From: Acidobacteriota bacterium
GTDB taxonomy: Bacteria > Acidobacteriota > UBA6911 > RPQK01 > JAJDTT01
Assembly: GCA_965217775.1 (NCBI GenBank)
Contig: CBDCJH010000002.1
Location: 3,680,001-3,744,000 of the forward strand
DNA length: 64,000 bases
Direction: 5' to 3'
Both the position numbers and the translations under genes were made by a program. This document shows, piece after piece, positions 1 through 64,000 of this stretch; the stretch's first letter is position 1, and each line of letters opens with the position of its first letter. Below the pieces are notes generated by a model. It worked only from the letters and a program-made list of their open reading frames with translations. It did not search any database and had not been told where the DNA came from.

Positions 1-1
1 C

Positions 2-391
2 CACTTCCTGATGCGGCAGATCGGCCTGCTGGGATCGGACCTGTTGGTCTATTCGGGAAATGACGAAGTCTTCCTGTCCGGCCTGGTCATGGGGGCCAAA
101 GGAGGCATCGGTCTGACTTACAACTTCATGCCCCAGCTCTTCGTCGGAATCTACCAGGCCTTCCACGCCGGCGACCTGGCGCGGGCCCGGGAACTGCAAT
201 GGAAAGCCTGCGCCATGATCGACGTCCTGCTGGGAATCAGCGGGTCCCCACTTTCCGCGGCCAAGGTTCTGCTGCGGCACCTGGGATTCGAGGTGGGAGA
301 AGTTCGGCGGCCGATTCGCCCGTTGACCCGTCAGGATACGGAACTGGTGGTGGGCCGGATGTCTGAACTGGGGCTGGACCGGCGGAGCTGA
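2..391 (+). CDS. DHDPS/N-acetylneuraminate lyase family aldolase, 5'-truncated by window edge
   Basis: YSGNDE...GAKGGIGLTYNFMP...GDLARARELQ matches the C-terminal half of the DapA/NanA family; frame is open from base 2. Confidence 0.8.
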   Translation, partial: HFLMRQIGLLGSDLLVYSGNDEVFLSGLVMGAKGGIGLTYNFMPQLFVGIYQAFHAGDLARARELQWKACAMIDVLLGISGSPLSAAKVLLRHLGFEVGEVRRPIRPLTRQDTELVVGRMSELGLDRRS

Positions 392-437
392 CGGCCGGCG
401 GCGGCTTCCGCGAAGTTCGACTGCATTGCGCCCCGGG

Positions 438-1373
438 TCAAGGCTCCTGCTGGAGCCGTTCTTCGATCTGGCTCACGCGGATCACGCCGTGCTCGGCGTC
501 GTAGGGGAGTCCGCGGGTGGCGGCCACCCGGTCGATGAAGCTCAGGCCCAACGGACCCGCATAGATCTCGGGAGTGCTGAAAGCCGGGTCCTCCAGGGCT
601 TCCGCCATGGAGATGAAGGAATATCCCCGTTCCTGGAGCATCCGGATCGTGTCCTCCAGGAAACTGGCGGTGGCGATGGCGCAATGGAGCCAGAGAATGT
701 GGGGGATGTTCCGGCCGAACACCGCCTGGGACTGGGCCTCGCCGTAGTCGACCGCCTCGCCCACATGCGCCAGGTAGATGGCCTTGAGCCTTTCCCGGAC
801 GGGGTCGTCGTTCTCGACGTCGAGAAAGATCCGGTTGAACCGGCGGTCTCCGGTCTTGATGGTGACCCGGGCAATCTCGTAACTGGCCCGGTAGAGCGCC
901 TTGGCCACCCGCTTCTTCTTCTTTTCGTTATCCCCTTGGTGGAGGTAGGGGAACCGCAGATAGCGGAATTTGAATCCTCTCCGGGATCTGGCCAGCAGCT
1001 TCAGATACTTCTGGCCGTCGCTCACGTGCTCCAGAAACTCCCTGGCCTTCAACTGGTGAAGATCGACGTGGGCGAAGGTGTGGTTGCCCACGATGTGCCC
1101 CGCGTCCGCCCAGTCCTCCAGCACGACGAAGGTGGCCAAGTCTTCCTGAATGCGCTCCTCCACCACGAAACCGGCCGCAGGAATGTCCTGCCGCTTCAGA
1201 GTGCGCAGGATCATGTTGCTGATTTCCCGGGGCCGCCAGTAGCCCACGGGTCCCAAGACCGGGAGATCGTCGAAGGTCAGAGCGATTTTTCGGTCCGGCT
1301 CGGCAAGTCCGGGAACCGGTAGAAGAAAGATAAGAAGGAGCGGCAAGCCGATTCGCCGGCCGAGTTGCCTCAT
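438..1373 (-). CDS. Polysaccharide deacetylase family protein (secreted)
   Basis: Signal peptide, IALTFDDLP motif, GNHTFAH metal-binding motif, RFPY. Confidence 0.85.
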   Translation of the reverse strand: MRQLGRRIGLPLLLIFLLPVPGLAEPDRKIALTFDDLPVLGPVGYWRPREISNMILRTLKRQDIPAAGFVVEERIQEDLATFVVLEDWADAGHIVGNHTFAHVDLHQLKAREFLEHVSDGQKYLKLLARSRRGFKFRYLRFPYLHQGDNEKKKKRVAKALYRASYEIARVTIKTGDRRFNRIFLDVENDDPVRERLKAIYLAHVGEAVDYGEAQSQAVFGRNIPHILWLHCAIATASFLEDTIRMLQERGYSFISMAEALEDPAFSTPEIYAGPLGLSFIDRVAATRGLPYDAEHGVIRVSQIEERLQQEP

Positions 1374-1397
1374 TTTCCTTTTCCTCCAATCCGGAGG

Positions 1398-2369
1398 TCA
1401 GGAAGTCAGAAGAAGAACCTTGCCTGTGGTCTTCCGTCCCTCCAGCGCCCGATGCGCCGCCTCGGCCTCCGCCAGCGGGTAGGTCGAACCGATGCGCACC
1501 TTCAGATCTCCTTCAGAGTACCACTGGAACAGGTCATCGGCGCGACCCATCAGCTCTTCCCGGGTGAGGGCGTAGTGATTCAGGCTGGGACGCGTCAGGA
1601 AGAGGGACCCCTTCTGGTTCAGGATCTGGGGATCGAAGGAGTCCACAGGCCCACTGGACTGGCCGAAGAGGACCAGGTAGCCCCTGGGCCGCAGGCAGTT
1701 CAGGCTCCTTTCGAAGGTCGTCTTGGCCACCGAGTCGTAGACCACGTTCACTCCGGCCCCGCCGGTCAGGCGGTCCACCTCGACCTGGAAATCCTGCTCC
1801 GTATAGAGGATGGCATGGTCGGCGCCCGCCTGGCGGGCCAGTTCCGCTTTGGCCTCGGTCGAGACCGTCCCGATGACGGAGGCCCCCAGGCGTTTGGCGA
1901 TCTGCACCAGTAGAAGACCGACTCCGCCGGCCGCCGCATGGACCAGAGCCGTGTCGCCCTCGCCCAAGGGGTAGGACCCGTGGGCCAGGTAGTGGGCCGT
2001 GAGACCCTGCACCATGAGGGTGGCCGCGGCCGAAGTGTCCATTTCGTCGGGGAGGACGATCAGTTTCGACGCGTCCACCGCCGCTCGTTGAGCGTAGGAG
2101 CCCAGGGTCATGGCGTAGGAGACCCGATCGCCGGCGCGAATCCCTTCCACCTGAGCACCCACTTCAAGAACGATTCCGGCGCCTTCCACCCCCGGAGTGA
2201 AGGGCACGGGAACCGGATAGTAACCGTACCGATGGTAGGTATCGATGTAGTTGACCCCGGCGACTTCGATCTCCACCAGGGCCTGGGCCGGACCGATCGC
2301 CGGCTCCGGCGTCTCCTCGTACCGGAGGACTTCGGGACCCCCGTTTTCGTTCACACGGATAGCTTTCAT
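1398..2369 (-). CDS. qor: NADPH:quinone oxidoreductase (zeta-crystallin/MDR family)
   Basis: MKAIRV...GGPEVL, GVNYID, PGVEGAG, HAAAGGVG, FGQSSG, RKTTGKVLL. Confidence 0.9.
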   Translation of the reverse strand: MKAIRVNENGGPEVLRYEETPEPAIGPAQALVEIEVAGVNYIDTYHRYGYYPVPVPFTPGVEGAGIVLEVGAQVEGIRAGDRVSYAMTLGSYAQRAAVDASKLIVLPDEMDTSAAATLMVQGLTAHYLAHGSYPLGEGDTALVHAAAGGVGLLLVQIAKRLGASVIGTVSTEAKAELARQAGADHAILYTEQDFQVEVDRLTGGAGVNVVYDSVAKTTFERSLNCLRPRGYLVLFGQSSGPVDSFDPQILNQKGSLFLTRPSLNHYALTREELMGRADDLFQWYSEGDLKVRIGSTYPLAEAEAAHRALEGRKTTGKVLLLTS

Positions 2370-2659
2370 AGGCTGATTCCCAGTCAACGGCCCGGATTCC
2401 CATGCTCCACCGAGGTCCCCCTCCGGGCGATCCGGGCTTTAGTGTAAGCGGGAGTATAGCTTCCGGAGAGAAGTGAGGGAAGACGTGGAGTGAGTAACTC
2501 GGGGCAGGCCACGGGGAAAACCGAGGGGGTTGAACCAACCCCGTTTTCCCAAAAACTCCCTCTCCCCTCTTTCCTCTTTCCTCATTCCTCTTTTCTCTTC
2601 TTGGTGTTATGATGCCGAAAAATAAGGTTCGTCAAGTGACTGAAATGAAGGGGATAAAG

Positions 2660-3142
2660 ATGCCAAGAGTGGCCCTGTTCGTTTTGTTGGTCATGTTTCT
2701 GACATTTCCGGCCCTGGGCCAGGATCGCGTCGAAATGACGTCTCCGGTCATCAGGACGACGGTCGAAGACATCATCCTCTCCGTCGACCTCACCGATTTC
2801 TCGGCCGGGAACTCCTACCGGCTCGGATTCGGCACCGCGAAAGGCCAGATCAAGGCCCGTTTGCAATTGGTCAAGGGCACGGAAGACGTGCCCTTCCCGA
2901 AGATGGATTTCGTCCAGGGACACACCAGCACTTGGTGGCAGGTGCCGCAGATCTCCGCCCGCGGCTGGAGCCTGGAGGGAGCCAACCTGCCCAAGGCAGG
3001 CGAACGGCTCACCTTCAGGGTGTTGATCTCCCGCGCCGACGCCAAGGAAATCACCAAGATCTACCTTCTCATCTCACGCAGCTACGGTCCCGATCTCTGG
3101 TACCTGGAAGACGGTGTGGAGATGGATCAATCCATGTGGTGA
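2660..3142 (+). CDS. Secreted hypothetical protein
   Basis: Purine-rich RBS, signal peptide (PALG|Q), GC-rich codon usage; no family recognised. Confidence 0.65.
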   Translation: MPRVALFVLLVMFLTFPALGQDRVEMTSPVIRTTVEDIILSVDLTDFSAGNSYRLGFGTAKGQIKARLQLVKGTEDVPFPKMDFVQGHTSTWWQVPQISARGWSLEGANLPKAGERLTFRVLISRADAKEITKIYLLISRSYGPDLWYLEDGVEMDQSMW

Positions 3143-3204
3143 GCCGTTTCCATCCCCGATCGGCCGCCCGACCCTGTTTCTCTTGAGTTCCTGAACTTCC
3201 TTCG

Positions 3205-5781
3205 ATGCGGACCCTTCTCGACCTGATCCCCCATCTGCAGGGGCAGGCCGGTGAAGCGGTTCGTTTCGACGACGGCCTGCGCACCCGCATCCTCTCCTAC
3301 CCCGAATTGTGGCGCAATATCGCCTCCTTCGCCTGTCATCTCAGGGAAAGGGGCATCCGGAAGGGAGACCGGCTCCTGCTCTGGGGAGAGAATGGACCGG
3401 AGTGGGTCATCGTCTTCTGGAGTTGCGTATCCCAGGGAGTGCAGGTCGTCCCTGTGGACTCCAATTCCAGCCCGGAGCTGGTGGATCGGATCCAGGACAA
3501 GGTCCAGGCGCGCCTGCTGGTGCACGGCCGGGAGGTCAACCCGGAGACCAGCGTGGAACGCCTGTCGTACCGGGACTTGGCCGCGTTCAAGCCCCGGAGC
3601 GAGACGCTCCCTCAGGTCCGGCTGGAGCCGGACGACCCGGTGGAGATCGTCTTCACCTCCGGCACCACGGGGTCGCCCAAAGGAGTCATCCACCGCCACC
3701 GGAACATCTGCGCCAACCTGACGCCCTTCGCCCGTGAGATCGCCCGCTACCGGAAATATGCCCGACCGTTCCAACCCGTCCGGTTCCTGAATCTGTTGCC
3801 CCTGAGCCACATGTTCGGTCAGTCGGCCGGACTCTTCATTCCCGTCATCCTGGGGGGCGGCGTGGTGTTCATGTCCGAACTCCACCCGGCCGCGATCCTG
3901 GACTGCATCCGCCGACACCGGGTCTCGGTCCTGGTTTCGGTGCCCCGGGTTCTGACCAGTCTGGAGCGGCGGGTCCGCAAGGAGGTCCGGATTCCCGCGG
4001 GGCGGGTGACGAGACGAGGGCTGCCGGGGGTGGCCGCCCGCTGGTGGAAGTACCGGCAGGTGCACCGGACGTTGGGCTGGAAGTTCTGGGCCATCGTGGT
4101 AGGCGGCGCCCGGCTGGAGTTGCGGCAGGAAGAGTGGTGGTCCGAACTTGGGTTCGCGCTGCTTCAGGGGTACGGTCTCACCGAGAGCAGTCCCGTGGTA
4201 GCCGTGAACCACCCCTTTCGACCTCGGCGGGGTGCCTTGGGACGGCCCCTCGCCGGACAGGAGGTCCGGCTGGCTCCGGACGGCGAGATCCTGGTTCGGG
4301 GGGAGAGTGTCGCCACCGAGTACCTGACCTCCAGGAGCGAGACCCGGAAGATCCTGGACCAGGGCTGGTTCCGGACCGGCGACGTGGGCGAGCTGGACGA
4401 GACGGGCGTGCTCTACTACAAGGGCCGCAAGAAGGACCTGATCGTGACGGCCGACGGCCTCAACGTGCACCCCCAGGACGTGGAATCGATCCTGAACCGG
4501 CTTCCGGGCGTTCGGGACAGCGTTGTGGTGCCCGCCCCCAGCCCGGTGGGCGACGTGGTCCACGCGGCCCTGATCCCGGCGGACGGGAAGGCGGACCTGG
4601 CCGAGACGATCCGTCTCGCCAACCGGCGCCTGGAAGCCCACCAGCGAATCCGGGGCTGGTCCGTCTGGCCGGAGGAGGACTTCCCGAGAACCCCGTCGAC
4701 CTGGAAGGTCCGGCGCCATCAGGTGGCCCACCATGTCGCCGAGGGGCAGGCGACGCCTCTCCGGGAGACCGTCTCCCCGGCCCGAGCCATCCTGGCCCAG
4801 CTCACGGGCCGCGACCCACGGCAGATCCGCGGGAACCAGCGCCTGGACGAGGACCTGGGACTGTCCTCCCTGGACCGGGTCGACCTCCTCTCCCGGCTGG
4901 AGGACCGCCGGGAACTGGAGCTCGACGAAGAGGGAATGGCCGGCATCTGCACGGTCCAGGAACTGGAGGCGGCCCTGACCGGTTCGGCGGTGGCCGGCCA
5001 GAGTGCCGCGGAAATAGGAGACGAACGGAGCCCCAGCGCTTCCCCGCTCCCGGACCGAGTCGAGACTCCCCTGCCCTACTGGACCCGCCGGGCGCCCGTC
5101 CGCTGGGCGCGAACCGGCCTGCGGGAAGGCTTCATGATTCCGCTCCTTCGTAACCGGCTTCCTCTGACGGTGGCTGGCACCGATCTGTTGAAGCGGCTCC
5201 GTCCACCGGTGATCTTCGCCGCGAACCACGTCAGCCATCTGGACACGCCGGTGATTCTGGCGGCGCTGCCTCCGTCCTGGCGTCGGCGGCTGGTCCCGGC
5301 CATGGCCCAGGAGTGGTTCCTGCCCCACTTTCGCCCCGGCGGGTTCTCGTGGAGGGAGAGACTCTCCGCCAGCCTCCAGTACGTCCTGGCGTGCGGCTGC
5401 TTCAACGCCTACCCTCTCCCCCAGAGGATGGGGGGGATCCGGCGTAGCCTCCGCTATACGGGCGAGCTCCTGGACCATGGGTTCTGCCCCCTGCTCTTTC
5501 CCGAGGGACGGCGGTCTCCCGACGGCGCTCTCGGGAGCTTCCAGGCCGGAATCGGCCTCATGGGCGTGCGGCTGGAGGTCCCGGTGGTTCCCGTCTACGT
5601 GGAGGGACTGTTCCAGGTGTTCCCGGCCGGCAGCCGATGGCCCAAGAGGGGTCCGGTCGCGGTGACCTTCGGCGAGCCGGTACGGTTGGACCAGGGACAA
5701 GGATACGCCGAGGGGGCTGAAGCGGTGCGGCGGGCCGTCCAGAAGCTGATTCCTAAGGAAACAAGTGACGTCCATGTTTGA
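3205..5781 (+). CDS. AMP-dependent acyl ligase + acyl carrier + PlsC acyltransferase fusion
   Basis: FTSGTTGSPKG, GYGLTE, RTGD; LGLSSL carrier motif; NHVSHLD and FPEGRRS acyltransferase motifs. Confidence 0.9.
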   Translation: MRTLLDLIPHLQGQAGEAVRFDDGLRTRILSYPELWRNIASFACHLRERGIRKGDRLLLWGENGPEWVIVFWSCVSQGVQVVPVDSNSSPELVDRIQDKVQARLLVHGREVNPETSVERLSYRDLAAFKPRSETLPQVRLEPDDPVEIVFTSGTTGSPKGVIHRHRNICANLTPFAREIARYRKYARPFQPVRFLNLLPLSHMFGQSAGLFIPVILGGGVVFMSELHPAAILDCIRRHRVSVLVSVPRVLTSLERRVRKEVRIPAGRVTRRGLPGVAARWWKYRQVHRTLGWKFWAIVVGGARLELRQEEWWSELGFALLQGYGLTESSPVVAVNHPFRPRRGALGRPLAGQEVRLAPDGEILVRGESVATEYLTSRSETRKILDQGWFRTGDVGELDETGVLYYKGRKKDLIVTADGLNVHPQDVESILNRLPGVRDSVVVPAPSPVGDVVHAALIPADGKADLAETIRLANRRLEAHQRIRGWSVWPEEDFPRTPSTWKVRRHQVAHHVAEGQATPLRETVSPARAILAQLTGRDPRQIRGNQRLDEDLGLSSLDRVDLLSRLEDRRELELDEEGMAGICTVQELEAALTGSAVAGQSAAEIGDERSPSASPLPDRVETPLPYWTRRAPVRWARTGLREGFMIPLLRNRLPLTVAGTDLLKRLRPPVIFAANHVSHLDTPVILAALPPSWRRRLVPAMAQEWFLPHFRPGGFSWRERLSASLQYVLACGCFNAYPLPQRMGGIRRSLRYTGELLDHGFCPLLFPEGRRSPDGALGSFQAGIGLMGVRLEVPVVPVYVEGLFQVFPAGSRWPKRGPVAVTFGEPVRLDQGQGYAEGAEAVRRAVQKLIPKETSDVHV

Positions 5782-5797
5782 ACTGGCGCCCCGGGAC

Positions 5798-6018
5798 CGG
5801 CGACTTTCTTGTCGCCGACCGGGAGCGGCGGCTTTCTTGCCGCCGACCAGGGGGGGCAGGGGGGACGGAGTCCCCACTCTACACTTCTCCTCCCTCTACA
5901 CTTCCCGGCCACCAAATCGCATAGCAACACTGAAGAGCAGGCGGCAAGAAAACCGCCTGTCCCAGTGGGCGACAAGAAAGTCGCCCCTCCTAGCAGGCGA
6001 CAAAAATGTCGCCCCACC
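5798..6018. repeat. REP/REPIN-like composite palindromic element, copy 1
   Basis: Hairpins CGGCGACTTTCTTGTCGCCG and GGAGCGGCGGCTTTCTTGCCGCCG, then inverted GGGCGACAAGAAAGTCGCCCCTCC; colinear with 28301-28496. Confidence 0.8.
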
Positions 6019-6069
6019 AAGGCCCCTCCCAGGGCCCTGACCCATGTCCCACAAGTAGAGGATAACGAC

Positions 6070-7221
6070 ATGCCAAGAGTCCAAGAGTGCACGCAGCGAG
6101 AGCTTCCCGAGGTCATCGGTCTGGTGGACGACGCCATGCGCCAGGGCATGGACCAGACCATGCTCACCGACTACCCCCTGGTCTACCAGGAGAGCAACCA
6201 TCCCAACATCCGTGTCATCAAGGTGGCCGGCCGGGTGGTGAGCGTGGTTCCCTTCCTGCTCCGCACCGTCGACGTGGAAGACGTCTCCTTCACCATCGGC
6301 ATAATCTCGCCGACGGCGACGGCTCCGGAGCACCGCCACCGGGGATACGGACTCGCCTGCCTCAGGAGCTGCCTGCGGAGCATGGAGGCGATGGGATGCG
6401 ACCTGTCGGTGCTCTGGACCCAGATCGCCACCTTTCCCTTCTACCAGCACGGAGCCTTCGAACCGGTCCGATACCAGGAATGGATCTACAACTGCACCCG
6501 CGAGGACGGCCGCCGTTTCGGGAACCATGGAGAGCGGATCGTGCGCTACGACCCGGCGGCCGGAACTCACCTGGACCGGATCCGGTCCATGCACGAGAAG
6601 GAAGGCTACGGCGTGCGGCGGTCCCGCTCCGAGTGGGAGGCACTCCTCCAGCTTCCCCTGATGCACACCCTGTTGGCCGAAGCGGACGGTTTCGCCACCG
6701 GCTACCTGATCGTCTCCGACGCCGGCAACAAACCGGGCCTCATCGAAGCGGGCGGCAGCGTGGAGGCCGTCGAGACCCTGTATTCGCACGCCCTTCGCAA
6801 CTTGCCGGAGGGCGGCCAGATCCAATCCTACGACCCCCTCACCGGCTCGACGGCGGGGCGCCTGCTGGAGCAGAAGCTTCCCGGACGGCGGCAACTGACC
6901 ACCAAGTCCATGATGATCCGCATCAACTGCCCCGCGGCATTCCTGCGCAAGATCCGCCCCTGGCTGGAGCGTCAGACGGGATCCGGCGGGGAAGAGTTCT
7001 CGATCGGGGTCACCGACGCCGCCGAGCAGATCAGCTTCCGCTCCACCAAGGAAGGTCTGATCCTAGGGCAGGAGCCGCTGGAGCGGCACTACGAGCTGTC
7101 GAGACGGGAGCTGACGTCGCTGGTCTTCGGTCCGCATCCGGTTCGTGGCGAAGAGGCCACCGGGATCGAAACGCCGCCGTTCCCCTTCTACTTCCCGCTG
7201 TGGCAACTGGACCAGAGCTGA
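6070..7221 (+). CDS. GNAT family N-acetyltransferase (Eis-like)
   Basis: ATAPEHRHRGYG acetyl-CoA motif, FYQHGAF; AGAGGA RBS before ATG 6070. Confidence 0.8.
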   Translation: MPRVQECTQRELPEVIGLVDDAMRQGMDQTMLTDYPLVYQESNHPNIRVIKVAGRVVSVVPFLLRTVDVEDVSFTIGIISPTATAPEHRHRGYGLACLRSCLRSMEAMGCDLSVLWTQIATFPFYQHGAFEPVRYQEWIYNCTREDGRRFGNHGERIVRYDPAAGTHLDRIRSMHEKEGYGVRRSRSEWEALLQLPLMHTLLAEADGFATGYLIVSDAGNKPGLIEAGGSVEAVETLYSHALRNLPEGGQIQSYDPLTGSTAGRLLEQKLPGRRQLTTKSMMIRINCPAAFLRKIRPWLERQTGSGGEEFSIGVTDAAEQISFRSTKEGLILGQEPLERHYELSRRELTSLVFGPHPVRGEEATGIETPPFPFYFPLWQLDQS

Positions 7222-7283
7222 CAAGCTCGCGTCGCTGTCCGGGTCGCCAAAATCGTCGATCCCGGGGAAAACATCCAAAGGAT

Positions 7284-8105
7284 TCAAGGAGCAATGGTCC
7301 GGGCCACCCGGATGCCGATGCCGAAGGTCCCGCCGGTCGTGTACCCGAGGCGGTACGCGGAGCGCAGGGACCCGGGGTCGCTGACCAGGGAGCCGCCGCG
7401 CATGACGCGCAGGGAACAGTCCCCACGCTCCCACGCCGTTCCGTCCGCCGGCGCTTCCCGGTAACTCTCGTTCCAACAGTCCAGTGTCCACTCCCACACG
7501 TTCCCGTGCACGTCATGCAGGCCCCATCCGTTCGGTGCGAAGGATCCCACCGGCGCCGTCCGCCGATCGTCCCATCGGCTGCCGCAGCCCCGGCAGTTCG
7601 CGCGGTTGCGGCCGATCCCGTTCCCCCAACTGTACGCCGTCGCCGTCCCCGCCCGCGCCGCATACTCCCACTCCACCTCGCTCGGCAGCCGGTACCGCCG
7701 TCCCGTCTCAGCCGACAGCCACTTCGTATACGCCACCGCGTCCGCCCAAGACACGTTGATCACCGGACGCCGCCCCCGGCCCCAGCCTTCGTCCTCCGCG
7801 CGCGCCCGGCCGGTCGCTTCCGTGAACCGGTCGTATTCCTCGAACGTCACCTCGTATCCGGACAGCTCGAACGCCTCCACCCTCACCTCATGCACCGGAT
7901 GCTCCCAGTCGACGCAGTCTTTATCCGAGACGCAGCCCATCCGGAAACTACCCCCGGGAATCTCCACCATCTCCGGCTCGTACGGCAGCCGTTCCGGCGC
8001 CCGAGGTTGGACGCGCTGTCTCCCCCCGGCATCCGCCCCGGGGCAGGTCAACAGGAGAATAACGACGACACTGAAGATCAGTCCGGGCATTTGGGATCGC
8101 TCCAC
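7284..8105 (-). CDS. Secreted FGE-sulfatase (SUMF1/CLec-fold) protein, DGR-target-like
   Basis: PEMVEIPGGSFRMG, RLPSEVEWEYAARAG, GLHDVHGNVWEW, RVMRGGS...GIRVARTI; alternative start ATG 8090. Confidence 0.9.
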   Translation of the reverse strand: MERSQMPGLIFSVVVILLLTCPGADAGGRQRVQPRAPERLPYEPEMVEIPGGSFRMGCVSDKDCVDWEHPVHEVRVEAFELSGYEVTFEEYDRFTEATGRARAEDEGWGRGRRPVINVSWADAVAYTKWLSAETGRRYRLPSEVEWEYAARAGTATAYSWGNGIGRNRANCRGCGSRWDDRRTAPVGSFAPNGWGLHDVHGNVWEWTLDCWNESYREAPADGTAWERGDCSLRVMRGGSLVSDPGSLRSAYRLGYTTGGTFGIGIRVARTIAP

Positions 8106-8144
8106 GTCAAGACCCGTGCCGGCAAGGTTTGGGCGCCACTCATC

Positions 8145-8390
8145 TTACCGTTCCGGCCGAAGGATTTGGTGCTCCAGGTTGGCCGCGGCCAGGGCAGTGC
8201 CCCGGTGCCTTGTGTAGGTTGCCTCGATCAGCCGCTCCGGAACATCCAGAACTGACGTCGGGATCCGGTCCCCCAGCAGGAACTTCGGCCGCCGCAGGAA
8301 GCGCTCGACAGTCGGAATCAAGCAGGCGAGGAAACAATCGTGTGACTCCAAAGCGAGGCCGATTTCGCGCGAGCGGTCGGCGCTACGCAT
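8145..8390 (-). pseudogene. avd: Truncated DGR accessory variability determinant (Avd, four-helix bundle)
   Basis: LIPTVERF..RPKFLLGDRI..SVLDV.ERLIEATYTR.R...LAAANL matches the N-terminal part of Avd; C-terminal helices missing. Confidence 0.75.
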
Positions 8391-8445
8391 ACGTCCCCCG
8401 CCGGGATTCCTCACTCAGTATCTGCCGATCAGCCTCAAGAAAAAA

Positions 8446-8464
8446 CCAGGGGCGCTGCCCCTGG
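8446..8464. other. GC-rich hairpin downstream of DGR target gene (homing cruciform candidate and/or terminator)
   Basis: Perfect 8-bp stem CCAGGGGC-N3-GCCCCTGG, 29 bp after the stop and following an ATCTTTAGATCTTTACCTCTT tract on the minus strand; followed by a T run. Confidence 0.7.
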
Positions 8465-8493
8465 ACCCCCTTAAGAGGTAAAGATCTAAAGAT

Positions 8494-10368
8494 TTAAGGG
8501 GTAACGGTCCGGGCCACGCGGAACCCGATGAGGTGGAGCCGGAACGTGGTGGTGTCCCTGTAGCGGTTCGCGGAGCGCAGGTTCCTGGGTTCGCCGTACC
8601 AAGACCCGCCGCGCAAGACGCGCTGGGAACAGTCCCCGCTCTCCCACGCCGAGCCGTTTGTCGGCGCTCCTTGGTAACTCTCGTTCCAACAGTCCTGCAC
8701 CCATTCCCGCACGTTCCCATGCATGTCGTGCAGGCCCCAGCCGTTGGGACCGAACGATCCCACCGGCGCCGTCTGTGCGTTGTCCCATCGACTGCCGCAA
8801 CCATCGCAGTTAGCCCGGTTGCGGCCGATCTCATTTCCCCAACTGTACGCCGTCACCGATCCCGCCCGCGCCGCATACTCCCACTCCGCCTCGCTCGGCA
8901 ACCGGTACCGCTCCCCCGTCTGACCCGACAACCACCTCACATACGCCACCGCGTCCTCCCACGAAACCATGATCACCGGACGACGCCCACGGCCCCAGCC
9001 TGCGTCGTCCGCCGGCTCCCGGCCCGTCGCCGCCGTGAATCGATCGTACTCCTCGAACGTCACCTCGTATTTGGACAGCTCGAACCTTCCGACCCGAACC
9101 GTATGCACCGGGTGCTCGGTCTGAAAGCAGTCCTGACCCGAGACGCAACCCATCCGGAAGCTCCCCCCAGGGATCACTGCCATCTCCGGACGAATCGGGT
9201 CCACCTTGCTACGATCGTAGGGGTTGCTGCGGTCATAAGTGACTGAACTCTCGTTTCCTCCTCCCGGATTGATGGTCCAAGTCCCGTCCTTTTTGCCCTC
9301 CACATACGACCCTTGTTCCACGATCTGGCCGTCATTGTTGCGCTTTACCCAACGGCCGTGTTTCTTGCCTTCGACGTAGATCCCCTTCCAGTCCCCCTCG
9401 GACCAGACACCGTGCTTTTGGGCCGCCACGTACGACCCTTCCGACACCTTCCCCTCTGCTGTCCGCTGAGTGGACTGGCCCTGTTTCTTCCCTTCCACAA
9501 AGGAGACTTCCCACGTGTCTCCGCCCACGTTCCGGCCTGCCACTTGGCCATGCATCTTGCCGTCCACGTACGGCCTTTTCTCTATGGACCCGTCTGTCCA
9601 CCGGGCTGTCCACAAACCTTGCATTTTGCCTTCCACATAGGGTCCTTCCATCTGGTTCCCGGACAAGTTGCCGTCGTCATCTGCCCACTGGATGACCCAC
9701 TTTCCCTGCCGTTTCCCCTGCTCATACGGCCCTTCATAGACATGTCCATTCCAAGACCGGATCCTCCACCTGCCGTGGCGCTTACCGGACTCGAGTCGGC
9801 CAGATGATTCCGTGGTCTTCTTGCCCCCGTCGCTGACCCATTTCAGGGTGCCCGTGCCTTGCGCCAGACTCTCGGCACACTCGGCTGTCCAGGTCACCGT
9901 CTGGTCCGGCACAGGATCATCAACCCAGACGTGGCAGCCCGGCTGGTTGGCCAGTTCCTTCCAGCATTCGGAACCCTTCGGCTTGCCTTGGCACGTCTGG
10001 GTGGCGTTGAAGGTTTGCGCTTCGGCGGCGTTGAGCAACTCCAGGGCTTCGATGTACTGTTTCCCGTCGCGTCCGACAATTTCCAAATAGCGTGTCACCA
10101 TCCGGACCGCCCGGGCGGGACGGCCGGTCTGCTGCGCCGTTTGGGCGCTTCGAAAATAGAATTCTTCCGGAAGCTTCAGCCCCTTTTCCGCTTCCAGCAA
10201 ACTCATCTTGTCGAGCGCCGTTTGCGCCGCAGTGAAGTCCTGCCGCTCGATCGCTTGCCGAGCGGCCAGCAGGTAGCGATCCGCTTGGATCTCGGGCGGA
10301 AGCTGGGCGGCCGCCGGGGTCATCCCCAAAAAGACGATTACGACAACGTTCCGGAGAACTCTCGACAT
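8494..10368 (-). CDS. Secreted multidomain protein: helical N-terminus + Cys-rich module + MORN-like repeats + C-terminal FGE-sulfatase domain (DGR target)
   Basis: Signal peptide; repeated EGxYVEGKKxGxW units; RLPSEAEWEYAARAG; RVLRGGSW...GFRVARTVTP. Confidence 0.9.
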   Translation of the reverse strand: MSRVLRNVVVIVFLGMTPAAAQLPPEIQADRYLLAARQAIERQDFTAAQTALDKMSLLEAEKGLKLPEEFYFRSAQTAQQTGRPARAVRMVTRYLEIVGRDGKQYIEALELLNAAEAQTFNATQTCQGKPKGSECWKELANQPGCHVWVDDPVPDQTVTWTAECAESLAQGTGTLKWVSDGGKKTTESSGRLESGKRHGRWRIRSWNGHVYEGPYEQGKRQGKWVIQWADDDGNLSGNQMEGPYVEGKMQGLWTARWTDGSIEKRPYVDGKMHGQVAGRNVGGDTWEVSFVEGKKQGQSTQRTAEGKVSEGSYVAAQKHGVWSEGDWKGIYVEGKKHGRWVKRNNDGQIVEQGSYVEGKKDGTWTINPGGGNESSVTYDRSNPYDRSKVDPIRPEMAVIPGGSFRMGCVSGQDCFQTEHPVHTVRVGRFELSKYEVTFEEYDRFTAATGREPADDAGWGRGRRPVIMVSWEDAVAYVRWLSGQTGERYRLPSEAEWEYAARAGSVTAYSWGNEIGRNRANCDGCGSRWDNAQTAPVGSFGPNGWGLHDMHGNVREWVQDCWNESYQGAPTNGSAWESGDCSQRVLRGGSWYGEPRNLRSANRYRDTTTFRLHLIGFRVARTVTP

Positions 10369-10725
10369 GGCCTCTCTCCTGCTTGTTCCGTTCGCGGCGG
10401 TGAGCTTGGGATATCGCCGACTTAGATGCTCGAATTCTGCACGTTCAACCCGCTTCCCGGCGAGAGCTGCGGCAAACGGCGGTTCGGATTCCGCCAGTCC
10501 TCACTAACGTTTCAACCCTTTATGGTAGGGTTTGGCCAAGTCAGTGGTCGTCACGATTCCTCGATCCGGAATCCCAGGATCCGACGGCTTCGGGTACCAT
10601 GGACCGTTGCGCCTGACGCTGGAAGAAAGCTGCCCGACACCCGAACTCGCAGACAGGCTCGTAGAGTGTCAATGAATGCCGTCAGATGGATCGAACAAGA
10701 TACACAGAATCAACTCTAACACAAG

Positions 10726-10748
10726 AGAGTGGTATTAGTGTGAAAATA
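10726..10748 (+). promoter_or_regulatory. Conserved upstream motif AGAGTG-N8-GTGAAATAA
   Basis: Same motif and spacing at 31227-31249, at a similar distance (about 140-145 bp) upstream of the paralogous gene. Confidence 0.45.
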
Positions 10749-10889
10749 AGAGTATATAAGGTGTAAAATACGTGAAGCAATCAACTATTGCCATTGGCCG
10801 CAGAGCGCGGCGCATCCGGGTCCTGCGTCGAACCGACGCCTGGGGACGCTGAACCGCGCCTCGCTCCGGGGTGCGACGAGATTGGAAAA

Positions 10890-13232
10890 TTGAAGAGTCC
10901 CGAAGAACTGAGACGAGAGAACGAGGTGCTGCGGAACCGCATCTCCAAGCTGAGTGAGGCCAGTCTGCGCATCAGCGCGAGCCTCGAGGTCAGCACCGTC
11001 CTGCGTGAGGTGGTGGAACGCGCCCGCGCGCTGACCGGCGCTCGCTACGGCGGGATTGCGACCATGGACGACTCCGGGCAGTGCGAGGAATTCGTCACCT
11101 CCGGCTTCACCCGCGCCGAGCACCGGCAGATGACAGCCTGGCCGGACGCCTCACGGCTCTTCAAACACTTTCGAGACCTTCCGGGAGTGCTGAGAACCCG
11201 GGAGCTGCACAGCTACGTCCGGTCGCACGGTTTCTCCGCGGACCTGGTGCCGTCGAAGTCCTTCCAGGGGACGCCGATGCATCATCGAGGCTCGCATGTG
11301 GGCAACTTCTTTGTCTGCGGGAAGGAAGACGGGCCGGAGTTCACAAGCGAGGACGAAGAGGTCCTGTTGATATTCGCTGCGCAGGCAGCGACGGCGATCG
11401 CCAATGCCCGAACGCATCGGGACGAACAGCGGGCTCGGGCCGACCTGGAGGTCCTGATCGACACCTCGCCGGTGGGCGTGGTGGTCATGGAGGCCAGAAC
11501 CGTCAAGCCGATATCGTTCAATCGGGAGGCGATGCGGATCGTGGAAGGTCTGCGCACACCGGGTCAATCTCCGGAGCAGTTGCTGGAGGTCGTGACCTGC
11601 CGGTTCGGCGACGGGCGGGAGTTCTCCGCGAGAGATTTCGCGTTGGGAAAAGAGCTGCGCAACGCGACTCAGGTACGCGCCGGGGAGATCGTCCTCCGGG
11701 TCCCCGACGGCCGGAGTGTCACGACGCTGTTCAACGCCTCGCCGGTCCGTTCCGAGGACGGCACGGTCGAGTCCGTGATCGTCACCCTTCAGGACTTGGC
11801 TCCTCTGAAGGAGCTGGAGCAGTTGCGGGCCGAGTTCCTGGGTATGGTGAGCCACGAACTACGGGTTCCGCTGACCTCCATCAAGGGCTCGGCCGCCACC
11901 GCGCTGCGGGCGTCGCCGACGCCGGACCCGGCCGTAGTGCAGCAGTTCCTCCGCATCATCGATGACCAGGCCGATCACATGCACAGCCTGATCGACGATC
12001 TGCTGGATGCGGGTCGCATCGAGGCGGGCACGCTGGCGGTCGGCCCCGAGCCGACGGAGGTGGCCCGCTTGGTGGAACAGGCCAGGAACATGTTCCTGAG
12101 TGGAGAAGGCCGGCACACCGTCCGGATCGACCTGCCGCCGGATCTGCCCCGTGTGATGGCCGACCGCGGCCGCATCGTCCAGGTGTTGACCAACCTCCTG
12201 TCCAACGCGGCCCGGCACTCGCCCGAGTCATCCCCCATCCGGGTTGCCGCGGAGCGGGAGGGCGTTCACGTGGCGATCTCGGTCTCCGACAAAGGCCAAG
12301 GGGTGCCGCTGGATCAGTTGCCGCACCTGTTCCGGAAGTACTCGCGTAGCGGCGGCGATCGCGGGATCAGGGGGACCGGTCTGGGTCTGGCCATCTGCAA
12401 GGGTCTGGTGGAGGCCCACGGGGGGCGCATCCGCGCCGAGAGTGGCGGGGCGGGCCTGGGCACGCGGTTCACCTTCACGATTCCGGTGGCGGAGGACGCC
12501 GCGCCCGGCCTCGCCCGGAGCTCTTCGCGCCCGCCTCGGGAAGAGGGGGAGCGAACCCGCATCCTGGTGGTGGACGACGACCCGCAGACACTCCGCTACG
12601 TTCGCGACGCGCTCGAGGCGGCCGGCTATTCCCCTCTCGTGACGGGCGACCCAGGGAAGGTGTCCCGCCTCATCAAGGAGAAACAACCCCGGCTGGCTCT
12701 GTTGGACCTGATCTTGCCCGGGACCGATGGAATCGAGTTGATGGAGCGCCTCCCCGAGCTGGCCGATCTGCCCGTCATCTTCATCTCCGGATACGGCCGG
12801 GACGAGACGATCGCCCGGGCCCTGGAGGTCGGGGCGGCCGATTACATCGTCAAACCCTTCTCGCCGACGGAATTGGTCGCGAGAGTCCAAGCGGCCCTGC
12901 GCCGGCGCGACGAGCTGCCCGAACCCTTCCGCTCGGGGGACCTGTCCATCCACTACGAGGACCGCCAGGTGGCCGTCGCCGGCCGTCCGGTCCGGTTGAC
13001 GGCCACCGAATACGAGTTGCTGCGAGTGCTCTCGGTCAACGCGGGACGGATCGTGAAGTACGATTCCCTGCTCCGCCAAGTATGGCGCCGAGGGGATTCC
13101 GGCGACCATCGGCGGGTGCGCGCCTTCGTGAAGATGCTCCGCCGCAAGCTGGGCGATAATGCGGCCAGCCCGACCTATATCTTTACCGAGCGCCAAGTCG
13201 GCTACCGGATGGCTCGCCCCAGCGACCTTTGA
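10890..13232 (+). CDS. Hybrid GAF-PAS-histidine kinase-receiver-OmpR winged-helix regulator, paralog 1
   Basis: VSHELRVPL H-box, NLLSNA, GTGLGL, ILVVDDD, DYIVKPF, LTATEYELL...GYR; TTG start aligned with paralog 2. Confidence 0.9.
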   Translation: MKSPEELRRENEVLRNRISKLSEASLRISASLEVSTVLREVVERARALTGARYGGIATMDDSGQCEEFVTSGFTRAEHRQMTAWPDASRLFKHFRDLPGVLRTRELHSYVRSHGFSADLVPSKSFQGTPMHHRGSHVGNFFVCGKEDGPEFTSEDEEVLLIFAAQAATAIANARTHRDEQRARADLEVLIDTSPVGVVVMEARTVKPISFNREAMRIVEGLRTPGQSPEQLLEVVTCRFGDGREFSARDFALGKELRNATQVRAGEIVLRVPDGRSVTTLFNASPVRSEDGTVESVIVTLQDLAPLKELEQLRAEFLGMVSHELRVPLTSIKGSAATALRASPTPDPAVVQQFLRIIDDQADHMHSLIDDLLDAGRIEAGTLAVGPEPTEVARLVEQARNMFLSGEGRHTVRIDLPPDLPRVMADRGRIVQVLTNLLSNAARHSPESSPIRVAAEREGVHVAISVSDKGQGVPLDQLPHLFRKYSRSGGDRGIRGTGLGLAICKGLVEAHGGRIRAESGGAGLGTRFTFTIPVAEDAAPGLARSSSRPPREEGERTRILVVDDDPQTLRYVRDALEAAGYSPLVTGDPGKVSRLIKEKQPRLALLDLILPGTDGIELMERLPELADLPVIFISGYGRDETIARALEVGAADYIVKPFSPTELVARVQAALRRRDELPEPFRSGDLSIHYEDRQVAVAGRPVRLTATEYELLRVLSVNAGRIVKYDSLLRQVWRRGDSGDHRRVRAFVKMLRRKLGDNAASPTYIFTERQVGYRMARPSDL

Positions 13233-13349
13233 GGGAGGGCCCCGACATTCCTGGTCAGGCTGCGGAAGATAAGGCGAAACAGTGAAGAGGCGCTTTCACC
13301 AGCTCGATATTGGAATCCCGTAATCTCGTCCACCCGGCACCTCCGGCCG

Positions 13350-14243
13350 TCACCTCCGCTTCACCTGACGGGCAATCTCGGGCAGGCTGGCCAGCACCAC
13401 GGCGCCGACCATTTCCAGGTTGGGTCCGGAGAGCTTGTCGAGCGTGTCCGACGGCTTGTGCCAATGGGCGTAGTTGAGGTCGATGAGGTCCACGGCAGGG
13501 ATCCCGGCGCGGAGGAAGGGGAGGTGATCGTCGTCGATGGGGGAAGTGCGTCCCGAGGGCCGGAAGATTCGTTGGTGCCCCAGCCGCGAGCCCTGTTCCC
13601 AGATGATCTTGGTCAACCAAGGAGTGGAGTTCGGTTCCCGGAAGATCCGCAGGTCCTTTCCGCCCACCAGGTCCAACAGGATCATGGCGCCGACGTTGCG
13701 CAGGTTCCCCCGGTCCCCCTCCCGCTTCACGAACTCCCGGCTGCCGTACAGGCTGTCGGCGGAGGTCCAGGTTCCCAGCGCCTCCTCTCCGTCGAAGAAG
13801 ACGAACCAGAAGGTGAGATCGGTGGGGTTGTCCTGGAACAGCACGCGGGCCAACTCCAGGAGCAGGCCGGTACTGGACGCGCCGTCGTTGGCCCCCACGA
13901 ACTCGAAGGTGTCGAAGAACTTGCTGTCGTAGTGGCTGGCCAGGATCAGAACCTTCTCATCGCGGCCGGGAAGAATGCCCCGGATGTTGGTCATAGGCAG
14001 GCGCCCCCGGGGCGTGACCGGACGAAAGGTGTGGGTGTCCACCTGGAGGCCCAGGGCTTCCAGTTGCCCGGCGATGTACTCGCCCACCTTCCGCTGGGCC
14101 TCGGTTCCGGGCGGATGGGGACCGTGGCGCACCATCTCCCGGGTGTGGCGGAGGACCTGAAGGCCGTCGACGCCGGCTCCCTGGCCGCAGCAGACGGCCA
14201 GCGCCAGCAGAGTGAGGAGGCGGATGAAGAGTCCCTTGGACAT
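13350..14243 (-). CDS. M28 family peptidase / glutaminyl cyclase-like
   Basis: SHYDSK, GANDGASS, FFDGEE, DDDHLPF, HWH. Confidence 0.85.
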   Translation of the reverse strand: MSKGLFIRLLTLLALAVCCGQGAGVDGLQVLRHTREMVRHGPHPPGTEAQRKVGEYIAGQLEALGLQVDTHTFRPVTPRGRLPMTNIRGILPGRDEKVLILASHYDSKFFDTFEFVGANDGASSTGLLLELARVLFQDNPTDLTFWFVFFDGEEALGTWTSADSLYGSREFVKREGDRGNLRNVGAMILLDLVGGKDLRIFREPNSTPWLTKIIWEQGSRLGHQRIFRPSGRTSPIDDDHLPFLRAGIPAVDLIDLNYAHWHKPSDTLDKLSGPNLEMVGAVVLASLPEIARQVKRR

Positions 14244-14330
14244 GTTGTCGGGAGATCCGGTGCGAACACTCGGAGCGAGCGCCCGGCTGGTGCGATGGAG
14301 GACCGGCCGGGACACCGCGCCAGCCGAACT

Positions 14331-14358
14331 CCGTGGCGACTTTCGCCACGGGCTGCTA
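14331..14358 (-). repeat. Solo end of the CTAG-MITE family
   Basis: Reverse complement TAGCAGCCCGTGGCGAAAGTCGCCACGG differs at one base from 36814-36841. Confidence 0.6.
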
Positions 14359-14404
14359 TCCTACATTGCTCAATTTCGTACTATACCCCAGAAAGGAGCC
14401 GTTC

Positions 14405-16492
14405 ATGAAGGTCTACGACAGCAGGGCAATCCGCAACGTCGGCCTGATCGGTCATGGGGATTCCGGCAAGACCACTCTGGCCAGCGCCATGCTCTACTTG
14501 GCCGGGGCGGTGAACCGCCTGGGTCGAGTGGACGACGGGAACACGGTCACCGACTACGACGACGACGAGATTTCCCGGCAGATCACCATCAACACGGCCG
14601 TCGCCCACTGCGAGTGGGGATCCAGCAAGATCAACCTCATCGACACGCCGGGCTATCCGGCTTTCATCCTGGACGCCAAGTCCTCCCTGATGGGGGCCGA
14701 CTCGGCCCTGCTGGTCGTCGATTCCACGGCCGGAGTGGAGGTGCAGTCGGAGAAGGCGTGGGAGTTCGCCGAAGAGCATCGGCTGGCCCGCGCCGTGGTC
14801 TTCAACAAGCTGGACCGGGACCGGGCCGGCTTCGAGAGAAGCCTGGAGTCGGTTCACAAGTCCTTCGGGCGGACGGTGGTGCCGGTGCAGATTCCCATGG
14901 GCGAGGAGGCGTCCTTCCGGGGGATCATCGACTTGATCGGCGAGAAGGCCTACGTCTGCGAAACGGACGGGAGCGGGAATTTCCAGGAAACGGCCATTCC
15001 GGACGAGCTTCAGGAGGAAGCCGAGCAGCGCCGTGAAGAGCTGATCGAGATGGTGGCCGAGAGCGACGACGATCTGATGGAGAAGTACTTCGAGGAGGGC
15101 ACGCTGACCCAGAGCGAGCTGGTGCAGGGGCTGCGCAGCTTCTTCGTGGACCGGTCCATCGTCCCCGCCTTCTGCGTGTCGGCCGGAAAGAACATGGGAG
15201 TGAAGCAGCTCATGGACGCCATGGTGGAGCTCTTCCCCAATCCCTTGGAGAGGACTCCCGTCCCGGGCCTGACGACGGGATCGGAGGAGGAGGAGGAGGT
15301 CGAGCTTTCCATCTCACCGGACGGCCCCGTCACGGCCTACGTCTTCAAGACTCTGGCCGATCCCTTTGCCGGGCGCATCAACCTGGTGAAGGCGATCACC
15401 GGAACCGTCAAATCGGACTCGAACCTGCGCAACCGGACCGCCGAATCCAACGAACGCCTGGGCGCGGTCCACATCCCCCAGGGAAAGAGCTACGAGCCCG
15501 TGCCGGAACTCCGGCCCGGAGACCTGGGCGCGGTGATGAAGCTGAAGAATACCGCCACCGGCGACACCCTTTCGGAACCCTCGGCCCGCAGCATCGTCCG
15601 CAAGGTGGAGTTTCCCGAGGCCGCGATCAGCTTCGCCGTGGAGCCGAAGTCTCGGGGCGACGAAGACAAGATCGGCAACGCCATCGCCCGGGTGATCGAG
15701 GAGGACCCCTCCATCTCGTTCCGCCGCGAAGCCCAGACCAAGGAGTTTCTGCTCTCCGGCACCGGTCAGCTTCACGTGGAGGTGACGGTGGCCAAGCTGG
15801 AGCGCAAGTACGGCGTCCACGTCATTCTGAAGCCGCCCAAGGTGCCCTATCGGGAGACCATCACCGGAAACGCCGACGTCCACGGGCGGCACAAGAAACA
15901 GACCGGCGGACACGGGCAGTTCGGAGACTGCAAGATCCGGATTGAAGGGCTTCCCCGAGGCTCCGGTTTCGAGTTCGAGAACAAGATCTTCGGCGGGTCC
16001 ATCCCCAGGAATTTCATCCCGGCCGTGGAAAAGGGGATCGTGGAGTCGGCGGAGAGGGGGTTCGTGGCCGGGTATCCGGTGGTGGACTTCAAGGTCACCC
16101 TCTATGACGGCAGCTACCATGAAGTGGACTCCTCCGAGATGGCCTTCAAGATCGCCGGGTCGCTGGCCTTCCGCAAGGCCATGGAACGGGCACGGCCGGT
16201 GCTGTTGGAGCCCATCATGAAGGTGGAGGTCTACGTGCCGGAGGAGAACTCGGGCGACATCATGGGCGACCTGAACTCCCGGCGCGGACGGATCCAGGGC
16301 ATGGACATCAAGACCGGCATGCAGGTGGTCCACGCCGAAGTCCCGCTGGCCGAGATGCTCAACTACGCGCCGACACTGACCTCGGTGACGGGAGGACGGG
16401 GCAGCTTCCACATGGAAAAGTCCCACTACGACATCGTTCCGCCGCACTTCGCCGAAAAGGTGATCGAGGAGGCCAAACGGGACAAGAAGTAG
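14405..16492 (+). CDS. fusA: Elongation factor G-like protein (EF-G2 type)
   Basis: GHGDSGKTT, DTPG, NKLD, HKKQTGGHGQFG, DGSYHEVDSSEMAFK; switch I RQITI instead of RGITI; not in an str operon. Confidence 0.9.
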   Translation: MKVYDSRAIRNVGLIGHGDSGKTTLASAMLYLAGAVNRLGRVDDGNTVTDYDDDEISRQITINTAVAHCEWGSSKINLIDTPGYPAFILDAKSSLMGADSALLVVDSTAGVEVQSEKAWEFAEEHRLARAVVFNKLDRDRAGFERSLESVHKSFGRTVVPVQIPMGEEASFRGIIDLIGEKAYVCETDGSGNFQETAIPDELQEEAEQRREELIEMVAESDDDLMEKYFEEGTLTQSELVQGLRSFFVDRSIVPAFCVSAGKNMGVKQLMDAMVELFPNPLERTPVPGLTTGSEEEEEVELSISPDGPVTAYVFKTLADPFAGRINLVKAITGTVKSDSNLRNRTAESNERLGAVHIPQGKSYEPVPELRPGDLGAVMKLKNTATGDTLSEPSARSIVRKVEFPEAAISFAVEPKSRGDEDKIGNAIARVIEEDPSISFRREAQTKEFLLSGTGQLHVEVTVAKLERKYGVHVILKPPKVPYRETITGNADVHGRHKKQTGGHGQFGDCKIRIEGLPRGSGFEFENKIFGGSIPRNFIPAVEKGIVESAERGFVAGYPVVDFKVTLYDGSYHEVDSSEMAFKIAGSLAFRKAMERARPVLLEPIMKVEVYVPEENSGDIMGDLNSRRGRIQGMDIKTGMQVVHAEVPLAEMLNYAPTLTSVTGGRGSFHMEKSHYDIVPPHFAEKVIEEAKRDKK

Positions 16493-16494
16493 TA

Positions 16495-16612
16495 GGAGCG
16501 GCGGCTTTCTTGCCGCCGAATGGGAGCGGCGGCTTTCTTGCCGCCGCACTCCGAATGCAACATAGAGGCACGGAGGAAAATAAGGATGGGCGACAAGAAA
16601 ATCGCCCCTCCC
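16495..16612. repeat. REP doublet plus inverted REP (same family)
   Basis: Two tandem GGAGCGGCGGCTTTCTTGCCGCCG and one inverted GGGCGACAAGAAAATCGCCCCTCC. Confidence 0.75.
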
Positions 16613-16668
16613 AGTCTCTCTCGTAAATTCGCCGGGACGCCGGCCGGTTCGCAAGCTCTTCAAACACC

Positions 16669-17472
16669 ATGTTTCCCAAGCTGTTGGAAATCGGCCCCCT
16701 GACCCTTCACACCTACGGGGCTCTGCTGGCGACCGCCTGCCTGTCGGCCATCTTTCTCTTCGCCCGGCTGGGGGAACGCGACGGCATACCCCGGCAGCGG
16801 AGCTGGGACCTGGGATTCATCATCATCCTCTCGGCCATCGTCGGCGCCAAGCTGCTGATGATCCTCACCAACTGGGAGACCTATCTGGCGCAGGATCCCT
16901 CAAGGTTGTTCACCCTGGGGTTCTGGCAGGCCGGCGGCGTCTACTACGGGGGCTTGCTCGGGGCCATGGCCGGCAGCTATCTCTACGTCCGGCGGCAGCC
17001 GTTCATGGACTTCCGGACGGTGGCGGACGCCGCGGGACCGGCCATCGCCCTGGGACAGACCATCGGGCGTCTGGGCTGTTTCGCCGCCGGGTGCGACTAC
17101 GGGCAACCCTGCTCCCTCCCCTGGGCCGTCACCTTCACCAGCGAGTACGCCCATCGCGTGGTGGGCGTCCCCATCAACGTGGCGCTGCACCCGACCCAGA
17201 TCTACGAGTCGCTGGCGACGTTCATCCTGTTCCTCTTCCTGTTCTGGCTGCACGGGGCGCGGCGCTTCAAGGGACAGGTCTTCGCCGCCTACCTCCTCTG
17301 CTACTCGATCCTGCGCTTCGGCATCGAGTTCTTCCGGGGCGACGCCGACCGGGGCTTCGTGTTCGGAGGAGCCCTCTCCACTTCCCAGTTCATCAGCCTG
17401 CTGCTCGTTCCCTGCGGCCTGCTGCTCTACCGCTACATGAGAAGAAACCCGGTTCCTTCACGCCGTGGTTGA
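16669..17472 (+). CDS. lgt: Prolipoprotein diacylglyceryl transferase
   Basis: GPLTLHTYG, GGVYYGG, GRLGCF, HPTQIYES, RFGIEFFR. Confidence 0.93.
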   Translation: MFPKLLEIGPLTLHTYGALLATACLSAIFLFARLGERDGIPRQRSWDLGFIIILSAIVGAKLLMILTNWETYLAQDPSRLFTLGFWQAGGVYYGGLLGAMAGSYLYVRRQPFMDFRTVADAAGPAIALGQTIGRLGCFAAGCDYGQPCSLPWAVTFTSEYAHRVVGVPINVALHPTQIYESLATFILFLFLFWLHGARRFKGQVFAAYLLCYSILRFGIEFFRGDADRGFVFGGALSTSQFISLLLVPCGLLLYRYMRRNPVPSRRG

Positions 17473-18427
17473 AACAGACGAGACTCGAACCGAGACCATC
17501 CGCCTCAGGGTGAGCTCCAGCGACGCGGGCCGGCGCCTGGACGCCTACCTGAGCCGCCGCCTCTCCCAGTTCAGCCGCAGCCGTATCCGGCGCTGGGTAG
17601 ACGGCAACCGGGTCCTGGTGCTCGGCCAGGGCCGCAAGCCCAGCTACCGGCTGCGTCCGGGAGACGAGATCCGGGTGGACCCGCCCCCGCCGGAGCCCTC
17701 GCACCTGACGCCGGAACCGATTCCCCTGACCGTGCTCCACGAGGACTCGTGCCTGCTGGTGGTGGACAAGCCGGCGGGACAGGTGGTGCATCCGGGAGCC
17801 GGCAACCGGAGCGGGACTCTGGCCAACGCCCTCGCCTACCATCTGGAGGAGCTGAGCCGGCAGGAGACGGTCAGGCCGGGAATCGTGCACCGGCTGGACA
17901 AAGGGACCTCGGGACTCCTGGTGGTGGCCAAGACGGAGCAGGTACACGATCATCTCTCCGGTCAGTTCGCCCGACGGGAGGTGAAGAAGCGTTACCTGGC
18001 CCTGGTGCACGGCTCGGTGGCGAAGGACCGGGGTGAGATCGACGTGTCCCTGGGGCGCCATCCCCGGTCCCGAACCCGGATCTCGACCCGGACCCGCAAG
18101 CCGCGCCCCGCCCTGACCCGCTACCGGGTGCTCTCGCGGCATCCGGGCTTCACCTGCCTGTCGGTCGCGCCCCACACCGGACGGACGCACCAGATCCGGG
18201 TCCACCTGACTCATCTGGGGCACCCGGTGGTGGGAGACGGCACCTATGGAGGCCGGCGGCTCCGCCGGTTGCCCGATTCGATCCGCGCCTCGGCAATGGT
18301 CCGGATGGGACGCCACTTCCTCCACGCGGCCTCCCTGGCCTTCCTCCACCCCGGCACCGGACGGCGGGTGCGCTTCGAGAGTCCCTTGCCCCCGGAACTT
18401 GAAGGGGTTCTGGGGATTTTGGAATAA
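17465..18427 (+). CDS. rluD: RluA family pseudouridine synthase (RluD-like)
   Basis: S4 domain RLDAYL, DKPAG..VHP, VHRLDKGTSG, TGRTHQIRVH, GD.TYG. Confidence 0.9.
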   Translation: MVETDETRTETIRLRVSSSDAGRRLDAYLSRRLSQFSRSRIRRWVDGNRVLVLGQGRKPSYRLRPGDEIRVDPPPPEPSHLTPEPIPLTVLHEDSCLLVVDKPAGQVVHPGAGNRSGTLANALAYHLEELSRQETVRPGIVHRLDKGTSGLLVVAKTEQVHDHLSGQFARREVKKRYLALVHGSVAKDRGEIDVSLGRHPRSRTRISTRTRKPRPALTRYRVLSRHPGFTCLSVAPHTGRTHQIRVHLTHLGHPVVGDGTYGGRRLRRLPDSIRASAMVRMGRHFLHAASLAFLHPGTGRRVRFESPLPPELEGVLGILE

Positions 18428-19452
18428 TGAACTCGCTCATGTGCCCAGGCAAGCTGCTCACCCGGATTTTACTCGCCCTGGCCCTGGTCCCGGGCCTCTT
18501 GGCCCAGTCGAGCGCCGAGGCCGGAGACGATCCGCTGGAACCGTTCCGGGTGGAGGTGGAGGCGGTGAACGTCCTGGTGGCGGTCCACCACAAGAAGACG
18601 GGCCGGTTCGTCACGAACCTCTCGCCGCAGCACTTCATCATCAAGGAGGACGGCCGCCGCCAGCAGATCACCAACTTCGCCGCCCAGACGAACCTGCCGC
18701 TGACGATCGCCATCTGCGTGGACGCCAGCGCCAGCGTCCGGCTCAAGCTGGGCTTCGAGAAGGAGGTGGCCACCGACTTCCTCTTCGACGTGATGCGGCC
18801 CACCGACAAGGCGCTGCTGTTGGAATTCGACACCGGGGTGACGCTGCTGCACGACTTCACCTCCAACCCCAACGCGCTGCTGGCCGAGATCGACAACCTC
18901 AGGGCGGGCGGAGGCACCTCCCTTTACGACGCCATCTACCTGATCTCGGAGCAGAAGATGCTTCAGGAGTACGGCCGCAAGACGATCCTGGTCCTCTCGG
19001 ACGGGTCGGACCTGACCAGCGTCCGCACCTTCGACGAGACGCTCCGGATGGCCTATATGGCCGAAGCCACCATCTACGCCATCAGCACCACCCGGTTCGG
19101 GGCGGGTGAGGACGCCAGGGGCGACAAGGCGCTGGAAAAACTGACCGGGAACACCGGTGGCACCGTCTTCTTCCCACATTCCAGCAACAACCTGGCGGAG
19201 GCCTTCAAGACCATCGACCAGGAACTGCGGAGCCAGTACAACCTGACCTACGTCCCCACCAACAAGAAGAAGGACGGCACCCTCCGGAAGATCGAGGTGG
19301 AGGTGAAGGCGGACGACGTCCGGATTCGCCACCGGCGAGGTTACTACGCTCCGTTCGACCCCATGGACAAGTGGAAGCAGCGGGCTCTGGAGTTGGAGCG
19401 GCGGCGGTTCCAGGAGGAGCGGGAGAAGGCGAAGGATACGGGGAAGGAGTAG
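18427..19452 (+). CDS. VWA domain protein (acidobacterial type)
   Basis: DASAS MIDAS motif, GGTSLYDAI, LSDGSD, ELRSQYNLTY, RHRRGYYA. Confidence 0.85.
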   Translation: MNSLMCPGKLLTRILLALALVPGLLAQSSAEAGDDPLEPFRVEVEAVNVLVAVHHKKTGRFVTNLSPQHFIIKEDGRRQQITNFAAQTNLPLTIAICVDASASVRLKLGFEKEVATDFLFDVMRPTDKALLLEFDTGVTLLHDFTSNPNALLAEIDNLRAGGGTSLYDAIYLISEQKMLQEYGRKTILVLSDGSDLTSVRTFDETLRMAYMAEATIYAISTTRFGAGEDARGDKALEKLTGNTGGTVFFPHSSNNLAEAFKTIDQELRSQYNLTYVPTNKKKDGTLRKIEVEVKADDVRIRHRRGYYAPFDPMDKWKQRALELERRRFQEEREKAKDTGKE

Positions 19453-19458
19453 CCCGAG

Positions 19459-20325
19459 TTAGAAGCTCAACTGCGAGACTCGCTCGCGGTGCCTCTCGTT
19501 CCAGAATTCGGCCAGGCTCCGATAGTAACGGGCCTCTTCCATTCGGCCTCGTTTCTCGCACCCCCCTGCCAGGATTTCCGCTTTTCGAACGATCTCCGCG
19601 GCCGTCCAGGCCTCCTGCTGCAGGCTGACGATCCCGCTTTCGACGGTCTTCACCATGGCTCGAATTCGGAAACGGTCCAGTCCCCAGGTGCTCCTCGAGA
19701 GTTGGTCGGCATGGCCGCCGGTCTTGACCAGCAGAGGCCGGTCCACGAAGCAGATGGGGTGGCGGGCGAACATGCGGAGCCAGAGTTCGTAGTCCTCGCA
19801 AACGGGGAACGTCTCGTCGAATACTCCGCATCGATCAAGTAGCTGTCGCGAGATAAGGATGGAACTGGGGCTGATGACACAGCGGGGGAGAGAGTAGCGG
19901 TAGACCCAGCCGCCGTACTTGCGATGGATCTTCTTGGGGTTCACCCGGCGGCCGCGACGGATCCAGATCTCGTCGGAGTGGACGGCGAGGTAGCCTGAAT
20001 GGAACTTCAGCGCCGCAAGCTGAGTCTCCAGCTTCTTGGGAAGCCACGTGTCATCACTGTCGAGGAACGAGATCCAAGGAAATTTCGCCTGCTGAATCCC
20101 CAGATTGCGGGCGGCGCTGACGCCCCGGTGTTCGGTTCGCAGGTACCGGATTCGCGGATCACCGGATTCTGACCAGTCCCAGTACGTGCCGTCGCTGGAA
20201 CCGTCGTCGACGATGAGGAGTTCCCAGTCGCGAAAAGTCTGCGACCGGACTGATTCCACAGCTCCGGCCAGGGTTTTCCGGCGATTGTGGGTGGGAATGA
20301 TGACGCTGACACCTATTATCGGCAC
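19459..20325 (-). CDS. Glycosyltransferase family 2
   Basis: VSVIIPTHNR, VDDGSSD, GVSAARN, FLDSDD, EDYELWLR. Confidence 0.9.
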   Translation of the reverse strand: MPIIGVSVIIPTHNRRKTLAGAVESVRSQTFRDWELLIVDDGSSDGTYWDWSESGDPRIRYLRTEHRGVSAARNLGIQQAKFPWISFLDSDDTWLPKKLETQLAALKFHSGYLAVHSDEIWIRRGRRVNPKKIHRKYGGWVYRYSLPRCVISPSSILISRQLLDRCGVFDETFPVCEDYELWLRMFARHPICFVDRPLLVKTGGHADQLSRSTWGLDRFRIRAMVKTVESGIVSLQQEAWTAAEIVRKAEILAGGCEKRGRMEEARYYRSLAEFWNERHRERVSQLSF

Positions 20326-20634
20326 GGATCCCTTTCAGAATTACATGCTCCGCCCCGGCCCGAACTTGATTTTCCCTTACCGGTGGCGTTTACTGGCACC
20401 GTGGCTCACTTGAGCAATCGCCCGCAAAGATTCGGTGAAGTGGAGGTCTGGAGTCAACGGCTCGGCGAAGTCGGTCCAGGACCTCTCTTACTTGGAAACC
20501 CTCGCTAGCCACAACGGATCAACCCCTGATCTATAACTCGGTTGCTCAGCAATCGGTTTGTTCTCTTTCGAAAAGTCGTCTGGCCGGAGTCTCGGGAAAT
20601 CCTCTGTGCCAGTGCAGATCGAAGGAGTGCCTCA

Positions 20635-23600
20635 GTGTCTTCACGCTACCGAATTCTTCGCCCTTTGGAACCCGGGCCGGACCTGCGCGTCTACTTGGCC
20701 GTTGACGAATGGGATGCCGCCCGAAACAAAGTTCTGAGTCTACTGCCGGGAAAGATCACTTCCCGGACAAGCCTTCTGGAGGTGGAGCGCTTGTTCGAGA
20801 TGCGTACGGCGCTCGATCATTCATGGCTCCATCCGGTCCAGGACGTCGCCTTTCGAGGTAAACGTCCCGGCTTCATCTGCGATTACCTGACCCGGAAACT
20901 CATCGACGCAAAGGGAGGGCGACTGACGCCTTCCCGAGCGATGAAGTGTTCCGTGCAACTCGCAGATCTGCTTTCTTACCTTCACTACAGAGGATTCCTC
21001 TGCGGATACCTGAAGCCTTCTCATCTTTTCGTGGGGAACTGCGGGGATCTGCTTCTCAATCTTCCGGCTCCCAAGCAGGGCCCGTCCGGAAAGTCTCTCC
21101 CGGCCCATGTTATTCGGTATGCCTCACCAGAGTGGATCAGACATGGAACCCCATCGAAGCAAAGCGACCTCTACTCGCTCGGAATGGTCCTCTATCGGCT
21201 GTTTACGGGCCACGATCCCTATCGGGAGAAGAACCCCGAAGTCCTTCTGCTGAAACAGGCCCTGACTACCCCGGCCCGGCCCCGGAAATTGAATCCCGAC
21301 ATTCCAGCCAACGTGGAGCAACTGATTCTGGATCTCATTCAGAAGGATCCGGAAGCTCGACCCTCTTCGGCCAGCTACGTGAGCACCGCTCTACAGGCCG
21401 TCATCCGCTTGGCCGCTCCTCCATCCCCACGATTCCGCTGCTCGTTGATCGGCAGGTCGGACGAGTCCACCAGGCTCCGCCAAATCTTGGATCTCCATAT
21501 CCAGGATCCCAAGCCTCGATTCGTCTCCCTCGCCGGCTCCAGCGGAATCGGCAAAACGGCGGTCACGGGACGGGTCGAATTGGCGGCGCGGCTCCGCAGA
21601 ACCACGACGTTCTCAGCGAGCCATCACCCCGGTGACGGGATCCTGGAAGCGTTCCAGGCGGAATCCGAACTCGGCCAGCGCTGGAGGGTCACCGACACTT
21701 GGCAGGCGGCGAAGAGTTCCGCACAGCTCATCGAAACCTTGCTCTCGTTTCTGAGGAACGTGTCCTCACTCTCTCCGGTCGTCTTCTGCATCAACGACCT
21801 GCAATGGATGGATGAGAGTTCGCTGGAACTATACAGACGCGCGTTTGGAGACGATCCCATACCGGTTCTCTTCGTTGGCAACTACCGGACCGATGAACTT
21901 CCGGAATATTGGAACACGTTGAAATCGGAGCTGGAACGGAATGGACACTTGGAGGAAGTCCGGTTGTCACCCCTGGATCCCATCGAGTCGGAGCAACTCG
22001 TCGAAACCTTGCTTGGAGGTCCGGATCCGACCGTCACCTCTACGATACTGCCGCAAAGCACCGGCAATCCTTTTTATGTTCATGAATCTCTCCGCTATCT
22101 GCACGAAACGGGACAATTGAACTTTCGTTCCGGGCAGTGGAAGTATTCACCGACCCGAACCAGGGATTCTTTCCTGCCCGCGGCGGCATCCGGAACAATT
22201 GCCGGCCGTTTGGATCGGCTCACACCGGACCAACGGGAAGTCCTCGATCATCTGGCCCTGATACGAAAACCAATATCGGCCACCAGACTTGCCGGCATTC
22301 TTCAGACCTCGGGCGATTCTCTCTCGGAAGAGATCTACGCCCTGGATCGCCTCAACCTGGTCGGTGTATCGGGAAGCCTCCATGCTCCCGTCCTCACGGT
22401 GGCTCACGACTGGATCGCTCGGACCATTGTCCAACGAATCGGCGAATCCTCGACCAGATATCAGCAGATTCACGGACGTATCGGCAGTGTCCTGGAGAAC
22501 CGGATCCTGAAGTCGGATGACGCGCTCCTGCTGAAGGAGTTGCTGCGCCACTACCTGGCCGCACACGAAATCGGCAAGGTGAGGCAGTACATCTGGGAAA
22601 CCCTGCACCGATTGCGCGAACGACGAGCGTACAGGGACGCTTCCAACCTGCTTCGTCGCGCGTTGCGTTTGGGCGCGCTGCCTATCGACACCCGGGACCT
22701 CATCCGGAAATCGGCCGAGATCATGTATCTGGGCGGCAGTCTGCGCGAGTGTCACGAATTCTGTCTGAACCAACTCGATTCGGGGCCGTCTCAAGCAGAT
22801 CATCGAGCGTGCCTGCTTTCCATGGCGGCCCAGATCCACATCCACTTGGGGAGAATGGGACAAGGCATCGATACGCTGCAGGAAGCCCTCTCCGTCCTGG
22901 ACCAGGCATCCACCCAATTCTCGCAAGGAGAGCTCCAAGGAGAGTGGCTCTACGCCATGAGCCGGACGGGGAAGCACTTGGAGGTTGGCCCGGTGGCCGC
23001 TCAAATGCTGATTCAGTGCGAGAAGGACGCGGCCCTGGCTGAAAAGCATCACCTTGCCTTCGCCTCCTTCGCGCATGCCAACGGAGATCCGGATCAAGCC
23101 ACCCATTGGCAACTGGCCGCCGTACGATCAGCGATCAAACGATGTCGATCCATCAGTCTGGGCAATCGAATCACAAACCTTTCCGTCCTGTATTCGGAGC
23201 TCGGGAAATTCAAATCAGCCAGAAACACGGCTCGATACAGCCTGTCTCTGGCCAGGGAATATGGCAATCCCGAATTGGCGATTCTGGCGCAGAAAGCGCT
23301 GGCGATCCACAGCCGAAAGCTGGGTCATCACAGACATGCGGTGCCACGACTGAGGGAATTGATCTCCAAGAACCGAGACCTGAATCAGAATCGGCATACT
23401 GAAATCGAACTCCATATCGAACTGACGAAAAACCTGAACTATCTGCTGGAACTGGAGACCGCGGTCAGTGTCGGCGCCGCGGCGTTGGAAGCGTGTGCCG
23501 ACCTCCCCGTGTTCTCGTCCTTTGTCGATGCCACGTTGGCGGCGAGTTGGACCTGGGTCATGTTGGGTCTCCCGGACCGGGCCTTGGAGACGCTCGCCCC

Positions 23601-25716
23601 TCTCGAAGTGCGGAAACTCGGTCGGGAGAAGGGACGCTTTCTTCTTCTCAGGACCAGGATTCACCAGGATCTGGCCGAGTATGAGCAGGCGTACGAAACC
23701 GCTATCGAAGCCAAGGAGACCCTCGTGCCGTACCTGCCGTACTACCGAGCGAGAGGACTCCTGAGTCTTGCGGAAACTCTCTTGGCGCTGGGCCGATCTT
23801 CCGGTGCCGAAAGCTGCATTCGAAAGGCAACCGGCCTTTCGATGGAGCATTCCTACCTGCCCTTGCTCGCAACGGCACACCTCCTGAGGGCGAGACATCT
23901 GCTGAAGGAAGACTCGCCCGACCGCGCCCGCGTCCTCTCGCTTCGGGCACTACAACTGGTCACGCACATGGATCGGCCCGGACTCGAAGCCGAGTTGTAT
24001 CGGGTGCGGGCCAGGGCCGAGGTCGCGAGCGGCGAACGCGGGAACGGGGTCCGAAGCTACTCACGAGCCCTGCAGATCTTGAAGGAAAGAGCAGTCCATC
24101 TCTCCGCCGACTTCCGAAGTTCGTTCTCCGAACGCTTCATCTCACCCATCGCGGCCGAACGCGACCAGGTGTTCCGCCGGATTTCCAGGCATCCCGCGCC
24201 CAGGTATCTGGGACATCTGCACGAACTGGTTTCGTCCCTGGGGGAACACGGCGGACTCGCCGAGATCGCCGAGGCGGCCCTGGACTGTCTCGCCGCGGGG
24301 GTTCCGGATTTGGGCGCGAACCTGTTTGGCCGGGAGCATCCTTCCCAGCGATTCCATCGCCTCGCTCACTGCGGAAAATGCGTCAGGAGTGGACGACAGA
24401 CCCTCCCTCAAGGGAACGACGGTCGAGTGTTCGAGGGGTCGCTGGAGCAGGTTCACGGGAAGGACGGATCTCTGGCGATGCGGTTCTACGCAGGCGGAGA
24501 ACTGCTGGCTCTTCTCTATCTGGAACCACCCCTTCAGGGAATGTCCGAAGAGGACATGGACTTTCTGGCCTGCGCCGTCAAACTCCTGGAATGGCAGTTG
24601 CCGATCCGGACCGAACCCGCTGCGGAACGGCTCGAAACCGCCTCAGCCCTCATCCTGAAAGATGCCAGGACAATCATCGGAGAGCACCCGTCCATGAAGA
24701 TGTTGTTCGGCCACATCAAACGGGCCGCGCGCTCGGACGCGACCGTCTTGATCTACGGAGAAAGCGGAACCGGCAAGGAACTCGTTGCCCAGGCTCTCCA
24801 CGACTACAGCCACCGCTCGCGCGGCCCCATGACTCCGGTCAACTGCGGCGCGCTCCCCAAGGAACTCATCGAAAGCGAACTCTTCGGGCACCGTCAGGGG
24901 AGTTTCACGGGAGCCGTGCGGGACCAACCTGGACTCTTCGAAGCCGCGTCCGGCGGAACGTTGTTCCTGGACGAAATCGGGGCCCTGTCCCTGGGTCTCC
25001 AGGTTCGCATGCTGCGGGCGCTTCAGGAGCGGAAGGTGCGGCGCGTGGGCGAAACCCGGGAGCGCGCCGTGGATGTGAGGATCGTGGCGGCCACCAATCA
25101 GCCCCTGGAGGATCTGATCGCAAAAGGCTTGTTTCGGGAAGACCTCTATCACCGGCTGAACGTCTACTACTTGGAGATTCCTCCACTCCGGGAGCGGTCG
25201 ACGGACATCCCGCACCTGGCCCAGTTCTTTCTGGATTCCTTCAACCGGCGCTGGGGAACCAATAAGACCCTGTCCGGAAGGGCCCGGCTCCACTTGAGCC
25301 GATATGACTATCCGGGAAACGTCAGGGAGCTGGAGAACATCCTGGAGAGTAGCTATCACCTTTGCGACGAGACCATTGACCTGCCCGAGGTGTCATCACG
25401 GCTCACACGCCCGAAGAAGAAGTCGTCCCGAGCCGAGATGCTCGCCGAACTCGTGGAGCGGATGGTGGACGGCCAGGCCGACTTCTGGGATGACGTCCGC
25501 GACGTCTACCTCCGCCGCGACCTCACCCGGGACGACCTTCGCCGGATCGTTTCCCTCGGCCTGGAGGCATGCGGAGGGAGCTATCAGCGCCTGGTCCACT
25601 ACTTTGGATTGCCCAAGGAGGATTACAAGAAGTTTCTCTCCTTTCTGTCCAACCACGGCTGCAAAGTCGACTTCCGGCCCTTTCGGGCGCGGAGGCCGAG
25701 ACCTCCTGGGCGGTGA
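20635..25716 (+). CDS. Pseudokinase + P-loop NTPase + TPR-like + sigma54-interaction AAA+ transcriptional regulator
   Basis: YASPE and SDLYSLG kinase motifs; GSSGIGKT; GESGTGKE, ESELFGH..GSFTGA, FLDEIG, FREDLYHRL, PGNVREL; GAAGGAG before GTG 20635 (open frame extends to 20542). Confidence 0.85.
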   Translation: MSSRYRILRPLEPGPDLRVYLAVDEWDAARNKVLSLLPGKITSRTSLLEVERLFEMRTALDHSWLHPVQDVAFRGKRPGFICDYLTRKLIDAKGGRLTPSRAMKCSVQLADLLSYLHYRGFLCGYLKPSHLFVGNCGDLLLNLPAPKQGPSGKSLPAHVIRYASPEWIRHGTPSKQSDLYSLGMVLYRLFTGHDPYREKNPEVLLLKQALTTPARPRKLNPDIPANVEQLILDLIQKDPEARPSSASYVSTALQAVIRLAAPPSPRFRCSLIGRSDESTRLRQILDLHIQDPKPRFVSLAGSSGIGKTAVTGRVELAARLRRTTTFSASHHPGDGILEAFQAESELGQRWRVTDTWQAAKSSAQLIETLLSFLRNVSSLSPVVFCINDLQWMDESSLELYRRAFGDDPIPVLFVGNYRTDELPEYWNTLKSELERNGHLEEVRLSPLDPIESEQLVETLLGGPDPTVTSTILPQSTGNPFYVHESLRYLHETGQLNFRSGQWKYSPTRTRDSFLPAAASGTIAGRLDRLTPDQREVLDHLALIRKPISATRLAGILQTSGDSLSEEIYALDRLNLVGVSGSLHAPVLTVAHDWIARTIVQRIGESSTRYQQIHGRIGSVLENRILKSDDALLLKELLRHYLAAHEIGKVRQYIWETLHRLRERRAYRDASNLLRRALRLGALPIDTRDLIRKSAEIMYLGGSLRECHEFCLNQLDSGPSQADHRACLLSMAAQIHIHLGRMGQGIDTLQEALSVLDQASTQFSQGELQGEWLYAMSRTGKHLEVGPVAAQMLIQCEKDAALAEKHHLAFASFAHANGDPDQATHWQLAAVRSAIKRCRSISLGNRITNLSVLYSELGKFKSARNTARYSLSLAREYGNPELAILAQKALAIHSRKLGHHRHAVPRLRELISKNRDLNQNRHTEIELHIELTKNLNYLLELETAVSVGAAALEACADLPVFSSFVDATLAASWTWVMLGLPDRALETLAPLEVRKLGREKGRFLLLRTRIHQDLAEYEQAYETAIEAKETLVPYLPYYRARGLLSLAETLLALGRSSGAESCIRKATGLSMEHSYLPLLATAHLLRARHLLKEDSPDRARVLSLRALQLVTHMDRPGLEAELYRVRARAEVASGERGNGVRSYSRALQILKERAVHLSADFRSSFSERFISPIAAERDQVFRRISRHPAPRYLGHLHELVSSLGEHGGLAEIAEAALDCLAAGVPDLGANLFGREHPSQRFHRLAHCGKCVRSGRQTLPQGNDGRVFEGSLEQVHGKDGSLAMRFYAGGELLALLYLEPPLQGMSEEDMDFLACAVKLLEWQLPIRTEPAAERLETASALILKDARTIIGEHPSMKMLFGHIKRAARSDATVLIYGESGTGKELVAQALHDYSHRSRGPMTPVNCGALPKELIESELFGHRQGSFTGAVRDQPGLFEAASGGTLFLDEIGALSLGLQVRMLRALQERKVRRVGETRERAVDVRIVAATNQPLEDLIAKGLFREDLYHRLNVYYLEIPPLRERSTDIPHLAQFFLDSFNRRWGTNKTLSGRARLHLSRYDYPGNVRELENILESSYHLCDETIDLPEVSSRLTRPKKKSSRAEMLAELVERMVDGQADFWDDVRDVYLRRDLTRDDLRRIVSLGLEACGGSYQRLVHYFGLPKEDYKKFLSFLSNHGCKVDFRPFRARRPRPPGR
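25386..25716 (+). repeat. 331-bp direct repeat, copy 1 (3' end of the regulator gene)
   Basis: Ungapped alignment to 26170-26500 with 17 mismatches by hand count. Confidence 0.9.
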
Positions 25717-25760
25717 AGCAGGGGATGATGTGAAACGGCATGGCGAAGGCTTCTTCCTAT

Positions 25761-25827
25761 TATCGGAGCCTTTACTCCGATATTTCCGGCCGGGACGATT
25801 GACAAGGAAATCCGATATCGGATTTCC
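25761..25827. promoter_or_regulatory. Operator-like palindromes flanking a TTGACA
   Basis: TATCGGAG-N6-CTCCGATA (25761-25782), TTGACA (25799-25804), perfect 22-bp GGAAATCCGATATCGGATTTCC (25806-25827). Confidence 0.55.
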
Positions 25828-25853
25828 GATTAATTATCATTGATGGAGGCGGC

Positions 25854-26033
25854 ATGCTTGTGGAAATCTATAGAGATCGACGTGAAAGAAAAATCAGGCG
25901 AGCGCGTGAGGATGCTCTGAGACAAGTGTTCCAAGACATCTCTCGCGCGGAAATTTCTCTTCCCGAAGAACTTCGTGAGAAATATCAGAAATTTCTGAGT
26001 CCCATTCGTAAAGGGACTACTCCTAACCGGTGA
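25854..26033 (+). CDS. Small 59-aa charged hypothetical protein (absent from the ORF track)
   Basis: GGAGG RBS; MLVEIYRDRRERKIRRAREDALRQVFQDISRAEISLPEELREKYQKFLSPIRKGTTPNR. Confidence 0.5.
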   Translation: MLVEIYRDRRERKIRRAREDALRQVFQDISRAEISLPEELREKYQKFLSPIRKGTTPNR

Positions 26034-26169
26034 CTTTCTGGTAAGGATGCCGAGACCGCGCGGCTGGCGACCCGGAGTTGAGCCCGATCTTCAGCAAAAC
26101 GCCAATACAGGGTCGAATTCTGCGCCCGTGCATAGAGAAAGTAACTGTCCCCTTTTCCCGCTTCGTCCG

Positions 26170-26500
26170 CGAGGTGTCTTCCCGGCTCACACGCCGGAAG
26201 GCGAAGTCCTCCCGAGCCGAGATGCTCGCCGATCTCGTGGAGCGGATGGTGGACGGCCACGCCGACTTCTGGGATGACGTCCGGGACGTCTACCTGCGCC
26301 GCGACCTCACCCGGGACGACCTCCGCCGGATCGTCTCCCTTGGCCTGGAGGCATGCGGAGGGAGCTATCAGCGCCTGGCCCACTACTTCGGATTGCCCAA
26401 GGAGGACTACAAGAAGTTTCTCTCCTTTCTGTCCAACCACGGCTGCAAGGTCGACTTCCGGCCCTTTCGGGCGCGGAGGCCGAGACCTCCTGGGCGGTGA
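26170..26500 (+). pseudogene. Orphan copy of the regulator C-terminal domain (direct repeat, copy 2)
   Basis: Encodes the same FWDDVRDVYLRRDLTR...VDFRPFR domain without the upstream gene. Confidence 0.8.
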
Positions 26501-26574
26501 CGGAGGGACCAGTGTGGACCGTCGCCGAGAGACTCCGGCAATGGCAATTCGGATTCACCTCAAAGTGTAAAATT

Positions 26575-26949
26575 ATGGAATGGTGGATCAAACTTAGCGA
26601 AATCGTAAGAAATTTTGGAATCATCGTGGGTTCCGCGCTTGCATTGTTGATCGCGTGGCAGCGTGCACGTGCTGCGACCCGACAAGCCAGCGCGGCAAAC
26701 GACAGCCACTTTCAGGACGTTTTCGCGTCGACCGTCGCAAACTTGGGTAGCCGCTCCCTTTCTGTTCGGACCGGTGGAGTCGTCGCTCTAACGGAACTTG
26801 CCAACAGTGAGCCAAAATATCGCGACCGGGTGCGAGGAATATTGACAGGATTCGTCAGAACGGGAGGCCGGGACGACTTGAACGATGAGTTGCCGCCTGA
26901 CCTGCAGGATGCGCTCTACTATTTGCGTATCCCAAGCGTAGGAAGATGA
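26575..26949 (+). CDS. N-terminal half of a membrane-anchored pentapeptide-repeat protein
   Basis: One TM helix, F...VANLGS.SLSVRTGGVVAL motif typical of this architecture; ends at TGA TGA. Confidence 0.6.
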   Translation: MEWWIKLSEIVRNFGIIVGSALALLIAWQRARAATRQASAANDSHFQDVFASTVANLGSRSLSVRTGGVVALTELANSEPKYRDRVRGILTGFVRTGGRDDLNDELPPDLQDALYYLRIPSVGR

Positions 26950-26955
26950 TGAAAT

Positions 26956-27324
26956 ATGGCCATTAGACACCAAAATCCTCACCGGCATGAACGGCTCAAT
27001 CTACAAGGATCAAAGCTTCAATATGCTGATATTCGTGAAATGAATTACCCGTCCGTCATCTTTCGCCGCGTTGACTTCAGACACGCGATTCTGACCGACA
27101 CCAATTTTGCCGGCGCAGATTTTCGTGACGCTGATTTGTCGGATGCGGAAACGACCGGCACCAACTTCTCCGGAGCGGACTTGCGCGGCGCGGTGATCAC
27201 GTTGGATCAGTTGGCCCGGGCCGTCATTTCGCCCGAGACGAAGTTACCTGAAGGAATCACGCACGCGAAGGTTGCCTCGCGTGCCACGAAAACGAAGATG
27301 ATGCTCGCCCGTTCCGGCGGATGA
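26956..27324 (+). CDS. Pentapeptide repeat protein (C-terminal half, same frame as the previous ORF)
   Basis: TNFAG ADFRD ADLSD AETTG TNFSG ADLRG. Confidence 0.75.
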   Translation: MAIRHQNPHRHERLNLQGSKLQYADIREMNYPSVIFRRVDFRHAILTDTNFAGADFRDADLSDAETTGTNFSGADLRGAVITLDQLARAVISPETKLPEGITHAKVASRATKTKMMLARSGG

Positions 27325-27439
27325 GGCTTTTGACGGATTGACCTAACAGACCCAAGATGCCGGTGTAGAAAAAGCCGGAGGAACCAAGCGGAGCCTCGGC
27401 CATCCGACCCACCGAGTATTGAATTCTAAACCCAGCCAA

Positions 27440-28159
27440 TTAGCCGAAGACATGAATCCCGACGGAGATCAGCACGCCGTTCGTGCTGTATCGATAGTCG
27501 AGCCGCACCAACTCGTCGGCGACCACCCAGTCGGTGAGTGAACGGAAGTAGCGGACTCGAAAGTCCAGCGGCCACTTGAGCCGCAGCGTGGTTCCCGCGC
27601 CGATCGACCACGGCCATCTTCCCAGCCGCTCGCGGTCTTCCCCGGCCACTCCGGTCTCGGGATTCGTTGCTCCGCTCGCGAACTCGGTCCAGGTACGACG
27701 GACTCCGCCCAGGACGTAGACCTCGGCGAGGCCGCCGGCGACTCTCCGTCCCAAGATGATGTTGCCGCCCGCGCCCGCCAAGTCGCTGTAGTCCCACCGG
27801 CCGGGCCAGACGTCGTGCACGTTCCCGCTCCGGGTCGGAGAGATGGTGCCCTCCAGCTTGCGCCGGCTGGAGACGATCCCCTCGACCTCACCCCCAACCA
27901 GCCAGTTCCCGGGCAGGCCGAGGCGCAATCCGGCCGCCACGCTGCCGGCCAACGCGAGGCCCGTTGAGGAGGACGTGCTGGAACTGGACCCGTCCCCGAT
28001 GGTCACTTTCTTGGTGTGTTCCACCGTAATCGAGCCCGTCTCGGCACCTACGCGCAGGTAGAAGGGGGACTGAGCGCGGGCGTCGTCGACGCCGGTGCAC
28101 AGGCCGGCCAACGCGACCAAGCCGATCAATAGCCCTGGTCCAAGCTTGTGAAATTTCAA
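27440..28159 (-). CDS. Putative outer-membrane beta-barrel protein
   Basis: Signal peptide (ARA|Q), alternating amphipathic strands (WLVGGEVEG, LDFRVRYF), C-terminal VGIHVF. Confidence 0.6.
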   Translation of the reverse strand: MKFHKLGPGLLIGLVALAGLCTGVDDARAQSPFYLRVGAETGSITVEHTKKVTIGDGSSSSTSSSTGLALAGSVAAGLRLGLPGNWLVGGEVEGIVSSRRKLEGTISPTRSGNVHDVWPGRWDYSDLAGAGGNIILGRRVAGGLAEVYVLGGVRRTWTEFASGATNPETGVAGEDRERLGRWPWSIGAGTTLRLKWPLDFRVRYFRSLTDWVVADELVRLDYRYSTNGVLISVGIHVFG

Positions 28160-28300
28160 GACCTTCGACTCCCTTCCGGAGAACTATGACGATCGAAGAA
28201 ACGGAGCCTGCCCGTATGTGGCGATCAGCCTATGGTTCGTTGAAGCCGGGGTCAACTTCCAGGGACCCGACTTTCATTCGATTTCGGGACGGGACAATCA

Positions 28301-28496
28301 GGCGGCGACTTTCTTGTCGCCGGATGGGAGCGGCGGTTTTCTTGCCGCCGACCAGGGGGGGGTCAGGGGGGACGGTAGTCCCCCCTCTACACTTTCCGGC
28401 CACTACCCTCTCCGGTCACCGAATCGCGTAGCAACACAGAAGAATGGGGGACTAAAAGTCTCCCCTCCCAGTGGGCGACAAGAAAGTCGCGCCTCC
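28301..28496. repeat. REP/REPIN-like composite element, copy 2
   Basis: Colinear with 5798-5990 including the spacer (G runs, CTCTACACTT, AATCGC.TAGCAACAC.GAAGA). Confidence 0.8.
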
Positions 28497-28514
28497 AGTT
28501 TCTCCTGCGTGGTG

Positions 28515-28721
28515 TCACTCGGTGAATTTCTGCACGGCCTTCGGGGCGAACGCGGCGACCAGGAAGTACAGGACCAGCTCGGTCTTGTCGCCGCCCGACC
28601 CCCAGCCGAACACCTCGACGCACGCGAGCACCGCCGCCACAATCAACGCCAAAATGGACATCAGACGCATTGCGGACGGATTGCCGTCGCTATCGGTCAT
28701 GAACTTGCTCGAGTTACTCAT
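28515..28721 (-). CDS. Small two-TM membrane protein (holin-like)
   Basis: GGAGG RBS; 68 aa; DSDGNPSAMRLMS + 2 hydrophobic segments + FAPKAVQKFTE. Confidence 0.6.
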   Translation of the reverse strand: MSNSSKFMTDSDGNPSAMRLMSILALIVAAVLACVEVFGWGSGGDKTELVLYFLVAAFAPKAVQKFTE

Positions 28722-28807
28722 TTCGTCCTCCAAATCCAACGAAAAAGGATGTTTCCATTGAATCGCACACGGCTCTTTTTTCCGCGGCATTCCGCCGCAG
28801 GGTCACA

Positions 28808-29332
28808 CTACCCCGGGAGCCCCGCGATCCTGGTGGCGATCTTCAGGCTGATGGAGAACGCCTTGAAGATGCCGTTCACAAGTCCCGCCAGCTCCTTGCG
28901 TTCCCGAACCTCCTGCGCCGCGGCGTCGACGCCGGCGCGGAGGTCGTCCAGATCGTCTGCGGTGAACAGCCGGTCCCAGGTGAGCACGGCTCCGATGGTC
29001 AACGCGAACAGCTTCACGTTGATGTCCCCTTTCTGCTCCAGGAGATCCGAGTACTCGCCCGCGTCGAGTTCGGTGTCGTAGACGAGCCGGTCATCGATGA
29101 CCTCCCGCTCTTGCAGCAGGACCCGCTTGACTTCGCCGCTATCAGCCGACCCGGCTTCCCCGGCACTGCTAATCGCTTCCCGGACCCTCTCGATGGCGGC
29201 CAGCGCAGCGCTCTCCAACTCCGCCGTCTTGGCGTCGTCTCCCTGGTTCCGCAGGCCCGCGACCTCTCCAAAGAGAGAACGGGTGTCCTTGGCGATTCCC
29301 ATCAGGTTGCCCATGTTCAAATTCAAAGCCAT
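28808..29332 (-). CDS. Alpha-helical hypothetical protein
   Basis: 174 aa, no signal peptide, amphipathic C-terminus LVNGIFKAFSISLKIATRIA. Confidence 0.7.
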   Translation of the reverse strand: MALNLNMGNLMGIAKDTRSLFGEVAGLRNQGDDAKTAELESAALAAIERVREAISSAGEAGSADSGEVKRVLLQEREVIDDRLVYDTELDAGEYSDLLEQKGDINVKLFALTIGAVLTWDRLFTADDLDDLRAGVDAAAQEVRERKELAGLVNGIFKAFSISLKIATRIAGLPG

Positions 29333-29335
29333 TCC

Positions 29336-30025
29336 CTACTCCTCGGTCGGAACCAGTTCGATCGCCCGGTCCAACACGTCCAGAAATTCCCGGAAGCCCT
29401 TCACGGCTTCCTCCAGGCGGTCCCGCTCTTTCTCGACGGCTGCCTCTGCCTGCTCCTGCTCGACCGCAGGCGACCTGCGGAAACGCCGGGCCTCGGCCAC
29501 GGCCAGGGCCACGCGAGAGAGGTCGATTTCGCCGACCCGCTTGGACAGCGACGTGTCGGACAGGTACCGGGTCAGTTCCACCTGTCCGATCCGCAGCCGG
29601 CTGACCAGCGAGATCAGCCGGTCGAGCTCCGCCCGGCGTTGACCGCCGATCTCCCGGAGCCGAGTCAACTGGGCCTTGGAGACCTCATCGGCCGCCAGGT
29701 CGATCTCGGCGAGCCGCATCAGGACCGCCGTCCGGAACGGCTCCTTCGTCCACGACGTCCGCAGCCGCAGGGCGAGCTCGGCATGACGGAACTCCCGGCG
29801 CTTCAGCCGCGCCTGAGCCAGTTCCGATTCGACGGCGCCGAAATAGAACTCCATGGCTTCCTGCCACGCCTGTTTGTCGTGCCGCAGTTTCTTTTCGATC
29901 CGGTCCAGCGCGCCGGTGATCTTCTCGGACAACTGAACGATTCCGGCGGGGGCGTCCTTGGCGGGAGCCGTGGCGGGGGAAAGGGAAAGGAGGGAAAGGG
30001 CAAAGAGAATCCGGGCGCGGGTCAT
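29336..30025 (-). CDS. Secreted coiled-coil hypothetical protein
   Basis: Signal peptide, L/A/E/R-rich helical sequence; ATGA overlap with the upstream gene. Confidence 0.7.
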   Translation of the reverse strand: MTRARILFALSLLSLSPATAPAKDAPAGIVQLSEKITGALDRIEKKLRHDKQAWQEAMEFYFGAVESELAQARLKRREFRHAELALRLRTSWTKEPFRTAVLMRLAEIDLAADEVSKAQLTRLREIGGQRRAELDRLISLVSRLRIGQVELTRYLSDTSLSKRVGEIDLSRVALAVAEARRFRRSPAVEQEQAEAAVEKERDRLEEAVKGFREFLDVLDRAIELVPTEE

Positions 30026-30558
30026 TGTGGAGTCCCCCCGTCCTGCCGGTTCAGGAGGCCGTCCAGGCCGGCGCTGGTCTCGGTGATCCGATCGGAGCTG
30101 GGACCGATGTCGGTCATGATGTATTCGTGAATCAGAGCCTGGCTCCGGTACAGCAGGTCCAGAAGGCTGCCGAGGATGTCCATCTGCTCTTCGTGTTTGG
30201 GCCGCAGTTTCCGCAACGGGCCGGGGCGGCGCGCTTCCTGAGCCTGAATCTGCGCGATCCTCACGGCGACGGCGGCGGAAGCCTCCAGCGGATCGGGGTC
30301 ATTGTTGGCCTTGACCGTCTCCACGGTGCGCTTCAAAACCCGGGCTTCTCTCCGTAACTCCATGGCCGAGTCGAATAACTCATCGGCATGGAATTGGTAG
30401 TCGGAGACGTTCTGGTGCGCCGCCAGCAGCCCCTCGAGCTGGATGGCGGAGGCGTTCTTGAGGTAAGTGGGTTTGGCGCAGGCGGACAGCGGAAGAATCA
30501 GCACTGCGGCGATGAGCGAGCGGCGGATTTCGTGCGTGGCAAGGCAAACGTGTTGCAT
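30022..30558 (-). CDS. Alpha-helical lipoprotein
   Basis: Lipobox LSAC, GGGAG RBS, helical composition. Confidence 0.7.
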   Translation of the reverse strand: MQHVCLATHEIRRSLIAAVLILPLSACAKPTYLKNASAIQLEGLLAAHQNVSDYQFHADELFDSAMELRREARVLKRTVETVKANNDPDPLEASAAVAVRIAQIQAQEARRPGPLRKLRPKHEEQMDILGSLLDLLYRSQALIHEYIMTDIGPSSDRITETSAGLDGLLNRQDGGTPQ

Positions 30559-31226
30559 GGGTTCTCCCTTCCCGGACTATGGGGTGACGGAATTGGCCGG
30601 ATGGTGAGCGGCCGCGATCAGGGATGGCAATGCGCCCCGGTCCGAATTGAGTTCAGACCGGTAAGTGGAAGGCAGCGAAGCAGGAGCGCATGACCATTGC
30701 CGAAGACGGTAGCACGAACGAGGGGGGATTGCCATTTGTCGTGCGCACGGCGTCCGGCCCGGCGGGCACTTGGATGGCACCGCCGCGCATCACGCCTTGG
30801 AACTCGTTCCAGATCAGATCCGCGCCATCCTCGACACGCCGCGCAGGTCTACAAGCATCGGTCTTCTGCGCCCGAAATCGACCAAGACGGAACACACTAA
30901 TCCGCTTAACGCCGACCGGTCATCTACCCGCCTGAGAAGAATCCGGACGAATGCTCCATTCGTCGTTCCAGGGACTGATAGCGGGAACTCAAGCGGCAAA
31001 CGGAACCGGATACGTTGGGTTTTTCCTGAGGTGGAACTCCTGTGTCGTTGTGGAATGAATGGTCGGTCTGTGTGAAACGCGACTCAAATGGACTCTTCGT
31101 CTGGCGCAGGACGAGTTGGTTTAGATTTAGTCATGGATCCTCTGTATGACGGAATCGACCTGACGGTCTTGCAATGGGGATCCCATATAAAACTCTCAAT
31201 AACAGTCCCGTAGATTATAGACTCAT

Positions 31227-31249
31227 AGAGTGAATTTAACGTGAAATAA
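31227..31249 (+). promoter_or_regulatory. Conserved upstream motif AGAGTG-N8-GTGAAATAA, copy 2
   Basis: Matches 10726-10748 within an AT-rich intergenic region. Confidence 0.45.
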
Positions 31250-31394
31250 CGAGCCAATAAAGTGATCTTTTTGTGATTTTATTCACGAGTATGCTATCCT
31301 TGGCGCCAACTCGGCTTGAATCCGGATTCTCCATCGAGCCGACGCACGACGGCGCCAAACTGAATTTTGCTCCGGGGCCAGCGAGGGAGGACAG

Positions 31395-33752
31395 TTGAAG
31401 AGTCCCGATGAACTGCGGCGAGAGAACCAGGTGCTCCGGGATCGCATCTCCAAGCTGAGCGCGGCCACCCTGCTCATCAGCGCGAGCCTCGACGTCAGCA
31501 CCGTCCTGCGCGAGGTCGTAGAGAGCGCCCGCGCGTTGACCGGTGCTCGTTACGGCGGGATTACGACCATCGGCGACTCAGGCCAGGTCCAGGACTTCGT
31601 TTCTTCCGGCATCACTCCGGGCGAACACCGGCGGATGACGGACTGGCCTGACGGCCCGCGGCTCTTCGAACACTTCCGGGACCTGCCTGGAGCACTGAGA
31701 CTGCGAGACTTGCCCGGCTATGTCCGGTCTCTTGGCTATTCCCCGGAGCTGTTGCCGGCAAAGACCTTCCAGGTCACGCCGATGCGGCACGGGGGCGTCC
31801 ATGTCGGCACCTTGTTTGTCGCCAAGAAGGAAGGCGGACGAGAATTCACGAGCGAGGACGAAGAGGTTCTGTTGATGTTCGCGGCGCAGGCAACGACGGC
31901 AATCGCCAATGCTCGTGCGCACCGGGACGAGCAACGGGCCCGGGCCGACCTGGAGGCCCTGGTCGACACTTCGCCGGTGGGGGTCGTGGTCCTCGATGCC
32001 AGGACCGGCAAGCCGGTGTCGTTCAATCGGGAGGCGACGCGGATTGTCGAATCCCTGCAGACGCCGGGCCGTTCCCCGGAGCAGTTGCTGGAGATCATGA
32101 CGTTCCGGCGCGGCGACGGGCGGGAGATCTCCCTCACGGAGTTCCCCATGGCTCAAGCGATGCGCAACGCCGAGACCGTGCGTGCCGAGGAGATCGTTCT
32201 CCAGGTCCCCGACGGCCGAAGCGTCACCACACTGGTCAACGCCACGCCGATCCGGACCGAGGACGGCACAGTCGAGTCCATGGTCGTCACGCTGCAGGAC
32301 CTTGCACCCCTCGAGGAACTGGAGCGTTTACGGGCCGAGTTCCTGGGCATGGTGAGCCACGAACTGCGGGCTCCCCTGACCTCCATCAAAGGCTCGGCGG
32401 CTACGGTGCTTGGGGCCTCTCCGGCCCCGGACCCGGCTGAAATGCTCCAGTTCTTCCGCATCATCGACGATCAGGCCGATCACATGCGCGGCCTGATCAG
32501 CGACCTGTTGGACGCCGGGCGCATCGAGACGGGCACGCTGTCGGTCGCCCCCGAGCCCGCCAAGGTGGCCGGCCTGGTGGACCAGGCCAGAAACACGTTC
32601 CTGAGTGGAGGCGGCAGGCATACCGTCCACATCGACCTGCCCTCGGAATTGCCTCGGGTGATGGCCGACCGGCGGCGCATCGTCCAGGTTTTGAACAACC
32701 TCTTGTCCAACGCGTCCCGCTACTCGCCCGAGTCGTCCCCCATCCGGATCGCTGCGGTCCAGAACGGCGTTTACGTGGCGATTTCGGTATCGGACGAAGG
32801 CCGGGGGGTGCCTCCGGAACTGCTGCCGCACCTGTTCCGGAAGCACGCCCGTGTGGGCGGCCGGGATCGCGGGCTTGGCGGGTCCGGCCTGGGGCTTGCC
32901 ATCTGCAAGGGTCTGGTGGAGGCCCACGGGGGGCGCATCCGGGCCGAAAGTGGCGGACCGGGTCTGGGCTCGAGGTTCACCATCACGATTCCGGTGGCCG
33001 AAGAGGACGGGGCCGTCACCTCAGCCAGCTTCTCACGGAGCACTTCCCACCCGCCTCGAGAAGTGCGGGAGCGAACCCGCATCCTGGTGGTGGACGACGA
33101 CCCGCAGACGCTCCGCTACGTTCGGGACGCGCTGGCGGCGGCCGGCTACTCCCCGATCGTGACAGGCGACCCTCAGGAGGTGCCCCACCTGATCACGACG
33201 AAGCAGCCGCGGCTGGTGCTTCTGGACCTGATGTTGCCCGGGACCGATGGGATCGAGATGATGGAGCACGTCGCCGAGATGGCCGATCTCCCGGTCATCT
33301 TCATCTCCGGCTACGGAAGGGACGAGACGATCGCCCGGGCTCTGGGAATCGGCGCCGCCGACTACATCGTCAAGCCCTTCTCGCCGACGGAGCTGTTGGC
33401 GAGAGTCCAAGCGGCCCTGCGACGCCGCGATGAGCCGCCCGAACCCTTCCGGTTGGGGGATCTGGCCATCCAATACGCGGAACGCCGCGTGACCCTGGCC
33501 GGCCGTCCCGTGCAATTGACGGCTACCGAATACGAGCTGCTCCGAGTGCTCTCGGTCAACGCGGGAAGGGTAGTGACGTACGATTCCCTGCTGCGCCAAG
33601 TCTGGGGCCGGCAGGGGTCCGGCGACTTTCGTCCGGTGCGCGCCTTCGTGAAGAAGCTCCGTCGCAAGCTGGGCGACAACGCGACCGATCCAACCTATAT
33701 CTTTACCGAGCGCCAAGTCGGTTACCGAATGGCCAATCCAGGCGACTCTTGA
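31395..33752 (+). CDS. Hybrid GAF-PAS-histidine kinase-receiver-OmpR winged-helix regulator, paralog 2
   Basis: Same motifs as and colinear with 10890-13232; GGAGG RBS + TTG. Confidence 0.9.
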   Translation: MKSPDELRRENQVLRDRISKLSAATLLISASLDVSTVLREVVESARALTGARYGGITTIGDSGQVQDFVSSGITPGEHRRMTDWPDGPRLFEHFRDLPGALRLRDLPGYVRSLGYSPELLPAKTFQVTPMRHGGVHVGTLFVAKKEGGREFTSEDEEVLLMFAAQATTAIANARAHRDEQRARADLEALVDTSPVGVVVLDARTGKPVSFNREATRIVESLQTPGRSPEQLLEIMTFRRGDGREISLTEFPMAQAMRNAETVRAEEIVLQVPDGRSVTTLVNATPIRTEDGTVESMVVTLQDLAPLEELERLRAEFLGMVSHELRAPLTSIKGSAATVLGASPAPDPAEMLQFFRIIDDQADHMRGLISDLLDAGRIETGTLSVAPEPAKVAGLVDQARNTFLSGGGRHTVHIDLPSELPRVMADRRRIVQVLNNLLSNASRYSPESSPIRIAAVQNGVYVAISVSDEGRGVPPELLPHLFRKHARVGGRDRGLGGSGLGLAICKGLVEAHGGRIRAESGGPGLGSRFTITIPVAEEDGAVTSASFSRSTSHPPREVRERTRILVVDDDPQTLRYVRDALAAAGYSPIVTGDPQEVPHLITTKQPRLVLLDLMLPGTDGIEMMEHVAEMADLPVIFISGYGRDETIARALGIGAADYIVKPFSPTELLARVQAALRRRDEPPEPFRLGDLAIQYAERRVTLAGRPVQLTATEYELLRVLSVNAGRVVTYDSLLRQVWGRQGSGDFRPVRAFVKKLRRKLGDNATDPTYIFTERQVGYRMANPGDS

Positions 33753-33836
33753 GGCCCCGCCTTTCCGGGTCGAAAGAGACCGGCGTGCGAGCCCGCGAAC
33801 GGTATTGGATGCTGAAAGAGTCCTGCCGGCCCCCGA

Positions 33837-35261
33837 TCAAGACCGTACGCCGATAGGCAAAAGCTCCACGCCTTCCCCCTCCTCGGGTTTCTTGATGCGA
33901 AACCGCACCGAGGTCACCTCCGATCCATGGGGCCCGAATCGGTTCTTGAAGCCTTCCCGCTGGCCGACCATGAAGATGGAGCCGTCCTCCAGCACGCAGG
34001 CGCTGGGGTAGTAGGACTTGGGATCACACTTGAAGCCGCGCCCCGGCGCCGGTTTCACCCAGGTCTTCCCATTGTCGCGGCTGTAGATCACCTCACCGTT
34101 GTTCGGCACCTTGGGATCGTCGCCGCTGAGTCTGTGGCGGCCCCCAAAGACGACGGCGGTGACTCCGTCGGGCGTCGCCACCACGTCCCCCCGCCGGTAC
34201 AGTTTGGGGCCGAGAAGCTCGCTTCCAAAGTTGGGATCTTCGATGACCGGGTCGGTCAGGAGCAGACGCGGCGGGGACCAGGTCCTTCCGTCGTCGTAGG
34301 ACTGATACCAGGCCGACGTCGGCCGGCAGGGAAAACCGAGGCTGCCGTCCGGCAAGTAGGCAACTGTGCCTTCGTCCATATCGTAGTCATTGCTTCCGAT
34401 CACCGACACGGTCGACCAGGTGCCGCCCTTGTTCTCGGAGCGCATCAGGAGCATGAGCCAACGGGGGTGTTCGCTGGGCCAGCCCTTTCCCCCGGGAATG
34501 GGTGCGGCGGAGGCGAAGAGTTGCAGCGAGCCGTCCCTGCCCTCGAACATGCTGTAGGGAGCATCCATGTCGGCGAGCCCGACGAAGCGTGTCACCTCCT
34601 TCCAGGTGTGGCCACTGTCGTCGCTTCGAAAGATCAGGGTCTTCGATTGCCGGTTGACCGCAATTCGGGCGTACTCGAGGGCATTCATGGGCATCTGGTT
34701 GAAGTAGCCCCAATGGGGTTTCAGCCGGGCTCCCGCAATCATCGTCCCGTCACTCAGTTGCACCACGTCACCGACGTAGTAGGCGCCGGGCACCACCGGA
34801 AACGAGCGGGGCCGGCTCCAGGTCTTCCCCTGGTCCCGGCTGCGGATCCACATCATCCTTCCGCCCTCGGGCGCATCCCAATCCCCGAGCCATTTTCGAT
34901 CCGGCCGTAACAAGCGCTGCCGGGCCTCCGGAGGCATGTCCCAGGGGGTGGGCCAGGAAGCGTGCCAATAGCCGGCCGAGAAGGTCACGAAAAGATCGCC
35001 ATTCTGCAGCCGGCACACCGTCGGCCACCCGCAATAACCGCCGAACCCGCGGAAGGGCTCCGGCGGGTTGACGTCGGGAGAAACGATGATCTTTCGGTAC
35101 TTCTCGAAATCCACCCGGGGCTCGTCGCCCGTAATCAAGGCCATGACAGGTGGAATAGAAGCCGCGGCGGACTTCTTCTTGCCTGCTCCGGCGAGACCGG
35201 TGGTTGCCAATGCGGCTGCTGAAGTGGACAGAACATCCCGGCGGGTCAATTGGACGGCCAT
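33837..35261 (-). CDS. Tat-exported sialidase-like (BNR/Asp-box) protein
   Basis: TRRDVL signal; Asp boxes SRDQGKTW, SDDSGHTW, SENKGGTW, SYDDGRTW, SRDNGKTW. Confidence 0.85.
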   Translation of the reverse strand: MAVQLTRRDVLSTSAAALATTGLAGAGKKKSAAASIPPVMALITGDEPRVDFEKYRKIIVSPDVNPPEPFRGFGGYCGWPTVCRLQNGDLFVTFSAGYWHASWPTPWDMPPEARQRLLRPDRKWLGDWDAPEGGRMMWIRSRDQGKTWSRPRSFPVVPGAYYVGDVVQLSDGTMIAGARLKPHWGYFNQMPMNALEYARIAVNRQSKTLIFRSDDSGHTWKEVTRFVGLADMDAPYSMFEGRDGSLQLFASAAPIPGGKGWPSEHPRWLMLLMRSENKGGTWSTVSVIGSNDYDMDEGTVAYLPDGSLGFPCRPTSAWYQSYDDGRTWSPPRLLLTDPVIEDPNFGSELLGPKLYRRGDVVATPDGVTAVVFGGRHRLSGDDPKVPNNGEVIYSRDNGKTWVKPAPGRGFKCDPKSYYPSACVLEDGSIFMVGQREGFKNRFGPHGSEVTSVRFRIKKPEEGEGVELLPIGVRS

Positions 35262-35353
35262 TTCTTCGCCTCCTCGCTGTGTCGAACGGAAACAATAAGG
35301 GCTTATATACTTGACTAGCCAAGACGTCACACAAGTGTTCGACAATTCTCACC

Positions 35354-36535
35354 ATGAAAGCTCGCGCCACTATCCAGTGCAGAGCCAAGCTGTCCAAGGG
35401 CGGAATCCGGCGGTTGGACTGGGTGAGGTCCATCCTGAATCGGCTGTACAACGCTGCACTGGAGGAACGCAGGACGGCCTGGGAGTCCGAGCAGCGCGGC
35501 GTGACCCTGTACGATCAGATGAAGGGGTTGACCTCCCAGAGGAAGGACGATCCGGAGGGGCTCGGGTCCGTGGCGGTCAAGGCGGAGCGTGGGATGTTGA
35601 TACGGTTGGACCGGGCCTTCAAGGCGTTCTTCCGTCGCTGCAAGGCGGGGGAGAAGCCGGGGTATCCTCGGTTCCGGGCCATTGCCAGGATGGAGACCAT
35701 CGACGTCGTCGACCCGAAGGCGACCCTGGTGAAGAAGCGGGCTCGAGGCTACGCCATCCGGCCCAAGGGCTTCCCGACGATCCGGATCTTTCCGTCCCGG
35801 CCGTTGCCGCACGGATGTCCGTTGAAGGTGTTGCGGATCGTCCGCAAGCCGAACCGGGTGTATGTGGACCTGACCTACGAGGTGGAGAAGCAGCCGCTAC
35901 CGAAGTGCGGGTCTTCGGTGGGGATCGACCTGGGAGTCCGCAAACGGGCGGTGCTGTCCACGGGTGAGAGGATCGAACGGAATCGACGGGACTGGGGAGA
36001 GATCCGAAAGCAGCAGCGAAAGGTGTCCCGGTGCCAGCGCGGGTCGAACCGGCGCCGGAAGCGGGTTCGACGGTTGGCGGCGATTCGGTTCCGGGAGGGA
36101 GTCCGAAGCCGGAACGCGTGTCACCGGGCCACGACCCGGATCGTCCGTGAGCACGGACGGATCGCCGTCGAGAAACTGAACATCCAGGGGATGACCACGA
36201 AGGGCCGGAACAAGAAGGGTCTGAATCGGGAGATCCTCACCCAATCCTGGGGACTTCTCCGCAACCAGCTCCAGCACAAGGCAGAGTGGGCCGGTCGGGA
36301 GTTCGTGGAAGTCAACGCGGCATACACGTCGCAGGACTGCCACCGGTGTGGCGCCAGGAACCAACCTGGGAGAAGCGAGACGTATCGCTGCGCTTCCTGC
36401 GGACTCAAAATGGATCGCGACCACAACGCCGCGATCAACATTCTCAGGGCTGGGGTTTCCGCCCTGGGCGCCGGAACGTGGGGCAGTGGCCCGAGCGTGG
36501 CGCCGGAACTGTGTACTGGAAGGCCCGGTGGCTAG
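35354..36535 (+). CDS. tnpB: RNA-guided endonuclease TnpB
   Basis: LYNAALEER, FFRR...KPGYPRF, RuvC-I GIDLG, RuvC-II AVEKL, YTSQ-CHRC/CASC zinc finger, RuvC-III DRDHNAAINI. Confidence 0.95.
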   Translation: MKARATIQCRAKLSKGGIRRLDWVRSILNRLYNAALEERRTAWESEQRGVTLYDQMKGLTSQRKDDPEGLGSVAVKAERGMLIRLDRAFKAFFRRCKAGEKPGYPRFRAIARMETIDVVDPKATLVKKRARGYAIRPKGFPTIRIFPSRPLPHGCPLKVLRIVRKPNRVYVDLTYEVEKQPLPKCGSSVGIDLGVRKRAVLSTGERIERNRRDWGEIRKQQRKVSRCQRGSNRRRKRVRRLAAIRFREGVRSRNACHRATTRIVREHGRIAVEKLNIQGMTTKGRNKKGLNREILTQSWGLLRNQLQHKAEWAGREFVEVNAAYTSQDCHRCGARNQPGRSETYRCASCGLKMDRDHNAAINILRAGVSALGAGTWGSGPSVAPELCTGRPGG

Positions 36536-36552
36536 CCAAGTATATAAGCCCC
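36445..36552 (+). ncRNA. Candidate omega/reRNA scaffold overlapping the tnpB 3' end
   Basis: Stems CAGGGC/GCCCTG (36445-36466) and nested GGCGCC..ACG..GGGC/GCCC..CGT..GGCGCC (36467-36504); position typical of TnpB RNAs; boundaries uncertain. Confidence 0.45.
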
Positions 36553-36816
36553 AAACAATACGACCGAGCCCGACAAGGTCTCCGGTCCAAGACTTGTCTT
36601 TTATCGCATATCAGGATCCCCGCCTCTATCGGAGCGGTACAGCCAAGGCCTGATGACGGAAACGGAGGTGAGGGTCGGAGCCCGGAAATCACCGATGCAC
36701 CGGGAAGTCAATGTGGATTCGGAGGCGACTCTGGACCGGATTTATCGGGTGGTCTCGGGAGCTTCGTAGATCACGACTGCCATACTTTTCATGCCGGCAT
36801 CGACACCTGCACCTAG

Positions 36817-36974
36817 CAGCCCGTGGCAAAAGTCGCCACGGCATCCGACCGTCCCTGCATCCCGGCGGACTGCGTTGCGATTCGATCACATACTCCCGGT
36901 ATGCTCCCGAATCGCGCCTTGTCCGGCGGGCGCAGGAACGGTCTCGGTGCTCGCGGGACTTTCACCACGGACTG
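36817..36974. mobile_element. MITE flanked by CTAG
   Basis: CTAG at 36813-36816 and 36975-36978; imperfect TIRs CAGCCCGTGGCAAAAGTC / CAGTCCGTGGTGAAAGTC; internal long hairpin. Confidence 0.75.
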
Positions 36975-37428
36975 CTAGTCCGGCGCCAATTGCCATTGCA
37001 ATCCCAGCAAATACCAGCGTGTAAAACACCACACCGGCCCCAGTCAGGTCGCCAGTTCCATTGCCGGCAAAATCGACCAAAGAAACCCCGGCGCCAACTC
37101 CAGCACCGACTGCCGCTCCCATTGCAGCTCCGTTAGCCAGACCATCCTTCGGCTGAACTGAGACTGTCCGGATGGCCTCTTTGGGGATGACCACTCGAAC
37201 GGAACGCGTTTCGATATCGACACCTGAGGCGGACAGACCTTCAAAATTTCCTTCGAGTGGATCCCCATTCTTCAATTCCAACGTGATGCGCGCTCCCAAG
37301 TCCAGATTTGCGACCTTCTCCCAACGTCCCGGAATCACCCCTGCCCGCACCGGCTGCAAGATCAGTCCCGCCAGGATCAATGAGACGCAGTGCATCCGGC
37401 ACGACCGCATCCACTTTCCGTTCATCAT
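36886..37428 (-). CDS. Secreted/membrane hypothetical protein with glycine zipper; 3' end runs into the MITE
   Basis: GGAGGT RBS, signal peptide, NGAAMGAAVGAGVGAG; last ~30 codons are MITE-derived. Confidence 0.65.
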   Translation of the reverse strand: MMNGKWMRSCRMHCVSLILAGLILQPVRAGVIPGRWEKVANLDLGARITLELKNGDPLEGNFEGLSASGVDIETRSVRVVIPKEAIRTVSVQPKDGLANGAAMGAAVGAGVGAGVSLVDFAGNGTGDLTGAGVVFYTLVFAGIAMAIGAGLAVRGESPASTETVPAPAGQGAIREHTGSM

Positions 37429-37769
37429 GGCATCACCTCCTCGGAGTTCCTCCGCGACCCACGACCCGTCGGTGACGTTCACGGTTACCAACGAATCCTG
37501 GATCGTTTGTCCTCCTCAGGTTTCGAGCAACCGCGAAGAGAGACAGTGACTCGGTATCAGGAAATGTGATTTTTTTGCCGGAATGGGCTCAGCGAAGCCG
37601 GAATTGGTTGGGTTGTACAGAACGCAGGGTTGCTTGGAAAGGAAGGTCAACCCATCCGTGAGTTGTTGAAGTGAACCGATTTCGGCCGATCAGAACAGGG
37701 GAGAGCGGCGGACCGAGGATAGACCATCCAGGTCAGTGAACGGAGACCCGACCAAACCAATTGTTCAGG

Positions 37770-37906
37770 TGCTCGGCAAAGAAGTCTCCCACCGGCTGCG
37801 GGCCGGCGCAATCCGCGCAGAAAAAAGGGTGGCGTGGGAGCGGGGGCTTTCCAGCCGCCGGTTGCGGGTCGGCGATGAAGAGGGGGACAAAATGTCCCCC
37901 CTCCCA
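37770..37906. repeat. Divergent REP-like hairpin cluster
   Basis: GGGAGCGGGGGCTTTCCAGCCGCCG and inverted GGGGGACAAAATGTCCCCCCTCCC. Confidence 0.55.
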
Positions 37907-37914
37907 GGTCGCCC

Positions 37915-38544
37915 CTATTTGTCGACCCACTGGCCTTTCCCCTCCACAAAGTGCGCTTCCGCAACCACGCGCCCGTCTCTGCGGGCGACCCACTTCCCGT
38001 GCTGTTTCCCCTCCAGATACGAGCCTTGATTGACGATCCCGTTCGCGTCGCGAATGACCCACTTTCCGTGCCGCTGTCCCTTCACATACCGGCCTTCGCC
38101 GACGGTCCCGTTCGCCCAGCGCTCGACCCAGCGCCCGTGCCGCTGCCCCCCCGAAAACGTGCCTTCCGAGACGCCCCCGTCCGCCCATTGCATGACCCAG
38201 CGCCCGTGCCGTTTCCCGGCGCGGAGGCGCCCCGTAGTTTCGATGGTTTCCTGGTCGCCGTCCCAGGCCCATTTCAGAGTTCCGGTCCCCTGAGCCATGC
38301 CCTCGGCACACTCTGCCGTCCAACTCACAGTCGCGTCCGGCCTGAGGTTCGAAGTCCGGACCTGGCATCCCGGTGGGTTGGACAACTCCCGCCAGCAGGC
38401 CGCGCCCTTCGGCCGGCCCGTGCACGTGGGTTCGCCGCGGAATAAGGCCACCGACCCCGCACGGGACTTCCGATCGGTATCCTTCTCGGCCTGGGAAACG
38501 CTCAACAGGACCAAGACAAGAACACTCGGAATCCCTGAGGGCAT
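37915..38544 (-). CDS. Secreted Cys-rich module + MORN-like repeat protein
   Basis: TCTGRPKGAACWRELSNPPGC...WTAECAEG.AQGTGTLKW, repeated G.RHG.WV units; homologous to the middle of 8494-10368. Confidence 0.8.
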   Translation of the reverse strand: MPSGIPSVLVLVLLSVSQAEKDTDRKSRAGSVALFRGEPTCTGRPKGAACWRELSNPPGCQVRTSNLRPDATVSWTAECAEGMAQGTGTLKWAWDGDQETIETTGRLRAGKRHGRWVMQWADGGVSEGTFSGGQRHGRWVERWANGTVGEGRYVKGQRHGKWVIRDANGIVNQGSYLEGKQHGKWVARRDGRVVAEAHFVEGKGQWVDK

Positions 38545-38609
38545 GGGAGTTATCTCCCGTGGGTCATTTTTGCAATCGAAGGTTGGTCAAGGGGATGGGT
38601 GGCATCGCT

Positions 38610-40706
38610 TCAGGCCAGGGGCGAGATCAACAGATTCCCGAAGCGGTCCACCTCCAGCTGAAAGCCCGGCTGGACCAGGGTCGTGGAATCGATCTCTTCC
38701 ACGATGGCGGGACCCTCGATCCGGTGGCCCGCCTTCAGTTGGGTCCGATCGTAGATGGCCGTCGGCACGAAATCTCCCTGGGATCCGAAGTACACCGGTC
38801 GCTGGTCCACGGCGGACGCTTGGGAACCGTTCGCTGACGAGATCTCCCGGAACCGCGGCTTCTGGATGGCCCCCAGCGCGGTCAGCCGGAAATTCACCAA
38901 CTCGATGGGTTGGTCCGGGTAACCGTGACCATAGGCTCGATCGTGCTCGACGTGGAACCGCTCCACCACGTCCTCCAGTTCCGCCGAGGTCACTTCTCCT
39001 CCCGGGCATTCGATGGGAAGCTCGTAGGACTGTCCCGCGTAACGCATCTCGATCTGACGCTGAAAGCTGATGTCCTTCTCCGCCAACCTCTCGCGCTTCA
39101 GACCTGCCCGGCCCTGATCCTCCATGGCGGCGAAGATGCGGTTGATCTCGTCGAAGTCCGTTCGGTCCTTCGGCATGATCCGGGTTTGGGAAAACTCGTG
39201 TTTGAGATCGGTGACCAGCAAGCCCAGCGCGGAGGCCGTCCCGGGACTCGGGGGCACGATGAGCAGCGGGATCTGCATCTCGGCGCAGAGGCGATTGGCG
39301 TGCAGCGGTCCGGCTCCGCCGAAGGCCACCATCACCAGGTCCCGGGGGTCGTAGCCGCGCCGAACGGTGGTGATCCGCAGGGCGTTGGTCATCTCGGCGT
39401 TGGCGATCTCCACGATCCCGTTGGCGCATTCCACCACCTCCATTGAGAGGCGCTGCGCGCACCGGCTGCGGATCCCTTCCCGGGCGTCGTCCAGGTCGAG
39501 ACCCATCTCCCCGCCCAGAAAGAACTCGGGATTGAGCCGGCCCAGAACCAGATTGGCGTCGGTGATGGTGGGATCCGTCCCGCCGTATCCATAGCAGATG
39601 GGCCCGGGATCGGCTCCCGCGCTCTGGGGCCCCACTCTCAGAATTCCTCCCGTGTCCACCCAGGCGACGCTTCCTCCTCCCGCGCCGATCTCCACCAGGT
39701 CGATGACCGGGGTCCGGATCGGGTATCCGCTGCCCCGGGACTGGCCGACTCCGGGCAAGGCCTGGGCGCCGACCTCGTACTCCTTGGTCACCTTGGGGCG
39801 CCCGTCCAGGATCAGACCCACCTTGGCCGTGGTGCCCCCCATGTCGAAGGAGATGACATCCTTGTGACCCAGGGCGCCGGCGATGAAGTTGGAGACGATC
39901 ACGCCGGCGGCCGGTCCCGACTCCACCATGTATGCCGGCTTCTCGGCCCCGGTTTCGAAGGTCAGCACTCCGCCGCTGGACTGCATGACCAGAAGCTCGC
40001 CCGACACCCCCTGTCCCCTCAACCGCCTCTCGATCCCCCGCAGATAGCGGGTGATCACCGGCCGGACGCAGGCGTTGATGACGGTGGTGCTGGCGCGGAA
40101 GTATTCCCGGAATTCCGGGCAGACGACGGAAGAGAGAGAGATGATCAGATTCGGATTCCGTTCCCGAAGGATTTCGCCGACCCGCAACTCGTGTGCCGGA
40201 TTCAGATAGGAGTGCAGGAGGCAGACGGCCACCGAAACCACGCCTTCCCGTTCCAGCTTGGCGGCGACCTCGCGCACCCGCTCCTCGTCCAGGGCCAGCA
40301 GCACGTTCCCCTCGGCATCCAATCGTTCGGGGACCTCGAAGCAGAGGTCGCGTGGAACCAGAGGCCGGGGCTTCTCGAAATGGATGTCGTAGAGGGAAGG
40401 CCGGACCTGCCGTGCGATCTCCAGCATGTCGCGGAAGCCTCCGGTGGTGATGAAGGCGCAGCGGGGCGTCTTCCCTTCGATCAGGGCGTTGGTGGCCACC
40501 GTCGTGCCATGCACCAGGTAGGAAATTTGCTCAGGTTCCAATCCGTCCGCCAGGATCCGGTCCACCGCGTTCACGAAACCGACCGCGGGATCGCTGGGAG
40601 TCGAGGGGACCTTGGCGGTCTGAGATTCGCCGGTCTCCTCCGAGATCAGGACCGCGTCGGTGAAGGTGCCTCCCACGTCGACGCCCACTCGAAATTGGGC
40701 TTTCAT
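38610..40706 (-). CDS. Hydantoinase A / 5-oxoprolinase ATP-hydrolysing subunit
   Basis: GVDVGGTFTD, HGTTVATNAL, ESGPAAG, DMGGTT, GAGGGS, FGGAGPLH. Confidence 0.93.
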   Translation of the reverse strand: MKAQFRVGVDVGGTFTDAVLISEETGESQTAKVPSTPSDPAVGFVNAVDRILADGLEPEQISYLVHGTTVATNALIEGKTPRCAFITTGGFRDMLEIARQVRPSLYDIHFEKPRPLVPRDLCFEVPERLDAEGNVLLALDEERVREVAAKLEREGVVSVAVCLLHSYLNPAHELRVGEILRERNPNLIISLSSVVCPEFREYFRASTTVINACVRPVITRYLRGIERRLRGQGVSGELLVMQSSGGVLTFETGAEKPAYMVESGPAAGVIVSNFIAGALGHKDVISFDMGGTTAKVGLILDGRPKVTKEYEVGAQALPGVGQSRGSGYPIRTPVIDLVEIGAGGGSVAWVDTGGILRVGPQSAGADPGPICYGYGGTDPTITDANLVLGRLNPEFFLGGEMGLDLDDAREGIRSRCAQRLSMEVVECANGIVEIANAEMTNALRITTVRRGYDPRDLVMVAFGGAGPLHANRLCAEMQIPLLIVPPSPGTASALGLLVTDLKHEFSQTRIMPKDRTDFDEINRIFAAMEDQGRAGLKRERLAEKDISFQRQIEMRYAGQSYELPIECPGGEVTSAELEDVVERFHVEHDRAYGHGYPDQPIELVNFRLTALGAIQKPRFREISSANGSQASAVDQRPVYFGSQGDFVPTAIYDRTQLKAGHRIEGPAIVEEIDSTTLVQPGFQLEVDRFGNLLISPLA

Positions 40707-42463
40707 TCTTGGCTTCCTCTTGCCTTCAGCTTTTCGCGCAGTCTTGCCGTCTCGCCCAGGTCGACCGTCCAGTTTTCCGTGTCTACGGACACCCCGTAGG
40801 CGTCACGGGCGCGGGCTGGAGAAATCTTTTCCTCCCGCACGTCGCGCAGCACGAGCTCCGGGTCCCGTTCCCAGGGGGGCCCGTATCCGCCGCCGCCGCA
40901 GGTCTCGATCCGGATGCGCTCACCCAGTCCCACCTCATCCGTTCCCTTGGAGGGCAGCTTTCGCGGGCTCCCGTCCAAAAACGACAGGTAACGCGCCGGC
41001 TTGCCCTCCCCGCCCTGAAACAGGCCCCAGGGAGGGAACTTGGCCCGGTCCGCCAGGGTCGTGAACACCGGTTCGTGTTCAGGAAAGACGTATTCCCGGC
41101 AGAGCCCGAGCCCACCCCGGTAGCGACCGGGCCCCTCCGAGTCCGGGATCAGGCTGTAACGGGTGATTCGGACCGGATAATTGAGCTCCGTCTCTTCGAT
41201 GGGCGCGTTCTGGGTGTTTTGGATGTGCGTCTGGACGGCGTCTGGTCCGTCGGAATTGAACCGGCCTCCGTAGCCGCCGGCCAGAGTTTCCAGATAGGTG
41301 TAGTAGTCGCCGGTTCGGGGATCCTCCCCGCCGAAGCCCACGTGGCAGATCATTCCCTTGGTTCCGGCGGGCACCCGGTCCGGAACCGCTTGGGACAGGG
41401 CTTTGAAGAGAACTTCACACAGGCGCATGGAGACCTCCCAGCCGCCCACGATGGCGCCCGGGTGGCGGGCGTTGAGGACCGACCCCTTCGGAGCGATCAC
41501 CTCGATCGGCTGGTAGAACCCCTCGTTGACCGGGATGTCCGGATCCACCAGGCACTTCAGAACATAGACGCAGGCGGTGAAGGTCTGGGTGAGGTTGCTG
41601 TTCATGGGGGCCGACCGCTGCTGGTCCGTCCCCCTGAAGTCGAATCTGATTTTTCGGCCCTCCAAAGTGACCTTGGCCTTCAGGTGCACGGGACGGTCCG
41701 TGATGCCGTCGTCATCGAGCCAGCCCTCCGCTTCGTAGGTCCCCTGAGGCAGTTTCTCCAGTTCCCCTTCGATTCGCCGCGCCGTGTACTCCAGCAGCCG
41801 GTCGACGTAGAAGTCGAGGGTCTCTTTTCCGTATCGATCCAGAAGCGCCGTCAGCCGCCGCATTCCCATGTTGTTGGCCGCGATCTGGGCCCGGAGGTCG
41901 CCGCCCACTTCCCGGTCGGCCCGCACGTTGGCCAAGATCATCTTCCAGAGGCCCGGATGGATCTCTCCGCGAGAGACCAGCTTCACCACGGGGAGAATGA
42001 TGCCCTCCTGGTAGATCTCCCGAAACGCTCCAATGCTGGCGGGAGCCCCGCCCCCCACGTCCACGTGGTGACAGCAGTTGCTCACGTAGCCCACCACCTT
42101 CCCCCGATAGAAAAAAGGAGCGATGAGAAAAATGTCGTTCAGGTGGCTACCCTGCCGGTGGGGGTCGTTGACCACCAGCATGTCCCCCGGCTCCAGATTC
42201 TCGCTGCCGTATTCCTGAACCGAGCGCGGGATCAGACGGCCGATGGTGACCAGATGCGCCGGCTGGCAGAAGGCCTGCGCCACCATCCTGCCCTGCGCAT
42301 CCACGAAGGCGCAGGAATAGTCGAGCCGAGTCTTGACGTTGGTGGAGAAGGCGGTTCGTTGAATGGAGACCGACATTTCCTCGGTCACCTCCACCAGCGC
42401 GTTTCGAATCACTTCGAAGAGAATCGGATCGACCTTGCGGTTTCCGGGTGCTACGGGTTCCAT
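40703..42463 (-). CDS. Hydantoinase B / oxoprolinase subunit
   Basis: NDPH...HLND, HHVDVGG, QEG, GPGRYRGGLG, GGGGYG. Confidence 0.93.
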   Translation of the reverse strand: MEPVAPGNRKVDPILFEVIRNALVEVTEEMSVSIQRTAFSTNVKTRLDYSCAFVDAQGRMVAQAFCQPAHLVTIGRLIPRSVQEYGSENLEPGDMLVVNDPHRQGSHLNDIFLIAPFFYRGKVVGYVSNCCHHVDVGGGAPASIGAFREIYQEGIILPVVKLVSRGEIHPGLWKMILANVRADREVGGDLRAQIAANNMGMRRLTALLDRYGKETLDFYVDRLLEYTARRIEGELEKLPQGTYEAEGWLDDDGITDRPVHLKAKVTLEGRKIRFDFRGTDQQRSAPMNSNLTQTFTACVYVLKCLVDPDIPVNEGFYQPIEVIAPKGSVLNARHPGAIVGGWEVSMRLCEVLFKALSQAVPDRVPAGTKGMICHVGFGGEDPRTGDYYTYLETLAGGYGGRFNSDGPDAVQTHIQNTQNAPIEETELNYPVRITRYSLIPDSEGPGRYRGGLGLCREYVFPEHEPVFTTLADRAKFPPWGLFQGGEGKPARYLSFLDGSPRKLPSKGTDEVGLGERIRIETCGGGGYGPPWERDPELVLRDVREEKISPARARDAYGVSVDTENWTVDLGETARLREKLKARGSQE

Positions 42464-42598
42464 GGATTGACCTTGTTCTCAGGATGTGGAAGTGGACTCA
42501 CCCGTCGCCGATCGATCTGCTGGGGCGGAAAAACCGCGCCCCGGCCGCAGGGGTCCGGCCCGGCGTTTCTGCGGCTGAAACACCCGTCGCGTTGAAGC

Positions 42599-44371
42599 TC
42601 ATTCTGGGCCCTTGGCGGGGATGACCGGAAGCAAAATATGGGACGGATAGCCTTCGTCGTGATAGACCGTCTGGGTGGCCACCACGATTTCCGGATCGAT
42701 TCCGAGGGCGCCGCCGTTGTTCAGATTGCGGTCGAAACGGGGGAAGTTGCTGCTGGAGACTTCGATCCGAATGCTGTGGCCCGGCAGGAAGGCGTGGCCC
42801 GTCACCCCCATCTTGACGTTGAATTCGTAGACCGTGCCCGGTGTCATCAGGACCGGCGTTTCGAATGATTCCCGGAAGCGAGCCCGCAGGATTCCCTCGC
42901 ACAGGTTGACGGACCGTCCATCGGGAAAGACGTCCAGCAACCGGACGGTCCAGTCGGTGTCCAACGCGGAGCTGCTGGCGTAGACCTTCGCGTTCACCGG
43001 TCCCGTGACTTCCAGCTCTTGCTCCATCTCACGGCTGGTATAGACCAACACGTCGTCTCTCCGCTCGATGGGACGGTGATCGGCGGGAGGATGAGACCCG
43101 TCCCGGATCCCGGTCACGAGAGGGACCGGGTCTTCGGGATCGTAGACGTAGGAATCTGCGGGCTGGTCCCCTTCCGGTTTCTCGACGCTGAGAGATCCGT
43201 CTCCGAAGAGCGTGTTGGCACGGCCTTCGCTGTGGAGATAGTAGGGCGTCCACCGGGTCTCGGGCAGCGGCCACTTCTCCGCCTCCTTCCACTGGTTCCT
43301 TCCCATGACGAAGAGCTTCAGCGGCGGCTCCTCCTCGATGCCGTTCTTGATCCCCTTCAGCCAGCGGTCCATCCACCCCAGCCAGAGTTCGTAGAGGTCG
43401 ACGACCGAGTCCTCGCCGAAGTCGATGATGCCGTACTTCTGCTGGGGCCGGTCGGTATGGACCCAGGGCCCCATGACGACCTTTTGAAGACGCTTCGCCC
43501 GTTCGGTTCCTTCGGTCTGAATGCCGTCGTAGTTGGCGAAGAGGGACACGCCATGGATGTCCCACCAGCCGGCGATTTGCAGAATGGGCAGGTCCATCTT
43601 CCCGAACTTGCCGTAGTTGCCGATCTTCTTCCAGTAGTCGTCCCAACTCGAATGGCGCACCCAGTCCCGGTAGAAGTCGATGGGCCGGCCGGTGGCCTCT
43701 TCGTCCGCGGTCAGGATCGGCAGGTGCCGGAAGAGCTTGTCCCAATCGTAGTGGCTGGTCGGCTGCCGGGTGACGGAACTGTTGGCCATGGCCCAGGGGA
43801 GGTTGATATGCAGTTGAAAGGCACCCCCCGTGTAGTTCATCCCGTAGAGGTAGTAGTCGGCCGGCGCCATCTGGGGGACGATGGTCTTGAGGTAGGGGGA
43901 TCCGGTGGGGGCCGCCATCCATTGGACCAGGCCCATGTAGGACATCCCGTTCATTCCCACGTTACCGTCGGACCAGGGCTGCGTGCCGCACCAGTCGAGA
44001 GTGTCCCTTCCGTCGTCGATCTCCGGGTACCAGGCGTACCATTTACCGTCGGAGTCGTTCCTCCCGCGGCAGTCCTGAATGACGTAGACGTAACCCCGCC
44101 GGGCGAAGTACATGGCCCTTTCCACGTACCAATTGCCGCCGTTGCCGTAGGGGGTCCGCTCCAGGATGACGGGCCACTTGCCCTCCTGGTCGGGCAGGTA
44201 GACGTCGGCGGACAACTCGACGCCGTCCCGCATGGGGACCCGGACGTCGATTCGTATCGCCACTTCGTGGTCGGGCTGGGAGAGGCGGTCCTTCCAACCA
44301 TGGTGCTCGGCGGGAAGTGCTGAAGTCCACGCAAGTGCGAGAAGTCCGGAGACGAAAAGGAACCTTGTCAT
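42599..44371 (-). CDS. CocE/NonD family serine hydrolase (secreted)
   Basis: PMRDGVEL, RTPY, QDCRGR, GMSYMG nucleophile motif, GPWVH, SSNFPRFDRN. Confidence 0.9.
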   Translation of the reverse strand: MTRFLFVSGLLALAWTSALPAEHHGWKDRLSQPDHEVAIRIDVRVPMRDGVELSADVYLPDQEGKWPVILERTPYGNGGNWYVERAMYFARRGYVYVIQDCRGRNDSDGKWYAWYPEIDDGRDTLDWCGTQPWSDGNVGMNGMSYMGLVQWMAAPTGSPYLKTIVPQMAPADYYLYGMNYTGGAFQLHINLPWAMANSSVTRQPTSHYDWDKLFRHLPILTADEEATGRPIDFYRDWVRHSSWDDYWKKIGNYGKFGKMDLPILQIAGWWDIHGVSLFANYDGIQTEGTERAKRLQKVVMGPWVHTDRPQQKYGIIDFGEDSVVDLYELWLGWMDRWLKGIKNGIEEEPPLKLFVMGRNQWKEAEKWPLPETRWTPYYLHSEGRANTLFGDGSLSVEKPEGDQPADSYVYDPEDPVPLVTGIRDGSHPPADHRPIERRDDVLVYTSREMEQELEVTGPVNAKVYASSSALDTDWTVRLLDVFPDGRSVNLCEGILRARFRESFETPVLMTPGTVYEFNVKMGVTGHAFLPGHSIRIEVSSSNFPRFDRNLNNGGALGIDPEIVVATQTVYHDEGYPSHILLPVIPAKGPE

Positions 44372-44502
44372 AGAATGTCTCGACCCGTTACGGAAAACCG
44401 GCTGGTAGCTCCATCGCTCTTCCCCTAAGAAATGGTCGTCAGGACCAGACGAAATGTAGGCCAGAGACTAACGCCTGCGGTGTGTTCGGTCAATGAGGGT
44501 AA

Positions 44503-44592
44503 GGAGCGGCGGCGGCGCGGCTTTCCAGTCGCCGAAACTCCCACCGCCGGATGGGCGGATGGAAGAGTGGGCGACTGGAAAGTCGCCCCTCC
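44503..44592. repeat. Inverted REP pair (same family)
   Basis: GGAGCGGCGG...CTTTCCAGTCGCCG and GGGCGACTGGAAAGTCGCCCCTCC. Confidence 0.65.
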
Positions 44593-44599
44593 CGCGGGG

Positions 44600-47500
44600 T
44601 CAGTCTGTTGCCGAACCGGTCAGGAAGCTCAACAGGTGGGACATATCCGTCACGCTGATCTCCTGTTCCAGGCCTTCTGGCATGCCGGACACGCTGGAGA
44701 CGAACATGGCGCGGATGTTCTCCCGGGGAATTGCGGTTTCCGAGCCGTCTTCCCTGCGGAGCGTCACCGATACGGGAGTCTGCGAAGCGATGACCCCTTC
44801 CTGTAGAACTCCGTTGTTCAACTCCACCACGTACAGTTGATAGTTGTCCGCGATCGCCCGGCTCGGCAGCATGATGTCGGCCAGCAGCTCCTGCCGCGAC
44901 CGGTGCCGCACCGCCCCCAGATCGGGACCGAAGCCGGCGTCCGTGCCCTCGATCTCGTGACATTTTTCGCAGTTCTTCTCGAACACCGCGGCGCCCTGAA
45001 CCGGATCCCCCGCGACACCCAAAGCAGCCCGGTACCGCTCCAGGGCGGCGAGCCGGCGGTTGTCCAGCTTGCGCATCAGGTCATGCACCCGAGCCCGGAT
45101 CGACGCGTCCGCGTGCATTACCAGGCGCGACTTGTGCCTCTGGCTGATGGTCCAGAAGGGCACGTCTTCATTCTCGATCGCCGTCATCAGGAGCTCTACG
45201 GTCTCCGGCTTGGAAAGCAGCGTCGCGGCGGCTCCCAGGCGCACGCCGGTCGTCATTTCCCGCCATTGGGAAATCAGCAGTGTCCCTACCTCGTCGCTTT
45301 CCGTCTGCGCCATTGCCCGGACCGCGGCGACCTGGACTTCCTCCGGTTCCTGGGGATCGAGCAGTCCGGCCAACAGGTCGAACCTGGATTCTCCATCCAG
45401 GAGCGCCAGGAGACGCACCGAATCGGCCCTCAGTGCCGGGGCCAGCGCGCGGTCCTCGATCCTGGCCAGGACGCGATCCGGAAGGGACTTCGCCACCTGG
45501 TCCAGCGGCTTCGGCGCCAGATCCAACAGCCGTAGCGCCGCGCTGCGCAGCAGCGGTGAGGACGCCTCGGCCAACGCCAGCAGACGGCGGATCTCAAGGC
45601 CTCGAGTCCGGTCGTCTCCCGAGCCCTGCCGAATCCCCTGGGCCAGCCCCTCCAGGCCGGCCGCGCGCCACCAGTCGGAATCCGGCTTGCCCTGCCTGGC
45701 GACCCGTTCGAAGAGCCGCCGGACCGCCGAGGGATCGCCGGCCGCGCCGACGAGCGCACCGATCTGGCGAAAGAACTCGACCCTCTGTTTCGATGCCGAT
45801 TCGGAGAACTCGGACACGGCCAGATCGAGCAGCTCGAGCGGGCGGGGTGCGGATGCGCTCAGCGCCGCGAGCTGCACCCAGGGGTCCTCCATGTCCCGCA
45901 ACAACAACTGGCGGCGAGCCCGGCGCGCTGCCGGGGAATCCAGCCAACCCAGCGTGCAGAGCAACTGGAAGCGCACCGCCGGTTGGGCGTCCTCCGTCAT
46001 CGCCAGCAAGTCCTCCGCCAGACCGGGTTCCGGGTCCAATCTCGCCTCCGCCAGACGGATCCCGTTTTCCCGGATCCCGGGTTCCTGGTCCTTGAGAGCT
46101 TGCCGGATGTCGGAAGGCGCCAGACCGCCCAGACCATCGAGGGTCCACAGAGCATGCAGCCGGGTGTCGGGACTGGGACTCGAACCCAACATCTCTTTCA
46201 GCCGATCGGCAATGCCTCGACTCTGGCGGTCCACCAGCATTCGTTGCGCATGAGTTCTCCACCAGGCGTTGGGATGGTTCAGGGACTCCACCAGCACCAC
46301 GTCCGATGCCGGGCTCATCGCCAGGCTCGGATCCCAGGGAACGGGATTCTGCGACTCCGGAGTGATCCGGTAGATCCGGCCGTGCCGGCCGCCCTCGTAG
46401 AGAGCCTCCGGTCCCCGGCCCGGATCGTGAAACTCGTCCGACATCCATTCCGGATGCTCGATGATTCGACGGTAGTAGTCCACGACGTAAAGCGCTCCGT
46501 CCGGTCCCACGTAGACGAAGACGGGCCGGAACCAATGATCCGTGGAGGCCAGAAACTCCGTCTCCTCCTGGACCCGGCTGGCTTGCAGGGTGACCCCGCC
46601 CTCCTTGAGGAGGTCGCAGTGAACCAGGTTGTGGGCCGGGTCGGCCACGAAGGAGGCCTGTTCGTACGGGGAGGGAAAGAGGCCGCCGGAATAGACGGCG
46701 ATTCCGCAGGCCGAAGTGAAGTTTCCGATATCGGTCAGGATGCGATGTTTCGGGTTCAGCGTGACCGGATAGACGCGAGGCGGATGATCGGAGACGTCTT
46801 TGGAGGTGGAGGCGGCGCTCAGCGCAGGGTTCCGGATCAGATAGGGAGCTGCCACGACCTGTTGGCGGATGTGCCGGACGCTGTTCAGAGTCAACAGGCG
46901 TCCCCAGCGATCGAAACTCAAGCCGAAACCACTGCTTCCGGAAACAGTCTCCAGTTCGTGCGTGTCGGGCCGAAAACGGAGATTGCCGATTCGATTCTCC
47001 AGTCGAACGCCCTCTACCCGGCCGGCGAACCGGATCTTGGATCCCTCGTCGCCGAACTTTTCCTGGAAGATGACGGTCTTGATGGGGGGCTCGTGAGCCA
47101 GGTAGATCCAGTTGTCCAGCCCGTAGCGCGGGTTGCTGACCGTGTGCTGGGGGTTGCTCAGGGCGAAACCGGTCAGAACGGCGGACTTGATGTCGGCCCG
47201 GTTGTCGCCGTCGGTGTCCTCCAGATACCAGACGTCCGGGGCGTCGGTCACCAGCACCCCGTTTTTCCAACGCAGGACTCCCGTCGGCAGCACCAGCCCG
47301 TCGGCGAAGACGGTGCTGCGGTCCGGCAGTCCGTCGCCGTCGGTATCCTCCAGCAACTTCACGCGGCCGTTCCGTCCCGTATCCAGCGGGTAGCCGATCA
47401 TTTCGACCACGTAGATGCGGCCTTGCTCGTCGATCTCCATGGCGACCGGATCTTGAATCAGGGGTTCCGCGGCGAAGACCTCGATTCGAAAGCCCTCTTC

Positions 47501-47647
47501 CAGGACGAACGTCTCAAGCGCTTCTTGGGGGCCGAAAGGGGGTCCCGGCCGGGTGCATGCGGAGAGCAGCAGGGTCGTTCCCAGAAGGGCATAGAGTGCG
47601 CGCGGCCATGTCGGCGGAGCCGGTTTCGATACCGGTTGAATGAGCAT
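44600..47647 (-). CDS. PVC-type heme-binding CxxCH membrane-bound dehydrogenase (propeller + HEAT + cytochrome c)
   Basis: Lipobox LSAC, FAAEPLIQDPVAM, WFRPV..GPDGALYVVD, HEAT-like repeats, CEKCH, GPDL, MPEGLE. Confidence 0.88.
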   Translation of the reverse strand: MLIQPVSKPAPPTWPRALYALLGTTLLLSACTRPGPPFGPQEALETFVLEEGFRIEVFAAEPLIQDPVAMEIDEQGRIYVVEMIGYPLDTGRNGRVKLLEDTDGDGLPDRSTVFADGLVLPTGVLRWKNGVLVTDAPDVWYLEDTDGDNRADIKSAVLTGFALSNPQHTVSNPRYGLDNWIYLAHEPPIKTVIFQEKFGDEGSKIRFAGRVEGVRLENRIGNLRFRPDTHELETVSGSSGFGLSFDRWGRLLTLNSVRHIRQQVVAAPYLIRNPALSAASTSKDVSDHPPRVYPVTLNPKHRILTDIGNFTSACGIAVYSGGLFPSPYEQASFVADPAHNLVHCDLLKEGGVTLQASRVQEETEFLASTDHWFRPVFVYVGPDGALYVVDYYRRIIEHPEWMSDEFHDPGRGPEALYEGGRHGRIYRITPESQNPVPWDPSLAMSPASDVVLVESLNHPNAWWRTHAQRMLVDRQSRGIADRLKEMLGSSPSPDTRLHALWTLDGLGGLAPSDIRQALKDQEPGIRENGIRLAEARLDPEPGLAEDLLAMTEDAQPAVRFQLLCTLGWLDSPAARRARRQLLLRDMEDPWVQLAALSASAPRPLELLDLAVSEFSESASKQRVEFFRQIGALVGAAGDPSAVRRLFERVARQGKPDSDWWRAAGLEGLAQGIRQGSGDDRTRGLEIRRLLALAEASSPLLRSAALRLLDLAPKPLDQVAKSLPDRVLARIEDRALAPALRADSVRLLALLDGESRFDLLAGLLDPQEPEEVQVAAVRAMAQTESDEVGTLLISQWREMTTGVRLGAAATLLSKPETVELLMTAIENEDVPFWTISQRHKSRLVMHADASIRARVHDLMRKLDNRRLAALERYRAALGVAGDPVQGAAVFEKNCEKCHEIEGTDAGFGPDLGAVRHRSRQELLADIMLPSRAIADNYQLYVVELNNGVLQEGVIASQTPVSVTLRREDGSETAIPRENIRAMFVSSVSGMPEGLEQEISVTDMSHLLSFLTGSATD

Positions 47648-47717
47648 GGACGGCACTCTTTCCCGAACTCGCAAAAGCTGATCGCCGACGCTACGAAGAG
47701 TCATTGTGCACGGGGAA

Positions 47718-48695
47718 TCACGGACTGAACGAGCCCGCCGCCTGAAGTTTCTTCCGCATCTTGCCGAGCATGTCGTCGACCATGGCGTCGATGTCGTATT
47801 CGGGGTTCCATCCCCATTCCCGCCGGGCGGCGCTGTCGTCGAGCGAGCGGGGCCAGGAGTCGGCGATCGCCTGGCGGAGCGGGTCGATCTCGTAGTCCAT
47901 CTCGAATTCGGGGATTCTCTTCCGAATGGCGCCGGCCAGTTCCGCGGGGGTGAAGCTCATGGCGGCGACGTTGAAGTCGGCATGGTGCCTGAGCCGGGCG
48001 AAATCGGCCTCCGCCAAGTCGATGATGGCCTTGACGGCATCCGGCATGTACATCATGGGGAGTCGGGTATCCGGCTTTAGGAAACAGGCGTACCGCTTCT
48101 CTCGAATGGCCCCGAAGAAGATCAGGACGGCGTAGTCCGTGGTGCCCGCGGTCGGTTCCTGATCCATGCAACTGACGATTCCAGGCAGCCGCAGCCCCCG
48201 AACGTCCAGGCCCACCTTCGTCGAGTAGTAGTTCCCCAGCAGCTCGCCGAACACCTTGGCGATTCCATAGAGGGTGTTCGGTTTTTGGATGGTGTCGTTG
48301 GGGGTGGGGTCGCGGGGCGTCTCCGGACCGAACGCCGCGATGGAACTGGGGGCGATGACCTTCTCCACTTGGCAGGAGTGGGCGGCCTCCAGGACGTTGT
48401 AGAGGCCGTTGATGTTGACCTCGTGCCCGCGCTGCCGCTCCTGCTCCGCCAGTGCGGAGAGGATGGTGCTCAGGTGATGGATGGTGCCGATCTCGTATTT
48501 CCGGATCGTGTCTACGATCTGCCCGTAGTCGGTCACGTCGACCACTGTGGAGGGGCCGCCGCTGATCGTGGAATCGGACAGGGGCGTCTTGTGGCCGGCC
48601 GCCACGACCGTCTCGCTCCCGTAACGCTTTCTCAACGCGGGGACCAGATCCTGGCCGATCTGACCGGCCGCGCCTGTGACCAGTATTCGCTTCAT
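47718..48695 (-). CDS. NAD-dependent epimerase/dehydratase family, L-threonine 3-dehydrogenase-like
   Basis: TGAAGQIG, SSIAAFG, YGIAK, GTTDYAV, LPMMYMPD, RQAIADSWP. Confidence 0.85.
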   Translation of the reverse strand: MKRILVTGAAGQIGQDLVPALRKRYGSETVVAAGHKTPLSDSTISGGPSTVVDVTDYGQIVDTIRKYEIGTIHHLSTILSALAEQERQRGHEVNINGLYNVLEAAHSCQVEKVIAPSSIAAFGPETPRDPTPNDTIQKPNTLYGIAKVFGELLGNYYSTKVGLDVRGLRLPGIVSCMDQEPTAGTTDYAVLIFFGAIREKRYACFLKPDTRLPMMYMPDAVKAIIDLAEADFARLRHHADFNVAAMSFTPAELAGAIRKRIPEFEMDYEIDPLRQAIADSWPRSLDDSAARREWGWNPEYDIDAMVDDMLGKMRKKLQAAGSFSP

Positions 48696-48785
48696 AGGCT
48701 CATCCCACAAGTGTCAGCAAATAGCATGTGGGACCTCACCTAATATTCATAGGTGGTGAGTCCTGTTCCGTTTGCATCCGTTTGA

Positions 48786-49064
48786 TCATCCAGAAGCGCA
48801 TTCAGCCGCCCGCTCGAAGCTGACAAGCCGCCGGATCAGCGCATTGTATTTTGAATGAGCCCCGTCAGGGTCGGAATCGGCAAGCCGCAGATACAGTTTG
48901 ATTTCCGGTGAACGGATGACCTGTCTGGGAACCGGAAGCCCAATTTGGCGCAATCGGGGTGCGCCTATCGAGACCAACAGAGCAGGCACCGTCGTCGCTC
49001 CGCGCTGGAGGTCCTCGATTCCCTCGCGGACGATCTCGACTCCTGGCAGTCTGTCCATGTCCAC
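48786..49064 (-). CDS. Conserved small hypothetical protein
   Basis: LPG...GI.DL..G..T..ALLV.IGAPRLR...AHS.YNALIRRLVSFERA. Confidence 0.7.
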   Translation of the reverse strand: MDMDRLPGVEIVREGIEDLQRGATTVPALLVSIGAPRLRQIGLPVPRQVIRSPEIKLYLRLADSDPDGAHSKYNALIRRLVSFERAAECASG

Positions 49065-49119
49065 GACCTGAGTCTATCACCCGCCGGCAGGCTCGAATCG
49101 ACTCGTCGAGTCCGTTTTC

Positions 49120-50298
49120 TTACCGTTCCGCGGCCGCCGCACAGATCCGGCGCGCCGCTCCGGTCACCTCCTCATCGGTCCCGCCGAACAACAGCCGGAT
49201 GTGATCCTCGGAACCGAAAAGGTCGCCCGGTTCCGCCAGGACGCCCCAGTCGAAGAGGAGCTTTCGCGCGAACTCCGCTCCCGTCAGTCCCAGTCCGCTG
49301 GTGTTGACGAAGAGGAAGGGCGCGCCTCTGGGAACGACGTAGGAGAGGCCGGAAGCCGGCTCGAGTCCGGCCAGCATCAGATCACGGCTCCGCTGGTATC
49401 GGACGGAAATCTCATCGATCCACTCCTGCGGGCCCTCGATGGCGGCTTGGCCTGCCCGTTGGGCGACGTGCCCGCACTTGAGGACGCCCCATTCCAGGAT
49501 CTTCCGCATGTACCGGACCAGGCGCGGGGCCGCGGCGATGAATCCGAGTCTCCAGGGCTGCAGGGCGAAGGTCTTGGTGAAGCTGCAGATGGTGACGATA
49601 CGGTCCCTGTTGTCCGCGGCCGAGGCGAAGCGGACGTGCCGGGCGTCGTCGTAGAGCATGTTGTCGTAACACTCGTCCGATACGACGTAGAGATCATGCC
49701 GGGCCGCCACTTCCACGATCGCCCTCAGGTCCTCTTCGCTGGCCACGAACCCCGTCGGGTTGGCCGGCGAGCTCACGACGATCGCCTTGGTCCGGGGTGT
49801 GATCACGGCCTCCAGCGCTTCCGGAGTCCACTGCCAGTCGTCCTCCTCCCGGGTTCTGGCGTAAACGGGCACCGCTCCCGCCAGCTCGATCAGTCCGAAG
49901 AAGAAAAAACTGGGACTGAAGATGACCGCCTCGTCCCCGGGATCCAGCAGGGTGGTGAAGACGACGTCCAGCGCGTGCATCGCGCCCGCCGTCACCAGGA
50001 TCTCCGTTTCCGGATCGAAGGAGATTCCGTCCTGGTCTTCCAATCGTCCGGCAATCGCCCGGCGAAGTCCGGGGAATCCGCTGGACGGCGGCTGCTGGTT
50101 GCTTTGAGCCGCCCGCGTGGCCGCGTCGACGACATGCTCCGGTGGAGGCCAGAACGGAGCTCCCTTGAGAATGATGACGTCCTTGCCGTCCGCGATGAGC
50201 GCCCCGGCGATATCGGCCGCTTCGCTGGAGGGCACCCGTGGCAGTCTCGCCCGCCGGGCGACGTCCAAGGTCTTTCGCGCCGGTGCCGATTCTCCCAT
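49120..50298 (-). CDS. Class I/II PLP-dependent aminotransferase
   Basis: SPANPTG, SDECY, SFTKTFALQPWRLG. Confidence 0.9.
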   Translation of the reverse strand: MGESAPARKTLDVARRARLPRVPSSEAADIAGALIADGKDVIILKGAPFWPPPEHVVDAATRAAQSNQQPPSSGFPGLRRAIAGRLEDQDGISFDPETEILVTAGAMHALDVVFTTLLDPGDEAVIFSPSFFFFGLIELAGAVPVYARTREEDDWQWTPEALEAVITPRTKAIVVSSPANPTGFVASEEDLRAIVEVAARHDLYVVSDECYDNMLYDDARHVRFASAADNRDRIVTICSFTKTFALQPWRLGFIAAAPRLVRYMRKILEWGVLKCGHVAQRAGQAAIEGPQEWIDEISVRYQRSRDLMLAGLEPASGLSYVVPRGAPFLFVNTSGLGLTGAEFARKLLFDWGVLAEPGDLFGSEDHIRLLFGGTDEEVTGAARRICAAAAER

Positions 50299-50305
50299 CC
50301 CTGCC

Positions 50306-52402
50306 TCAGTTCAGTTTTCTCGGCACCGTGACCGACCAACTCTTCTGGAAATGCCGCGCGCCATTGACGGTCACCTCCACTCCCACCACATGGTGAAACG
50401 CCGCTTCGTCGCTGGAGGTGACCTCGTTCGCCTTGACGACGACTTCAGAATCCGGACGCTTGACCACGTACGTGGAAGTCGCCGCCAGAACGGCAGCGGC
50501 GGGATTCTCTTCGGAAACGGTGAATCTGGAGCGGGTCACCATGCGCTCCGATCCCTCTCCCCGAACGCCCTTGGTCTCGCGGCCGAGTCGCAGGGTCACC
50601 GCTTTCCCCACGAGATCGTGAGCAATCGAATACTCCAAGGGCGTTTTCAAGAGCTTGGGGTCGGCCGTGGGTAGTTCCACCAGGTCCGGTTTCGGGAGTT
50701 TGGGACTCTGCTCCGGAATCACCGGCAGCAGGATATGCGACGGGTGACGGCGGCTGCGGTGCAACGTGCTCACCGCCGGCTCCGGCGTCGGCCAGGCGTT
50801 CTGAATGTCGGCGCCTGCGATGGCCACGCGAATCCTGTGCCCGGCAGCGAACACGTACGACATTTCCTTCACGTCCACGGCCAACTCGTAGACCTCGCCG
50901 GGGACCATCGCCTCCGGCTCAAAATGCGAGTTCCGGTGAGTTCCGCTGAGACCGCCGTAGCGCACGAGTTTGGAGGTGCCGTCCGGCGCCACGTCGATGA
51001 GCTTGACTCGAAAGTAGGCCACTTCGGCCGTCGAGGAGACATGCAGCAGGGCCCGAGGGGCGCCCGACACCTCCACGTCCTTTTCCAGCGGAGAAGTGGT
51101 GTAGGTCAGGGAGTAAGCCTCGTCCGGGCGCTGGTCCACGGGCATGGCCCAGGGCAGAATTCCTCCTCCCCAATGGATGCCCGAGGTGATGCCGACGGTG
51201 GGCTTGTAGTCGAAACTGTCCGCGGCCGCCTCGAATCCGGTGGACGGCTCCCGGCTCAGCTTGCCGCCGCCGTGGAAGTGGAACCCGGTGGGCAGGGCCC
51301 GGGCGATGGGCCATTCGGCTTCGGAGCGCCAAGAGCCCGCCTCTTCCAGCGGCATCCGGGATGAGGGCGGCGTGTATTCCCGCACGAAAACGGTGACCGG
51401 CGGTTCCTCCAGCACCCCGTTCTCCATTCCCTTGAGCCAGTAGTCGAACCACTTCAGGTAGATGGGGCGGGTGTCGATGCGGGGCCCGGGGACGGCGTGT
51501 TTCTCTTCGCCGTACCAGTGTCCCCAGGGACCGACCAGCGCCTTCTTGAAGGGAACTTCCAACCGATCGAAGGCGCGCAGCAACGCGGTGGCATAGACGT
51601 CCGACCAGCCCGCTACCACGAAGACCGGACACTTGACCCGGCTGTAGTCCGCGGACAGGGAGCGGTCCTGCCAGTAGGGCCCCTCCGTCGGGTGAGAGAT
51701 GTAGCCGATCCCCCAGGGCCGATTGTTTTCCAGCCGGGTCCGCCAGATCTCACTCCATTTCGCGCCCGCGATCTCCGGGTCGGGAGGGGCGAAATTGAAA
51801 GCGGTCATATGAGGAGAATAGCTGTCGAACATGTAGGGGCGAAGCACGCCCCCGGGATAGGTCCATTCGGTGTAGACGCTGTCGTTGGCCGAGCGCACGA
51901 TGATGGTCTTGAGGTGGGGAGGATTCTGGACCGCAACCTGCCACTGGACCACGCCGCTGTAGGATTTCCCCAGCATTCCGACGTTGCCGTTGCACCAGGG
52001 CTGGGCGGCGATCCACTCCACCATTTCGTAAGCGTCTCGCCGCTCGTCGGCGGCGTAGATGTCCCGGCTCCACCCGCCGGAGTTCCCGGTGCCGCGCACG
52101 TCGAACTGCACCACCACGTAGCCCCGCTCCGCCAAGTAGGGAACGGCGGGTGGATACTCGTCCCGGTAGTCCGGCAGGGGAGCTTTGACCCGCCGGTAGG
52201 GGTTGTATTCCATGATGGCGGGGAATCTTCCCTCCGCGTCAGGCCGCGTGATTCTCAGGGCCAACTCCACGCCGTCCCGCATGGAGACGTACCGGTTGAT
52301 CACCTTGACCTTGCCCTCGTAAACGGGCGGGGAGAGTTTTGCCTTGGATTGACCGAAGATCCCGGTAGAAAATCCAATCATCATGAGAACAAAATAAAGC
52401 AT
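50306..52402 (-). CDS. CocE/NonD family hydrolase
   Basis: MRDGVELA, DVRGTGNSGG, GKSYSG, GPWGH. Confidence 0.9.
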   Translation of the reverse strand: MLYFVLMMIGFSTGIFGQSKAKLSPPVYEGKVKVINRYVSMRDGVELALRITRPDAEGRFPAIMEYNPYRRVKAPLPDYRDEYPPAVPYLAERGYVVVQFDVRGTGNSGGWSRDIYAADERRDAYEMVEWIAAQPWCNGNVGMLGKSYSGVVQWQVAVQNPPHLKTIIVRSANDSVYTEWTYPGGVLRPYMFDSYSPHMTAFNFAPPDPEIAGAKWSEIWRTRLENNRPWGIGYISHPTEGPYWQDRSLSADYSRVKCPVFVVAGWSDVYATALLRAFDRLEVPFKKALVGPWGHWYGEEKHAVPGPRIDTRPIYLKWFDYWLKGMENGVLEEPPVTVFVREYTPPSSRMPLEEAGSWRSEAEWPIARALPTGFHFHGGGKLSREPSTGFEAAADSFDYKPTVGITSGIHWGGGILPWAMPVDQRPDEAYSLTYTTSPLEKDVEVSGAPRALLHVSSTAEVAYFRVKLIDVAPDGTSKLVRYGGLSGTHRNSHFEPEAMVPGEVYELAVDVKEMSYVFAAGHRIRVAIAGADIQNAWPTPEPAVSTLHRSRRHPSHILLPVIPEQSPKLPKPDLVELPTADPKLLKTPLEYSIAHDLVGKAVTLRLGRETKGVRGEGSERMVTRSRFTVSEENPAAAVLAATSTYVVKRPDSEVVVKANEVTSSDEAAFHHVVGVEVTVNGARHFQKSWSVTVPRKLN

Positions 52403-52428
52403 AGCCGTCTATCGAATGAATCTTGTCT

Positions 52429-53751
52429 TCAGCCGTGGCTCCAGTCGTACCGCCGGCGGTTCTTCCACTGGCCTTCAGTATAGTCGGGCACCTCCTGCGT
52501 GGCCCCGTTCTCACGGACGGATTTCGCCGAGAGCGGGATGAGGGAACTCCAGGTGACGGCGTCATAGACATCGATTCCCGGGGCCTTGTCTTCCATCAGG
52601 CACTTGTAGAAATGTTCGATGACGAAATAGTCGCCTCCGCCATGCCCGGTCCGCAATGCCGCCTTACCGTGCCGGGTCCAGAAGGGGTGATCGTAACGCT
52701 CGTAGTAGTTCGAAACGGGCTCCCAATCCTTCGACCTTCCATCCACGAACATCCCCGCTTCGTCGTCGTACGAGGCCTTGGTGCCCTGAAGCGTATAGAA
52801 ATCCATGTGGTGCGGACGCGGGGAACAGATGTCGAAGCGGAGGAAGATCACGGCTCCGCTCTCGGTCCGAATCAGGCTCACGGTGTTGTCCCCGTTCCAG
52901 GTCGCCGTGGCCCCTGGGGTGTCGCGACCGAACCGCTCGATGGCGTACTCCCGAAAGCTGTGGGCCGGAGTCATCATGCTCACGCATTGCCGGAGCTGGT
53001 CGCCCCGGGGGATTCCGAACCACATGGAGGTGGGGCCGAGGGCATGGGTCGGATAGGTGTTTGCGATCAGGTCCGTCCGGCTGTTGAGCGATCCGCGCCA
53101 GTTCAGCGAGCCGTCTCCATTGAACTGCAGGTTTCGAGCTTCGTGGATATAGCCGCACTCGGCGAAGGTGAGCGTTCCGAAGACCCCCTGCTCCACCGCG
53201 TTCAGGATCATCATGTTGCTGCGGATGAAACACAGGTTCTCTGCCATGAAGTACTTGGCGTCGGTTTCCTGGGCCGCCCGCACCAAGTCCCAACCTTCCT
53301 GGATGGTGTTGCAGGCCGGCACCTCGCTGAAGACGTGCTTGTGCGCCCGCAAGCTGTCGATCGCCATGGGGCCGTGCCACCAGGTGGGCGTGGTAATGAA
53401 GACGACGTCGACGTCGTCGCGCTTCAGCAGGCGCTTGTAGTCGCGGGGGCCCCCGGTGTAGGTGTCCGGCTTGTACCCGAGCTTCTCCTGCACCATCTTC
53501 GCTCCCCGCTGAGCCGCCTCTTCACGGAAGTCGCACAGCGCCGGGACGTCGACGTTGAACCGGTCGAGCGACGCCTTGAGAAAGAGCCTGCCCCGGTTTC
53601 CAACGCCGATGATGGCGATCTTGAATTTCTTCGATCCGTGCTTGCTGGCAGGCGCTGGCGGCTCTGCCGCGAGCGCGACCGGAGCCAGGGACGACGCCAA
53701 TGCGGTGCCGCTCCCCGTTTGCACGAATTCCCGGCGGTTCAATTTCTTCAT
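52429..53751 (-). CDS. Tat-exported Gfo/Idh/MocA-fold protein, GH109 (alpha-N-acetylgalactosaminidase)-like
   Basis: NRREF signal, IIGVGNRG, EVPA, ENLCF, GYIH, YPTHALGP, GHGGGDY. Confidence 0.85.
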   Translation of the reverse strand: MKKLNRREFVQTGSGTALASSLAPVALAAEPPAPASKHGSKKFKIAIIGVGNRGRLFLKASLDRFNVDVPALCDFREEAAQRGAKMVQEKLGYKPDTYTGGPRDYKRLLKRDDVDVVFITTPTWWHGPMAIDSLRAHKHVFSEVPACNTIQEGWDLVRAAQETDAKYFMAENLCFIRSNMMILNAVEQGVFGTLTFAECGYIHEARNLQFNGDGSLNWRGSLNSRTDLIANTYPTHALGPTSMWFGIPRGDQLRQCVSMMTPAHSFREYAIERFGRDTPGATATWNGDNTVSLIRTESGAVIFLRFDICSPRPHHMDFYTLQGTKASYDDEAGMFVDGRSKDWEPVSNYYERYDHPFWTRHGKAALRTGHGGGDYFVIEHFYKCLMEDKAPGIDVYDAVTWSSLIPLSAKSVRENGATQEVPDYTEGQWKNRRRYDWSHG

Positions 53752-53787
53752 CGTGGATGACCTTCTATCTGTTGGGGTGAAGATTCC

Positions 53788-53923
53788 CGTAGGAGGGGGG
53801 ACCGTCTTGTCCCCCACAATCCCAATAGGAGAGGGGACATTCCTGTCCCCTGCAAGCCTTGGAATCGGGCCGCGCCTTGCTCCGGTCTGGACCGAAGAGG
53901 GCACCCACAAGGGGCGCCCCTAC
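53788..53923. repeat. REP cluster including a GTAG-type REP
   Basis: Two GGAG-GGGGAC...GTCCCC hairpins; 53898-53923 reverse complement GTAGGGGCGCCCCTTGTGGGTGCCCT. Confidence 0.6.
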
Positions 53924-53988
53924 GTCGTCCATTTGCACAGGATTTTGCAAATAAGGAACTAATCCTCACAGGCAACGATCGCTTTCGT

Positions 53989-56067
53989 CTAATTCAACTG
54001 CCTGGGAACCGTGATCGACCAGCTCTTGTTGAAATGGCGGGCTCCGTTGACGGTGACCTCCACTTCCGCCACATAGCGGAACGAGGTCTCGTTACTTGTG
54101 GTCAGCTCATTGGCTGTCACTTGAATCGTCGATTCCGGACGATCCACCGTGTAGGCCGCCTTGGCCTTGACCGTGGCCCGGGCCGGATTCTCCGACGAAA
54201 CCGTGAACCGGGAATCCAAGAGCAGACTGCCTCTCGCCACGTGGATCCGGAGCGTGGTGGTGTTGTTCACAAGATCGCGGGTAATCGAGTACTCCTTGGG
54301 CTGAGACAGGTCGTCGGGGTCGGCATTGGGAAGACGCTTCAGTCCGGGCTCGGGCAGCTTCGGGTTCTGAGCGGGCACCACCGGAAGCACGAGATGGGAC
54401 GGACGCTCGCGGTTTCGGTGCAGCGTGATCTCCGCCGGCTTGGGCGTGGGCCAGGCGTTCGGCATGTCGGCACTGGCGACGGCGACCCGGACCCGGTGCC
54501 CTTTCGCGAACACGTAGGACATGGCCTTCAGATCGAACTTCAATTCGTGGACATCACCCGGTTGCAGCGGTTCCGGACTGGAGTGGGAGTTCCGATGGGT
54601 GGCGTTCAGTCCCCCGTAGCGGACCAGCTTGGCCGTTTCGTCCGGGGCGACGTCGATCAGCTTGACCCGGAAATAGGCCACGTCCGCAGTGGATGACAGG
54701 TGGAGCGCCGCGGTGGGATTGCCGGTGACCTCCAAGTCTTCTTCCAACGGCTCGGTCGTGTAGACGAGGGAGTGCGCCTGGTCCAGGCGCTGATCCACCG
54801 GCATTCCCCAGGGATTGATGCTCCCCCCGGCATGGATGCCCGAGGTGATGCCGACGGCCGGGTCGTATTCATAGCTGTCGGATCCGGACTCCGGCCCTGC
54901 CGGCTGTTCCCCGCTGAGCCGGCCACCCTCGTGAAAGTACATCGGCGTGTATTTTGTTCTCGGAACCGGCCAATCCATTTCGGACTGCCAGAAGCCCGGC
55001 TCTTCCAGAACCATCCGCGCCGAAGGCTTCTTGTACTGCCGCTTGAAGAGGGTCACCGGGGGTTCGTCCATCACCCCGTTGTCGATCCCCTTGAGCCAGT
55101 AGTCGAACCACTTCCGATACTCCAGGTGCCCGTCGATCCGGGGTCCGGGAACGGTGTTGTGAACCTCCGGCCACCAGTGTCCCCAGGGACCGACGAGAGC
55201 CCGCTTGGGAACTTTCAACTTGGAGAACGCTCGGAGCAGGGCGGTCGAGTACCAGTCGGCCCAGCCTCCGATCACGTACACGGCGCACTGGACTCGATCA
55301 TAGTCGGGCGCCAGGGATTGGCCGCGCCAGTAGGGACCGTCCACCATGTGTTTGATGAAACCATAGCCCCAGGGCCGGTTGTTTTGGAGATGCTCCTCCC
55401 AGATCTCGCTCCACTTCTCCCCGACCAGCTCCGGGTCGGGGGGAGCGAAATTCATGGCGGTCATCTGGGGCGCGTACCGCCACATGACGAACGGGCGAAG
55501 CACTCCGCCCGGGTAGATGAACTCGGTGTAGTTGTCGTCGTTTCCGGAGCGGACGATGATGGCCTTCAGGTGCGGAGGCGCCTGCTTGGCCACGTGCCAC
55601 TGCACCACGCCTCCGTAGGAAATGCCCATCATCCCGACCTTCTCGTTGCACCAGGGTTGGGCCGCGATCCACTCCACCATCTCGTAGCCGTCCTTTTGCT
55701 CGGCCGGGTTGTAAAAGTCCCGGGTGAAACCGCCGGAGTTGCCGGTTCCCCGGGTGTCGTACTGAACGATGGCGTAACCCTGGCCCGCCAGGTAGAGCAT
55801 GGGCTGGAAAGGCCACGGTTCTTCGTCGAAGTCGGGGGGGCCCTTCTTCAGAAAACGGTAGGGGTAGTAGATCATGACGGCCGGAAACCGGCCTTCGACA
55901 TCAGGACGAATGATGCGGGTCGCCAGCTCCACGCCGTCCCGCATGGCGACGCGGTCGTAGGTCACCTTGAGCTTGTCGCCGTATGGGGTTCCGGCCATGG
56001 GGTCGCCGGGCGGTTCGGCGGCAAGACTCACGGAAACGAGGGTAGCGAAGAGCAGGAGAAAGAACAT
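53989..56067 (-). CDS. CocE/NonD family hydrolase (paralog of 50306-52402)
   Basis: MRDGVELA, GISYGG, GPWGH, shared C-terminus HF.KSWS.TVPR.LN. Confidence 0.9.
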   Translation of the reverse strand: MFFLLLFATLVSVSLAAEPPGDPMAGTPYGDKLKVTYDRVAMRDGVELATRIIRPDVEGRFPAVMIYYPYRFLKKGPPDFDEEPWPFQPMLYLAGQGYAIVQYDTRGTGNSGGFTRDFYNPAEQKDGYEMVEWIAAQPWCNEKVGMMGISYGGVVQWHVAKQAPPHLKAIIVRSGNDDNYTEFIYPGGVLRPFVMWRYAPQMTAMNFAPPDPELVGEKWSEIWEEHLQNNRPWGYGFIKHMVDGPYWRGQSLAPDYDRVQCAVYVIGGWADWYSTALLRAFSKLKVPKRALVGPWGHWWPEVHNTVPGPRIDGHLEYRKWFDYWLKGIDNGVMDEPPVTLFKRQYKKPSARMVLEEPGFWQSEMDWPVPRTKYTPMYFHEGGRLSGEQPAGPESGSDSYEYDPAVGITSGIHAGGSINPWGMPVDQRLDQAHSLVYTTEPLEEDLEVTGNPTAALHLSSTADVAYFRVKLIDVAPDETAKLVRYGGLNATHRNSHSSPEPLQPGDVHELKFDLKAMSYVFAKGHRVRVAVASADMPNAWPTPKPAEITLHRNRERPSHLVLPVVPAQNPKLPEPGLKRLPNADPDDLSQPKEYSITRDLVNNTTTLRIHVARGSLLLDSRFTVSSENPARATVKAKAAYTVDRPESTIQVTANELTTSNETSFRYVAEVEVTVNGARHFNKSWSITVPRQLN

Positions 56068-56236
56068 CTCGGCACGCCTCCGTAAACGGGTGGCTTGAAG
56101 GGTCTCGACCAGAGGGAAAAAGATTTCGCGAGTCTATGCCCTGCCCCGACGCCGGTCAACCCGCCGAGTTGCCTCACAATCAATCGTCCTGAAACGGATT
56201 CGTCGCCTCGAAATAGAAACCTTCCCGAAATGCGGG

Positions 56237-57334
56237 TTAAGCGAGAACCTCCCGGATGACCCGCCCGTGAACGTCGGTCAGGCGGCGGTCGATGCCGTTG
56301 TGCCGGAAGGTCAATTTCTCGTGATCGATGCCGAGCCGTTCCAAAACCGTGGCATGCAGGTCATAGCAGTAGACGGGATTTTCCGCGGCTCTGTAGGACC
56401 ATTCATCGCTGGCTCCGTAGGTCACGCCGCCCTTCACACCGCCGCCTGCGAGCCAACTGGTGAAGGTGAACGGGTTATGGTCCCGCCCTCTGCTCCCCTG
56501 GCTGCAGGGCATACGGCCGAACTCGGTCGTCCAATAGACGATGGTGTCCTCCAGCAGACCGCGTGACTTGAGGTCTTTGATCAGCGCAGCCGCCGGCCGG
56601 TCCATTTCCGCGGCCATGTCTCCATGATCCTTTTCGATATTTTCGTGACTGTCCCAGTTCCTTCTCGGGAAGCCGTTGTCGGCCCCGCTCCAAACCTGAA
56701 CAAAACGGACGCCTTTTTCGAGAAGCCGGCGCGCGACCAGGCAGCGGGTCCCGAAATCCCGGGTGGCCGGCTCATCCACTCCGTACAGTTTCCGAGTGTT
56801 TGCGGACTCTCCCGAGATGTCCATGACTTCGGGGGCGCTGAGCTGGAGCTTGGCGGCCATCTCGTAAGAACGGATGCGCGCTTCGAGCCGCGAGTCGGCG
56901 CCCCGTACCTCCTGGTGAGCGCGATTCAGTTTCCGTAGCACCCTGAGGGTGTCAGCCTCGCCCGAAGCGGTGATGTATCGCGCGGATTCCGGCGGGAAGA
57001 GGTCGTGGATGGGATTGGGGCGTCCCACGCGAATCATGGTCCCCTGATGCGACGCGGGCAGGAAACCGGCCGCCCAGTTGCCCGGACCGTTGGGTGGGAA
57101 ACCGCGCACGTCCGGGAGCACGACCAAGGTCGGCAGATTGTCGTTCATGCTGCCCAGCCCGTAGGACAGCCAGGCCCCCATGCTGGGGAATCCCGGAAGC
57201 ACGAAACCGGTGTTCTGCATGAACGTCGCGGGGCCATGCACGTTCGATGTGGAAATCATCGAATGGAAGAAGGCAATTTCATCGACGCAAGTCGCCAGTC
57301 GGGGCACCTGGCTGCTGACCCATTTGCCGCTCAC
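56237..57334 (-). pseudogene. DUF1501 domain protein lacking its N-terminus
   Basis: PSMGAWLSYGLG, CLVARRLLEKGVRFVQ, WDSH, TEFGR.P, GRDHN; begins mid-domain at SGKWVS with no export signal. Confidence 0.8.
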
Positions 57335-57605
57335 CTCTGATCTGTCGGATCAGCAGACTCTCTTCGGGACTTCCCGGCACCACGACGGGGCCGCTCCTGC
57401 CCCCATCCTGCAGATCCTGGTAGCTGGCCAGCGACAGGTTGGCCTGTCCCCCTTCGGCTGCGTGGCAGGTTTGACAGCGTTGCTCCAAGATGGGCCGCAC
57501 CTGCCTGTGAAAGCTGACCGGCGACTGCGCGGGTGCCATCTCGACGGCGAGAATCCAGATTCCAGCCAGTGACAACCAATGATGCAGTGTGCCCCGACCG
57601 TTCAT
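57279..57605 (-). pseudogene. Truncated planctomycete cytochrome c domain protein
   Basis: VSF.RQVRPILEQRCQTCH...GG.SG.VVVPGSPEESLLI, then the domain breaks off into DUF1501 sequence in another frame. Confidence 0.75.
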
Positions 57606-57681
57606 CTCTTAATCCCCGGATCAATCAAGGATTGTTTCCTGATTATGCTCTATAAGACCTTGGTCAATAAAGACGCCCGTC

Positions 57682-57754
57682 AGGGGCAGCGGTTTCCAAC
57701 CGCCGCACTCCCAATGGGGAAGGGGAATGGGGGACAGGGATGTCCCCCCTCCTA
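57682..57754. repeat. Inverted REP-like pair
   Basis: GGCAGCGGTTTCCAACCGCCG and GGGGACAGGGATGTCCCCCCTCC. Confidence 0.5.
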
Positions 57755-57829
57755 TTCGCGTTGCGACGGGAAGCCTGCTAGCATTCCTGCAAACGACGAA
57801 CCCGCCTTTCTCGCCGGGTCGCTGATTGC

Positions 57830-59851
57830 ATGGTGACAAGATTCTTTTCTTCGACCCCTTACCGGTGTTTTTTCGCGGCTGGGCTCCTCCCGCAAACCTG
57901 CTTGTTTCTGCTGCTATCCACAGGCTGCGGCACGGGGCCGCGGACCACACTCTCCGTCGAAGTGAGTCCGGATCGCTGGCGGGTAGACGACGAAGGTCAA
58001 CTGCTTTTTCGCATCCGGGTCGAAGCGGGAGAGCTGTCGTCCGGCTCCCGTATCAGCCTGGCCCTGCCGGGGAGTTGGACCTGGCACACGATTCGCCCCA
58101 CCCGAAGAGAGGACGGCAAGCTCGGGCCGACCCTGCGTGTTCCAACCCAGGATTTGTTGGAATACTTCACTCTGCTTCCGCCTGAGAGAGCGGACCGGTG
58201 GCGACTGGAAATACTTGAGGAGCACCACGACGGGACCTATCACCGGTTCGACCGCCGGCTGGTGCTCACCTGCGTGTCGGACGAAGTGCCGGCCGGCCAG
58301 GAGATCGCCCTCCGGTACGGTGCCGACGCCCGGCCGATTCGGACCTCGCGTTTGGCCGAGACCGTCCGGATCCCGGCCCAATTCGACCTCGGCGACGGCC
58401 AATGGCGCGACGTCGAGAATCCCCCTCAGTTGACGTCGGTCGCCGACTCCTTCCACACCATCCTGGTCACCGCGGACTCCGTCGCTACCATGGGGCAACC
58501 GGTGGAAGTCCATGTCACGGCCCGGGACCGGCTGGGCAATTCGGCCGAGTTGCCGAGTGGCCTTGAACTCCGTTCGTCCGACGGCGGGGTCGAGACCGTC
58601 GGCCTCACCGTAGCGGGCGCCGTCCGGACGGGCACGGTTCGCTTCGCGACCCCGGGATTCCAGACCCTGGAGGTGGGAAACGACAGCGTCGGGTTCCATC
58701 GGTCCAACCCGATTCGGGTGACCGAAGAAGAACCACGCCTCAAGCTCTACTGGGGCGACCTGCATTCCCACTCCACCATGAGCAAGGATGCCTTGGGAGT
58801 CGATCCCTTCACCTTCGCCCGGGATCACGCCAACCTCGACTTCTTCGCCTCCTCGGAGCACTCCACGGGGGATCGGCGGGACGAGGGAATCACCGACTCG
58901 GAATGGCAGGCGATCCAGTCGAGCGTCAAGTCCTTCCACGATCCGGGGCGTTTCGTGACGCTGCTGGGTTACGAGTGTTCCCTTCCCGCTCCCTTCGGTC
59001 ATCACAACGTCTATTTCGCGGATGACTCGGCACCCCTATATCGCAAGCTGGAGGTGAAGACCCTGGAGGAGCTGTGGCGCCGCCTCTCCTCGCACCGGGC
59101 GTTTACGGTTCCGCACCATACGGGCGTCCACTGGGCAGCCGCCGTTTGGGACAAGAAACACCCTCTGCGACCGCTTTTCGAGGTCTTCTCCGTTCACGGA
59201 CAGAGCGAACTCTACGACCCGGACAATCCACTGAGCTACGATCAATTGATCGGCATGGCGCCGTACGGGACCTACCCCATCGGAAGCGAGCTGGTTCCCG
59301 AGGAGCATCGGGGCATGGTCCCCATTTCCAACAGCGCCAAAGGCCCCCACTATGCCCGGGATGCCTGGGCGGCCGGTCTTGAGCTGGGGACGATCGCGGC
59401 CTCCGACGACCACACCGCCCGGCCGGGACTGCCCTACTGGGGACTCGCGGCCGTCTGGGCGGAACGGCTGGACCGCGAATCCATCTTCCAGGCGCTCTCG
59501 AACCGGCAGACCTACGCCACGACCGGACAGCGGATCTACCTGGATTTTCGAGTCAATGGAGGGATGCCCGGGACCAGGGTCAACGCCGGCGGGCCTCCCC
59601 GGATTGAACTCGAGGTCCAGGGGACGGACGCCATCGCATGGGTCGAGCTGGTCGCCTTCGGCCGCGGGCAACGAGGCTATTCCGTCGTGAAGCGATGGAC
59701 TCCGGGCGGCCCCTACCTGCAGGAATCCTTCACCGACACGGGATACTCGGACCGGTCGTTCTACTACGTCCGCCTACGCCAGCGCGGCTTGGTCGAACAC
59801 CGGGCCGTGATGGCCTGGTCCAGTCCCATCTGGATCGAGAGCGGTCCCTGA
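57830..59851 (+). CDS. DUF3604 / PHP-like metallohydrolase domain lipoprotein
   Basis: STGC lipobox, LYWGDLHSHS, GYE...GHHNV, PHH, ASDDH, YATTG.RI, AWSSPIW. Confidence 0.8.
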   Translation: MVTRFFSSTPYRCFFAAGLLPQTCLFLLLSTGCGTGPRTTLSVEVSPDRWRVDDEGQLLFRIRVEAGELSSGSRISLALPGSWTWHTIRPTRREDGKLGPTLRVPTQDLLEYFTLLPPERADRWRLEILEEHHDGTYHRFDRRLVLTCVSDEVPAGQEIALRYGADARPIRTSRLAETVRIPAQFDLGDGQWRDVENPPQLTSVADSFHTILVTADSVATMGQPVEVHVTARDRLGNSAELPSGLELRSSDGGVETVGLTVAGAVRTGTVRFATPGFQTLEVGNDSVGFHRSNPIRVTEEEPRLKLYWGDLHSHSTMSKDALGVDPFTFARDHANLDFFASSEHSTGDRRDEGITDSEWQAIQSSVKSFHDPGRFVTLLGYECSLPAPFGHHNVYFADDSAPLYRKLEVKTLEELWRRLSSHRAFTVPHHTGVHWAAAVWDKKHPLRPLFEVFSVHGQSELYDPDNPLSYDQLIGMAPYGTYPIGSELVPEEHRGMVPISNSAKGPHYARDAWAAGLELGTIAASDDHTARPGLPYWGLAAVWAERLDRESIFQALSNRQTYATTGQRIYLDFRVNGGMPGTRVNAGGPPRIELEVQGTDAIAWVELVAFGRGQRGYSVVKRWTPGGPYLQESFTDTGYSDRSFYYVRLRQRGLVEHRAVMAWSSPIWIESGP

Positions 59852-59870
59852 CCCGGAGCAGGAAATCGAA

Positions 59871-61598
59871 TTGGCAGATCGATTCGATCCCATACTCTTC
59901 GAGGTGATCCGCAACGCACTGGTCGAGGCGACGGAGGAGATGTCGGTCTCGCTGCAGCGCACCTCCTACTCCACCAACATCAAGACGCGCCTGGACTACT
60001 CGTGCGCCTACGTGGACGCCCAGGGAAGGATGGTGGCGCAGGCGTTCTGCCAACCCGCCCATCTGGTGACCATCGGGCGGCTGGTCCCCCGGGCGGTCGC
60101 CGAGCACGGGGCGGAGAATCTGGAGCCGGGCGACGTCCTTCTGGTCAACGATCCCCACCGGCAAGCCAGCCACCTCAACGACGTCTTCCTCATCTCTCCC
60201 TTCTTCTACCGGGAGGAACTGGCCGGCTACGTCTGCAACACCTGCCATCACGTGGACGTGGGCGGAGGCGCCCCGGCCAGCATCGGCGCCTTCCGCGAGA
60301 TCTACCAGGAGGGCTTCATTCTGCCGGTGGTGAAGCTGGTCTCCCGCGGGGAGATCGACAGCGAGGTCTTGAAGCTGTTCCTGGCCAACGTGCGGGCGAA
60401 AAAAGAAGTGGCCGGTGATCTCCGGGCCCAGATCGCCGCCAACAACATGGGCATGCGCCGACTGTCGACCCTCTTCGATCGCTACGGACGCGAAACCCTG
60501 AACTTCTACATCGACAAATTGCTGGAGTACACGGAGGAACGCGCCCGGTCCGAACTGGAGAAACTGCCCCGCGGGACTTTCGAAGCGGAGGGCTGGCTGG
60601 ACGACGACGGGATCAGCGACCGCCCGGTGCATCTGAAGGCCAGAGTGACGCTGGACGGCCGCAGCGCCCGGTTCGACTTCACCGGATCGGATCGGCAGCG
60701 GGCGGCGCCCATGAACAGCAACCTGACGCAGACCTACACGGCCTGCGTCTATGTTCTGAAATGCCTGCTGGACCCGGACATCCCGGTCAACGAGGGCTTG
60801 TACCAATTGATCGAGGTGATTGCTCCGAAGGGCTCGGCCGTGAACGCCCGCCGGCCGGGCGCCATCGTCGGAGGCTGGGAAGTCTCGGTGCGGCTCTGCG
60901 AGGTGTTGTTCAAGGCTCTGGCTCCGGCTCTGCCCGACTCGGTTCCCGCCGGAACCAAGGGCATGATCTGCCAGGTCGGATTCGGGGGGAGAGATCCTGG
61001 CACCGGGGAGTACTATTCCTATTACGAGACTGCGGGTGGAGGCTACGGGGGCAGGAGCCGGACCGATGGGCCCGACGCGGTTCAGACCCACTTCCAGAAC
61101 ACGCAGAACGCGCCCATCGAGGAGATCGAGAGCAACTATCCGGTGCGGATCACGCGCTACGGCTTGATCCCCGATTCGGAGGGTCCCGGCCGGTTCCGGG
61201 GCGGACTGGGCCTCTGCCGGGAGTACGTTTTCGTGGGTCACGAGCCCTCCTACACCGTCCTTGCGGACCGGGTCCGATTTCCGGCGTGGGGGCTCTTCGG
61301 AGGCCGTTCCGGGAAAACGGCTCGCTACGTTTTGATCAGCGAAAACGGCGAAACGGACCTCCCGTCCAAGGCGACGGTGCAGCTCGAGGCGGGACAATCG
61401 GTTCGACTGGAGTCCTGCGGCGGCGGGGGATACGGATCTCCCTATGAACGGGACCCCGAACAGGTCCTGGCGGACGTGAGGCAGGAAAAGATCAGTCCCT
61501 TACGTGCGAGGGACGAGTACGGCGTCGTTATCGCGGGTAATGCAATCGATGGGGTGGAGACCGAACGTCTACGGACCCGGATGAAGGAACGGGCGTAA
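59871..61598 (+). CDS. Hydantoinase B / oxoprolinase subunit (paralog of 40703-42463)
   Basis: Colinear, near-identical motifs (DPILFEVIRNAL, HHVDVGGGAPASIG, GGGGYG); TTG start. Confidence 0.92.
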   Translation: MADRFDPILFEVIRNALVEATEEMSVSLQRTSYSTNIKTRLDYSCAYVDAQGRMVAQAFCQPAHLVTIGRLVPRAVAEHGAENLEPGDVLLVNDPHRQASHLNDVFLISPFFYREELAGYVCNTCHHVDVGGGAPASIGAFREIYQEGFILPVVKLVSRGEIDSEVLKLFLANVRAKKEVAGDLRAQIAANNMGMRRLSTLFDRYGRETLNFYIDKLLEYTEERARSELEKLPRGTFEAEGWLDDDGISDRPVHLKARVTLDGRSARFDFTGSDRQRAAPMNSNLTQTYTACVYVLKCLLDPDIPVNEGLYQLIEVIAPKGSAVNARRPGAIVGGWEVSVRLCEVLFKALAPALPDSVPAGTKGMICQVGFGGRDPGTGEYYSYYETAGGGYGGRSRTDGPDAVQTHFQNTQNAPIEEIESNYPVRITRYGLIPDSEGPGRFRGGLGLCREYVFVGHEPSYTVLADRVRFPAWGLFGGRSGKTARYVLISENGETDLPSKATVQLEAGQSVRLESCGGGGYGSPYERDPEQVLADVRQEKISPLRARDEYGVVIAGNAIDGVETERLRTRMKERA

Positions 61599-61638
61599 TG
61601 GGTCGGCAAGGCGTTTCGTCCCGAGAGGAGACCTGAAC

Positions 61639-63546
61639 ATGAAAGAGTCGGCAATGGTGATCTCGATGATTGCGTTCTGTTTCGTCGGTTCGGTAATTCC
61701 GCAGGGGGCCGAAACCAGAAAAACCTGGGACGTGTCCGTGTTGAAAAACGTCATGATTCCCATGCGGGACGGGGTCAAGCTGGCCACGGACATCTACCTT
61801 CCCTCCGAGAACGGGCAGCCCTCCGATCGGAAGTTCCCGGTGGTCATGCAGCGGACCCCCTACGACAAAGAGGGCAAGTTCTTCAAGGAGGCCTCCGAGT
61901 TCTTTGTCAAGAACGGCTACGTCGCTGTGATCCAGGACTGCCGCGGCCGATTCCAGTCCGAGGGGGTGTTCTTTCCCTTCATCGACGACCCCGAGGACGG
62001 CTACGACACGGTGGAGTGGATGGCGAAGCACCCGTCCAGCAACGGGAAGGTCGGCACCTATGGAGTCTCGTACATGGCCTGGGTCCAGTTCCACCTGGCC
62101 GCTCTGAACCCACCCAGCCTGGTGACCATGATCCCCATGGAAGGCCCCATCAACGCCTATCACTACAGCATGCGCTCGGGCGGCGCCCTGCACCTGGGGC
62201 TTCTGCAGTGGATCGTCGCGGTGGCCGCCAGCAGCCAGGAAGCGAAGGACAAACCCTTCATCGCCGAACCCATCATGACCATGAGGACCGGGCAGAACTT
62301 CCTGGATTGGGCCTCCCGCATCCCCTGGCGGCGCGGCCAAACCCCCCTCGGCCTGACTCCGCAGTACGAGGACGCGGCTTTCAAGCTCTATTTCGACAAC
62401 AACGAATACACCGAATTCTGGCGCCAGCCCGGCCTGGGAATGGATGAGTACTTCGAGGACTACCCCAAGATGCCCATCCTGTGGGTGGTCGGCTGGTACG
62501 ACTGGTACCCCCGAACCATCAGCGACGGCTACCAGAAGATGGTCAAGCTGGGACGCGAGAACCAGTACCTGCTGATCGGGCCCTGGACGCACAACAACTT
62601 CGACCCCTCCCAGGGAGACCTCAATTTCGGCAACCAGGGGGACGGGATCGACACCTACGACAAGTTCCGCCAGTTGGAGCTGAAGTGGTTCGACCGCTGG
62701 ATGAAGGACGACGAGAGTGTCGATCTGGGGGAGCCGATCAAACTGTTCGTCATGGGCGGCGGGGACGGACGGAAGGCTCCGGACGGCCGCTTGAATCACG
62801 GCGGCGAATGGCACTACACGGATCGCTGGCCCCCGGAGGGGGTCCGGTCCACCAAGTTCTTTCTGCACCCGGACGGCAGCCTGTCAGACGAGAAGCCGGC
62901 CGCGTCCGGCTCATCCACCACCTACACCTACGATCCGAACGATACGGTATCGAGCAACGGCCGGTGCATCATCTCCTACGGTCCGGCTCTCAAGCTGGGC
63001 TTTCGGGGCATGGGACCCCGCGACCAGATCGAACTGGAGAGCCTGCCCGGACACGGCATACCGGGCTTGCCCATCTCCTCGCGCCCGGACGTTCTCGTTT
63101 ACCAGACCGACCCCTTGACCGAGGACGTGCGGATCTCGGGCAACGTGAAGGCAGTTCTCTGGGTCTCTTCGGATGCTCCCGACACCGACTTCTACGTCAA
63201 GTTGGTCGACCTGTACCCGGCCAGTGCCGACTACCCGGCCGGCTACGGCGTGCCCGTCTCGGAGGGAATCCTGCGGGCGCGATACCGGGAGAGTTTCGAG
63301 AAACCGGTCCTGATGGAGGAGGGGAAGAAATACCGGCTCGAGTTTCCGCTGCAACCGGCGGCCAACGTCTTCAAGGCGAACCACCGGATTCAGATCCAGA
63401 TCGCCAGCAGCAACTTCCCCAATTTCGACATCAATCGGAATACGGGGGATCCGCACGACCGGGGGTGGCGCATCGCCAACAATACGGTCTTCCACCAGTC
63501 GGAGAACGCGTCCTTCATCGAACTGCCGCTCTACCCGGTGAAGTGA
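61639..63546 (+). CDS. CocE/NonD family hydrolase (secreted)
   Basis: PMRDGVKL, RTPY, GVSYMA, GPWTH, SSNFPNFD. Confidence 0.9.
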   Translation: MKESAMVISMIAFCFVGSVIPQGAETRKTWDVSVLKNVMIPMRDGVKLATDIYLPSENGQPSDRKFPVVMQRTPYDKEGKFFKEASEFFVKNGYVAVIQDCRGRFQSEGVFFPFIDDPEDGYDTVEWMAKHPSSNGKVGTYGVSYMAWVQFHLAALNPPSLVTMIPMEGPINAYHYSMRSGGALHLGLLQWIVAVAASSQEAKDKPFIAEPIMTMRTGQNFLDWASRIPWRRGQTPLGLTPQYEDAAFKLYFDNNEYTEFWRQPGLGMDEYFEDYPKMPILWVVGWYDWYPRTISDGYQKMVKLGRENQYLLIGPWTHNNFDPSQGDLNFGNQGDGIDTYDKFRQLELKWFDRWMKDDESVDLGEPIKLFVMGGGDGRKAPDGRLNHGGEWHYTDRWPPEGVRSTKFFLHPDGSLSDEKPAASGSSTTYTYDPNDTVSSNGRCIISYGPALKLGFRGMGPRDQIELESLPGHGIPGLPISSRPDVLVYQTDPLTEDVRISGNVKAVLWVSSDAPDTDFYVKLVDLYPASADYPAGYGVPVSEGILRARYRESFEKPVLMEEGKKYRLEFPLQPAANVFKANHRIQIQIASSNFPNFDINRNTGDPHDRGWRIANNTVFHQSENASFIELPLYPVK

Positions 63547-63796
63547 GGAGGGGCGATATCCTTATCGCCCATGGAGGGGCGATTTCCAGTCGCCCATGGA
63601 GGGGCGATATCCTTATCGCCCATGGAGGGGCGATTTCCAGTCGCCCCGTGGAGGGACGATATCCTTATCGCCCATGGAGGGGCGATTTCCAGTCGCCCCG
63701 TGGAGGGACGACTTCCCATCGCCCATTCTCGACTGTAGAGCGAGGACTACCGTCCCCCCTCCCCCCCCTTTCGGCGGCAAGGATGCCGCCGCTCCT
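63547..63796 (-). repeat. REPIN-like composite element, copy 3 (inverted), with a 7-unit tandem REP array
   Basis: Seven abutting 25-26-bp GGAGGG(G/A)CGA...TCGCCC units (63547-63726), then reverse-complement match to the left part of 28301-28496. Confidence 0.85.
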
Positions 63797-63799
63797 CCA

Positions 63800-64000
63800 T
63801 CAATCTTCATCCAGAATCAGTCTTCGGCGGTCTTTCTCACTGACCCCGGTGCGGACCTTGCGCGCAATCACCCAGAAGAACAGGCCCAGCAGCAGCCCCC
63901 CGATGAAGAGGGTCCACTCCAGAGGAAAACCGTCGGAACGCGTATAAGGCTCATACACCGTGATGGCGAGAAAGAACAGCGAGCCGACAATTCCCAGGCC
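63800..64000 (-). CDS. C-terminus of a membrane transporter (APC amino-acid permease-like), partial
   Basis: GLGIVGSLFFLAITVYEPY...PLEWTLFIGGLLLGLFFW...RRRLILDED*, open to the window edge. Confidence 0.6.
   Translation of the reverse strand, partial: GLGIVGSLFFLAITVYEPYTRSDGFPLEWTLFIGGLLLGLFFWVIARKVRTGVSEKDRRRLILDED

What the first reader, a model, noticed from the sequence alone, without database searches (positions are those of the whole stretch)
35290..36560. TnpB as sole cargo of an element with terminal inverted repeats and an 8-bp target duplication (IS1595-like ends, not IS200/IS605 ends)
Seen: 24-bp inverted repeats (22/24 match) bound a 1,255-bp unit, a perfect AAACAATA duplication flanks it, and tnpB is the only gene. 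The tnpB stop codon lies inside the right repeat, and all three RuvC acidic residues and the zinc finger are present. Established: IS200/IS605 and IS607 elements, the usual TnpB hosts, have no TIRs and make no target duplication. From my recollection, 8-bp duplications, GG..TTAT ends and passenger genes are typical of IS1595 family elements (ISNwi1 group). Inference: an RNA-guided nuclease was captured by a DDE-type non-autonomous cassette that is mobilised in trans. The intact duplication suggests recent transposition as a unit. TnpB-DDE associations appear in broad surveys, so novelty of this pairing needs checking.
Basis: partly seen in the sequence, partly recalled or inferred. Interest (0 to 1): 0.9.

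Follow-up and report, generated by a model that had tools for sequence, protein, structure and literature searches.

The report
TnpB nuclease riding an IS1595 transposon
A 1,255-base mobile element whose only gene is an RNA-guided nuclease (TnpB) has the inverted ends and 8-base target duplication of an IS1595-type cut-and-paste transposon, so it probably borrows another element's transposase; this kind of pairing is known from surveys, but here it comes with many copies, an empty site and a possible target motif.

Summary
A 1,255-bp unit (35298-36552) has 24-bp inverted ends (22/24) and a perfect AAACAATA duplication. Its only gene is an intact 393-aa TnpB whose stop codon lies in the right repeat. 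A sister species, and a contig of a public run, carry the predicted empty site with one 8-mer.

This Acidobacteriota genome holds 12 more TnpB-only elements of a sister family (85% identical). Eleven of the 13 have perfect, all-different 8-bp duplications. It also holds five copies of a 1,762-bp element encoding an IS1595-family DDE transposase, whose ends match that sister family at 24 of 26 bases.

The same architecture recurs in TnpB relatives at 36-100% identity in Bryobacterales, Caldilineaceae, Arenicellales and others. No transposase was seen in cis in 110 loci. The 3' end holds a covarying RNA structure, as expected of a guide-RNA scaffold.

New here: in 53 distinct insertions, the base just before the duplication on the tnpB 5' side is G in 49. 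For other half-sites it is 26 of 91. This looks like a TAM filter, but that is inferred.

TnpB on DDE transposons with inverted ends, and solo copies moved in trans, are already published (PNAS 2023). IS1595 is not named in the text I could read.

The parts
35287..35289 (+). CGG just 5' of the left duplication; the G at 35289 is the candidate TAM base (inferred)
   Evidence: The base before the duplication on the tnpB 5' side is G in 49 of 53 distinct insertions. It is G in 26 of 91 other half-sites.
35290..35297 (.). Left copy of the 8-bp target-site duplication, AAACAATA
   Evidence: A single copy stands in the empty site of G003 and in the X1 contig.
35298..35321 (+). Left terminal inverted repeat, AGGGCTTATATACTTGACTAGCCA
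   Evidence: The terminal GGGnTTATATAC is shared with the IS1595-transposase elements of the genome.
35354..36535 (+). tnpB, 393 aa, intact RuvC triad and zinc finger; the only gene
   Evidence: NF040570, 211.5 bits, cut-off 100; ISDra2 TnpB, E 6.5e-30.
36445..36504 (+). Covarying RNA helices inside the 3' end of tnpB: candidate guide-RNA (omega/reRNA) scaffold, which would run on to 36552
   Evidence: 22 pairs, 10 of them with compensatory changes. 98.1% of cells are paired, against 83.5% in shuffles and 38-46% when the partners are slid.
36529..36552 (-). Right terminal inverted repeat; it contains the tnpB stop codon (36533-36535)
36553..36560 (.). Right copy of the 8-bp target-site duplication, AAACAATA
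36553..36572 (+). Candidate guide-encoding flank (duplication plus right flank); inferred, not shown
   Evidence: By analogy with IS605 TnpB, whose guide is the DNA just past the right end (established knowledge). Here the TnpB 3' end lies 17 bp from the element end.

Best explanation
This is a non-autonomous transposon of the IS1595 family. It has two IS1595-type terminal inverted repeats and one gene, an intact ISDra2-like TnpB RNA-guided nuclease, and it makes an 8-bp target duplication on insertion. It has no transposase of its own. It is moved in trans by an IS1595-family DDE transposase that recognises the shared GGGnTTATATAC ends. For the 12-copy sister family the partner is the 1,762-bp element resident in the same genome. 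The last roughly 110 nt, which overlap the 3' end of tnpB and include the right repeat, are transcribed into a structured scaffold RNA. That RNA runs into the flank and so picks up a guide equal to the duplication plus the right flank. TnpB with this RNA then cuts vacant copies of the same site, so that recombination restores the element; this is a retention or homing module, as in IS605. The near-invariant G just 5' of the left duplication would be the last base of the TAM.

Shown: the anatomy, mobility as a unit, the empty site, the shared ends, the solo state and the conserved RNA structure. Inferred: trans-mobilisation by that transposase (about 0.85), the guide-RNA role of the structure (about 0.7), and homing with the G as TAM (about 0.45).
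For: Anatomy and duplication.

Empty sites.

Copies in the genome: 12 near-full sister copies plus the window copy. Eleven of the 13 have perfect, all-different 8-bp duplications. Ten of the sister copies keep an open frame of 397 codons.

Partner element: five copies of 1,762 bp at 98.2-100% identity. It encodes a protein that passes PF12762 and NF033547, and five of six such elements have perfect 8-bp duplications. The left end of the sister family matches the partner's ends at 24/26 (blastn 25/27 and 23/24).

Within the genus: all 6 genomes with this TnpB also have PF12762 hits, and G003 has neither.

Breadth: the same ends and duplications occur in relatives of 36-100% identity in Bryobacterales/Terriglobia, Caldilineaceae, Arenicellales, a gammaproteobacterial MAG and Boseongicola.

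Solo state: 0 of 110 TnpB loci have an IS1595 transposase within the fetched flanks.

RNA: 22 pairs, 10 compensatory, 0-1 of 500 shuffles reach the observed values.

Flank signature: G at -1 in 49/53 insertions. This compares with 14/53 on the other side of the same elements and 8/19 and 4/19 for transposase-bearing elements (Fisher 1e-14 against all other half-sites, 2e-5 against the transposase elements' left side). Among 19 elements whose terminal 14 nt are identical at both ends, 17 still have the G on the tnpB 5' side, so the ends alone cannot set the orientation.

Self-avoidance: the base before the guide-encoding DNA at the occupied site is always the C that ends the repeat.
Against: The window's own copy shares only the terminal 13 bases with any transposase element of this genome (15/24 over the whole repeat, read), and no partner with its subterminal sequence was found here. 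It may be immobile at present.

The Caldilineaceae genome has 25 TnpB hits and 68 end matches but only a 62-aa remnant of an IS1595 transposase. In G005 the single PF12762 hit carries a stop codon. A resident intact partner is therefore not universal.

No transposition, RNA end or cleavage has been shown. The RNA contigs are weak evidence.

One conserved base is much less than the 4-5 nt TAM usual for TnpB. Transposase-bearing elements also show G at 8/19 on one side, so part of the bias could be target preference of the transposase.

A cut-and-paste DDE element already leaves a break on excision, so the benefit of a homing nuclease is unclear. The 2026 review PMC13565253 makes this point (passages read).

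The single-sequence fold of the 3' end is not better than shuffles (z -1.47).
Confidence: 0.8

Rival explanations
1. The oriented G (and the A that follows) reflects target-site choice by the transposase, or some orientation effect unrelated to TnpB. Under this reading TnpB is simply cargo and the element is otherwise as described.
For: Transposase-bearing elements have G at -1 in 8 of 19 on their left side and A as first duplicated base in 10 of 19. Both figures are above the roughly 31% G and 19% A of this genome, so some preference of the transposase for such half-sites is plausible. Only one base is near-invariant.
Against: The bias is 49/53 on the tnpB 5' side but 14/53 on the other side of the same elements. 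In 19 elements with identical terminal 14 nt at both ends, 17 still show it. The pooled half-sites of transposase elements give 12 G of 38, which is background. The second base upstream differs by lineage: G in 14/23 in the Acidobacteriota genus, T in 10/12 in Arenicellales. That last difference may partly reflect base composition, which I did not measure.
Confidence: 0.35
2. The arrangement is a chance nested insertion: an ordinary IS605/IS1341-type tnpB landed once inside an IS1595-derived MITE, and the pair has no functional link.
For: The window's subfamily is single-copy in this genome. The genome has three weak Y1_Tnp-like hits.
Against: There are 53 distinct insertions with the same architecture in at least five lineages. 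The gene fills the element, with only 56 bp before the start and a stop codon inside the right repeat. No IS605-type ends or Y1 transposase stand beside any copy; the three Y1-like hits lie elsewhere.
Confidence: 0.02
3. TnpB here no longer works as a nuclease for the element. It is an inert or repurposed passenger, for example an RNA-guided regulator like the TldR proteins.
For: No activity data exist. Several copies are decaying: 3 of the G005 copies and 3 of 13 in G000 carry stops or insertions.
Against: The RuvC triad and zinc finger are invariant or nearly so across 16 relatives of 47-100% identity, whereas repurposed relatives typically lose them (established knowledge). Ten sister copies in the genome keep full open frames. 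The covarying RNA structure is kept. The gene always stays inside mobile ends.
Confidence: 0.1
4. The elements are moved by some transposase other than the IS1595-family enzyme, and the resemblance of the ends is convergent or ancestral.
For: In Caldilineaceae (G041) many near-identical copies and deletion derivatives exist without an intact IS1595 transposase in the assembled chromosome.
Against: In this genome the 24/26 identity of the ends and the same 8-bp duplication length are shared with elements that encode the IS1595 transposase. An IS1595 element of a Bryobacterales MAG carries the TTATATACTTGACT subterminal motif of the window's and the Caldilineaceae ends. A remnant of the transposase is present in G041.
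Confidence: 0.07

Closest known systems
DDE-transposase-associated TnpB branches (DDE-1 to DDE-6) and solo TnpBs with the same ends (Altae-Tran et al., PNAS 2023, PMC10691335; passages read)
   Same: TnpB lies inside a transposon with inverted terminal repeats. The TnpB 3' end is close to one transposon end. Solo copies carry ends nearly identical to those of transposase-bearing elements, which the authors read as mobilisation in trans.
   Different: The main text names IS630, and a 2026 review (PMC13565253) lists ISL2, IS630 and IS1031. IS1595, ISXO2 and PF12762 occur 0 times in the PNAS main text. Its supplements, which I could not open, may list it. Here no copy has the transposase in cis (0 of 110 loci), so a survey built on gene neighbourhood could have missed the link.
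IS1341-group / solo-tnpB elements of the IS200/IS605 family
   Same: The element carries tnpB alone, is about 1.2-1.4 kb, and depends on a transposase made elsewhere. The protein is an ISDra2-like TnpB (E 6.5e-30 to 8bf8/8exa).
   Different: IS200/IS605 elements have subterminal hairpins, no inverted ends and no duplication, and insert 3' of a fixed 4-5 nt motif (review PMC13565253). This element has 24-bp inverted ends and an 8-bp duplication. It scores below NCBI's cut-offs for the IS200/IS605 TnpB (160 against 425) and IS607 TnpB (121 against 350) models.
IS1595-family insertion sequences with passenger genes
   Same: The ends begin GGGnnTTAT. The duplication is 8 bp and falls in AT-rich targets. 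The resident transposase element itself carries a passenger ORF (Mrr_cat-like).
   Different: No transposase is present in the element, and the cargo is an RNA-guided nuclease with its own RNA. The subgroup (ISNwi1) rests on recollection only.
Fanzor (eukaryotic TnpB homologues) in TIR/TSD DNA transposons
   Same: An RNA-guided nuclease sits inside a cut-and-paste DDE transposon that duplicates its target. The nuclease must therefore cope with a duplication between the element end and the unique flank.
   Different: Those are eukaryotic or viral, often in cis with the transposase, with short fixed duplications (TA, TTAA) that serve as the TAM (review). Here the host is bacterial, the duplication is 8 bp and variable, and the conserved base lies outside the duplication.

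Membership tests
TnpB (RNA-guided nuclease, Cas12 ancestor) | Sequence membership above curated cut-offs | tested here: met
   PF07282 88.6 bits (cut-off 26.3) and PF01385 63.7 bits (cut-off 30.5). NF040570 211.5 bits (cut-off 100).
TnpB (RNA-guided nuclease, Cas12 ancestor) | RuvC D-E-D triad and CxxC...CxxC zinc finger | tested here: met
   D192, E273 and D354 are invariant and the four Cys at least 90% conserved in 16 relatives. They align to the corresponding motifs of ISDra2 TnpB.
TnpB (RNA-guided nuclease, Cas12 ancestor) | Structured guide RNA encoded at the 3' end and running into the flank | tested here: inconclusive
   A conserved, covarying structure is present. Transcription, the RNA's 3' end and the guide are not shown; RNA-library contigs cover 36362-36554 but prove little. 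There is no Rfam match.
IS200/IS605 family (including the IS1341 group) | No terminal inverted repeats and no target duplication; subterminal hairpins | tested here: not met
   24-bp inverted ends and an 8-bp duplication, with an empty site holding a single 8-mer.
IS200/IS605 family (including the IS1341 group) | Y1 (HUH) TnpA in the element or beside relatives | tested here: not met
   Only three weak Y1_Tnp-like hits in the genome, none at a tnpB locus. The protein is below the NF038281 cut-off.
IS1595 family (as a non-autonomous derivative) | 8-bp target-site duplication | tested here: met
   42 perfect and 11 seven-of-eight duplications in 53 insertions. The transposase-bearing elements give the same length.
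IS1595 family (as a non-autonomous derivative) | Ends shared with an element that encodes a DDE_Tnp_IS1595 transposase | tested here: met
   The sister family matches at 24/26. The window copy matches in the terminal 13 bases only (11/13 and 12/13). A closer subterminal match is found in a Bryobacterales IS1595 element.
IS1595 family (as a non-autonomous derivative) | Encodes the IS1595 transposase (zinc ribbon plus DDE domain) | tested here: not met
   No such gene lies in the element or within the flanks of 110 related loci. It is present elsewhere in the genome at 9 PF12762 loci.
IS1595 family, ISNwi1 subgroup | Subgroup consensus of ends and transposase clade as defined in ISfinder | not testable with these tools
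ISfinder is not available here. 'ISNwi1' occurs in none of the papers searched.
Transposon-restorative homing system (as shown for IS605 TnpB) | A TAM next to the guide-matching sequence at the vacant site and absent at the occupied site | tested here: inconclusive
   G stands before the duplication in 49/53 vacant-site reconstructions, and C in that place at the occupied right junction. No cleavage data.

The most novel reading that the evidence does not exclude
A whole TnpB clade, found in Acidobacteriota, Chloroflexota and Proteobacteria, lives only as a transposase-less hitchhiker on IS1595-type DDE transposons. It has adapted its RNA-guided homing to a transposon that duplicates its target. 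The guide is the 8-bp duplication plus the right flank. The TAM is read from the bases just outside the duplication: ...GG in the Acidobacteriota genus, ...TG in Arenicellales and Caldilineaceae. Only insertions that happen to land next to that motif, in the right orientation, persist. This would be a natural bacterial case of a guide-RNA nuclease servicing a cut-and-paste DDE element, with the TAM visible directly in the insertion-site census.
Probability: 0.4. Interest if true: 0.8.

Novelty: new member of a known kind. Interest (0 to 1): 0.58.

Why it matters
TnpB is the ancestor of Cas12 and is a compact genome-editing nuclease. Its known biology rests on IS605/IS607 elements, which excise without a scar and insert next to a fixed motif that doubles as the TAM. 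How the system can work on a DDE transposon that duplicates a variable target, and whether it brings any benefit there, is treated as an open point in the 2026 review I read.

This locus and its relatives offer a tractable natural case:
- many recent copies and a resident candidate partner transposase;
- real empty sites;
- a conserved RNA scaffold;
- an oriented one-to-two-base flank signature that predicts the TAM and the guide.

If the prediction holds, this clade would also be a source of small nucleases with a very short TAM. If it fails, the finding remains a clean, well-documented example of trans-mobilised TnpB cargo on an IS family not named in the literature I could search.

Tried and rejected
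Rfam scan of 35000-37200 at E up to 1: only a spurious IRES match, no guide-RNA family.

Promoter scan: no sigma-70-like site on the + strand of the element, so I make no statement on promoters.

Single-sequence fold of the last 168 nt: z -1.47, not informative alone. The last ~50 nt before the end could not be aligned reliably across subfamilies, so I make no covariation claim for them.

RNA evidence: metatranscriptome contigs of X17 lie on 35342-36034 (40 differences, so a relative's copy) and on 36362-36554. X16 and X18 give short pieces. Contigs cannot show transcription ends or strand, and DNA may be present in such libraries, so I do not count this as evidence of a guide RNA.

Search for an element with transposase and TnpB in cis: none in 110 loci. 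The flanks were only 1.5-4 kb.

Search for similarity between the 716-bp non-transposase part of the IS1595 element and tnpB: none. It holds a Mrr_cat-like ORF instead.

End-finding for the other IS1595 subfamilies (the G002 family at 57% identity, and the G004 and G008 copies) failed with my simple methods. They are therefore not in the control set of 19.

Rows dropped before the flank counts: elements whose duplication matched at fewer than 7 of 8 positions or whose ends my pattern did not find. Examples are L030, L042, L044, L062, L075, L079, L083, L198, L210, L221, L226, L227, L229, L237, L238, L245, L246 and L200/L205/L219. By eye most of these also show G at that place, but their boundaries are uncertain and I did not count them.

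Literature. Searches: 'TnpB'+'IS1595' (9 papers, none on this pairing, listing only); TnpB/DDE/TIR/TSD; ISL2/IS630/IS1031; ISNwi1/IS1595/passenger; TnpB/omegaRNA/non-autonomous/DDE from 2023. Passages were read in PMC13565253, PMC10711439, PMC10691335 and PMC3627910. Supplements were closed, and the SI of PMC10691335 (Additional Files 10, 11; tables of branches) may already contain this clade.

I did not use the structure, complex, atlas or representative-library tools, because the family assignment was not in doubt.
Full report
**1. What is in the window**

Reading 35100-36760 and the repeat finder confirm the description. Inverted arms lie at 35299-35321 and 36529-36551 (23 nt, 96%). With the outermost base they form 24-nt ends that match at 22 of 24 positions. 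AAACAATA stands at 35290-35297 and 36553-36560, directly outside them, so the bounded unit is 1,255 bp.

The only ORF with a family match is 35354-36535 (+), 393 aa. It passes Pfam PF07282 and PF01385 and NCBI's general TnpB model NF040570 (211.5 bits, cut-off 100). It falls below the cut-offs of the IS200/IS605-specific (160 against 425) and IS607-specific (121 against 350) models. Its stop codon (36533-36535) lies inside the right repeat.

The closest natural solved structure is ISDra2 TnpB (8bf8/8exa/8h1j, E 6.5e-30, aligned over residues 31-373). D192, E273 and D354 are invariant, and the four zinc-finger cysteines are at least 90% conserved, in an alignment of 16 relatives at 47-100% identity.

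**2. The duplication is a real insertion scar**

A DNA search of 41 related genomes with the region and its flanks found, in sister species G003, the left and right flanks adjoining on one strand. The sequence there reads ...TGTGTCGAACGG AAACAATT CGACCGAGCCCGG..., which is one copy of the 8-mer (one substitution) and no element. G003 has no copy of this TnpB and no IS1595 transposase. Independently, one 1,296-nt contig of public run X1 joins window 35289 to 36553, with 8 letters fitting either side. A second copy of the window's subfamily (93% identical over exactly 35298-36553) sits at an unrelated place in G004, with a decayed left end and a 6/8 duplication.

**3. The element is one of a family, and a transposase-bearing partner is present**

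The window lies in a 6.43-Mb, two-contig genome at 62% G+C. Near relatives are titled Acidobacteriota MAGs, and sponge metagenome runs hold parts of the stretch.

A scan for the end motif and blastn show 12 near-full copies of a 1,244-bp sister family. These are 93.5-100% identical to one another and 85.7% identical to the window copy over the interior. One of them is interrupted by a ~160-bp insertion. There are three more fragments. Each sister copy carries only tnpB (391 aa).

Of the 13 elements, 11 have perfect 8-bp duplications, all different. One has 7/8 and one has none.

The same scan found five copies (98.2-100% identical) of a 1,762-bp element plus a 1,531-bp relative. Their 334-aa ORF passes PF12762 (E 1.8e-38), the IS1595 zinc-ribbon model PF12760, and NCBI's IS1595-transposase model (177 bits, cut-off 75). 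Five of the six have perfect 8-bp duplications (with one boundary corrected).

The tnpB-proximal end of the sister family (GGGGATTATATACGTAAGTGCCGAGA) matches this element's ends at 24 of 26 positions, and its other end matches at 19 of 22.

The window copy is less close. Only the terminal GGG(C/A)TTATATAC is shared, and nothing else in this genome carries its subterminal ...ACTTGACTAGCC. A similar subterminal motif (TTATATACTTGACT) occurs in a 1,170-bp IS1595-transposase element of a Bryobacterales MAG and in the Caldilineaceae TnpB elements.

**4. Distribution**

In the genus, 6 of 9 genomes have this TnpB (G000 18 matches, G006 13, G005 6, G004 2, G007 2, G008 1). PF12762 is found in 8 of 9. 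Every genome with the TnpB has at least one PF12762 hit, although G005's single hit has a stop codon. These genomes are kin and are not independent samples.

Further afield, a profile scan of one genome per species kept 80 loci. The GGGnnTTA(T/C)ATA ends with 8-bp duplications appear in:
- Bryobacterales/Terriglobia (51-55% identity);
- a Caldilineaceae genome (44-45%; 25 hits);
- a gammaproteobacterial MAG (39%);
- Boseongicola (40%);
- an Arenicellales genome (36-38%; 18 hits).

Most loci at or below 39% identity (Deinococcus, Alicyclobacillus, Methanoculleus and others) show no such ends with my methods. None of 110 TnpB loci has an IS1595 transposase within the fetched flanks, so the clade is always seen solo.

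Of five distant genomes checked, three have intact IS1595 transposases. The Caldilineaceae genome has only a 62-aa remnant, despite 68 end matches that include 706-, 372- and 222-bp deletion derivatives. The gammaproteobacterial MAG has only fragments. This is the main observation that the simple 'resident partner' picture does not explain.

**5. An RNA structure at the 3' end**

I aligned the last 145 nt of 12 elements from the genus and from Bryobacterales. This gives a consensus of 22 pairs in three helices (window 36445-36504), and 10 of the pairs show compensatory changes. On the stated structure, 98.1% of cells pair, against 83.5% in column shuffles and 38-46% when the partners are slid. 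The covariation score is 0.430 against 0.155, and 0 of 500 shuffles reach it.

The helices lie in the part of the gene that encodes the variable C-terminal tail. This is what a TnpB guide-RNA scaffold should look like. Its transcription and its 3' end remain unshown.

**6. An oriented flank signature**

I oriented every element by tnpB. I kept only distinct insertions with a duplication match of at least 7/8 and ends at least 13/20 alike. This gave 53 insertions, 42 of them with perfect duplications.

| Measure | Count |
|---|---|
| G just before the duplication, tnpB 5' side | 49 of 53 |
| G in the mirror position on the other side of the same elements | 14 of 53 |
| G at that place in 19 transposase-bearing elements, left side | 8 of 19 |
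| G at that place in 19 transposase-bearing elements, right side | 4 of 19 |
| First duplicated base is A (TnpB elements) | 44 of 53 |

Fisher's test gives 1e-14 against all other half-sites and 2e-5 against the transposase elements' left side.

In 19 elements the terminal 14 nt are identical at both ends, and the G is still on the tnpB side in 17 of them. The second base upstream is G in 14 of 23 in the Acidobacteriota genus. It is T in 10 of 12 in Arenicellales, and T or C in 7 of 7 in Caldilineaceae. Genome composition may contribute to this lineage difference and was not controlled.

The conserved base is separated from the element by the 8-bp duplication, so it cannot be an artefact of boundary choice. 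At the occupied site, the base before the right-hand copy of the duplication is always the C that ends the repeat.

I read this as a survival filter imposed by TnpB. The vacant site reads ...G | duplication | right flank, which would be a TAM followed by the guide-matching sequence. The occupied site lacks the TAM. The reading is inferred. The main rival is a target preference of the transposase.

**7. How it most likely works**

Shown:
- a TnpB-only unit with IS1595-type ends that has inserted many times, each time with an 8-bp duplication;
- a resident IS1595 element with near-identical ends;
- vacant sites;
- a conserved RNA structure.

Inferred:
- The IS1595 DDE transposase moves the unit in trans.
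- The 3' end yields a scaffold RNA whose guide is the adjacent host DNA.
- TnpB cuts vacant copies of the site so that recombination restores the element. Vacant copies could be alleles in other chromosome copies, or sites resealed through the 8-bp repeats after excision.

Whether such homing pays for a cut-and-paste element is an open question, and the 2026 review raises it.

**8. Comparison with what is known**

IS200/IS605 and IS607 elements have no inverted ends and make no duplication (review text), so the element is not a member of those families, although its protein is an ISDra2-like TnpB.

TnpB on DDE transposons is published. Altae-Tran et al. 2023 report six DDE-associated branches, all with inverted terminal repeats. 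They also report solo TnpBs with ends nearly identical to transposase-bearing systems, which they read as trans-mobilisation (passages). The 2026 review names ISL2, IS630 and IS1031. IS1595 is not named in those main texts, nor in the 9 papers that contain both 'TnpB' and 'IS1595'.

Eukaryotic Fanzors face the same duplication problem, and there the 5' duplication serves as part of the TAM.

**9. Verdict**

The kind is known, and the IS1595 pairing appears to be a new member of it. What I add is the copy census, the empty sites, the cross-phylum and always-solo distribution, the covarying RNA, and the oriented G. The last of these gives a concrete, testable TAM-and-guide prediction.

Noticed in passing
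window 36813-36978: A ~165-bp MITE-like repeat with ends CTAGCAGCCCGTGG...CCACGGACTGCTAG. It gives about 250 blastn hits in this genome and many copies at 93-99% identity in the other genomes of the genus. One copy interrupts a tnpB element at G000:C2:4647310-4648714.
   Followed up: partly
L151:912-1349 (-), inside the 1,762-bp IS1595 element at G000:C2:445385-447146: The transposase-bearing IS1595 element carries a second open frame of 146 codons. It matches Mrr_cat (PF04471, 27.8 bits) and NA-iREase1 (PF22722, 32.7 bits), so it is a restriction-endonuclease-like passenger.
   Followed up: partly
G041 (Caldilineaceae chromosome; e.g. L074-L083, L240-L251): There are 25 TnpB hits and 68 matches to the element's end, including 706-, 372- and 222-bp internal-deletion derivatives. 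Only a 62-aa remnant of an IS1595 transposase is present. The partner transposase is missing from the assembled chromosome.
   Followed up: partly
window 33837-35261 (-) and 35298: The element's left end lies 36 bp upstream of the likely ATG (35259-35261, minus strand) of a gene for a protein with a twin-arginine-type signal (MAVQLTRRDVLS...). The insertion therefore separates that gene from whatever lay upstream. The ORF finder's 502-aa frame runs into the element.
   Followed up: no
L035, L040, L043 (G005): Three of the six copies of the G005 subfamily share an in-frame TAG, and the only IS1595 transposase hit in that genome has a stop codon. This looks like a family decaying together with its partner.
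   Followed up: no
L176 (G002:C1:4121400-4127400): Two copies of the 1,762-bp IS1595 element stand side by side. They are separated only by an overlapping T/A-rich target (TTTTTAAT / TTTTAATT), so these are adjacent insertions into one hotspot. G002 has 12 PF12762 hits but no copy of this TnpB.
   Followed up: no
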